NCBI GenBank assembly: GCA_965217585.1
Contig: OZ244561.1
Span: forward strand, 3,200,001-3,264,000
Origin: Candidatus Latescibacterota bacterium
GTDB lineage: Bacteria > Latescibacterota > UBA2968 > UBA8231
Reading direction: 5' to 3'
Length of the DNA stretch: 64,000 nucleotides
The translations under genes and the position numbers were made by a program. Positions 1 through 64,000 of the stretch are shown piece by piece. Position 1 is the stretch's first letter; each line of letters begins with the position of its first letter. Under the pieces are notes generated by a model that ran no database searches, had not been told where the DNA came from, and was given only the letters and a program-made list of their open reading frames with translations.

Positions 1-1
1 C

Positions 2-1099
2 GATGTCTACTGGTCGATATGGGATCGCGCCGACGAGTTGGGTCGGCCCCAGCCTGAGCCCCCTGCCTCCGAAAAGGCTAGTGCCAACCGACCCGGTAAG
101 AATGGCTTGACGAGCGTTCGCGATTGGCTCAAGCAGGGCGAGCCGACCGAAGAGGAGCGCGAGGCCGCCGGGTACAGCCCCATCGAGGTACATACAAAGC
201 GCGACTTTAAGAATTTTAACGCCGAAGAGCTGGAGGAGATCGGGCGGTTGCTGCAAGCCATCGCCCGCGCGCTTGCCACGCGCTTCAGTCGCCGCTATCG
301 GCCCGCTCGCCCGCCGGGCCGCCTCGACTTGCGGCGCACCCTCCGCGCCAGCTTGCGCCGCGGCGGCGAGCTGCTAGACCTGTCCTATTGCCGCCGCACC
401 CGTCAGAAGCCCAAGCTGGTCTTGCTGTGCGATGTCAGTAAGTCCATGGACCTGTACAGCCGCTTCTTAATCCAGTTCATGTACGCCTTCCAAAACGCCT
501 ATCGCCGCATCGAGACGTTTGTGTTTGCGACCTCGCTGCACCACGTCGCGCCCCTGCTGCGGGGCAACGACCTGAGCGCGGGGTTGGACGCGCTTGCCGC
601 GCAGGTGCCGGACTGGTCGGGCGGCACGCGCATCGGCACCTCGCTGGCGACCTTCCTCAGCGAACACGCCGCCCTCGTCGATCACCAGACCGCGCTGCTG
701 ATCGTCAGCGACGGCTGGGACACTGGCGATATTGAGCTCCTTGAAGAAAGCATGCGCACGTTGCAGCGCCGCAGCCGCTGCCTAATCTGGCTCAACCCCC
801 TGCTGGGCAGCCCGGACTACCGGCCGGCCACGCGCGGGATGCAGGCCGCCTTGCCGTACATTGACCTCTTTGCCCCGGCCCACAATATCGAGAGCCTCAA
901 GGCCCTCGTCGGATACCTGATGACGCTGCGTGGTGCGACGGCCGCGCGCTACCTGCGCCGACGCCCTGAGCAGCCCGCGCCGACAAAAGCCAGCCCGCTG
1001 TGCCGACGACGGACGACTGGTACCGGCGCTTTGGAGTCCAGCCGTGAAAGACTTGCAGACGATCCTCCTCCGCGCCCAAGAGCTCGACGAGGCGGGTGA
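2..1099 (+). CDS. coxE: CoxE-like VWA domain protein (5' end outside window; probable frameshift near C-terminus)
   Basis: Frame open from base 2; MIDAS-type DVSKSM, DWSGGTRIG, SDGWD and WLNPL motifs; next to xdhC. Confidence 0.85.
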   Translation, partial: DVYWSIWDRADELGRPQPEPPASEKASANRPGKNGLTSVRDWLKQGEPTEEEREAAGYSPIEVHTKRDFKNFNAEELEEIGRLLQAIARALATRFSRRYRPARPPGRLDLRRTLRASLRRGGELLDLSYCRRTRQKPKLVLLCDVSKSMDLYSRFLIQFMYAFQNAYRRIETFVFATSLHHVAPLLRGNDLSAGLDALAAQVPDWSGGTRIGTSLATFLSEHAALVDHQTALLIVSDGWDTGDIELLEESMRTLQRRSRCLIWLNPLLGSPDYRPATRGMQAALPYIDLFAPAHNIESLKALVGYLMTLRGATAARYLRRRPEQPAPTKASPLCRRRTTGTGALESSRERLADDPPPRPRARRGG

Positions 1100-2198
1100 A
1101 TCCTATGTTGTAGCCACTGTCGTCCAGACCTCCGGCTCGGTCTATCGCGGACCGGGCACCCGCATGCTCATCGAAGCAGACCTCCAGAGCTTGGGCACCA
1201 TCAGCGGCGGCTGTCTCGAAGGCGATGTGCGCGAAAATGCGCAAGCCGTCTTCGCCGATGGCCTGCCCCGTCTTCTCCATTACGACGCCACCTCTGAAGA
1301 CGACATCCTCTGGGGCACTGGCTTAGGCTGTAGCGGCACGGTGGACGTGCTCTTAGAGCGCCTGCCCCAAGATGCTCCCTTCCACTATCCAACCTTCTTG
1401 CACGGCTGCGCCTTGGAAAATCGGCACGGCGTCCTCGTCACGGTCTTTGCCACCGAGGGCGAAACCAATGCCGCACCGGGCCAACATCTGATCCTCGACG
1501 AGCGGGAAAACGCCCGCGACGACATCGCCGACTTGGAGCTGCGCGAGATCGCGCTTAACGCCGCCGCCGGAATCCTGGCTACCCTCGACGACACCCAACT
1601 CCCCATCGCCCTAGGACACACGCGCCACTACGAGTTGACGCACAGCAAGGCCGCCCTGCTCATAGAACCCCTGCTGCCCCCCATCGCCCTTTACCTCTTC
1701 GGCGCTGGCTACGACGCCGTGCCCCTCGCCCAGCTAGCCGGCGAACTCGGCTGGCGCGTCTCCGTAGCCGACCATCGGCCCTCCTATGCTCGCGCCGAAC
1801 GCTTCCCTTGGGCCAGGCAAGTCCTCCTCGCCCAGCCCGGTCATCTGCCCGAGGATCTTCAGTTCGACAACCGCTCGTGTGCCGTCATCATGAGCCACAA
1901 CTATCTACAGGATCAGGCTCTGTTGCGGGACTTGCTCGACGCGCCCCTCGCCTATTTGGGCGTCCTCGGTCCGCACCAGCGCACCCAGCGCCTGCTCGCC
2001 GATCTGCAAAGAGAAGGCATCGAGCCAAGCGATGAGCAGGCCGCACGCCTCTTCAGCCCCGTCGGCCTCGACATCGGTGCCGAAACGGCCGAGGAAATAG
2101 CCCTGTCCATTCTCAGCGAGATCCAAGCCGCGCTCACCGGCCGCAAAGGCGGCTCGCTCCGCGACCATACTGGGCCGATCCACGATCGGCCGGCCTGA
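1044..2198 (+). CDS. xdhC: XdhC/CoxF family molybdoenzyme accessory protein
   Basis: GSVYRGPG, GTISGGCLE, GLGCSG, FGAGYDA and SPVGLDIGAETAEEIALSI motifs; GTG start at 1044. Confidence 0.9.
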   Translation: MKDLQTILLRAQELDEAGESYVVATVVQTSGSVYRGPGTRMLIEADLQSLGTISGGCLEGDVRENAQAVFADGLPRLLHYDATSEDDILWGTGLGCSGTVDVLLERLPQDAPFHYPTFLHGCALENRHGVLVTVFATEGETNAAPGQHLILDERENARDDIADLELREIALNAAAGILATLDDTQLPIALGHTRHYELTHSKAALLIEPLLPPIALYLFGAGYDAVPLAQLAGELGWRVSVADHRPSYARAERFPWARQVLLAQPGHLPEDLQFDNRSCAVIMSHNYLQDQALLRDLLDAPLAYLGVLGPHQRTQRLLADLQREGIEPSDEQAARLFSPVGLDIGAETAEEIALSILSEIQAALTGRKGGSLRDHTGPIHDRPA

Positions 2199-2251
2199 CG
2201 CTCTCGGCGTTGTGCCCGGCAGCGACTTAGGATACAGCTCGATCTCTTCCT

Positions 2252-4351
2252 TCAGATCCCACCGAACAGATACGCGATTTTGCTGAAAGCGGCTTTGGTG
2301 CGGTCTCGGTCTCGCACGAAGACGAGAAAGAAGTGACTCTCCGGAGTAAACTCATAGTCGAAGACCGTGTTGAGGTTGTCCGCCGTGGTGCCGTCGGTTT
2401 GCTCGATTACGCGCTCGTGGAACAGTCGCAGACCGACGTGGCGGGTGAACTGGTAGTTCGTCGTCGTGCGCATGACGAGCGTTTCCCGTTGGCCGCGCCA
2501 GTCGAAACGGTGCGCAGTCAGGCTGATCGTCAGTCGGTTGAAAAGATTGGCGTTGGCGTCTAGGCTGACAAACCAGTTGAAAATGCCTTGGCGACTACCG
2601 ATCTGGTTGTAGATACCGACGAAACCCCATGTTGATGTGTATTCGAGGTCGGCACCAGTAAAGCGCGTGTTCCAGAGGCGTCCGGCTTCCCGCAGTTGTC
2701 CGACGCGGGCAAGCGAATAGAAATCGAAACGGCCCACATCGAATGATCCCTCAGCTTGGGCATACTGCTCGCGCAGACGACCCGTCTCGTCTGTCTGCCG
2801 GAACACTCGGCCGCGCAGCACGAGGGCATTCAGCGTGCTACCTTCTGAATACTCGTTGAGGAGGGTAAAGGAGCCTCGCGCGCGGCGATACGCCTCGTCT
2901 TCCAGACCGGTTTCGTTCGGCCGAAACCCGTCGCGGATCTCTTCGAGTTCGACAAAGCCGCTCAGACCCGACTGGTTGCGCCAGTCGGTCGAGACGTGAT
3001 AGGCATAATGGGGGCTGCCGCCGGTGGAGTTGCCTACGAACTGGCCCGTGGCGGTCCAGTCGCGCCCGAGACCGAGGCGACCGTTGAGGGACAGCAGGCC
3101 CACATCGCGGTCGCTCTGGTGCTTGTGGACCGCCATGGCACCGATGACGGTGCGCTCGCCGATGTCGCGGTTGAGGCGTAGGTTGACGAGGTTGGCGCGT
3201 CGTTTGGCATCGCCGTTGTAGCGGTCGATGAGCTTGCCGTACGCGTTTACGGCGGCCCATGTGTAGCCGCCCACTTTTCCCGTGCCCTTGACGCCCAAAT
3301 CGATTTCCTGCACTCGGCGCGTGTAGAACAAGCGCAGGGGCAGATCGAAAAGTTCCGCTCCATCGCGAAAGAACGGTCGGCGTTCGGGCAAAGACAGCTC
3401 GCGTTCGTCGTTGACGTTGATCAGCGTTGGGTCGCTCTCTAGCTGTGAGAAGTCGGGAAACACCGTTAGGTTGCCGATCAGGCTGGCCGATGGCTGGTAG
3501 ATCAAATCGATGCCGGCATCTCCGTCGTCGGGGCGGTCTTCGAGGGCGCGGTAGCTGGCGTAGGGCAGAAAAGCTAGGCGGACGGTCTCTGTTGCGACAG
3601 TAGTTAGCCGAAGCCCCCGCAGTTCACCGAATTCGGAGATGCGGCCAAAGTCACCGCCTGTATCGGACCAAGAATAGGATTCCTGATCGATGGGGTGAGC
3701 CCGCCAAAAGTTCACACCCCACGCGGTGCCCTCCTCATCGTACTGCAGTTCGGCCAACGGGATGGCAAACTCGGCGGTCCAGTGGTCTGTGTACTTCTGT
3801 ACCTCTGCTTCCCACGAAGCGTCCCAGGCAAAGGTGAAGGAACTCTCGTTGCTGACGCGTTGGTCCATCTGTGTTGCGAGCGTGTTGATGCCGAAGACGT
3901 AGGCATTGCGGCCGTCGTGGTAGGTGTCGAAAACGACCTCGACGGCATCGTCGCCCCAAATCCGCGTTTCGCGGCGCGTCAGCGTTTCGCGGAGCCCGGT
4001 CATATCCGGCTCCCAACAACGGAAGCCGACATAGATCGCCACCGCATCGTAGAGAACGAATGCCTCCGTGCGGAGTCGCGCGGGCATGCCGCGAGTCTGC
4101 TGAGCGCGGAAGAAGTCCCCGGCTGCCTCGGCCTTCTGCCAAGCGGGCTCGGAGAGATGACCGTCGATGCGCGGCGGCTGATCAACGCGCAGGGCCGTTA
4201 CAGCGCGCGTGGAGTCGTCCGGTGATTCAGCGCGCGTCGGGACGGCTGCAACGAGCAGGAGGAGCCAGAATTGCAGGCCCCTCGCGAGAGGCAGGCGGCA
4301 GAGACGCAGAACTGCGCCGCCTCGGACCCTGAAGAGGATGAAAAGTACCAT
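2252..4351 (-). CDS. Secreted/outer-membrane protein with CBM9-like N-terminal domain and DUF5916-like region
   Basis: Signal-like hydrophobic stretch; PPRIDGHLSEPAW, WTAEFAIP, PDFSQLE and LPERRPFF motifs; beta-rich C-terminus. Confidence 0.75.
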   Translation of the reverse strand: MVLFILFRVRGGAVLRLCRLPLARGLQFWLLLLVAAVPTRAESPDDSTRAVTALRVDQPPRIDGHLSEPAWQKAEAAGDFFRAQQTRGMPARLRTEAFVLYDAVAIYVGFRCWEPDMTGLRETLTRRETRIWGDDAVEVVFDTYHDGRNAYVFGINTLATQMDQRVSNESSFTFAWDASWEAEVQKYTDHWTAEFAIPLAELQYDEEGTAWGVNFWRAHPIDQESYSWSDTGGDFGRISEFGELRGLRLTTVATETVRLAFLPYASYRALEDRPDDGDAGIDLIYQPSASLIGNLTVFPDFSQLESDPTLINVNDERELSLPERRPFFRDGAELFDLPLRLFYTRRVQEIDLGVKGTGKVGGYTWAAVNAYGKLIDRYNGDAKRRANLVNLRLNRDIGERTVIGAMAVHKHQSDRDVGLLSLNGRLGLGRDWTATGQFVGNSTGGSPHYAYHVSTDWRNQSGLSGFVELEEIRDGFRPNETGLEDEAYRRARGSFTLLNEYSEGSTLNALVLRGRVFRQTDETGRLREQYAQAEGSFDVGRFDFYSLARVGQLREAGRLWNTRFTGADLEYTSTWGFVGIYNQIGSRQGIFNWFVSLDANANLFNRLTISLTAHRFDWRGQRETLVMRTTTNYQFTRHVGLRLFHERVIEQTDGTTADNLNTVFDYEFTPESHFFLVFVRDRDRTKAAFSKIAYLFGGI

Positions 4352-4394
4352 GTCCTAAAGGCTGAGCGCGAGCCTGCACAATGGCAATAGAAAA
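4323..4394 (-). repeat. 72-bp promoter/leader repeat, copy 1 (upstream and start of the DUF5916-like gene)
   Basis: 64/72 identical to 5915-5986 by manual alignment. Confidence 0.9.
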
Positions 4395-4615
4395 CTTGGC
4401 GACATCCAAGCCGCGCTTACCGGCCTCAAGAATGGCTCGCGCCGCTTGGTCGGGCACGAAAACAGCCAGTTTGTTTGGTTCGGTCTCGCCTATCGAGGAC
4501 GTGCCGTTTGCAGTTGAGTTGGGCAGAGGACCGTCGGCCTCAAAGGCAAGTGGAGGGATCTGCTATTTACCGCCAAGCCCGAGAAAGTATATGAGGCTTG
4601 CAGTGAGGCCGGCTT

Positions 4616-5848
4616 TTAAGCGGACGCTATGGATGACTTGCGAGGCCTTGCCAGCACAGCGAAGGCGATCACGACTGGGAGCAGCACGATTGCGGCTGCA
4701 AGGAACCCGGCGCGCAGTGACAAGCCCAGCGCGATCGCGCCCAGGAGGGGGCCGCCGATCATCTGGCCGACGGCATCCATCTGCCCTCCGAAGGATAGGA
4801 CCGTAGCCCGAACTTGCGAGGGCACGAAGCGGTTCTGCCAAGCGCTCAGCAGCGGGCCACTGGCGCGCCGTAACGGGCCTCGTGCCCAGAACATCGCCAT
4901 AGCGAAGGCAAACTCCGTCGCTAGGCCAAAGGCCACCAAGCTGCCGACATAGAGGGCTTGCAGCGCCATCAGCACGCCGGCCACTGCGCGGTCGTTGGAT
5001 GTATTCACGGTCCGCCTGACGACTTCCAACAAGCCGAACCCCAGTCCCATCGATACGTAGCTGCTAAGACCAAACCACGCAATAGGGTCCAGAGGTCCGA
5101 GCCGCGGCATTGTGATCGTCTGCAGCAGAAACGGCGTGGTCAGTCGATCCGGAACTTCGCTCGCCGCGCCAAACAGGAACGGCGTCATCACGATGAGGAT
5201 CAGGACTCGTCGCCGACGGATCACGTGCAGGGCCTGAAGCAATGTGCGCCCCATGGTCCTGAAGGTCTCGCGTCCGTGGGCAGGCAGTGGCCGAAAGCCG
5301 CGCTCCGTCATTGCAAGCGCCGAGAACAGGGCCAGACCGAGGTAGATGAAGCCCCCAACGACGAGGGGCAGGCTACGATCCATACTCGCCAGCGCGACGG
5401 ATAGCGCCGCACCTGCCAGTCCACCGACGAGACTGGCCTGTGAGCCTCGCAGCAGGGCACGCGGTAGCTGCTGGGTACCAATTTCATCGGCCAACCACGC
5501 GGTTCGGGCACCACTACCGAACGTCACCCCGAGTCCTCCCACGACCTGGGCGGCGAGCAGTGCGCCAAACAGCGGGATGGACCCCGCGAGGAGGAAACCG
5601 ATGCCTGTAAGGGCCAGTCCGATAACTACCGAGAGGCGGCGGCTGTAGACGTCAGCTACGACGCCGGTGGGAATCTCAAAGGCAAAGACGGTTGCTTCTA
5701 GGACAGTTCCGACCAGGATAAGCTGGAGCGGGTTGAGACCGACGATCTCGACTTGATAGACGAGGCTAGTTGTGATGACTGTCGCGACGGCGAGCCCCTC
5801 GACGGCCGACATGCCGACCGAGAGTGGGTAGGCGGGCAGCCGCTTCAT
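4616..5848 (-). CDS. MFS transporter, TetA(P)-like family
   Basis: About 12 hydrophobic segments; LNPLQLILVGTVLE...FEIPTGVVADVYSRRLS resembles the TetA(P) N-terminal half as recalled. Confidence 0.85.
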   Translation of the reverse strand: MKRLPAYPLSVGMSAVEGLAVATVITTSLVYQVEIVGLNPLQLILVGTVLEATVFAFEIPTGVVADVYSRRLSVVIGLALTGIGFLLAGSIPLFGALLAAQVVGGLGVTFGSGARTAWLADEIGTQQLPRALLRGSQASLVGGLAGAALSVALASMDRSLPLVVGGFIYLGLALFSALAMTERGFRPLPAHGRETFRTMGRTLLQALHVIRRRRVLILIVMTPFLFGAASEVPDRLTTPFLLQTITMPRLGPLDPIAWFGLSSYVSMGLGFGLLEVVRRTVNTSNDRAVAGVLMALQALYVGSLVAFGLATEFAFAMAMFWARGPLRRASGPLLSAWQNRFVPSQVRATVLSFGGQMDAVGQMIGGPLLGAIALGLSLRAGFLAAAIVLLPVVIAFAVLARPRKSSIASA

Positions 5849-5943
5849 TGGAGGGCCTCCCCGGCGGAGGGGAGGTCGGCGCTCAGGGGCTTGGCCGCTC
5901 TGGCCGATCCGGCCCGGTCCCTGAAAAGGATAAAGGGTACCAT
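5845..5943 (-). other. Candidate 32-aa leader peptide (MVPFILFRDRAG...) coupled to the MFS gene
   Basis: Its TGA overlaps the MFS ATG (ATGA); starts about 30 nt downstream of a TTGACA. Confidence 0.5.
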
Positions 5944-5986
5944 GTCCTGAAGGCTGAGCGCGAGCCTACACAATGTCAATAGAAAA
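5915..5986 (-). repeat. 72-bp promoter/leader repeat, copy 2 (upstream of the MFS gene)
   Basis: Contains TTGACA on the minus strand and an AGGCT-N7-AGCCT hairpin; matches 4323-4394. Confidence 0.9.
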
Positions 5987-6005
5987 GTGGAGGACCGAGT
6001 CGTTT

Positions 6006-6145
6006 CTCTTCAGCCGACGCAGATAGGATCAGTGCGGATGCAGCGAGAAAATCGCCCTGTCCATTCTCGGCGAGATCCAAGCCTCGCTCACTGGCCGCAA
6101 AGGCGGCTCGCTCCGCGACCACCCTGGGCCGATCCACGACCGGCC
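6006..6145 (+). pseudogene. Diverged duplicate of the xdhC 3' end
   Basis: 6045-6145 is 93/101 identical to 2091-2191; weaker similarity extends back to 6006. Confidence 0.9.
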
Positions 6146-6537
6146 TACCATATCCAGCGCCTAAGTCCGCTGACTTGGTCGAAATGCGCGTCGAAGGAGA
6201 CGATAACCGAGCCAGTTTCCATGGCCTGTGCCGCCAGCCATATATCGTTGAGCGGTATCGGCGTTCCAGCTTTTTGTAGTTCGTTTTTGATTTGGCCGAA
6301 GACTTCCCCGGTTTCAGCGGTGACGTCGAGGACGCGCACATTGGACTTTTGCAAAAAACGCGCTAGCAGAGCCTTGTTTTCCTTGAGCCGATTGCCGCCG
6401 CAAAAGCCAGCGTATAATTCCCCAATGACAATGGCGGAGAAAAAAGCTGTTTCCGCCTCGGTCAGCGCATTCAGTACGCGCTCGTCTCCAGTTAGAAACG
6501 CGGTATAGGCATTGGTGTCGAGCAGTATGCGGTTCAT
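6145..6537 (-). CDS. vapC: VapC PIN-domain toxin
   Basis: ILLDTNAY, IGELYAG, IPLNDIWLAA and SFDAHF motifs. Confidence 0.93.
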   Translation of the reverse strand: MNRILLDTNAYTAFLTGDERVLNALTEAETAFFSAIVIGELYAGFCGGNRLKENKALLARFLQKSNVRVLDVTAETGEVFGQIKNELQKAGTPIPLNDIWLAAQAMETGSVIVSFDAHFDQVSGLRRWIW

Positions 6538-6779
6538 TTCCAGTCGTCGGGATCGATCTGGCGAAGGTCTTTTGTCGCCTCTTCAAACTCGGCCAGATCC
6601 GCTGCCGACCAACAGCCAAAGAGATCGGCAAATTCTTCTCGCCGCGAATGCCGTCCTCCCAGTGCTTGTTCGAGCAACCCTTTAATGGTCTTGTTCAAGC
6701 TCTTGCCTTCGGCGGCGGCCTTCTCCCTAATTTGCCGGTCCATTTCATCGTCCATTCCGTGAATGGTAATTGATTTCAT
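6534..6779 (-). CDS. vapB: VapB/FitA-like ribbon-helix-helix antitoxin
   Basis: MKSITIHGMDD...GKSLN RHH pattern; ATGA overlap with vapC. Confidence 0.85.
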   Translation of the reverse strand: MKSITIHGMDDEMDRQIREKAAAEGKSLNKTIKGLLEQALGGRHSRREEFADLFGCWSAADLAEFEEATKDLRQIDPDDWK

Positions 6780-6791
6780 GCCACGACCTCC

Positions 6792-6833
6792 GAACTATAA
6801 AGTGAACTATATTGAACTAAAGAGTAGTTCAAT
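6792..6833. promoter_or_regulatory. Probable vapBC autoregulatory operator
   Basis: Inverted repeat ATTGAACTA-N5-TAGTTCAAT (6811-6833) plus GAACTA direct repeats at 6792, 6804 and 6814. Confidence 0.6.
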
Positions 6834-6899
6834 GGGCATGTTGCGACAAACGCATTTGCCTTGCAGAATATCCTGAACTAACAACGCAAGAGGAACGCA

Positions 6900-9233
6900 A
6901 TGCCTATCAGCGCCAAAGACCTCCAAGCCGCCCTCCCCGACCTCGAAAGCACCCAGTGTTGCGAGGGCCTTGAAAAGACCGTCACCATCCACCGCGACCC
7001 TTGGGGAATCCCCCATATCCAAGCCGCCGGCGAAGCCGACATGTTCTTCGCCCAGGGTTTTGCTACGGCCCAAGACCGCCTGTGGCATATGGACTTCGAC
7101 CGCCATCAGGCGCTAGGCCGCTGGTCCGAATGGGCTGGTCCTGCGGGGCTGGCCCGCGATCGCCTCCTGCGCGCCGCGGGCATGGGCCGCACCGCCAAGT
7201 TGGACTACGAAGCGTCCAGCCCCCAAGCCCGCGCCATGCTCGACGCGTACGCCGCTGGCGTCAACGCCTTTTTGGCGACGACCACGGCTCTACCCGTCGA
7301 ATACCAACTCCTCGGCCAGCGTCCCGAGCCGTGGGAAAGCTGGCACTGCCTCGCCGTGTACAAGATGCGCAACAGCCTGCTCGGCACCTTTGAATCCAAG
7401 CTATGGCGCACCCGTCTGGCCCAAGTCGTCGGCCCTGAGCAGTCCGGCCACAGTATTGTGGCCGCAAACCTCGCTCAACTAATCAAAGGCTATCCCGAAG
7501 GCCACCTGCTCACCGTGCCCCCCGGCACTGAGTACCAGGGAGAACCTCTCGACGGCCTCGCTGCCCTTAGTCGCCGCGAAACCGACCCCGGCTCCAATGC
7601 GTGGTCCATCGCGGGTGCGTACACGGATTCGGGCTTGCCGCTAGTGGCCGGAGACTCGCACCGCGCTCTCGACACCCCTTCCGTCTATTACCAAGTCCAC
7701 CTCGCCTGTCCCGACTTTGCCGTCAGCGGCTATTCGGTGCCTGGCGTCCCCGGCACCCTGCACTTTTGCCACAGCGAATACGTGGCTTGGGGCATGACCT
7801 ACGGCAGTGCCGATACCCAAGATCTGTTCGTCGAGCGCTTCCGCGAAACGGCCGACGGCTTGGAGTACGAATTCAGCGGCGCGTGGCGGCCAGCGGAAAT
7901 CCTGCGGGAAGAAATCCACGTCCGCGGCTCGGCACCCGTTACCTCCGAGGTCGTCATTACCCACCACGGACCTATCGTCGCTGGCGATCCGCGCAAAGGC
8001 CAAGCCATCGCCATCAGCGACCCCGGCCTTATCGAAGGAACCCCTTGGGCCGACGCCGCCCGCGATGCCATGCGCGCCCGCTCGGTCGAGGACTTGCACC
8101 AAGCCTTTGCCCGCTGGAACGACCGCGTCAACAACTACGCCGTCGCCGACATCCACGGCTGCTTTGGCTATCTGCACGCAGGTCGGATCCCCGTGCGCGA
8201 GGCCGCAAACGGCTGGCGCGCCGTCCCCGGCTGGACCGGCGAGCACGAGTGGCGAGGCTACATCCCCCACGCCGAACTGCCCAAAGCCATAGATCCCGCA
8301 ACAGGCTATGCCATCACCTGCAACCAGCGCGTGACCGGCTCCGATTATCCCTACTACGTCGGGCTTATCTTTAGCCCCGACTACCGCGCCCGTCGCATCC
8401 AGACCCGCATCCTCGAACTAGCAAAGGGCACGGCCACTCCCGAGGCTATGGGCCGCATCCACGCAGAACGCGTCTCGCTGCCGGCCGAGGTCTTTACGCG
8501 GGCCTTGCTCGCCATTGAGCCACCCGACGCCGACTGCGCCCAAGCCCTCGACCTGCTGCGCCAGTGGGACTGCCGGATGGACCGCGACCAAGCTCAGCCG
8601 GCGATCTATGCTCAAACCCGCGCCCTGCTCGGATACCACATCGCGCAAAACCTGTTCGGCGGCGACGCCTTGACCTTGCTCGCAGAGGAAGGCGGCGATG
8701 CCCACTGGCGTCTTATCAACCTCGAAGCAACTCTCGCTATTGAGCGCGGCGATACTGCGCTGCTGCCGCCCGGCCAAACTTGGCCCCAAGCCCTGACCGA
8801 GGCCCTGACCGGCGCTCTCGCCACCCTCAAAGAGGCCCTCGGCGACGACATGCACCAATGGCGTTGGGGCCGCTTGCACCGCACCCAGCCCCAGCACCCG
8901 CTCTCCGCGGTTTTCCCCGAGGCCGCTTCCTTCCTCGACCCACTTTCGCTCCCTGTCCACGGCGATGGCGATACGCCCCTAGCCAGCAGTTATGCCTTCG
9001 ATGACTTTGTGGTTACGGGTCTTTCGGTCAACCGCTATATCTTCGATCCCTCCGACTGGACCCGCTCGCGCTGGATCGCGCCGCTGGGGGCCTCTGGCCA
9101 CCCGGCTAGCCCGCACTACGCCGACCAAGCCCAGCTTTGGGCCGATGTGGAGTTTATACCTCAGTTGTGGGATTGGCAGGAGATAGGCGATCGGGCGGAG
9201 ACGACGCAGCTTCTGGTGCCGCCGGAGGAATAA
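6900..9233 (+). CDS. Penicillin acylase family Ntn-hydrolase
   Basis: RDPWGIPHI, AQGFATAQDRLWHMD, catalytic Ser in GSNAW, GASGHPASPHYADQ. Confidence 0.92.
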   Translation: MPISAKDLQAALPDLESTQCCEGLEKTVTIHRDPWGIPHIQAAGEADMFFAQGFATAQDRLWHMDFDRHQALGRWSEWAGPAGLARDRLLRAAGMGRTAKLDYEASSPQARAMLDAYAAGVNAFLATTTALPVEYQLLGQRPEPWESWHCLAVYKMRNSLLGTFESKLWRTRLAQVVGPEQSGHSIVAANLAQLIKGYPEGHLLTVPPGTEYQGEPLDGLAALSRRETDPGSNAWSIAGAYTDSGLPLVAGDSHRALDTPSVYYQVHLACPDFAVSGYSVPGVPGTLHFCHSEYVAWGMTYGSADTQDLFVERFRETADGLEYEFSGAWRPAEILREEIHVRGSAPVTSEVVITHHGPIVAGDPRKGQAIAISDPGLIEGTPWADAARDAMRARSVEDLHQAFARWNDRVNNYAVADIHGCFGYLHAGRIPVREAANGWRAVPGWTGEHEWRGYIPHAELPKAIDPATGYAITCNQRVTGSDYPYYVGLIFSPDYRARRIQTRILELAKGTATPEAMGRIHAERVSLPAEVFTRALLAIEPPDADCAQALDLLRQWDCRMDRDQAQPAIYAQTRALLGYHIAQNLFGGDALTLLAEEGGDAHWRLINLEATLAIERGDTALLPPGQTWPQALTEALTGALATLKEALGDDMHQWRWGRLHRTQPQHPLSAVFPEAASFLDPLSLPVHGDGDTPLASSYAFDDFVVTGLSVNRYIFDPSDWTRSRWIAPLGASGHPASPHYADQAQLWADVEFIPQLWDWQEIGDRAETTQLLVPPEE

Positions 9234-9263
9234 CCCATAGCGCTGCCGAATAATGGAGTTTCA

Positions 9264-9296
9264 TTGCAATAAATTGCCATTAAAGGTAATTTATTG
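9264..9296 (+). promoter_or_regulatory. Probable leaderless sigma70 promoter overlapped by an AbiEi operator inverted repeat
   Basis: TTGCAA-N17-TAATTT places the start site at ATG 9299; IR CAATAAATTGCC-N6-GGTAATTTATTG. Confidence 0.6.
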
Positions 9297-9298
9297 TT

Positions 9299-9937
9299 AT
9301 GAAATTCGATCAATTCCTCGCTATCGTGGCCGATGAGCCGGTGTTTGAAACCGGCCTGCTCTTGGCCGGGTCCGTGAACCCAAGCGATATGCGGCGACAG
9401 CTTGTGCGCTGGACCCAAGCCGGACGACTGCACCAGCTACGGCGCGGGCTCTATGCGCTGGCACCGCCCTATCGCCAAATCGTGCCCCATCCCTTCCTCG
9501 TCGCCAATCGACTGGCGCGCGGCTCGTATGTCAGCGGTCTGTCGGCGTTGGCTCATGCTGGTATGATCCCCGAGTACGTGCCGGAAGTGACCAGTGTGAC
9601 CGGTGGGCGTCCGCAGCTCCGCCAGACGCCGCTAGGTCGCTTTTCCTTTCGCCATCTCAAGACCGATCTGCTCTACGGCTATCAACAAGTGGAATTGGCG
9701 CGTGGCCAGTCGGCTTTTGTCGCCGCGCCGGAAAAGGCACTGCTCGATCTGATCTATCTACAGCCGAATGGCGATGCATTGGCCTATATCAAAGAGCTAC
9801 GCCTCGACTGGGGGAGCCTCGACCTAGCGGAACTGGATAGATTGGTTGCCATCGCCGCCCGTCCCAAATTGCTGAGAGCCGTGCGGTGCATTCGCGCACT
9901 AGCCCAAGACGCGGCGTTGGGCTACGAGCCGCTATGA
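9299..9937 (+). CDS. abiEi: Type IV TA antitoxin, AbiEi family
   Basis: LRRGLYAL, SYVSGLSAL, IPE and PEKALLDLIYL motifs. Confidence 0.88.
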   Translation: MKFDQFLAIVADEPVFETGLLLAGSVNPSDMRRQLVRWTQAGRLHQLRRGLYALAPPYRQIVPHPFLVANRLARGSYVSGLSALAHAGMIPEYVPEVTSVTGGRPQLRQTPLGRFSFRHLKTDLLYGYQQVELARGQSAFVAAPEKALLDLIYLQPNGDALAYIKELRLDWGSLDLAELDRLVAIAARPKLLRAVRCIRALAQDAALGYEPL

Positions 9938-10737
9938 AGGATCACTTGTTCCAACTCGTGCAGGCGGCCGATCCCTTGCAGGGGCGCAATATCCTGCGCG
10001 AATACTTGCAGGCCCGGATCTTGGATGCTTTACAGCGTGCGGGGGCGATGGTGCCGCTGGCGTTTCAAGGGGGAACTAGCCTGCGCTTCCTCTTTGCGCT
10101 ACCGCGCTACTCCGAAGACCTCGACTTTACCCTCGAAGGCGATCCAGCTTCCTACGATTTGCGTGCTTATTTGACAGCCATTCGCACGGAACTTACTCGC
10201 GAGGGGTACGAAGTTGGGCTCGGCTTAAACGACCAGCGATCCGTCCACCGTGCGTTCGTGCGCTTCAGGGGCCTGCTGTACGAGGCTGGTCTCTCTCCGC
10301 ATCAGAACGAAGTTCTCACCGTGCGAATCGACATCGATGCGAACCCGCCAGCCGGTGCCGTGCTGGAGACCCGGTTGGTGCGCCGGCACGTGACACTGCG
10401 GCTCCAGCATCACGACCGGGCTTCTCTACTGGCCGGCAAACTACATGCGATTCTACAGCGCCCTTATACCAAAGGGCGGGATCTGTACGACTTGATATGG
10501 TACTTGAGTGACCGGACATGGCCGGCGCCCAATCTGTCCCTGCTCAATGCGGCGTTGCAGCAGACTCAGTGGCCCGGCGAGGCATTGACGGCGCGGACTT
10601 GGCGGGAAGTGGTCGGCGGCCGGCTACGTGTTCTGGCGTGGGATCAGGTGGTGGCCGATGTGCGTCCTTTTTTGGAACGGGAGGAAGACGCGGCGCTATT
10701 GAACATGGAAACCGCGCTGCAGCTACTGGTTGGTTAA
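9934..10737 (+). CDS. abiEii: Type IV TA nucleotidyltransferase toxin, AbiEii family
   Basis: FQGGTSLR...RYSEDLDF, KLHAILQR, KGRDLYDL; ATGA overlap with abiEi. Confidence 0.92.
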   Translation: MKDHLFQLVQAADPLQGRNILREYLQARILDALQRAGAMVPLAFQGGTSLRFLFALPRYSEDLDFTLEGDPASYDLRAYLTAIRTELTREGYEVGLGLNDQRSVHRAFVRFRGLLYEAGLSPHQNEVLTVRIDIDANPPAGAVLETRLVRRHVTLRLQHHDRASLLAGKLHAILQRPYTKGRDLYDLIWYLSDRTWPAPNLSLLNAALQQTQWPGEALTARTWREVVGGRLRVLAWDQVVADVRPFLEREEDAALLNMETALQLLVG

Positions 10738-10758
10738 TCGCTCAACCCGTACGCCAAT

Positions 10759-11355
10759 TTACAATGCGCTCCGCTCCGCTCGATAGCTTTCCCGCGTATC
10801 CACATCCACGAAGATGCCCTCGTCCTCAACGGGCACATCCACGATATGGGCTGCGTTTTTTGCCAAGACCGGCCGCGCGCCCCGATCGCCAGTCAACGCG
10901 AGCAAGGCATCTCGATGGGCGCTGCCGATGGCTACCGGATGGCCGCGTCGTCCGTCGCGCACCGGCACGGCGATAGCCTCTCTACTTTTCAACGCCTCCA
11001 CGACCTTTAGCATCGTCTTCCCAGCTACCTGCGGCATATCTCCTAGGGCAAAGAGATACCCTTCCTCGCCGACTGCCGCTTCCACGCCCACTCTGATAGA
11101 GGCGGCCATCCCCTCGGCAAAATCGGGGTTGTGTACCAGCCGTACGGGATAGCGGCTCAACGCTTCCTCTACCTCTACCCGCTGATGCCCTGTCACCACG
11201 ACCACCTCGCCCAAACCCACCGCGCAGATCCGCTCCACCACGACTTGGAGGACGCATTGCTCCTGCCAAGGCAGCAGCAACTTATTGGTACCCTCCATCC
11301 TAGAGGAACGCCCCGCCGCTAGTACGATCCCGCTAAGGTCTGCGAATCTGGTCAT
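10759..11355 (-). CDS. mocA: Molybdenum cofactor cytidylyltransferase
   Basis: VLAAGRSSRM, LGDMP, GHPV, GDRGAR and DVDT motifs; next to cox genes. Confidence 0.88.
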   Translation of the reverse strand: MTRFADLSGIVLAAGRSSRMEGTNKLLLPWQEQCVLQVVVERICAVGLGEVVVVTGHQRVEVEEALSRYPVRLVHNPDFAEGMAASIRVGVEAAVGEEGYLFALGDMPQVAGKTMLKVVEALKSREAIAVPVRDGRRGHPVAIGSAHRDALLALTGDRGARPVLAKNAAHIVDVPVEDEGIFVDVDTRESYRAERSAL

Positions 11356-11389
11356 CTCAATCCGTCGCTCCGTCGCGTTGGCTGTCTAA

Positions 11390-11419
11390 TTGACAAGGAT
11401 GGGCAAAGTTTTTTAATAT
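11390..11419 (+). promoter_or_regulatory. Candidate sigma70 promoter for coxGSLM
   Basis: TTGACA-N18-TAATAT upstream of coxG. Confidence 0.5.
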
Positions 11420-11463
11420 CCACCGCGTCATCCGCTTCTGGACCTTAACAATAGCATCGGCCC

Positions 11464-11901
11464 ATGCAGCTTACAGGCTCTCATACTTTTCGCGCCCCAA
11501 GGCAAATCCTGTGGGATTTGCTCAACGACCCCGAGGTCTTGGCGCGCATCACGCCAGGCGTCGATACCTTGGAGCAGACCGGCCCCGGCCAGTACCAAGC
11601 CGTACTGCACATCAAAATGGGGCCGATTAACAGCACGTTCAACGGTGCGCTGCAAGTCGTCGATAGCAAGGAGCCGGAAAGCTATCGCCTGCTCATCAAT
11701 GTCGATGGCAAGATTGGCCAGATTGCGGCTGAGGGCCACGTCCGGCTCGCCGACCAAGATCACGAGACGACCACGGTGGCAATTGAGGGCGGCTCGCAGT
11801 TGACGGGTCGGTTGGCGAGCATGGGCCAGCGCCTGCTCTCGGGCGTGGCGCGGATGTTTACCAATCAGTTTTTTAAGGCGCTGGAACGCGAATTACCTTA
11901 A
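11464..11901 (+). CDS. coxG: CoxG (SRPBCC) subunit
   Basis: WDLLNDPEVLARITPG and GRLASMGQRLL motifs. Confidence 0.9.
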   Translation: MQLTGSHTFRAPRQILWDLLNDPEVLARITPGVDTLEQTGPGQYQAVLHIKMGPINSTFNGALQVVDSKEPESYRLLINVDGKIGQIAAEGHVRLADQDHETTTVAIEGGSQLTGRLASMGQRLLSGVARMFTNQFFKALERELP

Positions 11902-11923
11902 TTCGATTCAATAGGAGGTGGCT

Positions 11924-12388
11924 ATGTCAGTAGCAATCAAGGTCACTGTCAACGGCCAGACCCACGAGCACGAGGTGGAGCCACGCCAGATGCTCGTCAG
12001 CTATTTGCGCGAGGAGTTGGGCCTGACAGGTACCCACGTCGGCTGCGACACCAGCAACTGCGGTGCCTGCACCGCTATCGTCGATGGCCAAGCTGTCAAG
12101 GTCTGCACGATGCTTGCGGTTCAAGCCGACGGCGTGGAGATAATGACCATCGAAGGGCTTGCGGGCAACGGCGCGCTGCATCCGTTACAGGCAGCCTTCC
12201 GCGAGACCCATGGCTTGCAGTGCGGCTTTTGCACGCCCGGCATGATTATGGCCGCTTGGCAGTTGCTAGAGCGCAACGCAATGCCCAGCGACGCGGAGAT
12301 CCGCCACGCGCTCGAAGGCAACTTTTGCCGCTGCACGGGCTACGACAACATCATCAAGGCGGTCAAACTCGCCGCCGAGATCGCATAG
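11924..12388 (+). CDS. coxS: Molybdenum hydroxylase small [2Fe-2S] subunit
   Basis: [28 protein letters not shown]. Confidence 0.95.
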
Positions 12389-12397
12389 GAGGCCGCT

Positions 12398-14770
12398 ATG
12401 GGAGTCATAGGACAATCCGTCAAGCGCGTCGAAGATCAGCGCTTTATCACCGGCAAGGGCCGCTACACCGATGACATTGCCCTGCCCAATTCAACCTTTG
12501 CGGCGCTCGTGCGCAGCCCGTATGCCCACGCCGCGATCAAGGGCGTCGATACGACGGCCGCAGCCTCAGCCCCTGGAGTGGTCGCTGTCTTCACGGGTGC
12601 CGACCTCGAAGCTGCGGGCGTCGGCGGCCTACCCTGCGGCTGGCAGGTGGATTTCAAAAATGGCGACACCATGAAGGAGCCGGCCCATCCGGTGCTGGCC
12701 GCAACCAAGGTGCGTCACGTCGGCGACCCAGTCGCCATCGTCTTGGCCGAGAGCCGCGAGCAAGCCACGGACGCCGCCGAATTGGTGGCCGTGGAGTACG
12801 AGGTCTTGGATGCGGTCGTCGCGGCAACCCAAGCGATAGCAGAGGGCGCGCCGCAGTTGTTCGACGAAGTGCCCAACAACACACCCTTCGACTGGGAGCT
12901 CGGCGATCAAGCGGCGACGGACGCCGCCTTGGCCAGCGCCGCGCACGTCACCACCTTGGAGTTCGATAACCAGCGGCTCATCCCCAATGCGATTGAGCCG
13001 CGCTGCGCCATTGGCGACTACGACGACGCGCGCGACCACTACACGCTCTACACCTCGTCGCAGAACCCCCACGTCATTCGCCTGCTGATGACGGCGTTTG
13101 TCCTGAACCTGCCCGAGCACAAAGTGCGCGTGGTGTCGCCGGATGTCGGCGGCGGCTTTGGCTCCAAAATTTTTCACTATGCCGAAGAAGTCCTCGTCAC
13201 GTGGTGCTCGCGCCAGATTGGCCGTCCGGTCAAGTGGACCTCCAGCCGTAGCGAGGCATTCCTCACCGACGCCCACGGCCGCGATCACCACACCAAGGTC
13301 GAGCTCGGCCTCGACGCCGACGGGAATTTCGTCGGCCTGCGGGTCAAAACCGTCGCCAATCTCGGCGCGTACCTATCGACTTTCGCGCCCTGTGTGCCCA
13401 CGTATCTCTACGGCACGCTCTTACAGGGGCTGTACACGACCCCAGCGGTCCACGTGGATGTCACCGGCGTCTTCACCAACACCACCCCCGTTGACGCCCT
13501 GCGCGGCGCGGGCCGCCCCGAGGCCACGTACGTCCTCGAGCGCACGGTTGAGCAGGCCGCCTTGGAGACGGGCCGCGACCCGGCCCAACTGCGGCGCAAA
13601 AACTTCATCCCAGCCTTTGACGGCGTCGAGCAGGAAGGCTATCAGACCCAAGTAGCCCTGCAATACGACAGCGGCAACTACGGGCCCGTGCTCGAAAAAG
13701 CCCTCGCGGCCGTTGGCTACGACGAACTGCGGGCAGAGCAAGCACAGGCCCGCGCCGCTGGCAACGGCCGCTATCTCGGCATTGGCTTTTCGACCTATAT
13801 CGAAGCCTGCGGCATTGCGCCCTCGGCCGTGGCCGGCGCATTGGGTGCGCGCGCCGGCCTCTATGAGAGCGCGGGCGTCCGCGTTCAGCCCACCGGCAAA
13901 GTGACCGTCTTCACCGGCAGTCACTCGCACGGTCAGGGCCACGAGACGACCTTCGCCCAGGTGGTGGCCGACGGGTTGGGCGTGGGGATCGAAGACGTGG
14001 ACATCATTCACGGCGACACCGAGTCCGTGCCCTTTGGCATGGGCACGTATGGCTCGCGCTCGCTGGCCGTCGGCGGCACGGCCATCGTCAAGAGCATGGA
14101 CAAGATCAAGGAGAAGGGGGCCAAGATCGCCGCCCACTTGCTCGAAGCCGCCGAGGAGGACCTCGAATTCGCCGAGGGCAGTTGGACGGTCAAGGGCACC
14201 GACCAGTCGATCTCTTTTCCGGAGGTCTCGCTAGCGGCGTACGTGCCGCACAATTTTCCCGAGGGGCTGGAGCCGGGGCTGGAGTTTACCAGCTTTTACG
14301 ATCCGGCCAATTTTACCTTTCCCTTCGGTGCCCACATAGCGGTGGTGGAAGTGGATGCCGAGACCGGCGTGGTTGCAGTGCGGCGCTACGTCGCTGTTGA
14401 CGATGTGGGCAATATCGTCAATCCCATGATCGTCGAAGGCCAAGTCCACGGCGGCATTACGCACGGCATTGGCCAAGCCCTATTCGAGGAGGCCGTGTAC
14501 GACGACAGCGGCCAGCTCATTTCTGGCTCTTATATGGACTACGTCCTGCCGCGCGCCGACGACCTGCCTTCCTTTGAAACCGACCACACTGTCACGCCCT
14601 GCCCGCACAATCCTCTCGGCGTCAAGGGTGCTGGCGAGACCGGCACGATTGGCTCGCCGCCGGCCATTGTCAATGCCGTGATCGACGCCCTGTGGCCTTT
14701 GGGCGTGCGCGATCTTGCTATGCCGCTGACGCCGCAGAAGGTGTGGCAGGCCATCCAGCAAGTCAGCTAA
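12398..14770 (+). CDS. coxL: Molybdenum hydroxylase large subunit, form II CoxL-like
   Basis: VGGGFGSK, active-site loop [23 protein letters not shown]. Confidence 0.92.
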
Positions 14771-14784
14771 GGAGAAGACCGACC

Positions 14785-15600
14785 ATGATACCTGTCGCGT
14801 TTGACTATCATCGTCCCTCTTCAGTAGATGAGGCGATTGAGCTCCTCTCGGACGACGCCAAGCTCTTAGCTGGCGGCCACAGCCTGTTGCCGGCCATGAA
14901 GCTGCGCCTGTCGGCACCGGGCGCGCTGATCGATATTGGTCGGCTCGCCGAGCTCAACTACATCAGAGAGGACGGCGGCACCATCGCTATTGGTGCGACC
15001 ACTACCCACCACCAAATCGAGTCCTCGGGCTTGGTGAGTGCCAATGCCTCGGCCTTGGCCCAAGCCGCCTCGGTCATCGGCGATCCCCAGGTGCGCAACA
15101 AGGGCACCATTGGCGGCTCGCTGGCCCACGCCGACCCAGCGGCTGATTACCCGGCCGCGGTTTTGGCCTTGGGGGCCGAGATTGTCGTCAAGGGACCCGA
15201 CGGCGAGCGTTCGATCCCGGCCGACGAGTTTTTCATTGATCTGTTTTTGACCGCACTCGCGCCGGACGAGATCATCACCGAAGTGCGGGTCTCGACCGCG
15301 GAAAAGTCGGCTTATGTCAAGTTTCCGCATCCGGCCTCGCGCTTTGCCGTCGTCGGCTGCGCTGTCGCCTCGGCCGGAGGCGCGGTCAAGGTCGCCTTTA
15401 CGGGCGTGGCCAATGCGGCCTTCCGCGATACCGGGGTTGAAGAGGCCCTCAGCGGCGGCTTGAGCGAGGAATCGATCGCTGCTGCCGCTGCGCGGGCGGC
15501 CGATGGACAGGATGTACTCGCCGATCACTTTGCTGGCGAAGAGTACCGCCGCCACTTGGCCAAGGTTTTTGCACGCAAGGCGCTTGCGGCTATCGCTTAA
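14785..15600 (+). CDS. coxM: Molybdenum hydroxylase FAD-binding medium subunit
   Basis: LAGGHSLLPAMKLR and VRNKGTIGGS motifs; RBS AAGGAG upstream. Confidence 0.93.
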   Translation: MIPVAFDYHRPSSVDEAIELLSDDAKLLAGGHSLLPAMKLRLSAPGALIDIGRLAELNYIREDGGTIAIGATTTHHQIESSGLVSANASALAQAASVIGDPQVRNKGTIGGSLAHADPAADYPAAVLALGAEIVVKGPDGERSIPADEFFIDLFLTALAPDEIITEVRVSTAEKSAYVKFPHPASRFAVVGCAVASAGGAVKVAFTGVANAAFRDTGVEEALSGGLSEESIAAAAARAADGQDVLADHFAGEEYRRHLAKVFARKALAAIA

Positions 15601-15620
15601 GTTCCGTCGCATCTAACAGG

Positions 15621-15660
15621 ATAGCCCCCGATGCCGGTTGAGCGTCGGGGGCTATTTCTA
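15621..15660. terminator. Intrinsic terminator after coxM
   Basis: Stem ATAGCCCCCGATGC-N7-GCGTCGGGGGCTAT followed by a T-rich tail. Confidence 0.8.
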
Positions 15661-15712
15661 TTCAGTCAGCTATGCGAAAAAATCGGTATTGGGATACCCT
15701 GTCGAATGGCAC

Positions 15713-16168
15713 CTAATTCAGCCGTTTCTTGATGGTGTTCACGCTCTTGCGAATCACTCCCGTCCGGTATTCCAGTAGACCTAATCGCCGGTTGAGGTGA
15801 TTTGTGCTATTGGTCAACTGGACAGCGAGCGCGTCCGTTTTGGTGGTCAGTTTCTTGGATCGGTTGCGTATCTCACCAATCTTGGTGTTAAGTCGCCCTA
15901 GGCGTCCGTCCATGTGAGTTAGCTTTGAACCGAGGCTGTCGGCCTTGCCCTCTAGCTTGCCCAGTTGCTTGGCGAGGCGGTCTACTTGCTGGTCGAGGCT
16001 CTCGACGTGTTTCTGCACGCCCGACACCTGCCCCGAGACCGCGGCGATTTGCTCGGTCAAAGACTCGGCGACTTGGTGCTGATAGGCTTTCATGTCGCTT
16101 GAGACTTTCCACAACAGAAGGGCCAGCGCCACAAAGCCCGCGATATTGATCCCCATTGATTTGGTCAT
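15713..16168 (-). CDS. Membrane-anchored coiled-coil hypothetical protein
   Basis: N-terminal TM segment then continuous heptads; RBS GAGGGAG. Confidence 0.7.
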   Translation of the reverse strand: MTKSMGINIAGFVALALLLWKVSSDMKAYQHQVAESLTEQIAAVSGQVSGVQKHVESLDQQVDRLAKQLGKLEGKADSLGSKLTHMDGRLGRLNTKIGEIRNRSKKLTTKTDALAVQLTNSTNHLNRRLGLLEYRTGVIRKSVNTIKKRLN

Positions 16169-16194
16169 CGTGTGTCTCCCTCAAGGCTTACTGG

Positions 16195-16263
16195 CTAACT
16201 CTCCGGGCTGCGGTTTTGCGCTAACAAACGCAGGATAGATTGCTGAAACGCGCTTAGGGGCAT
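16195..16263 (-). pseudogene. N-terminal stub (MPLSAFQQSILRLLAQNRSPES*) of a probable AbiEii-like nucleotidyltransferase toxin
   Basis: Start overlaps the end of the upstream small gene; resembles recalled N-termini of such toxins just before the GG motif. Confidence 0.55.
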
Positions 16264-16460
16264 AGGCGGGCGGCCAAGATAAATCCCTGCCGGCCTCCGT
16301 GTAGGCGCAAGCCTCGTGCGATCTCGGGTATATCTGCGACGCCTATTTCCAAATCCCGGCGTAAATACCAGAAACAGCGGGCGTAGTAATCGGCAAAGGC
16401 TTGGCGGGCGAGTTGCAGACGCTCGGTTTCGTCTAGCGTATTTTCGCGTTCTGTATGCAC
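16254..16460 (-). CDS. Small hypothetical protein, probable antitoxin partner of the stub toxin
   Basis: ARQAF..YYARCFW..RRDLEI motif; TATAAT upstream at 16477-16482; GTG start inferred. Confidence 0.6.
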   Translation of the reverse strand: MHTERENTLDETERLQLARQAFADYYARCFWYLRRDLEIGVADIPEIARGLRLHGGRQGFILAARLCP

Positions 16461-16620
16461 GGTCTGCGTTTTCGGGATTATACGCGAGAAACGGCGATTA
16501 GGTGTAGGCCTTCTACTATAATTGGATTGTACTTTGCAAGGTTCTTTCGGGCAAGGCGTCTTGACTTGTGCGACTAAAAAGGATAAGAGACAATGGAACA
16601 GCAAAAAGGAGCAAGCAGCG

Positions 16621-17943
16621 ATGTCCACGATACAGACGATGTCACAGCGTGATCTCAGAGCCGAAGCCAAGCGCTACCTGCCGGGAGGCGTCGGAGCTAC
16701 GGGACGGCACAACCCCTGCTTGGGGTATGCCCTCTACCTGCGCAATGCCGAGGGCTGCCGCATCTACGACGTCGATGGCAAGGAATACATCGATTTCAAT
16801 CTGGCCCACGGAGCCGCGTTTCTGGGCTACAACCACCCGGCAACGCGCGAGGCCATGACCGCGGCATTGGACGCGGGCATTCTCTCCGGCTACGAGACCG
16901 AGGCACATACTGACTTGGCGCGGCGGATTACCGAGATCGTTCCCTGCGCCCAGCGCGTGCGCTACGGCAATACCGGCTCAGAGGGGACGATGGTCTGTGT
17001 CCGCCTGGCCCGCGCCCGCACCGGCAAGCACAAGATTCTCAAATTCTGGGGGCACTTCCACGGCCTCTACGACTACGTCATGTTCAACTCGCACACACCG
17101 TTGACGCCAGTGCCTCCGGGCAACTACGTCGAACCGCGTGGTGAGTCTGCGGGCATGCCTCCGCAGATGGACGACCTCATCGTCGTCGTACCGTGGAAGG
17201 ACGAGGCCGCCCTGGAAAGAGCGCTGCGCGAGCACGGCGACGAGATCGGTGGCATCATCATGGAGCCGATCAATTACAACCAGGGTTGCATCGTCGCCGA
17301 CACCGAGTACATGCAGTTCGTCCGCGACCAGGCCAGTGCCCACGATATCGTCCTCATATACGACGAGGTGCTCTCGGCCTTCCGCACCGGGCCCGACTGC
17401 GCTCAGGGGTACTACGGTGTCACCCCGGATATTTGTGTTCTGGGTAAGGCGGTCGCCGCTGGTGCTCCACTCACCGTCATCGCCGGCAAAGCCGAAATCA
17501 TGGACCAAGTGGGCCCGCTTGGCGAGGTGGCTCAGAGCGGTACCTTCACCGGCAACCCGCCGGCCGTCATGACGGCGCTGGCTGCCGTCAACGAGCTTAC
17601 CAGTCCGGGGTTCTACGATCACATCTATGAAGCCGGAGGCCGGCTCTGCGACGGTCTGGTTGGACTGTTCGAGCACGCCGGCGTGCCCGCCCGGGTGCAG
17701 GGACTGGGTGCGCGCTTCGGTATCTTCTTCGGATTCACCGATCCCGTCGAGCGCTTCGACGATAGCCTCAACCGCGACCAGGAGCTAACCGGGAAATTCA
17801 TCCGCGCCTGCGCCGACAAAGGGGTCTATTTCCACGACTACGGCACGCTCGTCGCTGGCCACCACGGCGTGTCAGCCCAGCACACCTTGGACGATATCGA
17901 CGAGGCGCTTAATCGGATCGAGAGCGCGCTGCACAGTATGTAA
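16621..17943 (+). CDS. Class III PLP aminotransferase (GSA aminomutase-like)
   Basis: YDVDGKEYIDF, NTGSEG, YDEVLSAFR, PLP Lys in LGKAVAAG, SGTFTGNP. Confidence 0.9.
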   Translation: MSTIQTMSQRDLRAEAKRYLPGGVGATGRHNPCLGYALYLRNAEGCRIYDVDGKEYIDFNLAHGAAFLGYNHPATREAMTAALDAGILSGYETEAHTDLARRITEIVPCAQRVRYGNTGSEGTMVCVRLARARTGKHKILKFWGHFHGLYDYVMFNSHTPLTPVPPGNYVEPRGESAGMPPQMDDLIVVVPWKDEAALERALREHGDEIGGIIMEPINYNQGCIVADTEYMQFVRDQASAHDIVLIYDEVLSAFRTGPDCAQGYYGVTPDICVLGKAVAAGAPLTVIAGKAEIMDQVGPLGEVAQSGTFTGNPPAVMTALAAVNELTSPGFYDHIYEAGGRLCDGLVGLFEHAGVPARVQGLGARFGIFFGFTDPVERFDDSLNRDQELTGKFIRACADKGVYFHDYGTLVAGHHGVSAQHTLDDIDEALNRIESALHSM

Positions 17944-17965
17944 GCGCAACGGCGGTAGGCGATAA

Positions 17966-18127
17966 GAGGAAATTGCGGGAGAATTCCGCTTTGCGACCTT
18001 GGGTATGGATTTTTTGGGCCGCATAGTAGTGGTAGCATCCACATATCGGGGCGACGATATCCGCTTGATCTCGACCCGACCAGCCACGCCGCGTGAAAGG
18101 AAGCACTATGAGCAAGGAAGAATTTGA
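17966..18127 (+). pseudogene. brnT: 5'-truncated BrnT toxin
   Basis: ...FRFATLGMDFLGRIVVVASTYRGDDIRLISTRPATPRERKHYE; in-frame TAA immediately upstream; overlaps brnA start. Confidence 0.8.
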
Positions 18128-18368
18128 CTTCACTCAGGCCAAACAAGGAGCACTCGTTCCTGCTGCGCCTACTAAAACGCGCATCACGATACGTTTGGAC
18201 ACCGATGTGTTGAACTGGTTCAGAAACCAAGTACACGAGGCCGGCGGAGGCAATTACCAGACCTTGATCAACGAGGCATTGCGTCAATATATCCACGTTC
18301 AGGATGCTGTCCTAGAGGAAACCTTGCGCAAAGTGATCCGTGAAGAACTACAGACGCTTTCCCAATAG
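18108..18368 (+). CDS. brnA: BrnA antitoxin
   Basis: KTRITIRLDTDVLNWFR...NYQTLINEALR. Confidence 0.9.
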   Translation: MSKEEFDFTQAKQGALVPAAPTKTRITIRLDTDVLNWFRNQVHEAGGGNYQTLINEALRQYIHVQDAVLEETLRKVIREELQTLSQ

Positions 18369-18406
18369 TCTGTGCGGGTCGGTGGCGCTCGTCTTGGCCC
18401 GCGGCC

Positions 18407-19069
18407 TCAGTCCTCGGTGAGGATCCTTTGGATCATTCCTTCCAAGTCCGTCTGGCCAAAAGAGACGTCCCTGAGGACTCCCTTACGGTCGACTAGTATG
18501 GTAGACGGCGTTCCGCGCAGGGCGAACTTCTCAAACGTCTCGGCCGAATATTCCTTTGCCCTCAGATAGTCCTTCACCCTCTGTATGAGTTGTACCCTGT
18601 AGTTCTCGGGCTGCGAGTCGAAGTCGGGTATCTGGGGGTATATCACGTCCGTTATCGCTTCGTGGCTGGGCTCGCCGGACGTCCTCGTAAGGTTGTCCAT
18701 CCCGAGCGGAAACGGGATCTTGTAGGGCAGCTTGTCTCCCTCCTGCAGCTGCCCGCTCATTGCAAGTACCCTCTTGGTCTCCCCTATCACCTGGCCGGTC
18801 TCAGCTAGGAGCCTGAGGTTGTCAAGCGTGTTTTTGTCAAAGTCCTCAAAGGCGGTGGCCAGTCCCAAGACGCGCACCCCGTCGTCCTTGTACCTGTGGT
18901 ACACGCGTATCGCGTCAGGTATGGCATACATGAAGCATCCGGGACAATTGACCTGGAAGACTTCCAGCACCACGGTGTGATCCCGCTCCTGGTCGAAGTT
19001 GGTCGGGGCACCCTGCACCCAGCTTGAGACCCCAAAGTTGGGCACCATCTGTCCTACCTCTACAGCCAT
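18407..19069 (-). CDS. Thioredoxin-fold redoxin (TlpA/AhpC-TSA-like)
   Basis: FQVNCPGC (CxxC) and GTPSTILVDRKG motifs. Confidence 0.85.
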   Translation of the reverse strand: MAVEVGQMVPNFGVSSWVQGAPTNFDQERDHTVVLEVFQVNCPGCFMYAIPDAIRVYHRYKDDGVRVLGLATAFEDFDKNTLDNLRLLAETGQVIGETKRVLAMSGQLQEGDKLPYKIPFPLGMDNLTRTSGEPSHEAITDVIYPQIPDFDSQPENYRVQLIQRVKDYLRAKEYSAETFEKFALRGTPSTILVDRKGVLRDVSFGQTDLEGMIQRILTED

Positions 19070-19093
19070 GATATGTGGATTCCTTTATCCATA

Positions 19094-20776
19094 TTAGTCC
19101 CGCGTCAATTGGCGGTAACGGACCCGCTGGGGCACGACCGAATCCTCACCTAGCCGCGCCTTCTTGTTCTCTTCGTATTCCGAATAATTGCCCTCGAACC
19201 AATAGACTTGGCTGTCGCCCTCAAACGCCAGAATGTGCGTGACGATACGATCCAAAAACCACCGGTCGTGGCTGATGACCACCACGCAGCCGGCGAAGTT
19301 TTCCAACCCCTCCTCCAGCGCCCGCAGCGTATGCACGTCTAGGTCGTTGGTCGGCTCGTCGAGCAGGAATACATTGGCCTGCTCCTTGAGCACCTTGGCC
19401 AGATGCACCCGATTGCGCTGCCCGCCCGAGAGCGTACCAACCTGCTGCTGCTGGTCGGCACCAAGGAAGTTGAAGCGCGCGAGGTACGCCCGCGAATTTA
19501 CCTTGCGCTCGCCCAGCTCGATCTCTTCCTCGCCGCCCGAAACTTCCTGCCAGACGGTGTTTTCCCCCACCAAGGTTTCCCGGCTCTGATCTACATACCC
19601 CAGTTGCACGGTCTCGCCGATGTGGAGCTGGCCGCTGTCGGCGCTCTCTTGGCCGGTAATCAGCCGGAACAGGGTTGTCTTGCCCGCGCCGTTCGGCCCG
19701 ATGACCCCGACGATCCCGCCCGAGGGCAGGGCGAAATCCATGTTCTCGAAGATGATGCGATCGCCGTAGCGCTTGCTCACGTCCTTGGCCTCAATGGCGA
19801 TATCGCCCAGCCGCGGCCCCGGCGGAATGTAGAGCTGCACAGACTCGTTTCGCTGCACTCGATCCTGATTTAGCAATTCCTCGTAGGCTCTGATCCTGGC
19901 CTTGCTCTTTTGCTGCTTGGCCCTCGGCGTCATGCGGATCCACTCCAGCTCTCGCTCCAGCGTCCGCTGTCTTTCGCTCTCGCTTTTTTCTTCCAGCCGC
20001 AGGCGCTCCTTTTTCTGCTCTAACCACGACGAGTAATTCCCCTTCCACGGTACGCCGCGCCCTTGGTCCAACTCCAGAATCCAGCCCGCCACATTGTCGA
20101 GAAAATACCGGTCGTGGGTAACGGCGATCACCGTCCCTTGGTACTGATGCAAATGCCCCTCCAGCCACGCCACGGTTTCGGCGTCGAGGTGGTTGGTTGG
20201 CTCGTCTAGCAGCAGAATATCCGGCCGGCGGAGCAACAACCGGCACAGCGCCACCCGCCGCCGCTCGCCGCCCGAGAGCGTGGAGACCTCTTGGTCTTCG
20301 GGCGGACAGCGCAGCGCGTCCATCGCCATGTCCAGCCGACTGTCCAAATCCCAGGCCCCGGCTGCGTCGAGCTGTTCGGCCACGGATGCCTGCCGCTCGA
20401 TCAGGGCGTTCATGGCGTCGTCGTCCATGGGTTCGGCGAACTGGGCGTTGATGCCCTCGTACTCGCGCAGCAAATCCACGGTCTCCTGCACGCCCTCCTC
20501 GACGATCTCTTTGACCTTTCTCCCCTTCTCTAGCTCGGGCTCCTGCTCCAGGTACCCCACGGTAAACCCCGGCTGTACCTGAATGGTCCCTTCGTGTTCG
20601 GGGTCTATGCCCGCCATAATCCGTAACAAGGAACTCTTACCCGACCCATTCAAGCCCAACACCCCGATCTTGGCCCCGTAGAAGTACGACAGTGAAATGT
20701 CTGCGAGAATCACTTTCCGGTTGTAGTGCTTGCTCACCTTGTACATCGAATAGATGATTTTTTCTGCTTCGCTCAT
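19094..20776 (-). CDS. ettA: Energy-dependent translational throttle ABC-F ATPase
   Basis: GAKIGVLGLNGSGKS, two ABC domains, LERELEWIRM linker. Confidence 0.95.
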   Translation of the reverse strand: MSEAEKIIYSMYKVSKHYNRKVILADISLSYFYGAKIGVLGLNGSGKSSLLRIMAGIDPEHEGTIQVQPGFTVGYLEQEPELEKGRKVKEIVEEGVQETVDLLREYEGINAQFAEPMDDDAMNALIERQASVAEQLDAAGAWDLDSRLDMAMDALRCPPEDQEVSTLSGGERRRVALCRLLLRRPDILLLDEPTNHLDAETVAWLEGHLHQYQGTVIAVTHDRYFLDNVAGWILELDQGRGVPWKGNYSSWLEQKKERLRLEEKSESERQRTLERELEWIRMTPRAKQQKSKARIRAYEELLNQDRVQRNESVQLYIPPGPRLGDIAIEAKDVSKRYGDRIIFENMDFALPSGGIVGVIGPNGAGKTTLFRLITGQESADSGQLHIGETVQLGYVDQSRETLVGENTVWQEVSGGEEEIELGERKVNSRAYLARFNFLGADQQQQVGTLSGGQRNRVHLAKVLKEQANVFLLDEPTNDLDVHTLRALEEGLENFAGCVVVISHDRWFLDRIVTHILAFEGDSQVYWFEGNYSEYEENKKARLGEDSVVPQRVRYRQLTRD

Positions 20777-20777
20777 G

Positions 20778-21713
20778 TCAGCTCAATCCTTTATATGCTG
20801 TAAATACAATCCCCAAATCCCGTTCCGCCCGCGCCAAGTCCGAATACGGCTGCCGCCCCGGCTGCTGCAAACACTGCAAGAAGTCCCGCATCATGCCCCC
20901 ATAGCCCATCAAGTCCCCCACGCCCGGAAAGTAGAGCCGCTTCCGCCGCCCTCGCAAACGCGCGTATAGCCCATTGCACTCGAAGATCACCCGTCCCTCC
21001 GTCCCCAAAATCCGCGCGTGCTGAAAGGTGCCCTTGGTCAAGCTGAAGGCGTTCCAAGCATAGCGCAACACCAGCTCGGCCCCGGATGCGTATTCGACCC
21101 GCACTATCGAGTTCCGCTCCGGCTCGCCCGCCCGGTGCCCGGGGAACTCCGCGGTCACCTGCCGGGGGGCGTCGGAGAACAGGTCCGCTCCGAGGGCCAC
21201 GAAGTGGATTCCTCCCTCCAGCAGCGCACCATAGCCGCTTTTCCATCCCGTGGCCTGCTGCGTAAAGCGCTTGCCAAGGGTCGCCTGCTGCACTTGGCCG
21301 ATAAAACCCTGCTGGATGATCCACTTGAGCAGCTTGAGCAAGGGCTTGTAGTAGTAGTTTTCCGCGATCATTAGCAGCGCACCTGGATGGGCCGCCGCGG
21401 CTGCGCCAATGGCCGCCAAATCGTCTTCGGTGGCGCACAACGGCTTTTCCACCAGCACTCCCTTGCCGGCGGCCAATGCTTCGATGACTTGGGGCCGATG
21501 GGCATCTGGCGGCGAGCTGATCAACACCGCATCCACCGCGCTGTCGAGGACTTCGGCGTACGATGCGAAGACCGGTCCCCCTCCGCATTGGCGGCTGAGG
21601 GCTTCGGCGCTAGACTGCGTGCGGCTGTGAAAGGACAGCTCGGCCTTGCCGATGAGGTTTTTCGCGTGCAGGCGACCGATGGTGCCGCACCCAACCAGAC
21701 AGACCTTCTTCAT
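20778..21713 (-). CDS. Gfo/Idh/MocA oxidoreductase
   Basis: VGCGTIG, VLVEKPL, GALLEGGIH. Confidence 0.9.
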   Translation of the reverse strand: MKKVCLVGCGTIGRLHAKNLIGKAELSFHSRTQSSAEALSRQCGGGPVFASYAEVLDSAVDAVLISSPPDAHRPQVIEALAAGKGVLVEKPLCATEDDLAAIGAAAAAHPGALLMIAENYYYKPLLKLLKWIIQQGFIGQVQQATLGKRFTQQATGWKSGYGALLEGGIHFVALGADLFSDAPRQVTAEFPGHRAGEPERNSIVRVEYASGAELVLRYAWNAFSLTKGTFQHARILGTEGRVIFECNGLYARLRGRRKRLYFPGVGDLMGYGGMMRDFLQCLQQPGRQPYSDLARAERDLGIVFTAYKGLS

Positions 21714-23197
21714 CGCTTTGCTAGAATTCGCTCGGCGACCCGCAGTGCGTTGGCCGCGATCGTCAAACTTGGGTTTACCCCGCCCGAAGAGGGCATGAAG
21801 CTGCCGTCAGACACGTAGAGATTTTCGCTGCCCCAATAGCGGCAATCCACGTCGAGCACGCCTTCCTCGGGTGTGGTGGCGCAGCGCAGGGTACCTATGG
21901 CGTGCGAGAAGGAATCGATCAAGTGGCGGTAGCGCAGCAGGCCGCCCGCTTGGCGCAATACGGCCTCTGCTTTAGCCAGCAGGTGATCGCGGCGGCGACA
22001 GTCGGCGCTGCTATAGGCGTGCTCCACCTGCACTAGTTCCATGCCGAAGACGTCCTGCTCGCTGGCCAACGACACGCGGTTTTCTCGGCGCGGATCGTCC
22101 TCGGCAATGCAGAGCAAGTTCTGCATATAGCCAGTCAGCAGCCCGACGAGGGTCTTGAAGCCCCAAGGGGCGTGGTGCCGGATGATGGGGGGAGCCGGCG
22201 TGTAGATGTCTTGGATGACGCCCACGGCCGTGCCCAATTCCGCGCGCAGGTCTTCGTAAAAATCGGAAAAGCAGAGTTGTTTGTGGAAGACCTGTTGCGG
22301 ATTGGTGCGAAAGGGGAAGATGCAATTGGCAATCCCGTTGCAGTGTCGCATGAGAAAGCGCCCAATCAGGGGATGATCGAATCCAGAGCGCAGCATCAGG
22401 GCCGGGCTGTTGAGCGCCCCAGCGGCTAAGACCACTAAGTCGGCCGAGAGCGCGTGGGCTTGCCGGGAGGCGCTGTCCACGTATTCGACCTGTTCGACGC
22501 GCCCGCCCCGTTGCACCAGCCGCTGCGCCACCGCGCCGACGATGATCTCCAGCCCGGCCGCCGAGGCGGCGGATAGCACGGTGGAAGCCATGTCGTTTTT
22601 GGCCTCCACCTTGCAGGGGAACCCGTCGCAGGTGATGCAGCGCAGGCAAAGGGGCCGGGTGCGGTCGGAAAAGTTGATCGCTAGGGGGATCTTGAACGGC
22701 TGAAACCCTAGGGCCGTCCCCGCTTGGTGAATGCGCTGGGCCGGCGCGCTCAGCTCAACGGCGCGGCGCGGATAGGCATCTATCCCCGGAGGTTGGTAGG
22801 GATCGGTGCCCACCTCGCCGTGTACTTCGAGAAGCTGCTCGGCGCGGGCGTAGTATGGCGCTAGGTCTGCATAGGACAAGGGCCAGCGGGCAAAATCCGC
22901 CGGCCGCAGCCGCAACGACGCCCCGCCGAAAAAGACCGAGTTGCCGCCGACGACCTCGTTGGGATAGGTGCGCTGGAAGGTGCGGCGTCCGTACTGCTTG
23001 ACCAAGAGGGGCGAGGCCGCGCGGTAGCGCTTTTGCAGCAGGATGGTGCGCTGATCCCAGTCCGCGTCGTCGCGCTTGGCCCATTGGCCCCGCTCCAGCA
23101 GCGCGGTCTTCAGCCCGGCTTGCACCAGCGCGTGGGCCACCAGCGAGCCGCCGAACCCGGAGCCGATGACCACGGCGTCATAGTGCGCCGCGTTCAT
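21710..23197 (-). CDS. GMC family oxidoreductase
   Basis: IGSGFGG, VGGNS, CxxCxxC, SHAIGT, VNPSLTIAANA. Confidence 0.92.
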   Translation of the reverse strand: MNAAHYDAVVIGSGFGGSLVAHALVQAGLKTALLERGQWAKRDDADWDQRTILLQKRYRAASPLLVKQYGRRTFQRTYPNEVVGGNSVFFGGASLRLRPADFARWPLSYADLAPYYARAEQLLEVHGEVGTDPYQPPGIDAYPRRAVELSAPAQRIHQAGTALGFQPFKIPLAINFSDRTRPLCLRCITCDGFPCKVEAKNDMASTVLSAASAAGLEIIVGAVAQRLVQRGGRVEQVEYVDSASRQAHALSADLVVLAAGALNSPALMLRSGFDHPLIGRFLMRHCNGIANCIFPFRTNPQQVFHKQLCFSDFYEDLRAELGTAVGVIQDIYTPAPPIIRHHAPWGFKTLVGLLTGYMQNLLCIAEDDPRRENRVSLASEQDVFGMELVQVEHAYSSADCRRRDHLLAKAEAVLRQAGGLLRYRHLIDSFSHAIGTLRCATTPEEGVLDVDCRYWGSENLYVSDGSFMPSSGGVNPSLTIAANALRVAERILAKR

Positions 23198-23978
23198 GGG
23201 CGTAGAGCGCGGCCAGCCCGGCGATGATAGCCAAGGCCGCGTAGTGGAACCTTTCGCGGGTGTCCAATTCGCGCTGGATTCTGGGTAGGTTGGGTTGGAA
23301 TTTGCCGGACATATTGCGCTGGATGTAGGTCTTGTAGTACTCGACGGTAAATCGCTCTAGCCCGCCGTTCATGTAGATGAGAAAACCCAGCCCGACCGGG
23401 TGTTCGGGGCTGCCGAGAAAGTAAAACAGCGGACTCAAGGCGGCCAAGACGACCCCAGAGCGCTGGAATTTGAGCCACTTGAACCCCTCAAAGGGTGCGT
23501 CCTTATAAGCACCCCCCAAGGCCACGAGCAGCCCGGTGCAATATCCGGTCGCCAGATAGCCCCAGAAGCTCTCAACGGGTGCGGCGATGAGCAGGAAGGC
23601 GAAGACAATGGCGACGATTAGGCCCCCCGCGCCGTAGCGGAGCAGGTCGCTGGTGATCGGGCGGCCAAAGAAGGTAATGCGCGAGGGAACGAAGTACTTT
23701 TGCTGGTCTTCGGTGCGGAAGAAGCCCTTGTAGATTTCGGCGAGGAAGCGCTCTAGGCCCATGATCAGGAAGAACATCTGCACGAGGCCAAGATGCTGGA
23801 ATTGCGCGCTGAAATACGGGATGAAGTACAGCGGCAAAAAGATCGCGACGTGGAAGTACATGCTGCGCGGAAAGGTCTTGGGCTTGAAGCCCTCATACGG
23901 AGCGTCTTTGAACGCGCCCCACAGGCAGGTGTAGAGGCCGGAGACGAGAGCGGTGATAAACGAAAGGGCGAAGGTCAT
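23178..23978 (-). CDS. Hypothetical membrane protein with two internal repeats
   Basis: GAFKDAPYEGFK..GLERF..EIYK repeated as GAYKDAPFEGFK..GLERF..EYYK. Confidence 0.8.
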   Translation of the reverse strand: MTFALSFITALVSGLYTCLWGAFKDAPYEGFKPKTFPRSMYFHVAIFLPLYFIPYFSAQFQHLGLVQMFFLIMGLERFLAEIYKGFFRTEDQQKYFVPSRITFFGRPITSDLLRYGAGGLIVAIVFAFLLIAAPVESFWGYLATGYCTGLLVALGGAYKDAPFEGFKWLKFQRSGVVLAALSPLFYFLGSPEHPVGLGFLIYMNGGLERFTVEYYKTYIQRNMSGKFQPNLPRIQRELDTRERFHYAALAIIAGLAALYAHERGAL

Positions 23979-24138
23979 GGTTCGTTGGGCGGTGGTTGGA
24001 GTGGCCAAAGCATCAAATAGTAGGCTTCCCGCCCCGGTTGGGCAAACACCCCGCGTGTTGACGTTACTTATACCATTGGTCAGTTTTTGAAGACGATTCG
24101 ACCACGGTCCACTACAATTTCAACAAGGAGCTTTTCCC

Positions 24139-25002
24139 ATGCGACTCGGCGTCTGCGGCATGTTGCCCCCGGACTTTCGCGAAATTAGCGACCAACACCT
24201 AGCGGCGATCAAGGCGCTCAACCTCACGGGCGCGGCCTTTCACGCCCCGGGGGAAGAGCTGTCTGCCATCACCGCCGCAGAGTGCCACAAGGTGCGCGAT
24301 ACCATTGCGGCCGCGGGCATGGATCTGCCCCAGTTCGGCATTGGCTTTGCCGAGTGCCTGTTTGATCCCAGCCCTGCGGTGCGCGACCAAGTCGTCGGCA
24401 AGATCGAGCGCGGCATTGAAGTGGCCCGCGACTTGGCTGCCCACACTTGCCTAATCCGCACGGGCAGCCTCAATCCCTCCGGCTCGTACTCGCCATCGCC
24501 GCTCAATCTCACGCCCGAGGCTCGCGCCCTGCTCGTCGAAACCCTCAAGCGCATCGCCGCCAAAGCCGAGTCTGAAGCGGTCACCATAGTCATTGAGACG
24601 CATCTGCTGACCATCATGGGGTCGCCGGAAGCAAACCGCGACGTGCTGCAAGCCGTTGGCTCCGAGCGCATGACCGTGGTCATGGATTACGTCAACCATT
24701 TCCAGAATTTGCACCAAGTGTACAACAGCACCGAGCGTTTGCAGCACATATTTGAGATTATGAACCCCATCTCCACCGTCGGGCATTGCAAGGATATCAA
24801 GCTGTCCAATGGCTTGGTGCTCCACATCGACGAGGAGATACCCGGCGACGGCGAACTCGACCTCGTCACCGCGCTCAAGCTGTGGGACGACGCCCATCCC
24901 GACGGCTATATGCTGCTCGAGCATCTACCCAACGAGAAATACCCCAGAGCTGCCGCCAATGTCCACCGCATCCTTGCCGCAGCCGGCATTCCCGTGCATT
25001 AA
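24139..25002 (+). CDS. Sugar phosphate isomerase/epimerase (TIM barrel)
   Basis: IVIETH, MDYVN, HCKD, PGDGELD, LLEH; RBS AAGGAG. Confidence 0.88.
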   Translation: MRLGVCGMLPPDFREISDQHLAAIKALNLTGAAFHAPGEELSAITAAECHKVRDTIAAAGMDLPQFGIGFAECLFDPSPAVRDQVVGKIERGIEVARDLAAHTCLIRTGSLNPSGSYSPSPLNLTPEARALLVETLKRIAAKAESEAVTIVIETHLLTIMGSPEANRDVLQAVGSERMTVVMDYVNHFQNLHQVYNSTERLQHIFEIMNPISTVGHCKDIKLSNGLVLHIDEEIPGDGELDLVTALKLWDDAHPDGYMLLEHLPNEKYPRAAANVHRILAAAGIPVH

Positions 25003-25028
25003 ACGCGCATCTAACCAAGGAGAATACT

Positions 25029-26225
25029 GTGATTAAGCCCCACGGCGCAGAAGAGCTCAAACCACTCTACGTCGAAGACGATGCAGTGCGTACCCAGCTT
25101 CTAGAAGAAGCCGCTGGCCTGCCCTCTGTAGTCGTCTCTTCCGCTGCTGCATCCTCAGCCGTCATGCTCGGCTCAGGGTACTTTACCCCGCTTACAGGCT
25201 TTATGGACGCAACCGACGCCAAGTTCGTGGCTGCCACCACGCACACGGCCGCTGGCCTGCTGTGGCCCACCCCGGTCGTCAACATGGTCCCCAGCGATCA
25301 GGTTCCCGAGGGCGTGGCTCCCGGCAGCCGCATCGCCCTGTTGGATCCCAATGTGGACGGCAATCCCGTCCTTGCCATCCAGGAAGTGACCGAGGTCGAA
25401 TCGCTTGCGAGTGTGGAGCGCTCTTCCATCATTTTCCAAGTCTTTGGCACGGAGGACGCCGCCCATCCCGGAGTAGCTGCTTTCATGGCCGCGGGCGACA
25501 CCCTCATCGCTGGGCCAGTCGAGGTACTCAACTTCTCGTACTTTCCCGGCGAATTTCCCCAGACCTTTCGCACCGCTGTTGAGCTGCGCGCTGAGATCGC
25601 CGAGCGCGGTTGGGATCGGGTCGTGGCCTTCCAGACCCGCAACCCCATGCACCGCGCCCACGAAGAGCTGTGTCGCATGGCGCAGCAGGCTGTCGAGGCC
25701 GATGGCATCCTCATCCACATGCTATTGGGCAAGCTCAAGGCCGGCGACATCCCGGCCGATGTGCGCGACGCCTCCATCCGCAAAATGGTCGAGCTCTACT
25801 TCCCGGAAAACACGGTGATGATCGCTGGCTATGGCTTTGACATGCTCTACGCCGGTCCGCGCGAAGCCGTGCTGCACGCCATCTTCCGCCAGAACAGCGG
25901 CTGCACGCATCTGATCGTGGGCCGCGACCACGCGGGCGTTGGCGATTACTACGGAGCGTTTGACGCGCAGACCATTTTTGACGGCATCGACGACGCCCTC
26001 GAAATCGAAATTTTCCGCGGCGATCACACCGTCTGGTGCAAGGAGTGCAGCGAGGTGGTGATGATGCGCGACTGCCCGCATGGCGGCGACGCGTACCTAT
26101 TCCTGTCGGGGACCCAGGTCCGCGAGCAGCTGGCCGCTGGCGAGGCCCTGCCGCCGGAGTTTGCGCGGCCAGAAGTGGCCGAGATCCTCGCGGAGTACTA
26201 TCAGCAAGAGGCAGTGGGAGCTTAG
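25029..26225 (+). CDS. sat: Sulfate adenylyltransferase (homo-oligomeric Sat)
   Basis: AFQTRNPMHRAHE, YAGPREA, VGRDHAGVG; GTG start after AAGGAG. Confidence 0.95.
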   Translation: MIKPHGAEELKPLYVEDDAVRTQLLEEAAGLPSVVVSSAAASSAVMLGSGYFTPLTGFMDATDAKFVAATTHTAAGLLWPTPVVNMVPSDQVPEGVAPGSRIALLDPNVDGNPVLAIQEVTEVESLASVERSSIIFQVFGTEDAAHPGVAAFMAAGDTLIAGPVEVLNFSYFPGEFPQTFRTAVELRAEIAERGWDRVVAFQTRNPMHRAHEELCRMAQQAVEADGILIHMLLGKLKAGDIPADVRDASIRKMVELYFPENTVMIAGYGFDMLYAGPREAVLHAIFRQNSGCTHLIVGRDHAGVGDYYGAFDAQTIFDGIDDALEIEIFRGDHTVWCKECSEVVMMRDCPHGGDAYLFLSGTQVREQLAAGEALPPEFARPEVAEILAEYYQQEAVGA

Positions 26226-26236
26226 GAGTTAAAACT

Positions 26237-27253
26237 ATGGAATATCGCAGAATGGGCCGCACTGGCCTCAAAGTATCGGAAGTTTGCCTTGGGACTATGA
26301 CCTTTGGCCATAGCACTGACGAACGAGAGGCCAAGCGGATCGTCGATCTGGCGTTTGACGCGGGCATCAATTTCTTCGACACGGCCGATTCGTATGGCGG
26401 TGGCGAGTCCGAGGTCATCACTGGCAAGACGCTCAAGGGCCGCCGCCGCGACGCGGTCATTGCCACCAAGTTCTTCAACCCCATGGGGCCTGGCCCCAAC
26501 GACTCGGGGATGTCGCGGGTGCGCATTATGAACGCCGTCGAAGACAGCCTCCAGCGACTGCGGACAGACTACATCGATCTCTATTACATTCACCACGTGG
26601 ATACCCAGACTCCGTTGGAGGAGATGTTGCGCGGGCTCGACGATTTGGTTCGCCAAGGCAAGGTGCGCTATATCGCCTGTTCCAACTATCAGGCGTGGCG
26701 CTTGATGGAGGCGTTGTGGATTTCAGACGCGAATGGGTTGGTCCGCTTTGAGTGCTACCAACCGCAATACAGTTTGGTCGTGCGCGACATTGAGCAGGAG
26801 CTGATTCCCGTCTGTCAGCTCAAGGGGCTGGGCGTGGTGGTGTGGAGTCCGCTCGGCGGCGGCTTTCTCTCCGGCAAGTACAAGCCCGGCGAACGCACCT
26901 TGGCAGGCACGCGTTCCGCCGACGCTTGGGCCTACCCGCAAAGCTATTTTGCCGCCAACGCCGACGAGACCTTAGAGACGCTCCTAGCGGTAGCCGACGA
27001 GATGGGCCGCTCGCCTGCGCAAGTCGCCCTGCGTTGGGTTTTGGAACAACCGGCCATTACCTCGGTCATCATCGGCGCGCGCACCGTTGAGCAGGCGCGC
27101 GACAACATGCTTGCTGGCAGCTTTTGTCTCCCGGACGAGGCTCGCGCCCGGCTCGACGAAGTCTCCTATCTGCCGGATCGCTACCCAGAGGCCATGGAAG
27201 CGAACATGCACGAGCGCCGCGACGACGCGGTCGATATGCCTGTGCTGGAGTGA
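26237..27253 (+). CDS. Aldo/keto reductase
   Basis: LGTMTFG, GINFFDTADSY, DYIDLYYIH, WSPLGGG. Confidence 0.93.
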   Translation: MEYRRMGRTGLKVSEVCLGTMTFGHSTDEREAKRIVDLAFDAGINFFDTADSYGGGESEVITGKTLKGRRRDAVIATKFFNPMGPGPNDSGMSRVRIMNAVEDSLQRLRTDYIDLYYIHHVDTQTPLEEMLRGLDDLVRQGKVRYIACSNYQAWRLMEALWISDANGLVRFECYQPQYSLVVRDIEQELIPVCQLKGLGVVVWSPLGGGFLSGKYKPGERTLAGTRSADAWAYPQSYFAANADETLETLLAVADEMGRSPAQVALRWVLEQPAITSVIIGARTVEQARDNMLAGSFCLPDEARARLDEVSYLPDRYPEAMEANMHERRDDAVDMPVLE

Positions 27254-27256
27254 CGG

Positions 27257-28615
27257 GTGACCCGCAGCCAGTCCCCTCTCCAGGCTGCCAAGACCTGCGA
27301 GCTGCACGTCCACATCGGCGGTAGCCTCTTTGCCGCCGATCTCCTCGACTTGGCCCGCGATCACTACGAAAAGATCGACTGGTCGCTCTTTGTCGATAGC
27401 TTCGAACGCGCCTATGGCCGCCGGCCCGATCCGGTCGCACTGTTTGGCGAGGTGCTCCGTAGCCAACGCCTCGACTCGCTCAAGGCGCACTGCGTGTACG
27501 GCGCGGAAGACAAGGGCAACTTTGCCCATTTCCAAGCCAAGTTCAATTTGGCGATCTGCATCTATCGCCATTGGTGGAACGTCTTGGGCAAGCCAGAAGA
27601 AATTTTGCACCGGGTCTTTGCCCATCACCGCGGCGAAGGTTTGCGCTACATCGAGTATCGCACCATGGCCCCCTATGACCACACCCAGTCCGAAGCCTTC
27701 GCGCAGTTCCACGCGCTGACCGCTCGCGCCATCGCCCAAGCCTGCACCGCGGACTTTACCGCCCGCTACCTCATCAGCCTGCCGCGCTGGGCACCGCTCG
27801 AATGCTATCGACTAGTCCAACGCCTGCTCGACGAAAACGAGGATTTGATCCCCACGGTCGTCGGCCTCGACTTCTGCCACTTTGAGGAGGGCTACTCGCC
27901 CGCGAGCACTCGTGCCTTCTTCCGCCGCCTGCGCCGCGACAACGAGCTGCGCCCGGAGCGCGCCCTCGACGTGGCCTATCACGTGGGCGAAGTGTACTTC
28001 GACAAATCGCTCGAAAGCGCGGTGCGCTGGTGCCACGAAGCCGCGGAGTTGGGTGCGCTTCGCTTGGGGCACTGCACCGCGCTCGGGCTCGACCCGGAGG
28101 TTGCCGTGGCCCGCCGGTCCCAAGCCCACGAGAGAGAGTCGGTCAGCGAACGCTTGGCCCAGATTGCCTACGATTTGCACCACAAGAATGCATTGGAAGA
28201 ATTCGGCGTTCCGGTTGACGACCAAGCCCTGATACAGGAGCGCAGCCGCCTCTCGGCCCGGCCTGACGATGCGCTCGTTTGCCGTGCATACGATCCCCCG
28301 CGCCTCGAAGCAGTGCGCCGGCGGCAAGACTTCGCGCTGAGCCGCCTAGCCGCGCTCGGCACCGTCGTCGAGACCTGCCCGACCTCCAACTTGCGCATCG
28401 GTGCCGTGCCCGACGCCAAAGATCACCCGGTGCATCGCTTCCTATCCTCGGATGTCCGACTGGCCATTGGTGCCGACGACCCTGGCCTTTTCGACTGCAC
28501 ACTCGCCGACGAGGTCAACTGGGTCCAGCGCCACACTGGCATGACAGCCAACGCGCTACAAGCCCGCCTCGGCGACCCGCGCGACTACCGCTTCGGCCCG
28601 CGTCGCACCCGCTAG
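27257..28615 (+). CDS. Adenosine deaminase-like metallohydrolase
   Basis: ELHVHIGGS, YHVGE, RLGH, ETCPTSN, GADDPG. Confidence 0.8.
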   Translation: MTRSQSPLQAAKTCELHVHIGGSLFAADLLDLARDHYEKIDWSLFVDSFERAYGRRPDPVALFGEVLRSQRLDSLKAHCVYGAEDKGNFAHFQAKFNLAICIYRHWWNVLGKPEEILHRVFAHHRGEGLRYIEYRTMAPYDHTQSEAFAQFHALTARAIAQACTADFTARYLISLPRWAPLECYRLVQRLLDENEDLIPTVVGLDFCHFEEGYSPASTRAFFRRLRRDNELRPERALDVAYHVGEVYFDKSLESAVRWCHEAAELGALRLGHCTALGLDPEVAVARRSQAHERESVSERLAQIAYDLHHKNALEEFGVPVDDQALIQERSRLSARPDDALVCRAYDPPRLEAVRRRQDFALSRLAALGTVVETCPTSNLRIGAVPDAKDHPVHRFLSSDVRLAIGADDPGLFDCTLADEVNWVQRHTGMTANALQARLGDPRDYRFGPRRTR

Positions 28616-28621
28616 GAGCAC

Positions 28622-30103
28622 ATGGTCACTCCGCAAAAGATGTTCAAGGGGTTTTTCTATACCTTGGGCACGGGCTATGCCGTGAGGCTGGGCAGCATGG
28701 GGCTGACGATCTTGATCAAAAGGCAGCTCGAACCCAGCGTTTTTGCCGATGTGTTTTTGGGTGTGACGGTCTTTACCATGCTGTCCAGTCTGCGCGAGTT
28801 CGGCCTGACGCACGCGCTGTTGCACTTCCAGGACCGAGTTGAGGAATTCGTCGGCACGCATTTTACGCTGAATGTCTGCATTACCTTGCTGTCGTGTCTG
28901 TTCAGCAGCGCGGTCGTCTTGGCCTTGACGTTGCTCTTTCCCGAGGATTTTTCCTGGACCTTCGCCCAAGTGGCGTGGGTGCTAGCGGCGCTGCAATTCG
29001 TGCGCCAATTGACCCTGACTTCAGAGGCCCTGCTGAGGATGGATTTTGAGTTTGGCAGGCTCTCCCTCTTGCACGGGCTGGGGACGCTGTTGGCCCTGAG
29101 CAGCGCGCTGCTGGCGGCCCGCGCCGGGTGGGAAGAGTGGAGCCTGATATTGGGCGGGTGGACTACGTACTCGGTGCTCAGTGTGGTGTACGTGCTGTTT
29201 TTTTCTACTGCCACTTGGTTCAGTCGTCCCCTGCGCCGCGCTTCTTTGCGCTTCGACTGGGTTTGGGCGCGCCGCTTATTGGGCTATGGCGTGTGGATCT
29301 GGATTGGGTGGGTATTGCAGATTTTTATTTGGTGGTACGACAAACTGGTCGTGCGCTTGGTCGTCGGCGATACGGCGCTCGCGCTCTACGAGACGGCTTG
29401 GTGGCTGGTGCAGATTCCCACTGCGGTCATCGCGCATATTATCCTCAACTACAGCAGTGCCCTGTACTCGCGGTATCGGCACGAGCGCGAGCGACTGGGG
29501 GAATTGTTCTCCAAGATGATCAGCCTAGTGCTGAGGGTGTCGGCTCCGGTGTCGCTGATTTTGGTCTTCAATGCCCGCGAGGTAACCGCCCTCTTAGGCG
29601 ATCAGTGGGCTGCATCGGCGCGCATCGTGGTTTGGCTGGCGGCGTATGCGCTTTTGCGCCCGCTGCTCAGCGATGGATTTGGCCTGTTGTGGGCGGTAGG
29701 AGCGACGCGCCGGTCCGCGTACATAGTGGGGATGCAGGGGGTTGTGGCTCTTTTTGCCGTCCCCGCGCTGGGCGTGTTGTGGGGCACGGAGGGCGTGGCG
29801 TACGGCATGGGCGCGGTGGCTGGCACGGGTTTCCTCGGCCTGTGCGTTGGCCTGCGCGCCTATGTGAGCGTCAACTGGTTCAAGGTATTGGCCGCGCCGG
29901 CCGTGGGACTGCTGGTCGCCGCTGTCTGTGGATGGTCGTACTCCCGTTGGGCCTTGGATTATGCCGTGGGCGATTTTGCCTTGCGGAGTGGAATTATGGC
30001 GTTGGCGTATGGGATTGTTCTCGGGCTGCTGGAGCGCCGCACCATCGTCGAAGAGCTTGGGCACCTGCGACGCATTATGCGCGGGAACGCGGAAGCGGAA
30101 TAG
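28622..30103 (+). CDS. Oligosaccharide flippase (Wzx/MOP family)
   Basis: 12-14 TM segments; EFGLTHAL, YDKLVV. Confidence 0.8.
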   Translation: MVTPQKMFKGFFYTLGTGYAVRLGSMGLTILIKRQLEPSVFADVFLGVTVFTMLSSLREFGLTHALLHFQDRVEEFVGTHFTLNVCITLLSCLFSSAVVLALTLLFPEDFSWTFAQVAWVLAALQFVRQLTLTSEALLRMDFEFGRLSLLHGLGTLLALSSALLAARAGWEEWSLILGGWTTYSVLSVVYVLFFSTATWFSRPLRRASLRFDWVWARRLLGYGVWIWIGWVLQIFIWWYDKLVVRLVVGDTALALYETAWWLVQIPTAVIAHIILNYSSALYSRYRHERERLGELFSKMISLVLRVSAPVSLILVFNAREVTALLGDQWAASARIVVWLAAYALLRPLLSDGFGLLWAVGATRRSAYIVGMQGVVALFAVPALGVLWGTEGVAYGMGAVAGTGFLGLCVGLRAYVSVNWFKVLAAPAVGLLVAAVCGWSYSRWALDYAVGDFALRSGIMALAYGIVLGLLERRTIVEELGHLRRIMRGNAEAE

Positions 30104-30683
30104 GAATTTCGCCGGCCGCGACCCGCGCGAGAGTCGCCGCGAAGAGCCGGTGTTCCGCCGCTAATACCCGCTTCTGTAACGTCTCGGGCGTGTCTTCTGC
30201 TTTAACCGGAACCTTCTCCTGCGCCAGCACTCGCCCGTGGTCGTATTCTTCATCTACCAAGTGGACCGTCGCCCCGCTCTCTCGCTCTCCAGCGGCCAAT
30301 ACGGCTTCGTGGACCCGCATCCCGTACATGCCCTGTCCGCCGAACTTGGGCAACAGGGCGGGATGGATGTTCAAAATCCGCCCCTCGTAAGCCGCCAGTA
30401 CCTCCGTCTCCAGCTTTTTCATGTATCCGGCCAGGCAAATCACTTCGACCCCGTGTCGCTGCATTGCCGCCAGAATCGTCTCCCCCAGTGCCTCGCCGTG
30501 CGTCTGCGCGCTCAGGTGGTACGCTGCAATGTTCGCCTGCCGCGCCCGTGCCAGCGCACCCGACTGCGAGTTGTTGCTAATCACCACGCACGGCTCGGCC
30601 GCTAAAGTCCCGGCCTGACAGGCATCGATGATCGCCTGCATATTCGACCCGGTGTGCGAGGCGAGAAACCCCAGTTTTAGCAT
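30075..30683 (-). CDS. purN: Phosphoribosylglycinamide formyltransferase
   Basis: ASHTGSN, LAGYMK, NIHPALLP, GATVHLVDEEYDHG. Confidence 0.95.
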   Translation of the reverse strand: MLKLGFLASHTGSNMQAIIDACQAGTLAAEPCVVISNNSQSGALARARQANIAAYHLSAQTHGEALGETILAAMQRHGVEVICLAGYMKKLETEVLAAYEGRILNIHPALLPKFGGQGMYGMRVHEAVLAAGERESGATVHLVDEEYDHGRVLAQEKVPVKAEDTPETLQKRVLAAEHRLFAATLARVAAGEIPIPLPRSRA

Positions 30684-31031
30684 CTAGAGAATGTCCAGAA
30701 CTTGCTCCGGCGGTCGCCCGATGCGCGCTTGGCTTCCTTTGACTACAATCGGCCGCTCGATCAGGATGGGATGTTCCACCATCGCCTGAATGAGCTGCGC
30801 CCGGTCCGTTACTTCGGCTAGCCCCAGTGCCTCGTATTCGTCCTCTTTAGTGCGCATCAGTTCCCGGGGTTCCAGTCCCAGTTTTTGCAAAAGTTCGTCT
30901 AGGGTTTTGGCGTCCGGCGGCGTCTGTAGGTACTCGACGATATCTGCCTCCACGCCTTGCTCAGACAATAGAGCCAACGTCTGCCGACTTTTAGAGCATT
31001 GCGGGTTGTGGTACATCGTTACTTCGGTCAT
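30684..31031 (-). CDS. arsC: Arsenate reductase (glutaredoxin) family
   Basis: YHNPQCSKSR, LIERPIV, IGRPPE. Confidence 0.9.
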   Translation of the reverse strand: MTEVTMYHNPQCSKSRQTLALLSEQGVEADIVEYLQTPPDAKTLDELLQKLGLEPRELMRTKEDEYEALGLAEVTDRAQLIQAMVEHPILIERPIVVKGSQARIGRPPEQVLDIL

Positions 31032-31086
31032 TTTCTGCCCCTGTTGAATGTTTGATTGCCACCGCAAAAATTAATACCTTGCCCTC

Positions 31087-31899
31087 ATGCCTACAATAAA
31101 CCAATCAATCAGCCCGGCGACGCCAACCGACGCCGAATTCTTCCAGCAAAACGGCTACATGCGCTACGGGCGATTCTTCTCGGCCGAGGAGATCGCCTCG
31201 TTGCGCCAGGCCATTGACCACGCCATCGACACGCATCGCGCCCGCATCAAAGGGGCCGAGAATGATGGCCGCACGTCGGAAGAGTACGAGCGCGTCTTCA
31301 ATCAGATGGTCAACCTTTGGACCGACTATCCGGCCGCCAAGGAAATCGCCTTCCATCCGCGCTTGGCCGAAACCGCCCGCCGCTTGAGTGGCTGCCGCCA
31401 CGTGCGCATCTACCACGATCACGCGATGATCAAACCCCCCGGCCAGACGAGCAAGGAAACGAACTGGCATCAGGACGCTCCCTATTGGCCGATGAACCCG
31501 GTCGGCGCACTGTCGGCGTGGATCGCGGTGGACGACGTGACCGCGGACAACGGCTGCCTCCATTTCGTGCCCGGCTCACATCAGTACGAGCGGCTCGAAC
31601 CGATCAAACTCGGCGTTGCTGGCGAGAGTATTGTCGCTAAAATGAAGGAACGGGGCTACGACGTGCCCGAGCCGGTGGCCATGGACATGCAAGCCGGCGG
31701 CGTTACCTTCCACCACGGCTGCACCTTCCACTACGCCGGTCCCAACCAGACCGCTGCGCCGCGCCGCGCCTTCGCCATTATCTACATGCCCGATTACACC
31801 ACGTTTACCGGGACCCACGACGCGGCTGGTGCGGCCGACGAGATGGAAGCCGGCGGCCCCTGGGATCATCCGCTGCACCCCATTCTGGCGGGCGAGTGA
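31087..31899 (+). CDS. Phytanoyl-CoA dioxygenase (PhyH) family Fe/2OG enzyme
   Basis: WHQDAPYW, NGCLHFVPGSH, HYAGPN, RRA. Confidence 0.9.
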   Translation: MPTINQSISPATPTDAEFFQQNGYMRYGRFFSAEEIASLRQAIDHAIDTHRARIKGAENDGRTSEEYERVFNQMVNLWTDYPAAKEIAFHPRLAETARRLSGCRHVRIYHDHAMIKPPGQTSKETNWHQDAPYWPMNPVGALSAWIAVDDVTADNGCLHFVPGSHQYERLEPIKLGVAGESIVAKMKERGYDVPEPVAMDMQAGGVTFHHGCTFHYAGPNQTAAPRRAFAIIYMPDYTTFTGTHDAAGAADEMEAGGPWDHPLHPILAGE

Positions 31900-31915
31900 G
31901 GCTGCACAAAACGCG

Positions 31916-32797
31916 GTGAACCCACAGATCAAATGGGTTTCTTATGCGCTCTGGCTCTTGCTCCAAGTGGCCATGCCCTTGGGTGCCGAGGAGCAGGACA
32001 GCCACGCCGACTCGCTGATGTCCATTTCCCTCACTGACGGCACCCAACTCGAAGGCACCATCACTCAGGAAACCGAAACCCACATCCTCGTCGAGACGCT
32101 GTCGGGCCTAGAAATAAAGGTGCCGAGAACGTCCATTGTTGCGATAAAAAAGCGCCACGCTGGTGCTTTCTCCCGTCCCGACCCCAACTACACCCGCCTG
32201 ATGTTCGCACCTACTGGTAGGCCATTGCGCCGAGGAGATCGCTATTTCTTCAATCACTACGTATTCTTCCCCGGCATGGCCTACGGTTTCACCGACCGCT
32301 TTGGCGTGGCAGGGGGCCTGTCCGTTATTCCGGGGTTGGGATTGGGCGAGCAAATTCTGTCGCTGGCCCCCAAGTTCGGCCTCTACGCTAGCGGCGATGT
32401 CGCCCTTTCCATGGGCGTGCTCTATATGAATGTCGCCAACGAAGGGGCTGGAGGTATGGCCTTTGTGGTAGGGACCAAAGGCAGCCCCGACAAGAGCTTT
32501 ACCTGTGGCATCGGGCTAGGCTACATCGCCGAGGAAGGCGAGGATGTGGATTTCGCCGAGCATCTAGTTCTCCTCCTTGGCGGCAATATCCGCCTCTCCG
32601 AGAGCATGGCCTTGGTCTCGGAAAACTGGCTCATTGCCGGCGAAGATCTCGGGCTCGACCAACAGCCGTTGGGCCTCGCCCTCCGCTTTTTCGGCCCTAG
32701 GATAGCTGTTGATGCCGGTGTCATTATCATCGGCGAGGTGATCGAAGAGGGGTTTCCCATCCCTTGGCTCTCCTTCGTCTATAACTTCGACGACTAA
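31916..32797 (+). CDS. Secreted hypothetical protein, probable outer-membrane beta-barrel; paralog of 39458-40333
   Basis: Signal peptide, DPNYTRL motif, alternating beta pattern, C-terminal FVYNF. Confidence 0.7.
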   Translation: MNPQIKWVSYALWLLLQVAMPLGAEEQDSHADSLMSISLTDGTQLEGTITQETETHILVETLSGLEIKVPRTSIVAIKKRHAGAFSRPDPNYTRLMFAPTGRPLRRGDRYFFNHYVFFPGMAYGFTDRFGVAGGLSVIPGLGLGEQILSLAPKFGLYASGDVALSMGVLYMNVANEGAGGMAFVVGTKGSPDKSFTCGIGLGYIAEEGEDVDFAEHLVLLLGGNIRLSESMALVSENWLIAGEDLGLDQQPLGLALRFFGPRIAVDAGVIIIGEVIEEGFPIPWLSFVYNFDD

Positions 32798-32800
32798 TTC

Positions 32801-35800
32801 TTAGGAACTTTTAATACCCAATTTTCTCATTTTGTGGTACAGCGTAGAAGGCGGCACTCCCAGCAGAGCCGCCGCTCCTTTTGTCCCCTTGATCCGCCCG
32901 TTAGTCGCATTGAGTACTTCGAGAATATAGCTGCGTTCAAGTTCAAGTAGAGGCATTATTTCGTGTTGGGGAGTTGATAATGCCTGTCCTTTAAGGCCGA
33001 GAACAGAGTTTACAATGTTAAAACCGTGTTGCATCAGATTGGCCACTTCGATTTGCTCACCCTTGCAGTCTATGACGGCCCGCTGTATAAGATGCTCCAG
33101 TTCTCGCGCATTCCCCGGCCAGTGATAGGCTTGCAGCATCTCCATAACCTCGGAACTCAAGGAGGCGGGTTGCCGGCCTAGGTGTGCTGCCATGCGATGC
33201 TGGAAAAACTCGACTAGGGCCGGGATGTCCTCCTTGTGCTCGCGCAGGGGTGGGATGTAGAGCGGAAACATCTGGAGACGCAAATACAGATCCTCGCGAA
33301 AGTCACCGGCCTGCACTATCGCCTTCAGGTCGCGGCTGGTCGCGGCGACCATGCGCGTCTGCGCTCTCAGCGTTTGGTTGCTTCCAACCCGTTCAAACGT
33401 GCGCTCTTCCAATAGGCGCAGGATCTTGGCCTGTGTGTCCAACGTCATATCGCCGATTTCATCCAAAAACAGAGTACCGTCTTTAGCCAGTTCTACCTTG
33501 CCTACCCTACGGGAATCGGCGCTGGTAGCCCCTTTTTCGTGACCAAAGAGTTCACTATCGATCGACGTCTGGGACAAGGTACCGCAGTTGACATGGATAA
33601 AAGGGCCGTTGCCATAGGCACTCAACGCGTGTAGTGCCCGCGCCGCCAACCCCTTGCCCACACCCGTTTCGCCTAGCAGTAGTACGGTCAGATCGGAGGG
33701 TGCCACCTCCATGAGCTTGGTTTGAAACTGACGCATGGTCTCGCTCTGGCCGATCAGTACGGTCAGATCGGAGGGTGCTACCTCCATGAGCTTGGTTTGA
33801 AACTGACGCAAGGCCCTGCTCTGGCCGACCCATTGATTGCCCCCACGGAGTGCGGCCGATAAAGTTTCGATATGCGAGTCGGGCTCTACCGCAAGCTGCG
33901 CCTGCGCCGTCTCCGAGTAATTGAGGTCTCGATCTATGGCTCGGACCTGAAAGGTGTAGTCTCCCGGCGGCAGGTTTTGATAACAGGCCCGCAACGCTCG
34001 GGTCGCGGGACACCAGTCGGGGTCGTATCCTTGCAAGCGGTACACATAGAGCATGTCGCGGGGATGGGTGGAAAAACTCATGCCCTTGTACTCGAAAACC
34101 ACCGGCTGTCCCACCGTGGAGGAGCAGACTTCCGCTAAGTTCTCATAGACCTGATCGGTGATAATCCGGCTTAGACGAATCAGGGGTGGATTTTGCTGCG
34201 GTCGGTAGCGTATAATGGAACCCATGACTGTGCCAAACCAGAAGGTTCCGTCGCGATCTTCGAGTATGCGGCAAACCGGTCCTATATCGGGTGATTTGAT
34301 AGTCTGGAAAAGCTGACCATCGTACTGGCCTACACCCTTGTCTGTACCGATCCAGAGGTGTCCGCACGCATCCTCAAATAAACAGTAGATGCGGTTGCTC
34401 GGTAGGCCGTCTTCGGTGGTGAAGGTGCGGAAGGTGCTGCCATCAAAGCAACTGATACCGCTCGGAGTAGCGATCCATAGGTTGCCATCGCGGTCTAATA
34501 GTAGGTCGTTGACATCGTTGTCTATGAGTCCATCTTCAACCCCATAAAATGTAAGACCCTCTTCAGGATGCCAGCAGGCGAAGCCGGTCCCACTAGCTAG
34601 GTTATCCCTACTGGTCAAGTGGAAATAGATTTCGTTGTTGCGCGTGGCAATCACCGTGCCAATGCGTCTGCGAGATGTTTTTTTGTGGTCCTCCACAAAA
34701 ATGGTTTGGAGCTGCTCGCCCCGCTGGTAAACGATCTTCAGTCGGCTGGTATAAAGCCTTTCTATTCTTGACTTATGGCCGTTTTCCCGATAGCCGAAAA
34801 GGAATTGTCCTTCCCGGTCTTGGGTGATTACGCTGACACTCTTTCCGCTTAAGCCTGCGATTTCTATTTTCTTTAGTTTCTGTCCGTCGTAGCGGAACAG
34901 GCCCCTGTAACCGCCAAGCCACAGGTCCCCGTCAAGGTCCTCGTAGATAGCGAAACAGTTGTCGATATCATTGCCATGCTCGGTCTCTACAAATACAAAG
35001 TGATCGCCCTTGAGGCGGCCGACGCTTTTGGGGTTGGGATAGAGACCGGGAGACACATACCCTATCCATATATCACCTTGCCGGTCTTGCACTATCTGTG
35101 AGACCTCGCCCGCGTTGTCGGGGAACTTCGCACTGAGGTCGAAAACGCTGATACTATGCGCATCGTAAACCCCGACACCGCCCCACGTGGCGAACCAAAA
35201 TCGATCCTCGCGATCGTGGAACACGGCTTTGACTATGGGATGTGGCAGGCCATCGGTAGGCATAAACCTGCTGAAGCCATCACCGTCCTGGTTCTGCACC
35301 CCTTGCGAGGTGCAGAACCACCTCCGTCCCTCCCGGTCGCATTGAATTTTGCGTAGACCGCCAACCAGATCTACCTGAATAGACTGAAAGGTACCATTAG
35401 CATAGCAGTGGCGAATCTCTCGATTGCGCGGCAGACCAATCCACACCTTGCCAGTATGATCCTGGCCCAAGACGTAGCTGATGTGGGCTTGGGGAAAACC
35501 CTCTTCCTCTTCGTAGCGGTGGAAGGACTCGCCGTCGAAGCGGATGAGATAGTCAAATCCAAACCACAGATGGCCGGCGGGATCCTGGGCAATGCCCCGA
35601 CATTGGTTGGGCCACTGAGGAGCAGGAGGCTGCTGGTAATGCTGCTGGTAGAGCGGAATCAGGTCGTGGAAAGCGGTGCCGTCGTAATACCCCAAGGTAC
35701 CGGTGCCCCCGAACCAGATACGACCCAGACGATCCTCGTAGATGAACTGCACGGCACGGCCTGCAATGCCGTCGTCCTCCAAGGGGTGGAAGTCTGCTCC

Positions 35801-36070
35801 GTCATACCAGCAGACCCCTTTTAACGTACCAAACCACAACCGCTCCTGACGATCCTTTTGCATAAAGAAAACTTGGTCGTGAGCGAGACCGTCCTGTGTC
35901 GTGAAATTTTGGAACTCATCCCCATCAAAGCGGCTGGCACCGTTATCCCAAGTGGCGAACCAGATATACCCCTCGCTGTCTTCGGCGATGTGTTCAATGC
36001 GCAGCGATGGAAGGCCATGGTCTATGGAATACGTCTTCCAGGTGCCCATGCGACTAAGTGGCTTGATCAT
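32801..36070 (-). CDS. Sigma54-type activator: Reg_prop beta-propellers + Y_Y_Y + AAA+ + Fis HTH
   Basis: Repeated (E/Q)DxxGxxWFxT blades; YRLQGYD; [30 protein letters not shown]; C-terminal AAALLG HTH. Confidence 0.9.
33681..33830. repeat. 75-bp in-frame tandem duplication (2 copies) in the activator gene
   Basis: [24 protein letters not shown] occurs twice; period 75 nt. Confidence 0.95.
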
Positions 36071-36430
36071 AGAAAATACCCTTGTCACGCCCTTCGGGCG
36101 CGGTGAATCCGCTTCGATACTCCAAAAATACTCCTACCCACGCAGATATTCAACCTTACTCCCTATAGGCGTTTTGGAACCAGCTTTAGGGACGACGGTG
36201 TCTATGCTCGAAAAACGCTTGAGGCCAAGGCCGCGCGGCAGTTCCGCAAAGCGGCTCGATATGGATTTTGAGGCCGTTTCTTAGCAAAGATTTTAGACTC
36301 AAAAGATATATTAAAAATTATATGTTGAGTGTACTCAAAAAAATATGCGACATATTGGGTTAATATACAACATTGTCTGTCATCTAAGCGAATCAAGCAG
36401 AGTAGAGGATTTTGAGACTATTGTTACCAT

Positions 36431-36475
36431 AGGACCGTATACGGTCTCGTAAAATATGGAACCGTATACGGTCCT
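36431..36475. promoter_or_regulatory. Twin palindromic candidate operator/enhancer
   Basis: ACCGTATACGGT at 36434 and 36461; whole block is a 15-bp-arm inverted repeat in an AT-rich divergent spacer. Confidence 0.6.
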
Positions 36476-36541
36476 GTATTTTAACTAAAAATATTCTAAT
36501 AAATAAAGGTACTGTATTTATAATATCTACAATATTTTCTA

Positions 36542-36584
36542 TGCTATAATTTATCTTGACATCCTTGTACACTTTCGATACGGT
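36542..36584 (+). promoter_or_regulatory. Candidate sigma70 promoter(s)
   Basis: Extended -10 TGCTATAAT (36542-36550) and TTGACA-N17-TACGGT (36556-36584). Confidence 0.5.
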
Positions 36585-36633
36585 TCTCAGCACTTTATTC
36601 ACGGAATTCTAGACAACAATAACCAGTTGTCGG

Positions 36634-37317
36634 ATGCAGCTAAAGGACGCCAAATCCTCCGTCATGGGGAATCTGGTGGCTATCCACGAACGCGGGCTGG
36701 TTATCGAAATGAACGACGGCGGCCAGGTGGGCGTGCCGCGCGCCAAGATCAAACGGATGTACCGCAGCGTAGGCACTCAGACAAGTGGCAAGAAAGGCGC
36801 GCTATTTGGAGTGGCAACCGGCATGGTCTTGGGGGTCATCGTACTAAAGAAAGGGGATGATGATGCCTGCGGTGTGGTCGCTTTAGTGGAGCTTCCATCT
36901 GTCCTAACCACAGGGTCGGAATTCAGCGATTGCAAAACCCCTTTGCCCGAGCTTGTTGCTAAGGGCGCGATGGTGGGAGCCATCTTCCCGGGGATTCCGC
37001 TGGCGGGCCTCGGCTGGCTTATCGGGGAAAAAATCAAAACCGACAAGTGGGAGCTGGTCAAGCTCGACGAGCAAGCCCAAGCGCAGATTGCGCCAATGTT
37101 CCGCCTGACCGCTCGGCAAGGCAGCCAGCAAGTTTACGCAAACGAGCCCCCTTTACGGCCAGAGTGCCGAGACCCCAGCCCCCAAGACCCCTCGGATCAC
37201 GCTCGGGGTTCGAGGGGCCCTGAGTTCGGCGACCTAGATTGGCTCCGAAAGCTTGGATCTGGGCTCGCGCATCAGCGTACAGAACGCCGGCGTTTCCGCG
37301 ACGTTGCCGCTGGTTGA
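36634..37317 (+). CDS. Glycine-zipper-like membrane hypothetical protein, possibly degraded at both ends
   Basis: GALFGVATG and GAMVGAIFPG segments, WELV motif; no signal peptide; tail overlaps the next gene. Confidence 0.5.
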   Translation: MQLKDAKSSVMGNLVAIHERGLVIEMNDGGQVGVPRAKIKRMYRSVGTQTSGKKGALFGVATGMVLGVIVLKKGDDDACGVVALVELPSVLTTGSEFSDCKTPLPELVAKGAMVGAIFPGIPLAGLGWLIGEKIKTDKWELVKLDEQAQAQIAPMFRLTARQGSQQVYANEPPLRPECRDPSPQDPSDHARGSRGPEFGDLDWLRKLGSGLAHQRTERRRFRDVAAG

Positions 37318-37888
37318 CAAACTCGGCCTGCGCCTCGGCGGGGCCTACGTAAGCAAGGGGGCCACTCTTGATGCCGGCTTCCTCGGGCTCGGAGCCACTT
37401 TCAAACTCGATTACATCGAGTTGTCGGCCTTGGGCAAGGCCAGTAGCACCACCTTGGGGCGAGGCACAGGTTCGGTGTATGCGCTGGCCGGACCGACGCT
37501 GGGGTTCAAAGCCAAGTGCGAGACCGGGGTCTCCCTGTTAGGACTGGATGTCACCTTTGAGGACACGTCTGACGAGGAGGGAGGCATAACGGTAGAAAGC
37601 AGTGGATCGAATGACTGCGGCGAGGCTTTCAAGAGCACCGACTTGGGCGTTACCGGAGGGATCGGGTTTGAGTGGCAACCGGGAGGCGATCCAGACGATG
37701 ATACGAGTGAAGGGTTGAAGATGATAGGGGATGTATCGGGGCTGAAGGTCTCGCTGGAACTGCTGTACACCGTGGGCCTTCAGTCGATCGTCAGTGCCGA
37801 TTCCGGCAGCGATCTAGGTCTAGGCGATGACCTCAAGAACCGGGCGTTCTCCATCTGGCTGGGCGGCACTTTACCCATCGGAGGGTAG
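37190..37888 (+). pseudogene. Outer-membrane beta-barrel (PorT/OMP_b-brl_2-like) with in-frame stop and no signal peptide
   Basis: RITLGVRGALSSAT*IGS aligns to paralog LTIRGGASLATWGGS; TAG at 37235-37237 replaces Trp. Confidence 0.7.
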
Positions 37889-37982
37889 GAATTGATGACG
37901 ACTGGGGCTGTCGAGAGCCGCCCTCTACATCCCCATACGGTAGAGACGCTATTACCAAATTCCTTCACAAGGAGTAGCAGAC

Positions 37983-38744
37983 ATGAAATATAGGCAGCGA
38001 TTCCTCCTCCTTATGAGCGTCATGGCCTTAACGGCTCTTGCGCTTCCCGTTCCTCTTTTCGGCCAGAGCGTCGGAGACACGCAGCTCACCAAGCAGACCA
38101 CGCTGACCATTCGGGGCGGCGCGAGTTTGGCGACATGGGGCGGGAGTGGTGTGGACCAACTAGGCGACGAAGCCGCAGTGGAGTCGCGCACCGGCTTCAA
38201 CGTCGGTGCTTCCGTGGCGTTCCCGCTAAGCGATAGATTTGGCCTACAACTCGGCGGTACCTACGTGCAGAAGGGTGCTCGCTTCGGTTTCGGTCCCGAT
38301 CCAGACTACTTCGGATTTGACTTAGGTAGCTTACAGGTCGAGACCAACGTCGATTATATCGAGTTATCGGCTCTGGGCAAGGCAAGCGTCCCCTTCGGGA
38401 GCCCGCCGAGTCGAACTTCCGTATATGTACTCGCCGGACCGGCGGTGGCATTTAAGGCAAATTGCAAGGTTAGGGCCTTTGGCATCTCGGCAGGCTGCGA
38501 CGAGGCCGAGGAAGAGCAGTTCAAGACCATCGACTTCGGCGTTGCCGGAGGGATCGGTGCCGAGATGGCGATCGCCGAAAAGCTGACGGTTTCGCTAGAC
38601 CTGCTGTACACCTTGGGGCTCCAGTCGATTAATCATTCCGGCGAGGGCAGTGATGCCAGCGACGATTTTGACGACGATTTTGATGAGGTTAAGAACCGAG
38701 CCTTTACCATTCAGGTTGGGCTCGGCTTCCCATTCGGGCGGTAA
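37983..38744 (+). CDS. Outer-membrane beta-barrel protein (PorT/OMP_b-brl_2-like)
   Basis: Signal peptide; YVQKG, DYIEL, AGP, DFG and YTLGL motifs; RBS AAGGAG. Confidence 0.82.
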   Translation: MKYRQRFLLLMSVMALTALALPVPLFGQSVGDTQLTKQTTLTIRGGASLATWGGSGVDQLGDEAAVESRTGFNVGASVAFPLSDRFGLQLGGTYVQKGARFGFGPDPDYFGFDLGSLQVETNVDYIELSALGKASVPFGSPPSRTSVYVLAGPAVAFKANCKVRAFGISAGCDEAEEEQFKTIDFGVAGGIGAEMAIAEKLTVSLDLLYTLGLQSINHSGEGSDASDDFDDDFDEVKNRAFTIQVGLGFPFGR

Positions 38745-39457
38745 GGGCTGGGATTAGGACACATGCTCCCCGTTCTTCACCTAGAAATCTTTCCAGGTGC
38801 TTGGTGGATTCCATGCTCAGATTTACCTGCTTGTTCTTTTTTTTTGTGATTTTTGCCCATTCGGGCTGCCGACCGGCGACACCCGACAGACAGATCCAGG
38901 ACGCATTTGAAATATCCGTTGCAACATACCAGCCATGCTTGGTCTTGGTCGAATGCGAGCGATGCGCCACCGGAACTGAAGGAATGGTACGGCAAGGTGA
39001 GGCGGTTCTACAGGGAGTTGAGCAAAAAGCGGCGACAATAAAGGGGGGATCATTATGAAAACCAAATCTCACCAGTATTGGGGACGCGTCGCCATCGATG
39101 GCCTTCTGGTTCTACTCGCGACTTGCCCCGACGCGGGGGCGCGGCCCCAGGGCAAAGTCGCCAAACCGCCACGGGGCGCGCCGCCTCCACAGACCGTACG
39201 CTGACGATGCCGAATGCCTACGCGGCGAAAGCGGTAGTGTCGAGTCGTGCACAACGGGGATTGGCCGCGAGCAAGATGCTCTTGTTGCGCTGAATGCGAA
39301 CCCTTTTGGGGGGAAAAGCAGCGCTCGTTTTGCCGATTCTTAACCGGCGAGCGGCCGGGCCTGCAGAGCAGATTCAGGCTGTGTGGCCCAAGCCGCGGCA
39401 AGTCTTTCGCAAAGGTCGAACACTTTCTTCGTCAAATTAAAAACAAAGGGGACAAAA

Positions 39458-40333
39458 ATGCTCGCCATTCGAGTTCTATCGCTTTGCCTTGCTATCACTT
39501 TCTTACCAGAAGTCGAAGCCCAAGCGGGATCCATGATAGACGGCTTGAAAATTCCCGAGTCTGGGTATATGCAAGTTGTCGAAACCAAAGATGGGGGGAT
39601 GCTCATTGGTCGCATTATCTCAATTGACGTCGATGTCGTCCAATTCGAGACCCGCTTCAGCAAGACGGAAATCCCCATCCGGGCAATAAAGAAAATCAGG
39701 AAAATCCCAGATTCCTCCATGCGGAACGAGGAATACTATCCCGATCTCAATACCACGCGGCTGTTTATAACCACAACGGCCCAGATAATGGAACGTGGGC
39801 AAGGCTATTATTCAAATCGCTACCTTTTCTTTAGCATGCTCGCATACGGAGTCACGGATAATTTCACTATTGGAGCGGGTGGTCTCACTCTACCTATCCC
39901 TCTTGCGGATATGCCCTTCTACATTACGCCCAAAGTAGGTCTGTTGAACAAAGAGTCGTTGGATCTGGCCTTGGGAGCGCTCATCTTGAGGGTGCCTGAT
40001 CCTGGTTTCTCGACGGGTATTCTATATGGAGTAGGGACTTTCGGCGGTCCCGAAGGCCTCACAGCGGGTTTGGGCTGGGGGTTTGTGAACGACAAAATAG
40101 AGAATACCCCCGCGATTGTGTTGGGAGGAAAAAGAAGGTGGACGCGAAGACTGTCAGCCGTCGCGGAGAGTTGGTTTTTCCCCAATTTCTACGACCAGCC
40201 CATGGTTATATATGGAATCCGCTTTTTGGGTTTAAGAATGACCGTGGATGTGGGTATGATCGCTGTGCCTTCCGAAGAGATAGTATTCCCGGGGTATCCC
40301 TACTTAGACTTTGTCTTCAACTTTGGCTATTAG
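39458..40333 (+). CDS. Secreted hypothetical protein, probable beta-barrel; paralog of 31916-32797
   Basis: Signal peptide, PDLNTTRL motif, C-terminal FVFNF. Confidence 0.72.
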   Translation: MLAIRVLSLCLAITFLPEVEAQAGSMIDGLKIPESGYMQVVETKDGGMLIGRIISIDVDVVQFETRFSKTEIPIRAIKKIRKIPDSSMRNEEYYPDLNTTRLFITTTAQIMERGQGYYSNRYLFFSMLAYGVTDNFTIGAGGLTLPIPLADMPFYITPKVGLLNKESLDLALGALILRVPDPGFSTGILYGVGTFGGPEGLTAGLGWGFVNDKIENTPAIVLGGKRRWTRRLSAVAESWFFPNFYDQPMVIYGIRFLGLRMTVDVGMIAVPSEEIVFPGYPYLDFVFNFGY

Positions 40334-40377
40334 CTTCATCAAGTACGAGTTGGGCACTCAGTCAGGTTAAGAATAGT

Positions 40378-40983
40378 ATGATTTCAGTGTACCAAATAAA
40401 ACCGAAGTTTCAGCAGTTGCTGAAACCACTACTAGGCATATTCCATAAAGTCGGTATTACGGCCAATGGCATTACATGGATGGCTATACTGTTGTCAACT
40501 GTGATCGGCGTACTGTTTTGGTTTTTTCCTAATGGTCATATGCTCTGGATCTTTGCGATTGGTTTACTAGTAAGAATGGCATTGAATGCCCTCGATGGGA
40601 TGATGGCCAAAACATATAGCATGACCAGCGTTTCGGGAGAAATATTGAATGAGCTAGGCGACGTTTTTTCTGACGCAGTACTGTTTTTTCCTCTGATAAA
40701 GCTGACAGGTGTGAATTCCTGGTGGGTGTTGTTGTTCATTTTTCTTTCTATGCTGAATGAGTTTATCGGGGTATTAGCAAAAGCGGCAACAGGAACGAGA
40801 AGATATGACGGCCCGATGGGAAAGAGTGATAGAGCATTAATTTTAGGGGTGACTTGTTTGCTGTTTTTCTTTTGGCCCGAAGTGATGGTAGCCTTCAATT
40901 ATATCTTTGCAGGAATGAGCGTTCTACTGTTGTTAAGTTCAATAATTCGAATAAAAAATGGATTGGCTCAAGTCGAGGGTTAA
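40378..40983 (+). CDS. CDP-alcohol phosphatidyltransferase (YnbA-like)
   Basis: ISVYQIKPKFQQLL, RMALNALDGMMA, NELGDVFSD, GPMGKSDRA; low GC. Confidence 0.9.
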   Translation: MISVYQIKPKFQQLLKPLLGIFHKVGITANGITWMAILLSTVIGVLFWFFPNGHMLWIFAIGLLVRMALNALDGMMAKTYSMTSVSGEILNELGDVFSDAVLFFPLIKLTGVNSWWVLLFIFLSMLNEFIGVLAKAATGTRRYDGPMGKSDRALILGVTCLLFFFWPEVMVAFNYIFAGMSVLLLLSSIIRIKNGLAQVEG

Positions 40984-40984
40984 T

Positions 40985-41932
40985 ATGAATGTATTTATAG
41001 AACAATGGGAAATGGCCTTGGTTATTGGGCTTATTTTCGGTCTTCTGGTTTTTGCGACGATCCTCTTTTGGATAATGGGAAAGGTAAAGCCGCAAGGCGA
41101 CTTTTCGGAATTAAAAATGAGGACCAGATCTTGGTGGCTAATGGCTACTATCTTTGTTTTGGCAACCATTTTACATCCTATCATTACCTTTGTTTCATTG
41201 GGATTGCTTTCCTTTTTTGCGTTGAGGGAATTATCCTCGATCAGTAAAAATGTAAGAGAAGCCGATCGTAGAGTATTGATCTGGTGTTTTTTGAGCATTC
41301 CAATCCAGTATTATTTAGCTTACATCGGTCACTATGGTCTGTTTCTTATCTTCATTCCTGTGTTTATGTATTTATGGATTCCTTTTATGTTGGTGATCAT
41401 TGGTGAAACAGAAGATATCAGTCGATCAATGAGCGTCCTGCCGACCCAATTGATGCTCACAGTATTTGGCGTTAGTCATTTGGCTTTTCTGGTTTCACTA
41501 CCGGATATTGATGGGTTTGATGCAGGAGGAAGAGCACTATTGTTATTCATTGTATTTATTACGGAGATGAACGACATTTTCCAGTTTACTTGGGGGAAGT
41601 TGCTGGGAAGATATAAGATTCTTCCCAAGGTGAGTCCAAATAAGACTTGGGAAGGACTGATAGGCGGAGTAATTACTACCGTGATTGTTGGATACTTTTT
41701 ACGCTTTTTGACCCCATTTTCTGAAATGGAGGTTCTAATCATTTGTGGCGTTATTGCTATTACCGGTTTCATTGGCGATGTGGTTGTTTCCGCTATTAAG
41801 AGAGATATCGGCCTTAAGGATACAGGGAGTACAATTCCCGGACATGGAGGGATTTTAGACAGAATAGATTCACTGGCGCTTACCGGACCCGTTTTCTTCC
41901 ACATTGTATACAATATGTATTACGTGTTATGA
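40985..41932 (+). CDS. Phosphatidate cytidylyltransferase (YnbB-like)
   Basis: RSWW, SPNKTWEG, KRDIGLKD..IPGHGGILDRIDS; low GC. Confidence 0.92.
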   Translation: MNVFIEQWEMALVIGLIFGLLVFATILFWIMGKVKPQGDFSELKMRTRSWWLMATIFVLATILHPIITFVSLGLLSFFALRELSSISKNVREADRRVLIWCFLSIPIQYYLAYIGHYGLFLIFIPVFMYLWIPFMLVIIGETEDISRSMSVLPTQLMLTVFGVSHLAFLVSLPDIDGFDAGGRALLLFIVFITEMNDIFQFTWGKLLGRYKILPKVSPNKTWEGLIGGVITTVIVGYFLRFLTPFSEMEVLIICGVIAITGFIGDVVVSAIKRDIGLKDTGSTIPGHGGILDRIDSLALTGPVFFHIVYNMYYVL

Positions 41933-41983
41933 CCAGCGAGCAGTGGATGATCTCGCAAATTTGAAACGTACCGGAGTTCTCTA

Positions 41984-44686
41984 ATGATATTTTCCAAGCA
42001 GAACGCTGTTTTACTCTCGTTGGTGCTCGCTCTTTCTGTTTCGACAGAATCGATACCTCAAGAGGAATTACCTCCTCCAGGTCACAGGATTCACCGATCT
42101 ATTCCTCCACAGGGTGCCAAGACCCACGTGGTGATTCCAGGGGAACGGTTTCGCGCCAGCGGGTTTAAACGCTGGCTCTACGGCAGCGATTACCGGGACC
42201 TCTGGACCACCCCTATCGAGGTTGCGGTCCTCGACCTCGGCCGTGTAGGAGGTGGCTTGACCCCGCTTCGCACCGGCGGGTTTGGACAGTCCATCTCTCT
42301 GCACTTTACGGGGGAAGATGGCCGCCGCTATACGGTTCGCTCCTTGGATAAAGATCCTACCAAAAGGATATGGGACGAACTTAAGAATACGGTCGTGGAC
42401 GACGTCCTGCAGGACATGATCAGCGCACTTCTACCCACAGCGGGGCTCGTGGTCGATCCGCTGATGGAAGCTACTGGTATCCTCCATGCCAAGCATACAC
42501 TCGTAGTTATTCCAGACGATCCCAGGCTGAAGGATTACCGCGAGGAATTTGCCGGTCTTATAGGCATGCTGCAGGAACATTCTTCTGAAGGGCCGGACGA
42601 TACGCCCGGCTTTGCCGGTTCCCGTAAGATCAGCGGGACGGAGAAGCTGTGGGAGCACTTAGAAAAAACGCCCTGCAACCGCGTCGATGCCCGTGCCTAT
42701 CTAAAGGCGAGACTGATGGATTTTCTCATCAACGACAAGGATCGCCATTACGGCCAGTGGCGATGGGCGCGGTTCCCCGCTGGCGATTGTCATACCTGGG
42801 TTCCAATACCAGAGGATCGCGACCAAGCCTTTATCGACTTCGACGGGTTTGCCATGGCCGTGGCGCGTAGAGGGCTCCCTAGGCAAATCGAGTTCAACGA
42901 CGCGTATCCGAGTCTGGTGGGCCTTTCGATTACGGGTTGGGAGATGGATCGCGAGTTCCTAGTCGAACTGGATAAGACGGTATGGGATTCGGTCGTAACG
43001 GAATTTCACCGGGATCTACCAGACCCGGTCATTGAGGATGCCGTGCGGAAGCTCCCACCGCCGTATTACAAGATCGTTGGGGAAGCGCTTGCCAAGGCAC
43101 TCAAAGCAAGGCGGGACGCATTGCCTAAGTTTGTCAGCCGATACTATGCGTTGATCACCCGCGAGGCCGAAATCCAAGCGACCGATCAGGACGAGTACGC
43201 CCACTGTGAACACCTGCCGAGTGGCGATCTCTTGGTCCGCATCGGTCTAATGGAAGGTCCTGATGGTGGAGCGAGGGAGACGCCCTATTTTCAGCGGACG
43301 TTCCACCCCCAAGAAACCCGGGAAGTCCGCCTATACCTCCGGGGGGGAGCCGACCATGCGGAGATATCAGGGGCCAAGGGACGGATTGCCGTCCGCATCG
43401 ACGGCGGCGGTGGGGACGACACATTCACAAACACATCCCAAGCTAGTGCCGTAAAGACCCGGTTTTATGATTATCGTGGGGAAAATCGGTTCGCCAAAGG
43501 CCAGGGAGCGAAAATCGACGAGCGCCCCTACAAGCGTCCCCCCGCACCCATTCTCCGCGCACGGTATGCACTGGACTGGGGCCTACAGACGATGACTTTC
43601 CCGATTCTTATGGCCAATCCAGATCTGGGTCTGTTCGTAGGCGGTTTCGGTAGCCGGCAGTATTTCGGCTATCGAAAAAACCCTTTCTCTTCGCGTCATT
43701 CCTTCAACGCTGGGCTGGCGAGCCATCGTCTCAAGGCATCTGTTTCCTATACCGGGACCTTCCGCCAACTGCTGCTCGATCTCGACGCGAGAATCCATCT
43801 CAAATACTCCGGCATCCAAGTGATCCGGTTCAACGGGTTCGGTAACACGACGGAGATTCTGGGTCCATCTTCTTTCTATGAGGTGGAGCAAAATCACTTC
43901 GCTTTCGCCCCATCCTTTGAGTTTCGAGCGGAAGAAAATGAAGGACATACGGAAGGTATGGGATCGCTGCGCTCGGCATTAACCATTGGCTTGGGGCCGA
44001 TCATCAAGTATTCAGACACGCCGCTAGGTTCCAATAAGGACAAGTTTATCGGCCATCACCCAGAGTACTACTACGGCACGGATTCCTTCGGCCAAGTAGG
44101 AGCACAGGGCGAAATCGCGTACGACACGCGTAACAATTCAGGATATGCCACTCGGGGAGTTTTAGTCAGGATTGCCGGAGCCGTCTATCCGGGCGTTTGG
44201 GATGTGGAGTCGGCCTTTGGCACCATAGATGGAGAAGCACGCACTTATATGACGGCGCGTATTCCAACTAGCCCGACCCTTGCCTTGCGAGCGGGCGGCA
44301 AGAAAGTGTGGGGAACCTTTCCCTTTCACGAGAGCGCCTTTCTGGGAGGGCCTGGCTTAACCGGCAGCGATGTATCCAACGGCAGTTTACGCGGTTTTCG
44401 GAAAAACCGGTTCGCCGGAGATACCGCACTGTATGGCAATTCCGAACTGCGGCTGGTGCTGGCGAAAATCAAGCTTTTGGTGCCGGGAGAGTTGGGCTTG
44501 TTCAGTGCGGCTGACGCCGGCCGAGTGATTTTTGCCGAAGATCCAGACGATGCCGATACATGGCACACCGGGGTTGGAGGTGGATTGTGGCTGTCTTTTC
44601 TCCAGCGTCGGCAGACCTTGAGCATAGCAGTCGTACAAGGCGATGACTTGACGGGAGTGTATCTGCGCGCTGGTCTCACGTTCTAG
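41984..44686 (+). CDS. Omp85/BamA-TamA family barrel with N-terminal kinase-like domain
   Basis: Signal peptide; GGFGQS, DKDRHYGQW and PEDRD motifs; barrel LRGFRKNRFAG loop and terminal Phe. Confidence 0.75.
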   Translation: MIFSKQNAVLLSLVLALSVSTESIPQEELPPPGHRIHRSIPPQGAKTHVVIPGERFRASGFKRWLYGSDYRDLWTTPIEVAVLDLGRVGGGLTPLRTGGFGQSISLHFTGEDGRRYTVRSLDKDPTKRIWDELKNTVVDDVLQDMISALLPTAGLVVDPLMEATGILHAKHTLVVIPDDPRLKDYREEFAGLIGMLQEHSSEGPDDTPGFAGSRKISGTEKLWEHLEKTPCNRVDARAYLKARLMDFLINDKDRHYGQWRWARFPAGDCHTWVPIPEDRDQAFIDFDGFAMAVARRGLPRQIEFNDAYPSLVGLSITGWEMDREFLVELDKTVWDSVVTEFHRDLPDPVIEDAVRKLPPPYYKIVGEALAKALKARRDALPKFVSRYYALITREAEIQATDQDEYAHCEHLPSGDLLVRIGLMEGPDGGARETPYFQRTFHPQETREVRLYLRGGADHAEISGAKGRIAVRIDGGGGDDTFTNTSQASAVKTRFYDYRGENRFAKGQGAKIDERPYKRPPAPILRARYALDWGLQTMTFPILMANPDLGLFVGGFGSRQYFGYRKNPFSSRHSFNAGLASHRLKASVSYTGTFRQLLLDLDARIHLKYSGIQVIRFNGFGNTTEILGPSSFYEVEQNHFAFAPSFEFRAEENEGHTEGMGSLRSALTIGLGPIIKYSDTPLGSNKDKFIGHHPEYYYGTDSFGQVGAQGEIAYDTRNNSGYATRGVLVRIAGAVYPGVWDVESAFGTIDGEARTYMTARIPTSPTLALRAGGKKVWGTFPFHESAFLGGPGLTGSDVSNGSLRGFRKNRFAGDTALYGNSELRLVLAKIKLLVPGELGLFSAADAGRVIFAEDPDDADTWHTGVGGGLWLSFLQRRQTLSIAVVQGDDLTGVYLRAGLTF

Positions 44687-44706
44687 CCAATGAAGGAGGA
44701 TACATA

Positions 44707-45642
44707 ATGCTCAACAACATCATCATACGTCTCGTCATGTACTATGCCGCATGGCTTTTAGCGCTCAGCGGGACTTTTCACCTCTTTCCCCAAATTCTCT
44801 ATCACGTCGCCCAAGAGCGCGAACGCATCGCCGTAGGGAAATCTTTGGAAACCGGGGCTGATGCGGCCATTCCACTTGGGAATATCGAAGAAGGAGTGTT
44901 CCGGCTTGCCGATCCGTCGCACACCATTCCAGTCATACTCGCTTTAGTGCTGGCCTTCGGAGTTACGCTCCCCATTACTTGGGTCTATCGCTGGACGCGG
45001 CCGCGCAAGAAATACAGTCAATCCTTTGCCCATACGTTGCTCGTGATACCTATCTCCATAGCGCTAGTTGTTTTTTTAGTCAAAGGTAGTCTTGCCCTTG
45101 CGTTCAGCTTGGCAGGCATTGTGGCCGCTGTGCGCTTTCGCACCTCACTCGAAGAGACGATGGATGCCGTGTACATGTTTATGGCCATCGGCATAGGGCT
45201 GGCGGCTGGCACCCAGCTTACTACAGTGGCGTACCTCGCATCGTTGATTTTCGTCATCATATCGCTGGGCGTGTGGAAAAGCAATTTTGGCGCGCAGCCG
45301 GCCGTGCTATCCGGCTGGAGCATTGTTAATCCTGAAAAATCGACTCAAGCCTCTGAAGAAAAGGCCGTTGCCACCGAAAAACCCTATAATGCCCAGATCG
45401 AAGTGCATACTACTAAGGCCGATGCGGCTCAAAAAGCAACAGCTCCGATCCTGAAATCCAGTACCAAACGGTGGCAGGTGGCAAATGTGATCAAGAATGC
45501 GGATGGAACGGCCGTCGTCGTGTTTGATGTTTGGTTGAAAAAATCGGTCGATTCGCCCTCCTTAGTACGGGATATTGAAGCAAGCGGAAAAGGCCATATC
45601 AGTAGCGTAATAGTGAAAAAGCAAGACCTCGTAACGGCATAA
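44707..45642 (+). CDS. DUF4956 membrane protein
   Basis: SLALAFSLAGIVAAVRFR and AIGIGLAAG motifs. Confidence 0.85.
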   Translation: MLNNIIIRLVMYYAAWLLALSGTFHLFPQILYHVAQERERIAVGKSLETGADAAIPLGNIEEGVFRLADPSHTIPVILALVLAFGVTLPITWVYRWTRPRKKYSQSFAHTLLVIPISIALVVFLVKGSLALAFSLAGIVAAVRFRTSLEETMDAVYMFMAIGIGLAAGTQLTTVAYLASLIFVIISLGVWKSNFGAQPAVLSGWSIVNPEKSTQASEEKAVATEKPYNAQIEVHTTKADAAQKATAPILKSSTKRWQVANVIKNADGTAVVVFDVWLKKSVDSPSLVRDIEASGKGHISSVIVKKQDLVTA

Positions 45643-45648
45643 TTGCAC

Positions 45649-46620
45649 ATGCAGAATCGCGGCAATAAAGTCCTGCTGGGATTCCTTGGTTTGGGCCTGT
45701 TTGTCTATCTGTTGTCGATGAGCTATGAAGAGAACGCATCGGCGGATTTAGGGGAAGATTCGTCAAACATAGCCCCAGATACGTCGATCGTCCGCCCTTT
45801 GCCAGACACGATGGCGGTAGTACAAAGGAACATATCGCTCGCAAGCTATAGCCTAGCAGCAGAGACGGCGACGCACTGGAAGCTGCCCAGACGTCTTGCG
45901 GAGATTTCTGGTTTGGCCATGACCACGGACAATCGACTCCTAGCGCACAATGATGAAAAAGGAGTCGTTTATGAGATCGATTATCGGAGTGGGTCCATCG
46001 TAAAAGCATTCCAACTAGCGGATATGGCAGCTCCGGTAGCCGATGATTTCGAGGGCATTGCGACCGTTGACGATCAGATCTATTTGGTCACAAGTGCGGG
46101 GAGACTGTACGAGTGCGGTGAAGGTGCTGATGGCGAGTCCGTTCTTTTTAACACCTATGCTACCGGCGTCGGCAGAGAGTGCGAAATAGAGGGTCTAGCG
46201 TATGACGAGAGCCAGCGGGCACTCGTACTGATGTGCAAGAACCCTCGAAGGGCAGATCTAGAAGAACAGTTGGGAATATATCATTGGTCGATTGACGAGA
46301 AGCAGCTAATCGAAGATGCACATACCGTAATACCTGTCATTGAATTCTCGCGGCACATCGGAGGAAAGAAATTCCAGCCCTCTGGCATCGAGCGACATCC
46401 GGTGTCGGGAAACTACTTTGTCGTAGCGGCTCGTCAGGGGGCCATCGCGGAGCTTACGCCGGGCGGTCAGGTCGTTGCCGCCAAGCTGTTTCCTGCCCAG
46501 TGGCATCGTCAGGCGGAAGGGATCACCTTCGCTGCGGACGGCGCGCTGATCGTTGCCGATGAGGGAGCAGGGGGGAAAGCAAGACTAACCCTCTACCCGG
46601 TCTCGGGCAGTCGGCAATAG
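45649..46620 (+). CDS. SdiA-regulated/phytase-like beta-propeller protein
   Basis: EISGLA, HNDE, DFEGIA, IEGLAY, QPSGI, QAEGITF, VADEG blade repeats; N-terminal anchor. Confidence 0.8.
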   Translation: MQNRGNKVLLGFLGLGLFVYLLSMSYEENASADLGEDSSNIAPDTSIVRPLPDTMAVVQRNISLASYSLAAETATHWKLPRRLAEISGLAMTTDNRLLAHNDEKGVVYEIDYRSGSIVKAFQLADMAAPVADDFEGIATVDDQIYLVTSAGRLYECGEGADGESVLFNTYATGVGRECEIEGLAYDESQRALVLMCKNPRRADLEEQLGIYHWSIDEKQLIEDAHTVIPVIEFSRHIGGKKFQPSGIERHPVSGNYFVVAARQGAIAELTPGGQVVAAKLFPAQWHRQAEGITFAADGALIVADEGAGGKARLTLYPVSGSRQ

Positions 46621-46719
46621 CAACAACTCTACCTTTGCCGCTAGCACCCTTGCGGCAGGCACCGCCCGATCCTACCATACTCTCTATCTAACTTTAACCG
46701 TACTCCCAGATCAGCGACT

Positions 46720-47997
46720 ATGCCCCCAGGCGAAGCCAACTACGACGAAACCAAAGTCCCTCCGTACGCGCTGCCCGACCCGTTGACTCTGGCCAGCGGC
46801 GAACCCGTGGCCGACGCGGCTACTTGGACCGAGGTGCGCCGCCCGGAAATTCTTCAACTCTTCAAAACGCATGTCTTCGGCGAGATGCTCGGTTCCCTAC
46901 CCGCTACCCGTTTCGTCACCACCGAAGAGGGCGAGGCTCTTTCCGGCCGGGCCCTGAGACGCCAAGTCCGCGCGTGCTTCACCGATGACCATAACGGCCC
47001 GAACATGGATATCCTGCTCTATCGCCCCGCCGATGCTGCTGGCCCGGTGCCGGTCTTCTTGGGCCTCAACTTCTTTGGCAATCACTCCATCCAACGCGAT
47101 TTTGCGATCCACCTCAACACCCGCTGGATGCGCGCCGAGGCGCAAAACGGCATCGTCGATCACCGCGCCACCTTCAACTCGCGCGGCTGCCTAGAAAGAC
47201 GCTGGCCCGTCGCCAAAATCATCGCGCGCGGCTACGGCTTGGCCACCATGTACTGCGGCGACCTCGACCCCGACTACGACGACGGCTACCACAACGGCGT
47301 CCACCCGCTCTTCTACCAAGAGGGGCAAAAACGGCCCGTTCCCGACGAATGGGGGGCTATTGGCGCTTGGGCGTGGGGCTTGAGCCGCGCCGTGGATTAT
47401 CTGCAAGCTGATCCGGACTGCGACCACGAGAAGGTCGCCGTGCTCGGCCACTCGCGGCTGGGCAAGACCGCGCTATGGGCCGGGGCCTGCGACCTGCGCT
47501 TTGCCTTGGTCATTTCCAATGATTCCGGCTGCGGTGGGGCGGCCCTCTCGCGGCGGCGCTACGGCGAGACTGTCGCGCATATCAACCGCGCGTTCCCGCA
47601 CTGGTTCTGCGACAATTTCAGACGCTATAACGATGCCGAAGACGAGTTGCCCGTAGATCAGCATCAACTCTTGGCACTTTGCGCGCCGCGTCCTCTCTAC
47701 GTAGCCAGTGCCGTCGAGGACCGCTGGGCCGACCCGCGCGGCGAATTCCTCGCTGCCCTCGCCGCCGATCCCGTCTATCGCCTGCTTGGAACCGACGGCT
47801 TGCCGGCCACGCAGATGCCTGCCGTCGATCAGCCGGTCATGGGCCAGATTGGCTACCACATCCGTAGCGGCGGCCACGACCTCGCCGAGTGCGATTGGGA
47901 GCAGTACTTGGACTTTGCCGACCGCCACTTGGGGAGCCCACGAGGGGTGCCCCTACGTAGCGAAAAACGCTCAATGCAGGTTTTGAGAAAGTTTTAG
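46720..47997 (+). CDS. CE15 glucuronoyl esterase-like alpha/beta hydrolase
   Basis: [40 protein letters not shown]. Confidence 0.9.
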
Positions 47998-48104
47998 ATG
48001 TGCAAATAATCTATCCGCGTAGTTGACCTCCGTATCTCGTACAATCCTCCCAAAACCGCGGCCCGCCACCCCTTTTGGAACCAGAGTGCGCCGCGCTCGT
48101 TGCC
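47948..48104 (+). pseudogene. Diverged duplicate of the upstream region and 5' end of the enolase-family gene (57761-57918)
   Basis: About 80% identity by eye, with small indels; begins at a CCCCTAC REP-like half site. Confidence 0.88.
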
Positions 48105-48174
48105 ATAGATGAGACGGCATATACTACATTTACTATATTCACCCCATATTCACCCTCCACTATGAGGAGATTCG

Positions 48175-48381
48175 ATGATGCAATCGAAGGAATTTGGAAG
48201 ACCGAGTTCGCGTGACCAGCGGGTGCGAGGACTGCGGCGAATTCAGGTATGGGTCCCCGAAACCCGGAGCGAGAAGTTCCGGGCTGAGGCCCATTGCCAG
48301 TCGCTCGCAGTGGCGCAAAGCGAGGGCGAACGCGAGGATCAGACCTTCATCGAAGAGATCTCAGACCACGACCTAACATGA
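48175..48381 (+). CDS. MazE-like (DUF3018) antitoxin
   Basis: GLRRIQVWVPETRSEKFRAEAHCQS; ATGA overlap with the toxin. Confidence 0.85.
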   Translation: MMQSKEFGRPSSRDQRVRGLRRIQVWVPETRSEKFRAEAHCQSLAVAQSEGEREDQTFIEEISDHDLT

Positions 48382-48737
48382 AGCGCGGCGAAATTTGGAC
48401 GGTTTCAGCTACCGGCTACGCTGGTAAACCGCGTCCTGCCGTCGTCGTCCAAAGCGATCATTTCGACGCCACCGCGTCGGTGACGATCTGCGTTTTCACT
48501 ACCAACGAAACAGAAGCTCCTCTATTCCGCCTGCCGATCGGCCCAAGCGAGCGCAACGGCCTGCGCTCTGTCTCGCGGCTAATGGTAGATAAGATGACCA
48601 CGGTGTCCAGAGAACGGTTGGGGAGGCGGATCGGCTATCTCGAAGACGCCGATATCGTCCGCTTAAATCGGGCACTCTTGGTATTTCTCGGCTTGATCGC
48701 CGATGACGCGGAGGAAGATGGCACCGACAATAGTTAG
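48378..48737 (+). CDS. mazF: MazF/PemK toxin
   Basis: MKRGEIWTV, GKPRPAVVVQ, NGLR..S.LMVDK. Confidence 0.92.
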   Translation: MKRGEIWTVSATGYAGKPRPAVVVQSDHFDATASVTICVFTTNETEAPLFRLPIGPSERNGLRSVSRLMVDKMTTVSRERLGRRIGYLEDADIVRLNRALLVFLGLIADDAEEDGTDNS

Positions 48738-48790
48738 GTACCGATGGCTTGCCACCGCGCAAATGCCCGCGGTTGAGCAGCCGGAAAATT

Positions 48791-49485
48791 TCACCCGCCG
48801 CCTTCACGGCCTTCATGACTTTCACCGCTTTCGCCGCCTTCACCGCCTTCACCGCCTTCACCCCTGCCTTCGCCACTTGGGCAGTTGCAGTCAAACACCT
48901 CCGGATGGATCTCCCAGGCGTCGAAAGCTACTCCCGCCGCCAGCGGCTCGTCGTCGACCAACAGTTCAGTGATCGCACTGGCACCCGGTGCTAAATCGCC
49001 GACTGGGAACGGTCCCAACTCGACGACCGTGCGCGTGCCCTGCTTGAGGTTGAGTTCGATCTGGACGGAGCAGGCGGTCAGCGCCATCGCGTTCTCGACG
49101 ATGCCCGAGAACGAGCGCCTGACCGGGTCATAGGACATGGCCACGCGCAGGCCGTTGACGACGCCGTCAAACGACTCGTCGAGCGCGAGGATCGGACTCG
49201 ATGGATCGCCTTCACCGCCTTCACCGCCTTCGGCATGGCCGCTAGTCTCATTACCCTCGCCTTCACCACCTTCGCCACCCTCACCACCTTCACCGCCTCC
49301 GTGTTCGCCAGCGCCGACCTCCGCATGGGGTGACCAGCCAGCAAAAGCCTGACCACCGACAGGCAGGGAAACGTATAGCTTCTCACCTGGCGTGAGGCTC
49401 CTCGGCCAAGTGGGTCCCAACTCCGCGATGATCGCGCCGGACTCGTCGGACAGATGCACTTCCACCCGCACCCGGAGTAAAGTTT
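48791..49485 (-). pseudogene. 5'-truncated repeat protein with beta-sandwich (FxLYD-like) modules and GEGGEG linkers
   Basis: Two similar modules (RVRVEVHL..ELGP..L.PG..W..H.EV) with Gly/Glu linkers; cut at the IS terminal repeat. Confidence 0.65.
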
Positions 49486-49598
49486 GGGAATTATATACCT
49501 GAGTAACCAAAACACCTCCTTTTGTGGTATAACCGCGAGATGGAGTCATCTAGGCTTCACTCTCTTCGCGGCTTATCCCACGTACAGGAGGTGTTTTT

Positions 49599-50543
49599 AT
49601 GACCACGAAGAAAGGGCCGGGCCAGTCCTTTCGCAAGGGGCTTTCCCTGCCCGAATTAGTCCGCATGTTCCCCGACGACGCCACGGCGGAGGCGTGGTTT
49701 GCCGATACGAGATGGCCTAATGGCGTCTTGTGTCCGTACTGCCAGTCTGAGCGCGTGCAGTCTGGCAGTACGCATCCGACTATGCCGTATCGTTGCCGCG
49801 ACTGCCGTAAGTTTTTCAGCGTCCGCACGGGCACCGTCATGGCCGATACCAAGCTAGGGTATCAGACTTGGATATTGGCGATCTACTTATTGACAACGAG
49901 CCTCAAGGGCACGTCGTCGATGAAGCTGCACCGCGACCTAGGTGTCACGCAGAAAACCGCATGGCATCTGGCGCACCGTATTCGCGCTATGTGGCAGAAG
50001 GACGTCGAAGCGCTCCTAGCGGGTCCTGTCGAGGCCGACGAGACCTATATAGGCGGCAAGGAGGCCAACAAGCACGAAAGCAAGAAGCTGCACGCCGGGC
50101 GCGGCACCGTAGGCAAGATCCCTGTAACAGGTCTCAAGGATCGAGTCACTAAGGAAGTACGAGCACAAGTAACCCAGCCCGTCAACCGCGCTAACGTCAA
50201 AGGCTTTGTGGAAGAGAATATGACCTTAGAGTCTATGCTGTACACAGACGAAAGCAGCATCTACGAGGGGTTCCCCAACCATGAAGCCGTCCAGCATAGC
50301 GTCGGCGAATACGTGCGCGATCAAGCCCATACCAACGGCATTGAGTCGTTTTGGGCTTTGCTCAAGCGTGGCTATTACGGCACGTACCACAAGATGAGCG
50401 AGAAGCACCTAGCCCGATATATAGGCGAGTTCGCCGGGCGGCATAATGCACGCGCCGTCGATACCATTCAGCAGATGGCGTTGATGGCGCAAGGGATGCT
50501 GGGAAAGCGGGTGCTCTATCGGGAACTCATAGCGGACGCATAG
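49599..50543 (+). CDS. IS1595 family transposase
   Basis: RWPNG..CPYC..YRCRDC zinc ribbon; VEADETYIGG, YTDE, HTNGIESFW. Confidence 0.95.
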   Translation: MTTKKGPGQSFRKGLSLPELVRMFPDDATAEAWFADTRWPNGVLCPYCQSERVQSGSTHPTMPYRCRDCRKFFSVRTGTVMADTKLGYQTWILAIYLLTTSLKGTSSMKLHRDLGVTQKTAWHLAHRIRAMWQKDVEALLAGPVEADETYIGGKEANKHESKKLHAGRGTVGKIPVTGLKDRVTKEVRAQVTQPVNRANVKGFVEENMTLESMLYTDESSIYEGFPNHEAVQHSVGEYVRDQAHTNGIESFWALLKRGYYGTYHKMSEKHLARYIGEFAGRHNARAVDTIQQMALMAQGMLGKRVLYRELIADA

Positions 50544-50545
50544 CG

Positions 50546-50588
50546 AGAAGTGTCCAAGGCTGTTTCAAGTCTTGGACACTTCTTTTTT
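50546..50588 (+). terminator. Intrinsic terminator after the transposase
   Basis: AGAAGTGTCCAAG...CTTGGACACTTCT stem plus T run. Confidence 0.85.
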
Positions 50589-50618
50589 AGCTCGCAAAGG
50601 TAGGGTTCTGATTTTGTC

Positions 50619-50647
50619 TTGATCCTAATCTCAGAACCGGGTATACT
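50619..50647 (+). promoter_or_regulatory. Candidate sigma70 promoter for the cargo
   Basis: TTGATC-N17-TATACT. Confidence 0.6.
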
Positions 50648-50771
50648 GGCATAGACAGCAGCAACTAATAGGCCCCGCTAGCTCTCCGTTAAGAGAATCA
50701 GCGGGGCACCCCTTTGCCTTAGCGTCTGGCAGGACGCGAAAGGGCTTAGCCATAGAAGAAAGGACCTTCTA

Positions 50772-51068
50772 ATGACTAGTAGTACCTCTAAGTATAACCA
50801 ATCCCTGCAAAAAGAACAGTCCCATTTATCAACAGCTCGGCCTCGGCATCCTTATGCCTTCTGTCAATGTGAAGGCGACGAGTGCGTCGAATGTACGCTA
50901 GAAGAAAGAGAGCAAATAGGCCGAGGTATTGTAGAGTTGGCTGCTTTGAATAAACAGATCCATGCCTATCGCCAATGCTCTCACATCAGGCTTGACAGTA
51001 TACCTGATGTATTTAGCTTGTTCTCCCGTCAACATCCAGACAGGCCCGCTTGTCGGGGGGCTTGCTGA
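50772..51068 (+). CDS. Small Cys-rich hypothetical protein (IS cargo)
   Basis: RBS AAAGGA; CQCEGDECVEC motif. Confidence 0.5.
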   Translation: MTSSTSKYNQSLQKEQSHLSTARPRHPYAFCQCEGDECVECTLEEREQIGRGIVELAALNKQIHAYRQCSHIRLDSIPDVFSLFSRQHPDRPACRGAC

Positions 51069-51527
51069 ATACAACAGCCAGTAAACGGGCTGGGGTCGCT
51101 CCCCGGCCTAGGTGAATAGGCAAGGACCGTCCCGCAATATACCTGTGTGGATGTTGACAACCGCCCGGCTCCCTCGGCGGGAGGGAGCCAAAACAGTCAA
51201 CGCCTCACAAGGAGACAGCGGGATGGAAAACGCCGAAGAAAAAGGGCTAATCGAGAAGGGCAAAGAGACATCGGAAGAAGCACTGAGCGATGTTCTGGGA
51301 TGGGCACTAGATAAATCCGCGATGGAGCTTGGCCCTATTGATAGTGCCCAAGAAATAGCCGAAGACTTTATCGGTAAGCATAATACAACATATGAAGATG
51401 CCGAGGAGCTCATTAATTGGCAAATAGCAAAATCAGGGGGCATAGGCTTCTTGACTGGCTTACTCGGGCCTATATCCGCTATTGCCGGTATCCCAGCAAG
51501 CCTAGCGGCTGTGACCTTTGTTCAGTT

Positions 51528-52829
51528 AGTTGAATTCGACAGGTAGGTGTATTACGCGGCCTTTCTGTAGGTTCGTTTTTGGTTATGTTCAATCTGTTGT
51601 CGAGCACTCTGCCAAGCAAAATTTCGCTTGAGGGTAAACGCACTCCACGGTCCTTGGTGGGGAATCTCCCGATGCCGAAGATGGATCAAAACCAAGTAGG
51701 CCATAACAGACAACGCGACGGAGCGTTCGACTCGTTGGGTCTGCTTGGTCACCTGGGCTTGTCCTAATCCGGTGGCCCCTTTCAATTCTTTGATGAGCAG
51801 TTCTACGTGCCAGCGGCGGGTATACAGCACGACGAGTTGGCCTGCGGTCACGTCCGGTAGATTGGTCACCAGGATTTTGGTTTGTTTCGGCGAATCGTTG
51901 CGCCGTTTCTTGCTCAAGACCAACGTGACATCTCCGATGTGTCGCAGGCGTTTACGACCGCGGTAGACCCAATAGACCCGCCGACGGGAGCCGTGCGGAC
52001 GAAACCAGATTTTTCGATAACAGGTGTAGCGCGTGTGATTGACCCAATCTTTGAGCGTATGGCCGTCTTCAAACTTCCAGGTGCGGGGCAAACTCATGAC
52101 GAAAAAGAAGCCCCGTTGCTGGATCAAGTGCAGCGTTTCTTTAGCGGGAAACCCGGCATCGGCGACCACGATCACTTGCTGGGCCCAAGCCGGTGGCACC
52201 AAAGCGGCCAGCATCTGACGAAACAACACATTGGGTTTCTGATAGGCCGGGTCTTCTTTACGCCGAACCAACTCGAAATCGATAGGGATTCGATAATTGC
52301 CCCACTGCAGCATGACCAGGATCACTTCAAACCCCCACAGAAAGGGACTATAGCCATCGGCGCGGGCTTTGCGCACCAACGGATGTTTCTTGGCCACCTT
52401 GGCTTTGTAGGTCCCGTCGACGATCACTAACACCCGACCGTCTTCCGCCGGTGGCAGCCCGGCGATCACCGCATCGACCAAGTACCCCAACAGCAACCGC
52501 CAACTCCAGTAGGTCGCATACAGCAACCGACGTAAGTGCCATTCCGCTATATGGTTAGGACCCAGGCGGGCTAAACCACACAGCGTCGCTTTATCTTGAT
52601 AGATTAACAACAGCGTCATACTCCAACAGAACACCAGATGATGGCGATGACGAAAAAAATGTTGAGTCCCACGCAAAAAATAACGAAGGTTGACCGGCAA
52701 GCGAGTTAGTTGCAGCATCGGAGTTTCCCTGGGGTAGATGATCCATGGCGGTGAATCAAGCTATCCCAAAATAGGGAGACTCCGATGCCTGTTCGAGCCT
52801 AAATATCAACCTACCTGTCGAATTCAACT
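51528..52829 (-). mobile_element. Nested DDE insertion sequence (IS701/IS4-like)
   Basis: 21-bp TIR AGTTGAATTCGACAGGTAGGT with CAGTT duplication (or 20-bp TIR with TCAGTTA duplication). Confidence 0.92.
51552..52718 (-). CDS. DDE transposase
   Basis: IVDGT, VADAGF, YTRRWHVELLIKELK (YREK motif). Confidence 0.92.
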   Translation of the reverse strand: MLQLTRLPVNLRYFLRGTQHFFRHRHHLVFCWSMTLLLIYQDKATLCGLARLGPNHIAEWHLRRLLYATYWSWRLLLGYLVDAVIAGLPPAEDGRVLVIVDGTYKAKVAKKHPLVRKARADGYSPFLWGFEVILVMLQWGNYRIPIDFELVRRKEDPAYQKPNVLFRQMLAALVPPAWAQQVIVVADAGFPAKETLHLIQQRGFFFVMSLPRTWKFEDGHTLKDWVNHTRYTCYRKIWFRPHGSRRRVYWVYRGRKRLRHIGDVTLVLSKKRRNDSPKQTKILVTNLPDVTAGQLVVLYTRRWHVELLIKELKGATGLGQAQVTKQTQRVERSVALSVMAYLVLIHLRHREIPHQGPWSAFTLKRNFAWQSARQQIEHNQKRTYRKAA

Positions 52830-53331
52830 CAGTTACGTATGATTGCCGCTATCGCCCACATGGGGGGCTACAACATTAATGACGACCGTGTTAAAGCTCT
52901 ATGTCTCGCCTGTCTCTGTGGCAATGCTGCCAATAAGATCGTCAAGGAAGCAGGCGTAGAGGCCGGTAAAAGACTGCTTGTAGCTGTTGCTATGAAATTT
53001 CCCGGCAAGGCCGTCGATAAAGTCTGTAGAGCCGTTGCCGCCAAACTACTTGTTGGAGCTGGCGTAAAAACGGGAACGCAACTAAGCAAGTTTATACCCA
53101 TATTCGGAGGACTCGTCAATGGTGCGGTAGATGCCGCCTTCACCAAAGTCGTCGGCGTCGCTGCCGCTAAAGTCTTCATAGGTGAAAACGATAGCAAAGT
53201 CGCTAAAAGATCAAAAGCCATAAGCATCTAAAAGTGGTTCGGATAAGGCCACGTCGGGCATACTTGACCTAAAGGGCGTCGGGCAGTAGCTTGACGCCCT
53301 TCCCATGCCACCATCTTAAAGGAGACAGACG

Positions 53332-53583
53332 ATGGCCGATCAAGAAAAACCCTATCACATAGCTAGCATGGTTATAAACTGTAGTTTTCGCTCTGCTAGC
53401 GAAGGCCCGAGAAGAGGGCACGTAGCACGCACCACAATTTTTCTATCACGGCAGACGGACGACGACCTTGAGATACCTTTAAATCTTCCAGCCGCTGCCG
53501 CTGCTGCTCTATTGCGCGAATTGTCGCTTGACGAAGACGCTCATTATTCCCAACACCTCTTGCAAGAACTGGGTCCCACATAG
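53332..53583 (+). CDS. Hypothetical protein (IS cargo)
   Basis: RBS AAAGGAG; 83 aa; no recognisable family. Confidence 0.55.
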   Translation: MADQEKPYHIASMVINCSFRSASEGPRRGHVARTTIFLSRQTDDDLEIPLNLPAAAAAALLRELSLDEDAHYSQHLLQELGPT

Positions 53584-53621
53584 TTTCATCAGATTCAGAC
53601 TGTTTTTCTCTTAACGCTACA

Positions 53622-53702
53622 GTCATAACTATTCTCCTTTTTGAATAGTCGTGAGGTTTTCTTGCGATGTACGTAACCCGTTGTATTTCAGCGGGTTACT
53701 TC
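53622..53702 (-). repeat. Hairpin+RBS+ATG unit, inner copy
   Basis: 31-bp CGTAACCCGTTGTATTTCAGCGGGTTACTTC (53672-53702) identical to 54107-54137; minus-strand AAGGAG..ATGAC follows. Confidence 0.85.
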
Positions 53703-53772
53703 GATTATAGGCATAGCAGAAAAGGCCATAGAGAAAAAATGGATACTACCGGACTTACCCTAGGACGATAAC

Positions 53773-54006
53773 ATGGCTAATGTCTACGAAAACATAGGCA
53801 AACTCTTTTCGCAGATTATCGGCGTTGTAGAAGTTCTATTCGCGGATGATCCACAGTTCACAAAAAAGTTTGACGAAGATGTCAACGGCCGTCTTGAAGA
53901 ACTTTCCCCGGAACAACTTGATGCCCTAATGGCTCGCTTGGCGTCTGCAAGTGGACAGGAGAGATTTTCTGCGCTACGCAAGACGATAGAAGACCTTTTT
54001 GCCTAG
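53773..54006 (+). CDS. Hypothetical helical protein (IS cargo)
   Basis: AGGA upstream; 77 aa amphipathic sequence. Confidence 0.55.
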   Translation: MANVYENIGKLFSQIIGVVEVLFADDPQFTKKFDEDVNGRLEELSPEQLDALMARLASASGQERFSALRKTIEDLFA

Positions 54007-54056
54007 CACGCTCTTTCTTAAAGGCTTCCCTAACTACGTTACATTGATTTTCCGTC

Positions 54057-54137
54057 GTCATAATTATTCCCCTTTTTTACAGGTTTATGGGTTTTTACCC
54101 ATTTTGCGTAACCCGTTGTATTTCAGCGGGTTACTTC
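54057..54137 (-). repeat. Hairpin+RBS+ATG unit, outer copy adjoining the right TIR
   Basis: Same 31-bp core; minus-strand AAGGGG..ATGAC. Confidence 0.85.
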
Positions 54138-54165
54138 TTTTTGGTTACTCAGGTATATAATTCCC

Positions 54166-54288
54166 TTTGAAAAGCAGCTCTTGTGGGATGCCTATCTAAA
54201 GGCAAACAAGGTCAAAGCCGACGCCGCGAAATTGCTCGGTATCGAACGAACCACTTTCCGCTACAAATTTGAAAAATATGAACTGTAG
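54166..54288 (+). pseudogene. C-terminal Fis-type HTH remnant of an NtrC-like regulator
   Basis: FEKQLLWDAYLKANKVKADAAKLLGIERTTFRYKFEKYEL*, starting exactly at the IS end. Confidence 0.8.
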
Positions 54289-54311
54289 TCTCTCGGCGAG
54301 CGTTCAGGACT

Positions 54312-55205
54312 ATGCTTTTTAGCTGGCGGCGTCTCCTGTTATTTTTCGCCATCTCAATCGGGGCGGTGCCAGCGGCGTTCACGCAGGAACCGACCCTACA
54401 GAACCTGAGAATACAAATCGAACAACTCGCCGAACAGGTCGAAGGCATCTCGGCGGAGAGCAACAAACTGCTGCGCGAAAACGAGCAGTTGACCGATAGG
54501 ATCCGCACGGCCAAACAAGACCTGCAACAAGGCCGCGGCCGACTGCTTGAGCGACAGCTACAGGACGACCTGCAGGCGTCCCGGGAATTATCGGACCGGA
54601 TCCAGGCGCTCGACGACCGGATCTATGCACTTACCGAGGAATCGGTCGGCAAGCAACGTACGCTCGTGGGCATGCTGAACGCCGAAATCGAGCGGCTTTC
54701 TGGGGAAGCCCGCGTCGCCAAAGACGCCAAGTCCAAGGCCCGGATCCTTTCCAAGGTGCTGAAATTTCAGGAGGAAGTAGAAACCTACCGGGAGCAAATG
54801 GCCAGAGAGTCCAGCGAGTTGCTGTTGTCGTTGGATGTCGCCCCGGCGCAAACCGACGGCCCCGATGAGATCCAGCAGAAATTAGCCGTGCTCCAAGACC
54901 AGCAGGATATTATACGGACCAAAATCGGAGAGCTTGACCGGCAGATCCGCGAAACCAGTAAAGCACTCGATTTGCGGCGCAACATGCTGGAGTTGCTCCG
55001 CGACATTCGCCGCGGGGAAGAAGACGAATTCGATCTCGACCGCAACCTCGATATCGCCGAATTGGAAGGCGAGATTGCGGATGCGGAATCGGCGCTGGAA
55101 ATTTGGCGAGCCAAACGGGAGAGCTGGTACGCCAAAGAAAAAATCCACGGTGAGAAAGCGGTACATCTCGCCCGGGAACTCAAGAATATGCTCCAAGGAA
55201 AGTGA
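54312..55205 (+). CDS. Secreted coiled-coil hypothetical protein
   Basis: Signal peptide followed by long heptad repeats. Confidence 0.75.
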   Translation: MLFSWRRLLLFFAISIGAVPAAFTQEPTLQNLRIQIEQLAEQVEGISAESNKLLRENEQLTDRIRTAKQDLQQGRGRLLERQLQDDLQASRELSDRIQALDDRIYALTEESVGKQRTLVGMLNAEIERLSGEARVAKDAKSKARILSKVLKFQEEVETYREQMARESSELLLSLDVAPAQTDGPDEIQQKLAVLQDQQDIIRTKIGELDRQIRETSKALDLRRNMLELLRDIRRGEEDEFDLDRNLDIAELEGEIADAESALEIWRAKRESWYAKEKIHGEKAVHLARELKNMLQGK

Positions 55206-55217
55206 CGGTAGCCCCAC

Positions 55218-56345
55218 GTGTCATTGAGAATTGCAGCTATGATATGGTCGCTCGCACTGAGCGTCCCGTGCCTAGTTCACGCCGATCCATCGTTGCGGAT
55301 CAAGCCCTTTTTTGACCTCCGCTATCAGTACGAAGACAATGTCTTTCAGGTGCCGACAGAACGGGGCGAACAACGGGATTTTGCCGCGTATATATGGGCA
55401 GGGGTCGATGTCAGGGCCATACCTGATCCTCGTACGCGCATCGCCGTACGCTATGAGATGGCCCCGCGTCGCTTCGCCGACGTAACCCGGAAGAATCGCT
55501 ACGATCACCTGCTGTCAGGTCTTTGGCACCGCAGGCTTTCCCGCGATGCCACGCTCCTGACCGTCGCCAACCTCGGCCTGCGGCACCAACCCAATGACCG
55601 CATCCATGAATACTTCAAGCAAGATATCAGCGGTCAACTCCAGATCCGGTGGAACCCGTCGTGGTCGTCCCGGTTCGGGGCTGAATTGCGGAACAAGTAC
55701 TTTCCCAACAGCAAAGGCAGCACATATAGCAGTGTCATGGTCAAAGGCGGGCTCAGACGGCGGCTCAGCGCGATTGCATATGTTTCCGCCGGCTATCAGG
55801 CTCGCGCGTACCGAGGCGTTATCGACCCAAGAATCATCATATCCGACCTCAATGAGTACGTGGGCGGGATCCGCCAGACCGCCAGCTTTGGGTTTGAGGG
55901 CATGGCCTTGGAGCGGGTGTTGCTGAATTTGAAATATCAGTTCGAAATTGATCTAGCCACCCGCGAACTCCCGCGCCACGAACCCTTCTCTCGCGAGCCT
56001 GAACAAGGGGGTGAATTCGGCCATCACAACGGCGACGCGGATGATGTCGATTTCAACTTCGCCAACCACCGTATAGGGTCTTTGTTCATCTGGCGATTCG
56101 CGCCGCGTTCCAGCGCGAGCCTTGCTGCGCGTCGTCATTTCAAGTTATACCAAGATTGGATCGTGTCCGGGACCGGCACCAAACGGCGCGACAACCTCAC
56201 CCTGTTGCGCTTCGGCTTTAAGCAGGACCTCCGCGACAACCTTGCGGCGCGGCTGGAATACGCGTTTGCGACCAACGACTCGAACGACTCCACCCGGAGC
56301 TACGCCGACAACGCCTACTCGATGCAACTGCAATACTCCTTTTAG
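55218..56345 (+). CDS. Outer-membrane beta-barrel protein
   Basis: Signal peptide, YQYEDNVF, alternating beta strands, terminal LQYSF. Confidence 0.78.
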   Translation: MSLRIAAMIWSLALSVPCLVHADPSLRIKPFFDLRYQYEDNVFQVPTERGEQRDFAAYIWAGVDVRAIPDPRTRIAVRYEMAPRRFADVTRKNRYDHLLSGLWHRRLSRDATLLTVANLGLRHQPNDRIHEYFKQDISGQLQIRWNPSWSSRFGAELRNKYFPNSKGSTYSSVMVKGGLRRRLSAIAYVSAGYQARAYRGVIDPRIIISDLNEYVGGIRQTASFGFEGMALERVLLNLKYQFEIDLATRELPRHEPFSREPEQGGEFGHHNGDADDVDFNFANHRIGSLFIWRFAPRSSASLAARRHFKLYQDWIVSGTGTKRRDNLTLLRFGFKQDLRDNLAARLEYAFATNDSNDSTRSYADNAYSMQLQYSF

Positions 56346-56500
56346 TCAACTACCGCCCCTAAAGGAGGCGGCTTGTCCCTAACCTACCCTGCCGCAGCGG
56401 AGGAGGCCGAAACTATAGGCGCGTTGACAAGTGCCTTTGCCCGGATGTTCCGGGCGGCGTTGTAATCAGCGTGAGCTTGATAGCCACACTGCTTACAACG
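56325..56500 (-). ncRNA. Predicted TnpB omega/reRNA plus flank-derived guide (bounds approximate)
   Basis: Inferred from known TnpB architecture: scaffold overlaps the tnpB 3' end and right-end hairpin; guide would read TAAAAGGAGTATTGCAG... Confidence 0.5.
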
Positions 56501-57625
56501 AAACTTGGATTGGGAGGAGCGATTAGCCCGCTCGATATGCCCACATTGGGAGCACATCTGACTGGTATGTTTGGGATCAACCAACATCAATTTTACGCCT
56601 GCTTGTTGGGCTTTATAGGCGATGAACTGTCTGAGTTGATCGAACCCCCATCCAGCGATCCGGGCACGTTGCGGCTTGCGAAACCGTATCCACGAGCGGA
56701 TACCCTTGAGGTCTTCAAGAGCGATACCGCTAGCGGTGTCTTTGGCCTTCGCAACGAGTCGCTTGGAGATACAGTGGTTGGTATTGCGCCGAAACCGCGC
56801 TTCGCGGTCTCCTATACGTTTGAGCTTCTTGCGGATGCGCTTACGGCGTCGGTGATTCTTGGCCAAGTCCGCCGCCGACTGAAGAGCTTGCTTGAGCGTT
56901 TGGTTTTTGACACGCACCCGCTCCACGCCTTGGCCCGAATGCTGTTGGCCATCCGAGTCCACAGCAAGGTTCTCGACACCCAAGTCCACGCCGAGAAAAT
57001 CATCAGGATCACACGGCGGTTCCGTGTCGAACTCGACCGTTGCCATCAAAAACCACTGGCCGTCTTTGCGACGCACCAGTTCGGCAAACAGCTTGACGTT
57101 GCCAAATTGCTCCGCTTGGTAGTCGCCCATCACCATCGGGATGTTATGGCGTTGCCCATCCGCTGTCTTGATGTTGAGCCTCTCCAAGCCCTTGTAACGG
57201 AACGCTCCTTTGCGGTAAGGAATCGCCGCCAACGGACGAAACAATACCCGTTTGCTCTTGTCGCGCTTGTAGTTAGCCGCTACCTGAGCAAACGTCAGGA
57301 TAGCAATATCGGCAGGAAGGTCAAACTTCTCGCGGACTTCGTAGTAGTACAACTTGTGCAACGCATAACTGTTGGCCAACTGGCGCTCAAATGCACGCTC
57401 AGCAACCCAATTACACGCAGCATTAAAGCGGCGCATCGTCTGTTCCAACGCACCGGCTTGTTCAGCCGTAGGAAGGAGTTTGACCTGAATTATTCGCTTC
57501 ATAATAGAAGCTATGGCTATAAGGCAGGACCGTGTCAAGCTATATCGTCCTTCACTCAGGGAACCTGCGGCCCCGTCGCTCAGGTCGCTCCCTTTGTCTC
57601 GTCTAAAGGCAGGTGAAGCCCCTGT
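56345..57625 (-). mobile_element. Non-autonomous IS200/IS605 (IS1341-like) element, tnpB only; left end approximate
   Basis: Right end AAGCCGCCTCCTTTAGGGGCGGTAGTTGAC on the minus strand; degenerate CTAAAGGC hairpin near 57590-57620; no tnpA. Confidence 0.8.
56384..57502 (-). CDS. tnpB: RNA-guided endonuclease TnpB
   Basis: RuvC residues in GVDLG, ALEDL and ADYNAARN; CSQC/CKQC zinc finger; start MKRIIQVKL. Confidence 0.95.
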   Translation of the reverse strand: MKRIIQVKLLPTAEQAGALEQTMRRFNAACNWVAERAFERQLANSYALHKLYYYEVREKFDLPADIAILTFAQVAANYKRDKSKRVLFRPLAAIPYRKGAFRYKGLERLNIKTADGQRHNIPMVMGDYQAEQFGNVKLFAELVRRKDGQWFLMATVEFDTEPPCDPDDFLGVDLGVENLAVDSDGQQHSGQGVERVRVKNQTLKQALQSAADLAKNHRRRKRIRKKLKRIGDREARFRRNTNHCISKRLVAKAKDTASGIALEDLKGIRSWIRFRKPQRARIAGWGFDQLRQFIAYKAQQAGVKLMLVDPKHTSQMCSQCGHIERANRSSQSKFRCKQCGYQAHADYNAARNIRAKALVNAPIVSASSAAAG

Positions 57626-57811
57626 CGCCTCGCTTTCCGTCGTCCGCATGGGCGACGCAAGACGACAGTCCCCAAGAGAGAACTTCTATGGCCTAACCGC
57701 GCTGCCCAACCTTGCTGCTACCAACGCCCGGCGATATAATGTATCCCCCTTGCGGCAAATTGCCCCTACGTAGTGCAAAACACCCGATGTAGATTTGAGA
57801 AGGCTTTAGAC

Positions 57812-58972
57812 GTGCAAATACAATCCATCCGCGTAGTTGACCTCCGGCTTCCACACAATCCGCCCAAAACCGCGCCTCGCCGCCCCTCTTGGAATCAGAG
57901 CGCGCCGCGTTCGTTGCCGATCAATAAGTATCCAGAATTCTCGCGCCTACCCGGCCAGATGCCGGGCATGGGCGGCGGGCCGGTATGGGTGCAGATCACC
58001 GCCGAAGACGGCACTTGGGGTTTGGGCGGCTGCTCCTTTGGCGCGCCGGTCGCCGCTATCGTCGAGCAGGTCTTCGCACCCCTGCTGACGGGCCGCGATT
58101 GTCTGGCCACGGAATTCCTCAACGACCTGATGTGGCGCGCCGCTCAGCGCCTCGGTCATGCTGGTAGCGCAGCCGTTGCCCAAAGCGGGATCGATTTGGC
58201 GCTCTGGGACCTCAAAGGCAAGCTGCTGGGCCAGCCCGTGTACCGCCTACTTGGCGGCCCCTGCCGCGACCATCTCGAACTCTACGCCACTGGCGACGAC
58301 CTCGACTGGGGCCTCGAACTGGGGTTTAATGCCTTCAAGGTCACCAATCCGGTCCACTACCGAGAGGGTCAGGAAGGACTCAACCGCCTCGAAGACAAAA
58401 TCGCCCAAGCGCGCGAAACCATCGGCCCGGACTGCGAGCTGATGCTCAACGCGGTCATGTCCTACAACGTCGAATACGCCGTTCAAGTCGCCGAACGGCT
58501 CAAGCCCTATCAGATGCGCTGGATTGAGGAGCCGCTGATTCCCACAGATCTCGAAGGCCACATCGCGCTCAAGCGGGCCGCTCCGTACGTGCCCATCGCT
58601 ACCGGTGAGGACCACCACGGTCGTCAAGCCTTCCGCCAGCTAGTCGAACACCGTTGCGTCGATGTGCTGCAACCGGATCTCAAGTGGTGCGGCGGGCTTT
58701 CCGAGGCGGTCAAGATCTACTACATCGCCGAAGCCGCCGGCCTTGTCACCATCCCCCACGGCGGCGCCAACAGTGCCTACGGACAACACTTCGCCTTTGC
58801 CTTTCCCGAGTCGCCGATGGCCGAGTTCTGGCTCGGCTCGCCCCCAGGCATTCCCTTGGATGAAGTTCCCACCATACCGGGCACAGCCGTGCCCCAAGAT
58901 GGGTGCTTGGTCCCTTCGGACGCGCCGGGCTTTGGCATGGAAATAGAAGACGATTGGATAGTGCCGCGCTGA
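57812..58972 (+). CDS. Mandelate racemase/enolase superfamily dehydratase (L-rhamnonate dehydratase-like)
   Basis: SGIDLALWDLKGK, WIEEPL, ATGEDHH, QPDLKWCGGLSE. Confidence 0.88.
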   Translation: MQIQSIRVVDLRLPHNPPKTAPRRPSWNQSAPRSLPINKYPEFSRLPGQMPGMGGGPVWVQITAEDGTWGLGGCSFGAPVAAIVEQVFAPLLTGRDCLATEFLNDLMWRAAQRLGHAGSAAVAQSGIDLALWDLKGKLLGQPVYRLLGGPCRDHLELYATGDDLDWGLELGFNAFKVTNPVHYREGQEGLNRLEDKIAQARETIGPDCELMLNAVMSYNVEYAVQVAERLKPYQMRWIEEPLIPTDLEGHIALKRAAPYVPIATGEDHHGRQAFRQLVEHRCVDVLQPDLKWCGGLSEAVKIYYIAEAAGLVTIPHGGANSAYGQHFAFAFPESPMAEFWLGSPPGIPLDEVPTIPGTAVPQDGCLVPSDAPGFGMEIEDDWIVPR

Positions 58973-58975
58973 AGC

Positions 58976-59497
58976 ATGGCTGAACCGATTCAGGAGTAGA
59001 TAAAGCGAGCTCTCGAGGTCGCAGACAGCTTGTATCACCGCTTGGTGTTGCTGGTGGGCGAGAGTGGTTCCGGCAAGACCGGTATCCTGCGCGAGGTCGC
59101 CGATGCGTTCGGTACGCAAGTTATCAATGTCAATCGAGCACTCTCATACGAGATGCTCGAACTAACGGCTCGGCAGCGATCGCTACGGCTACCGCGTATT
59201 CTCGATCAACTTGCTACCCAAGCTCAGCCGCCGGTGGTGTTTGATAATCTCGAAATCCTCTTTGACAAGGACCTCAAGTAAGATCCGTTGGGTCTGCTAA
59301 GAGACATTTCGCGGAACCGCGTCGTGGTGGCTTCCTGGAGTGGGTGCTCTGCTGGCGGGAGGCTTTTATACGCAGAGCGGGAGCACCCGGAGTACCGAGA
59401 ATATGACTCGGTCAATGCACTCATCGTGAGTATGGATGGGACGACGACGGTCAATGGGGTGCCTATCGACGGAACAGCTAGTCCCCCCCTATATTAA
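58976..59497 (+). pseudogene. brxF: BREX-3 P-loop protein BrxF with two nonsense codons
   Basis: MAEPIQE*IKRAL..LYHRLVLLVGESGSGKT..DNLEILFDKDLK*DPL..; TAG at 58997, TAA at 59279. Confidence 0.85.
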
Positions 59498-59568
59498 TGA
59501 ATATGCGGAGCGGTTCGTTAAGATGGTTTGCGAACCACCAGTAAAGAGACAGGACCAGCAGGACCAAC

Positions 59569-62500
59569 ATGAAATACGGCGATCTTATTCAATTCGACCC
59601 TATTGAGTCGGTTATTCAGTTGCGCGACGCGGACGAGTCCAGTGCCGCGCACCATCTTGTGAATACCTACGTCATTTCCGAGGAGATGGCCGAACAGCTT
59701 ACTCGGCTTGTCATCCCGCAGATGCAGTTCGACCAACCTGTCGATAACAAAGGTATTTTAGTCGTCGGTAACTACGGAACCGGTAAATCGCACCTGATGT
59801 CGGTGATTTCAAGTCTTGCCGCAGACGCCTCCCTATTGGAAGAATTGAATCACTCCGCCGTCCGCGACTCAGCCGCACAAATCGCTGGGCGCTTCAAGGT
59901 CATCCGCACAGAGATCGGGGCCACCACTATGTCCCTGCGCGACATCTTGGTCTCTGAATTGGAAGAATATCTCGAAAAGCTCGGAGTGGAATACATATTC
60001 CCCGATGTGGGTGAAATTGCTAGCCACAAGCGGGCCTTTGAAGACCTGATGGACAAGTTCGGAGAGGCTTTCCCCGAACACGGTCTGCTACTGGTAGTTG
60101 ACGAGTTACTAGACTATCTCCGTAGCCGTAGGGATCAAGAGCTGATCCTCGACCTCAACTTCCTCCGCGAAATGGGCGAAGTGTGCAAAGACCTGCGTTT
60201 CCGCTTTATGGCCGGGGTGCAGGAAGCCATTTTCGACAGCCCCCGCTTCGGCTTTGTCTCTAATAGTATCCGTCGGGTAAAAGACCGTTTCGAGCAAATC
60301 CAGATCGCCCGTAATGACGTCAAGTTCGTAGTGGCCGAGCGTCTGCTCAAAAAGACCGTCGAGCAAAAGGCCCATATCCGCGATTACCTGATGCCCTTCG
60401 CCAAGTTCTATGGCCGGCTCAACGAGCGGATGGATGAATTCGTCCATCTCTTTCCCGTACATCCCGATTACATTGACACCTTCGAGCGGGTCACGGTGGT
60501 CGAAAAGCGCGAGGTGCTCAAGACCCTATCCATACGCATGAAAGGCAAGATGGACGAAGTGGTACCGCAGGACCAACCCGGCCTAATTGCCTTCGATAGC
60601 TACTGGAACACGCTCAGTAAGAACGCGGCCTTCCGCGCCATTCCCGAAATCAGGGAGGTCATTGATTGCAGCCAAGTGCTGGAATCCCGCATCGAAAACG
60701 CCATCGCCCGCGAGCAGTACAAGCCGATGGCCCTGCGCTTGATCCATGCGCTCTCTGTCCATCGCCTGACTACTGGTGACATCTATACGCCCATAGGTGC
60801 ATCCGCCGAGGAACTGCGAGACCGCCTCTGCCTTTTTGACCCCCTGATTGAGGAATTGGGCAGCGATGAACCCGACAAAGACCTGCAAACCCACGTGGAA
60901 ACAGTTCTGCGCGAAATCGACAGAGCGGTCAGTGGACAATTCATTTCATTCAACAGGGACAATCGCCAATACTATCTGGACCTAAAAAAGACCGAAGACT
61001 TCGACGCCATCATTGACAAGCGAACAGAGAGCCTCGATAACACTCGGCTCGACCGCTTCTACTATGAGGCCCTCAAACGGGTCATGGAATGCCAAGACTC
61101 TACCTACGTAACTGGCTACAAAATCTGGCAACACGAACTTACTTGGCAGGAGCACAACGCTGCCCGCACCGGGTATCTGTTTTTCGGAGCACCCAACGAG
61201 CGCTCCACCGCCGTACCTCAGCGGGACTTCTACCTTTACTTTATCCAGCCAAATGACCCGCCCCGCTTCAGGGATGACAAAGCAAGCGACGAGGTCTTCT
61301 TTCGCCTGAAAGACACCGACGAGGAATTTGAGATCGCGCTGAAAAGCTACGCGGCGGCTTTGGACCTCGCGGGTACTTCCTCGGCCCACGCCAAAGCTAC
61401 TTATGAGGCCAAGGCTAACGGCTTTTTGCGCCAGCTAGTCCGGTGGCTACAAACGCAGATGACCAGTGCCTTTGAGGTCACCTACCAAGGCCGCACGAAG
61501 TCCATCTCCGAGTGGGCCAAGGGCAAATCCATTCGTGACCTGTCGGGCCTGTTGCCCCACGAAACCATCAACTTCCGCGATCTGATCAATACCATCGCGG
61601 GCGTCTGCTTAGCCCCGAATTTTGAAAATCAGGCTCCCGACTACCCATCCTTTTCGGTGCTGATTACCGGCAACAACCGCGCCCAAGCCGCCCAAGATGC
61701 TCTGCGGGCTATCGCCGGACAGAACCTTACCAAGCAGGCCACTGCCGTGCTGGATGCACTGGAACTGCTAGATGGTGAGAGGATGGACCCCTACAAATCA
61801 AAGTACACCCAGTTCATTATCGATGCTGTAAAGGCTAAGGGTCAGGGCCAAGTGGTAAATCGCAGCGAGATCATTCAAGACGACCAGGGGTTAGAATTCA
61901 TGGACCCCAGCGGCTTTCGTCTCGAACCCGAATGGGTAGCAGTCATCTTGGCTGCGTTGGTGTACTCCGGCGACATTGTGCTTGCTATTCCGGGGAAAAA
62001 ATTCGACGCTACCGAGCTACCGCAGCTTGCGGCCACCAGCATGGACGAATTGATCCGCTTCAAGCATTTGGAGCAACCCAAGGAATGGAACCTGCCCGCT
62101 ATCAGGGTGCTGTTTGAACTGCTCGGATTGCCGCCAGGCATGGCCCAGCTTGTTGCCCAAGGCAACGACGAACCGGTCCAGAATCTGCAGGACACTATAG
62201 GCAAGATGGTTAAGCGTGTCGTCATGGCCCAACAGGATATGCAAAAAGGGCTTTCCTTCTGGGGACAGGACTTGCTCGCCAGCACCGCCCTCGCCAGCCA
62301 GGCCGGTGCTTTGGACAAAGCCAAGACCTTCTTTGAATCGCTTCAGGCATACTCTTCCCCCGGCAGGTTGAAAAACTTCGGCTACAGTGTGCCGGAAATC
62401 ATGGCGCACGAAGAAGCTCTAACTGCTATGGATGAGTTGGACTCTTTGCGCGAGTTCGTCATAGACCATGCACCGACAGCCTCCTATCTGGCCACGGCTG

Positions 62501-63303
62501 AAGCGGTACTGCCCACCGAACATGACTGGGTGAGCCGCATGAAGAAGACCCGGCAGAACGTCCTGAGCACCCTCAGCCAAGTGCCCCGGATCGAGGCCCA
62601 ACAGTCCCAAGCCATCGGCGTAGAAATACAAAAGCTCAAGAGGGACTACATGGTCGCTTATATTGACCTTCACACTAAGGCCCGCTTAGGCGCGAACGAT
62701 GATCGGCGCAAGGCGGCACTGCTCAGCGACTCGCGATTGCAAGCCTTAGTCAAATTAGCCGACGAGATTGATCTAATGCCTCGGCAACAGCTTACCGATT
62801 TTCAGGATCGCCTAATAGCTCTGAAAAGCTGCTTCGCTCTGACCGAGCAGGAGTTGGATTCAACGCCGACTTGTCTGCACTGCGGATTTAAGCCCTCTAC
62901 CGAAACCAGCACGGTTGCAAGCCCTCAGCAGATCGATGATATGGATGATCAACTCGATGAGATGACGGAAGACTGGACCTCCATCATCCTCAGCAACTTG
63001 GAGGACCCGACCACCCAGGACAACATGGATTTGCTGAAGACGGACGACCGCGAGCCGCTGGAGGCCTTCATTCAGTCGCGTGAGCTACCGGTACCCCTAA
63101 GCAGCAGCTTTGTACATGCCCTCAAAGAAGTGCTCTCCGGTCTGATCAAAGTCACCGTCCATGCACAGGACCTGCAAACTGCCCTGAAGGTGACCGATGG
63201 CCCGGCAACTCCAGCAGAGATGAAGAACCGATTTGACGAATACATCGATCAGCTCACTAGAGGCAAAGATCCGGCAAAGGTGCGGATCGTGGTGGAAAGA
63301 TAA
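59569..63303 (+). CDS. brxC: BREX-3 ATPase BrxC/PglY (DUF6079)
   Basis: [34 protein letters not shown]-terminal KVRIVVE; 1244 aa intact. Confidence 0.88.
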
Positions 63304-63356
63304 AACCAGAAATACCGTCTGGCCCGAAAAGGAAAACAGTTGATGGAAAACTTGAG

Positions 63357-64000
63357 ATGAACCAAGAACAGCAGGCCATAGAGTTTGGATCAGCAATCAG
63401 AGGTGCCCGGAATGACGGCCCGGTGACTTGCCTCGGCATAACCTTTGAAAACGACAAAGCCCGCCGCGCTCACTTTACCGAGGAACTCCGCCAGAAGCTA
63501 AAGGGCCCCGAGTTTCGCAAGATCGAGGGGATCCCGATTGGCAAGGACGAGGACATTCTGAACCTGAGTGATCCTCCGTATTATACCGCCTGCCCGAATC
63601 CTTTCATTGGGGATTTCATTAAGCACCATGGGAAGCAGTATGATCCGGAGACGGAGTATTCACGGATACTATTCTGCGGTGAGATGCGGGCTTCAACTAG
63701 GCACCCTGTATATTCGTTCCACCCGTATCACACAAAAGTTCCGCCGGATGTTATTAGACACCTCATTGAGCACTACACGATGCCGGGCGATTTAGTATTT
63801 GATGGCTTCTGCGGTACTGGCATGGCTGGTGTAGCCTCTAGGGAATCAAATCGGCACGCGATCATCGGTGATTTATGTCCAATCGCCACTTTTATTTCTA
63901 GTGTAAACAACAAAAGTCACGATTCGCAAGATGCAGTTTATTATCTAACAAATATCATCTGTGAATCAGAAAAACAGTGGGCCTACTTATACTACACAGT
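63357..64000 (+). CDS. BREX-3 DNA methyltransferase (PglXI-like), runs off the window
   Basis: VTCLGITFEND..LSDPPYYTACPNPF, HPYHTKVP, FDGFCGTGM SAM-binding motif. Confidence 0.85.
   Translation, partial: MNQEQQAIEFGSAIRGARNDGPVTCLGITFENDKARRAHFTEELRQKLKGPEFRKIEGIPIGKDEDILNLSDPPYYTACPNPFIGDFIKHHGKQYDPETEYSRILFCGEMRASTRHPVYSFHPYHTKVPPDVIRHLIEHYTMPGDLVFDGFCGTGMAGVASRESNRHAIIGDLCPIATFISSVNNKSHDSQDAVYYLTNIICESEKQWAYLYYT

Follow-up and report, generated by a model that had tools for sequence, protein, structure and literature searches.

Tandem small-gene units at the right end of an IS1595-family transporter IS in a Latescibacterota bacterium: candidate stacked cassettes with a shared start-site and hairpin module

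Insertion sequences of the IS1595 family typically generate an 8-bp target-site duplication. Members that carry passenger genes are described as transporter ISs (Siguier, Gagnevin and Chandler, 2009, as cited in PMC3129680). In T4-type phages, small orphan genes are flanked by stem-loop blocks, the PeSL (promoter-early stem-loop) cassettes, and genes are gained, lost or exchanged by homologous recombination between these blocks; as described by Arbiol et al. (2010; PMC2839356; see also PMC4122927), the PeSL combines a strong sigma-70 promoter with a terminator, occurs in many copies per genome, and has been shown to recombine. Given these two precedents, the statement of the initial annotation that no described system has the layout found here was too strong. 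In the literature searched, to which the 2009 primary paper did not belong, no account was found of a right-end cassette that is conserved and bears an inward-facing SD-ATG, nor of a stack of two cassettes.

The window analysed here, 64,000 nucleotides of a Candidatus Latescibacterota genome (assembly GCA_965217585.1, contig OZ244561.1, positions 3,200,001 to 3,264,000), contains a 4.68-kb element (49486–54165) of the IS1595-family transporter IS class, with which it shares an ISXO2/IS1595-type DDE transposase with a zinc ribbon, short TIRs, and passenger genes between the transposase and the right TIR. Its left (49486–49512) and right (54139–54165) TIRs are complementary at 27 of 27 nt, and the TIR is present at three or fewer mismatches in 19 of the 168 genomes of the phylum. 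The intact 314-aa transposase (49599–50543, plus strand) matches PF12762 (E 1.1e-34, 120 bits, cut-off 27) and, in its N-terminal zinc ribbon, PF12760 (E 5.6e-08, 33 bits, cut-off 25.4); it is equal in length and 89% identical to the transposase of the related element L008. Related elements with both TIRs paired (n = 28) have total lengths of 1.3–4.9 kb, so passenger DNA is the rule among them. The 8-bp target duplication is present in intact relatives (TTTTATAA in G127, TTTTCATA in L008) and absent from the window copy, where TAAAGTTT stands on the left and TTTGAAAA on the right. The genes flanking the element are both truncated; a Fis-type regulator cut by it persists as its last 40 codons (54166–54288, plus strand; PF02954 HTH_8, E 9.9e-09). 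The window copy has probably undergone rearrangement since it inserted.

The passenger genes within the TIRs are an EcsC-like gene (51112–53231, plus strand) and two small-gene units. The former matches PADLOC PDC-S29 with E 5.4e-18 in its N part and 3.5e-35 in its C part, and EcsC PF12787 with E 0.001. It is interrupted by an IS4-like insertion with 21-bp TIRs (51528–52829), whose PF01609 transposase is on the minus strand (51552–52718). The 3´ part of the EcsC-like gene was found in none of the 75 other genomes of the family, and seven cargo proteins of the window gave no match at E ≤ 0.01 among 80 related IS loci (tblastn). PDC-S29 marks a candidate phage-defence gene, and its presence on the same element would link the small-gene units to defence-gene traffic. 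A non-coding stretch at 51024–51231 is conserved upstream of cargo genes in related elements, with 69–87% identity to 9 related IS loci in either orientation (blastn); Rfam sRNA-Xcc1 matches it weakly (20 bits versus a gathering score of 53), and no Rfam match in 49400–54400 came near gathering scores.

For the right end of the element, the initial annotation had described a unit present twice, 435 bp apart, with an identical 31-bp hairpin, a strong RBS followed by ATGAC, and an outer hairpin touching the right TIR. This description holds. The unit contains an 81-nt direct repeat, 77% identical between an inner copy (53622–53702) and an outer copy (54057–54137), and DNA alignment confines the similarity between the two units to this module. 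It consists of a minus-strand ATG with its SD, a spacer and a hairpin, at 53673–53699 in the inner copy and at 54108–54134 in the outer. The identical 31-nt run (53672–53702 and 54107–54137) includes the hairpin, itself 27 nt long (GTAACCCGTTGTATTTCAGCGGGTTAC), and the outer hairpin ends 4 nt before the perfect 27-bp right TIR. On the minus strand, the copies end in AAAAAGG(A/G)GAATA(G/A)TTATGAC, which gives the start signal AAGG(A/G)G-N7-ATGAC in both. At three or fewer mismatches, GTAACCCGTTGTATTTCAGCGGGTTAC is found twice in the window versus 0 in 100 shuffles, and its 2 occurrences in the whole 7.32-Mb genome both lie inside the window. The plus-strand version of the hairpin is the longer, with an 11-bp stem (one G.U) and a 5-nt loop; the minus-strand version has an 8+2 bp stem and no U tract. 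TTCTTTTT follows the outer hairpin on the plus strand, and together they are the only terminator-like site in a scan of 53100–54400, in which 0 sigma-70-like promoter sites were recorded. The hairpin may thus end plus-strand transcripts, and the outer hairpin with its T run, at the inner edge of the TIR, would constitute an intrinsic terminator.

In each unit, a small plus-strand ORF is overlapped by a minus-strand ORF, and all four ORFs are located as originally described. Unit 1 comprises the orphans p83 (83 aa, 53332–53583, plus strand) and m76 (76 aa, 53396–53626, minus strand). Unit 2 comprises p77 (77 aa, 53773–54006, plus strand), an orphan and predicted four-helix protein, and m59 (59 aa, 53882–54061, minus strand), 41 of whose 59 codons are antisense to p77. 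Both plus-strand ORFs are genes in the NCBI/ENA annotation, and both minus-strand ORFs begin at the conserved SD-N7-ATGAC. The coding parts of the two units are unrelated, again as claimed (by BLASTP, the plus-strand proteins align at E = 0.33 and the minus-strand proteins not at all). None of the four has a match in Pfam, NCBIfam or PADLOC, and those in PHROGs are weak (E 0.011–0.098). In database searches p77 matches itself only, with no usable match in the Atlas; the sole relative of m76 among 1.84 billion representatives is P0002, which is nearly identical to it except for a frameshifted tail, and the Atlas gave only leads scoring below 0.9. Only one other copy of unit 1, that of P0002, is recorded; there a T5 run has one more base (T5/T6), which breaks p83, and the minus ORF stays open at 90 aa. 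Codon log-odds versus the antisense frame, calibrated on 104 shadow ORFs within true genes, are +0.19 to +0.21 per codon for p77 (true-gene range 0.22 ± 0.09) and an ambiguous +0.03 for p83. An AF2 single-sequence model of p77 has four helices and a pLDDT of 80.9. In unit 2, the real gene is most probably p77. A 198-nt contig covering 53856–54053, over unit 2, comes from an RNA library that may contain DNA and is recorded with no strand.

The right ends of related elements vary in cargo, which supports part of the initial interpretation. Searched as DNA against the 168 phylum genomes, 53240–54138 matched 9, including the window's own; the module was matched only in G126, and the remaining 7 matches are of 21–41 nt (E 3.5e-4 to 8e-3). 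G126, of the same genus, has an identical TIR (0 mismatches) adjoined by the hairpin with 1 mismatch, and its right-end cargo is hicB/hicA on the minus strand (HicA 32.1 bits, cut-off 27; the HicB-like match, at 23.4 bits, is below cut-off). G127, a complete element, carries GTCATAATTATTTTCCTTTTT 107 nt from its end and a decayed hairpin. GTCAT/GCCAT-N7-CTCCTT lies 116 nt from the end in G142, 89 nt in G123:C79 and 78 nt in L009, with transposase identities of 79%, 73% and 78%. The minus-strand SD-ATG thus has 6 instances in 5 elements, 78–116 nt inside the TIR, and SD-N7-ATG persists in elements whose transposases are as little as 73% identical and whose spacers cannot be aligned. L008, G123:C28 and a variant, X5, have no such hairpin at their right ends, and that of G127 is decayed; the hairpin is therefore not essential to the IS. 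The X5 variant, from a sponge metagenome of another study, is ~97% identical through the EcsC-like gene up to 53283; beyond this it has 463 other bases versus 858 here and rejoins at 54142 in the TIR (parts of the stretch that X5, X9 and X10 leave uncovered do not count as absence). A 9-bp hairpin 3´ of the EcsC-like gene (53272–53301) forms, on reading the sequence, the left border of this variable region. The two-unit arrangement is seen in this window only, and close relatives carry one cassette.

In G127, G142 and G123 the right-end cargo is a plus-strand gene of a small-protein family that we call p78 (members P0004–P0006, G127, G142 and G123). The G127 ORF has three database homologues of 78–88 aa at 71–88% identity, and those in G142 and G123 are 35–42% identical; an AF2 model built on 6 sequences has a pLDDT of 88. 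The gene is demonstrably real in these three relatives, and its stop overlaps the minus-strand ATG in each (TAG-TCAT). The window's own plus-strand proteins resemble the family in size, position and predicted helix pattern, and the SD-start of p83 (AAGGAGACAGACGATGGC) resembles that of the G127 p78 gene. Profile comparison with p78 (hhalign) gave a weak, collinear match for p77 (E 0.018, residues 15–54 against 12–47) and E 0.08 for p83; hmmsearch gave 2.8 and 2.7 bits. The p78 and p77 models found PDB structures at best E values of 4.1 and 4.5 in a fold search, and therefore receive no fold assignment.

The explanation we lean towards, with moderate confidence, is that the window holds two stacked right-end cassettes of an IS1595-family transporter IS. 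A cassette would be the last ~450 bp before the right TIR in this subclade, composed of a short SD-bearing upstream region, a plus-strand gene of ~77–83 codons and the conserved module; on the minus strand, the module would read AAGG(A/G)G-N7-ATG(A/G)C, 78–116 nt inside the TIR, with the 27-nt hairpin next to it in the window's lineage. The tandem cassettes would occupy 53284–53702 and 53703–54137, with unrelated genes and a common module. The second may have arisen as a duplicate, or have been acquired when the module or hairpin common to both recombined, as in T4-type phages, presumably with no part for a site-specific recombinase. Pairwise spacer identities of 0.58–0.75 do not separate duplication from recombination; a scheme with two types of module, each of which adjoins a TIR elsewhere, was dropped, as these identities do not separate the types either. 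The likeness to PeSL lies in short repeated stem-loop blocks around small orphan genes. Unlike PeSL, the window has two copies and 0 promoter-like sites, and recombination is suggested by the X5 variant and the relatives. If the explanation is correct, the passenger end of a simple DDE IS can be built from exchangeable ~450-bp orphan-gene units with no integron machinery, and such units would be one route by which new small genes spread among sponge-symbiont genomes.

As to the products of stacked cassettes, the plus-strand ORFs would be the main ones, p77 being well supported. The inward SD-ATG may act as a conserved site of translation initiation for RNAs that read into the right end or originate there; the sequences of the ORFs that it would open are not conserved. 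The proposal in the initial annotation that the ORFs form toxin-immunity pairs found no support, in that none of the four matches a Pfam, NCBIfam or PADLOC family; as regards type II toxin-antitoxin systems, the window ORFs contain no recognisable toxin or antitoxin domains and overlap on opposite strands, and true hicBA occurs in the relative G126 alone. The minus ORFs are most likely regulatory leader or antisense frames, or shadows of the plus-strand genes, rather than toxin or immunity proteins. In IS10 and IS50, fold-back structures occlude translation starts of the IS and cis-antisense control operates, and there are type I toxin-antitoxin pairs that are convergent. The element and its relatives resemble IS10 and IS50 in having starts ~100 nt inside an IS end that could be hidden by an upstream anti-SD: on reading the sequence, the transposase SD (49586–49595) is able to pair with AACACCTCCT at 49511–49520, and in the right ends of G142 and G123 the minus-strand SD lies within a 9-bp stem with an upstream anti-SD. 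Overlapping transcripts from two strands, predicted here from sequence, are a further likeness to IS10/IS50 and to type I toxin-antitoxin pairs. In contrast to these systems, the ORF opened by the right-end start has no conserved product, and there is no small hydrophobic toxin. In every instance seen, the inward start opens a long antisense frame over a real gene, which makes it a candidate for regulation at IS ends or for true antisense-overlapping genes.

One alternative is that each cassette is a true sense/antisense pair, both members translated and acting together in a toxin-antitoxin-like or mutually repressing manner that stabilises or regulates the IS. We regard this as unlikely, but it has the most in its favour after the stacked-cassette reading. 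The SD, its 7-nt spacing and the ATG persist in 6 of 6 instances beside a diverging spacer, and in all six, the two window pairs included, the minus ORF is open over 59–99 codons and stands in a constant frame relation to the plus ORF, first codon positions facing each other. The probability of an open frame under synonymous-codon permutation is 0.19, 0.19, 0.09, 0.14, 0.011 and 0.50 for the individual cases, which combine by Fisher's method to p = 0.014 for the four relatives, not picked for the feature, and to 0.011 for all six, a modest significance given that the two window cases were chosen for the antisense ORF itself. Six open frames in six would be more in keeping with real antisense genes than with shadows. 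L009 retains an intact minus ORF opposite a decayed plus ORF, the stem that includes the minus-strand SD in G142 and G123 is what a regulated start might look like, and a toxin-antitoxin system (hicBA) is among the other cargo of the IS lineage. Against a functional pair, the minus proteins are P/S/Q-rich and disordered-looking, with no common sequence beyond the antisense constraint; codon statistics prefer the plus frame (+0.19 per codon in unit 2, +0.10 in G127); m76 stands alone save for its own near-identical copy; and toxin and immunity families are unmatched. Pairs of this kind would comprise a helical protein of ~78 aa and, encoded opposite to it, an ORF that has a conserved SD and ATG of its own, the ATG at or just past the stop of the first gene. 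The broader proposition, that the right-end cassette of an IS1595 subclade in sponge-associated bacteria is a fully overlapping sense/antisense gene pair, exchangeable and stackable via a shared module, seems to us improbable, though by no means negligible. If it were true, with both frames translated and interacting, it would represent a new regulatory or addiction module of mobile elements and a rare bacterial case of a conserved antisense-overlapping gene pair.

A reversal of roles is doubtful to a greater degree. Here the minus ORFs, or at least m76, would be the real genes, the 81-nt repeat the shared promoter and 5´ UTR of inward passenger genes, and the plus ORFs shadows. The conserved block does stop exactly at the minus-strand ATG, and inward genes are common at the right end in this IS group, with hicBA in G126 and, from reading translations, putative HNH-like and NUDIX-like ORFs in L115 and L116. 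Unit 1 would accommodate such a reversal, the codon test there being ambiguous and the T5/T6 variant breaking p83 and sparing the minus ORF. In G127, G142 and G123, however, the module adjoins a plus-strand gene that is demonstrably real, and in unit 2 codon statistics and a confident fold favour p77. Neither m59 nor m76 belongs to a family, and the NCBI/ENA annotation calls the plus ORFs, although this is weak evidence.

We give a similarly low probability to a neutral relic, in which the IS right end was duplicated in tandem long ago and is now decaying, and the module and ORFs have no present function. It would fit four orphan ORFs, an element that lacks a target duplication and has had its cargo gene disrupted by a second IS, and a hairpin that has decayed in G127. 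Decay is difficult to reconcile with an SD-N7-ATG kept down to 73% transposase identity while spacers became unalignable, with 31 nt still identical between copies that are 77% identical overall, or with the gene-like codon usage and confident fold of p77.

The initial annotation suggested an integron-like array. Taken as a system whose hairpin serves as an attC-like site, with site-specific recombination adding cassettes at the end of the transposon, it is unsupported. In integrons, attC sites are imperfect palindromes of 57–141 nt with core sites and bulged bases. In its favour is a resemblance to cassette arrays, namely tandem, unrelated small genes each ending in an identical hairpin-forming repeat, content that varies between related elements, and hairpin ends (..GTAAC / GTTAC..) that loosely recall attC core sites. 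This reading is very improbable, as the only recombinase of the element is its DDE transposase, the 5 PF00589 matches (tyrosine recombinases) in the genome include 0 in the window and lie at the nearest ~105 kb off (genome position 3,359,651), the hairpin has only 27 nt and a perfectly paired stem with no bulged bases (compared by length and shape), it has only 2 copies in the genome, and relatives have one unit, several with no hairpin. Nor did the search for further units by hairpin and TIR, which had been proposed as a check, find an array of more than two in the genome, the phylum genomes or the metagenome and viral collections. An exact-stem scan with the loop left free returned 3 metagenome contigs and 1 viral contig, all with other loops and unrelated flanks, and these are therefore chance matches or ordinary terminators. 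Finally, a candidate orthologous insertion site in G129 and G134 was rejected: the match is limited to the TIR and ~10 nt of flank, and thus reflects target preference, not a shared insertion.

The right end of the element at 49486–54165 is best explained as a pair of right-end cassettes stacked on a transporter insertion sequence (IS) of the IS1595 family. The element itself is a 4.68-kb IS with passenger genes, since its terminal inverted repeats (TIRs; a perfect 27-bp pair at 49486–49512 and 54139–54165) enclose an intact IS1595/ISXO2-type transposase and cargo. "Transporter ISs" with passenger genes are described for the IS1595 family (PMC3129680). The N and C parts of an EcsC-like cargo gene (51112–51527 and 52830–53231) match PDC-S29, a candidate defence family of PADLOC (E 5.4e-18 and 3.5e-35). 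The gene is split by an IS4-like insertion (51528–52829; 21-bp TIRs), so the IS1595 element carries a candidate defence gene that a second IS has knocked out. The element is present once in its source genome. Comparison of both flanks revealed no 8-bp target duplication; a truncated gene lies on either side, the right one reduced to the last 40 residues of a Fis-type regulator, and this copy was probably rearranged after insertion.

The cassettes share an 81-nt direct repeat (53622–53702 and 54057–54137; 77% identity, 435 nt apart). Its 3´ 31 nt are identical in both copies, as the initial annotation had described, and include a 27-nt hairpin found twice in the window against 0 in 100 shuffles, with no further copy elsewhere in the 7.32-Mb genome. 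On the plus strand, the hairpin takes its longer form (11 pairs, one of them G.U, and a 5-nt loop), and the outer copy is followed by TTCTTTTT, together the sole terminator-like site from a scan of 53100–54400; on the minus strand, an A-C mismatch replaces the G.U pair and the stem has no U tract after it. The outer hairpin ends 4 nt from the right TIR. We propose that the hairpin would terminate plus-strand transcripts. The minus-strand end of each copy reads AAAAAGG(A/G)GAATA(G/A)TTATGAC, i.e., a Shine-Dalgarno (SD) sequence, seven bases, and ATG, and may act as a start site conserved at the end of the IS, with reading frames that are regulatory or incidental. The four open reading frames listed previously are all present, p83 (53332–53583, plus) with m76 (53396–53626, minus) and p77 (53773–54006, plus) with m59 (53882–54061, minus), and comparison of the two units agrees with the claim that their coding parts are unrelated.

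Variation at this end is seen in a sponge metagenome contig from another study, which follows the window at ~97% identity along the EcsC-like gene up to 53283, continues with 463 different letters, and rejoins at 54142 within the TIR. This stretch is one cassette-sized substitute for the 858 nt of the window that hold two units. The stacking could have arisen by duplication or by recombination via the shared module. The closest analogy is with T4-type phages, in which promoter/stem-loop cassettes shuffle orphan genes (PMC2839356). An RNA-library contig (unstranded, with DNA carry-over possible) covers 53856–54053 without difference.

Related elements were collected by a protein-pattern scan of species genomes, which gave 485 transposase relatives from 510 candidate stretches. 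Many are from MAGs recorded as Latescibacterota, Gemmatimonadota, Acidobacteriota, Chloroflexota, and Poribacteria. In the 80 loci retained, the cargo proteins of the window have no match. Both TIRs could be paired at 28 loci (element length 1.3–4.9 kb), and in at least 10 of these 28 elements the final ORF is small, basic, and on the plus strand, with a GRPPK...TPE motif. The right-hand TIR flanks of many related elements are often TTTNAAAA-like (tttgaaaag, tttgagaag, tttaaaatg, ttttataag), suggesting that AT-rich, near-palindromic targets are preferred. Of 168 genomes from the phylum, 19 contain the TIR at up to three mismatches. One of the same genus (G126) has an identical TIR, directly adjoined by the same hairpin with one mismatch, and minus-strand hicB/hicA as its right-end cargo (of the two Pfam matches, HicA passes the cut-off and the HicB-like one falls short of it). 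This IS is a remnant (L093; transposase tail, hicBA, and right end) bordered at ~872–1447 and 2283–2490 by ~150-bp copies of one host gene segment, a duplication far exceeding the 8-bp target duplication. The element of genome G127 is complete, with target duplication TTTTATAA, module GTCATAATTATTTTCCTTTTT at 107 nt from the element end, and a decayed hairpin; it also holds a tRNA gene (L130 1368–1445; Rfam tRNA, 56 bits) to which ARAGORN assigns a four-base anticodon (tgcg), i.e., an 8-nt anticodon loop. Among the six closest transposase relatives (at least 70% identity), the module is present in L009, L010 (genome G142), and L011 (G123:C79) and absent from L008, L012, and L018. In G142, G123:C79, and L009 (79%, 73%, and 78% transposase identity to the window), GTCAT/GCCAT-N7-CTCCTT is found 116, 89, and 78 nt from the end, respectively.

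The G127 plus-strand ORF that stops at the module belongs to a real protein family (p78), with three database proteins of 78–88 aa at 71–88% identity and homologues at 35–42% in G142 and G123. A confident structure model of the family (pLDDT 88) has 4–5 helices and no fold match in the PDB. In all three genomes, the plus-gene stop codon overlaps the minus ATG (TAG-TCAT). p77 and p83 have no relatives in the databases searched. p77 is predicted to form four helices (single-sequence model, pLDDT 81), and its collinear alignment with the p78 family (hhalign E 0.018) and similar size, place, and helix pattern suggest homology. To calibrate a codon model trained on the low-GC long ORFs of this genome, 104 antisense "shadow" ORFs with the same frame relation as here were scored; the true frame won in 99% of cases, by 0.22 ± 0.09 per codon. 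The model favoured p77 over m59 by +0.19 to +0.21 per codon and the G127 p78 over its own antisense frame by +0.10; in unit 1, the margin of p83 against m76 was ambiguous (+0.03). Public annotation calls p83 and p77 and not the minus ORFs. The sole relative of m76 (P0002) differs from it by a frameshift in the tail; one extra base in a T5 run would, in that copy, cut p83 short and extend the minus ORF to 90 aa.

The SD, 7-nt spacing, and ATG are kept in six instances from five elements, and the adjoining spacer is unalignable. The minus ORFs span 59, 67, 68, 71, 76, and 99 codons, always with their codon position 1 facing that of the plus gene, and their proteins share no sequence beyond the antisense constraint. 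By synonymous-codon permutation of the plus genes, the chance of the antisense frame staying as open as observed was 0.19 for both p83 and p77, 0.09 for G127, 0.14 for G142, 0.011 for G123, and 0.50 for L009. Fisher's combination (p = 0.014 for the four relatives, 0.011 for all six) is only suggestive of frames more open than chance, because the two window cases had been selected on this property and the relatives share descent. A possible alternative is that each cassette is a genuine pair of sense and antisense genes. The minus SD of G142 and G123 lies within a 9-bp stem, paired with an upstream anti-SD; the transposase start of the window's element is arranged likewise. Some ISs conceal start codons in this way on read-through transcripts. 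Adjacent to the left TIR, AACACCTCCT (49511–49520) is exactly complementary to AGGAGGTGTT (49586–49595), the SD region of the transposase; on read-in transcripts, their pairing could mask the transposase start. A full-text literature search, with the 2009 family paper outside it, returned no description of a right-end antisense start in IS1595 elements.

Of the initial annotation's proposal, the addition of units at the transposon end agrees with the variation seen. The integron analogy itself finds no support: the window contains no tyrosine recombinase, the hairpin is a short one with a fully paired stem, only two copies exist in the genome, and relatives have one unit, some without the hairpin.

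Related elements also have in common a non-coding stretch (~51024–51231 in the window), conserved over ~150–200 nt at 69–87% identity in nine related IS loci, in either orientation (including L137, L138, L008, L009, L011, and L018). It lies upstream of cargo genes in the elements examined (window, G142, and G123:C79), matches sRNA-Xcc1 of Rfam weakly (20–26 bits; gathering score 53), and could represent either a cargo promoter/leader common to these elements or an uncharacterised RNA. Mobile elements are densely packed around the IS. Some 0.75 kb to its left is a mazE-like/mazF (PemK)-like toxin-antitoxin pair (48175–48737; E 2.3e-15 and 8.8e-22), and 2.2 kb to its right is a TnpB-like gene with Cas12f1-like TNB and OrfB_IS605 domains (56384–57649, minus strand).
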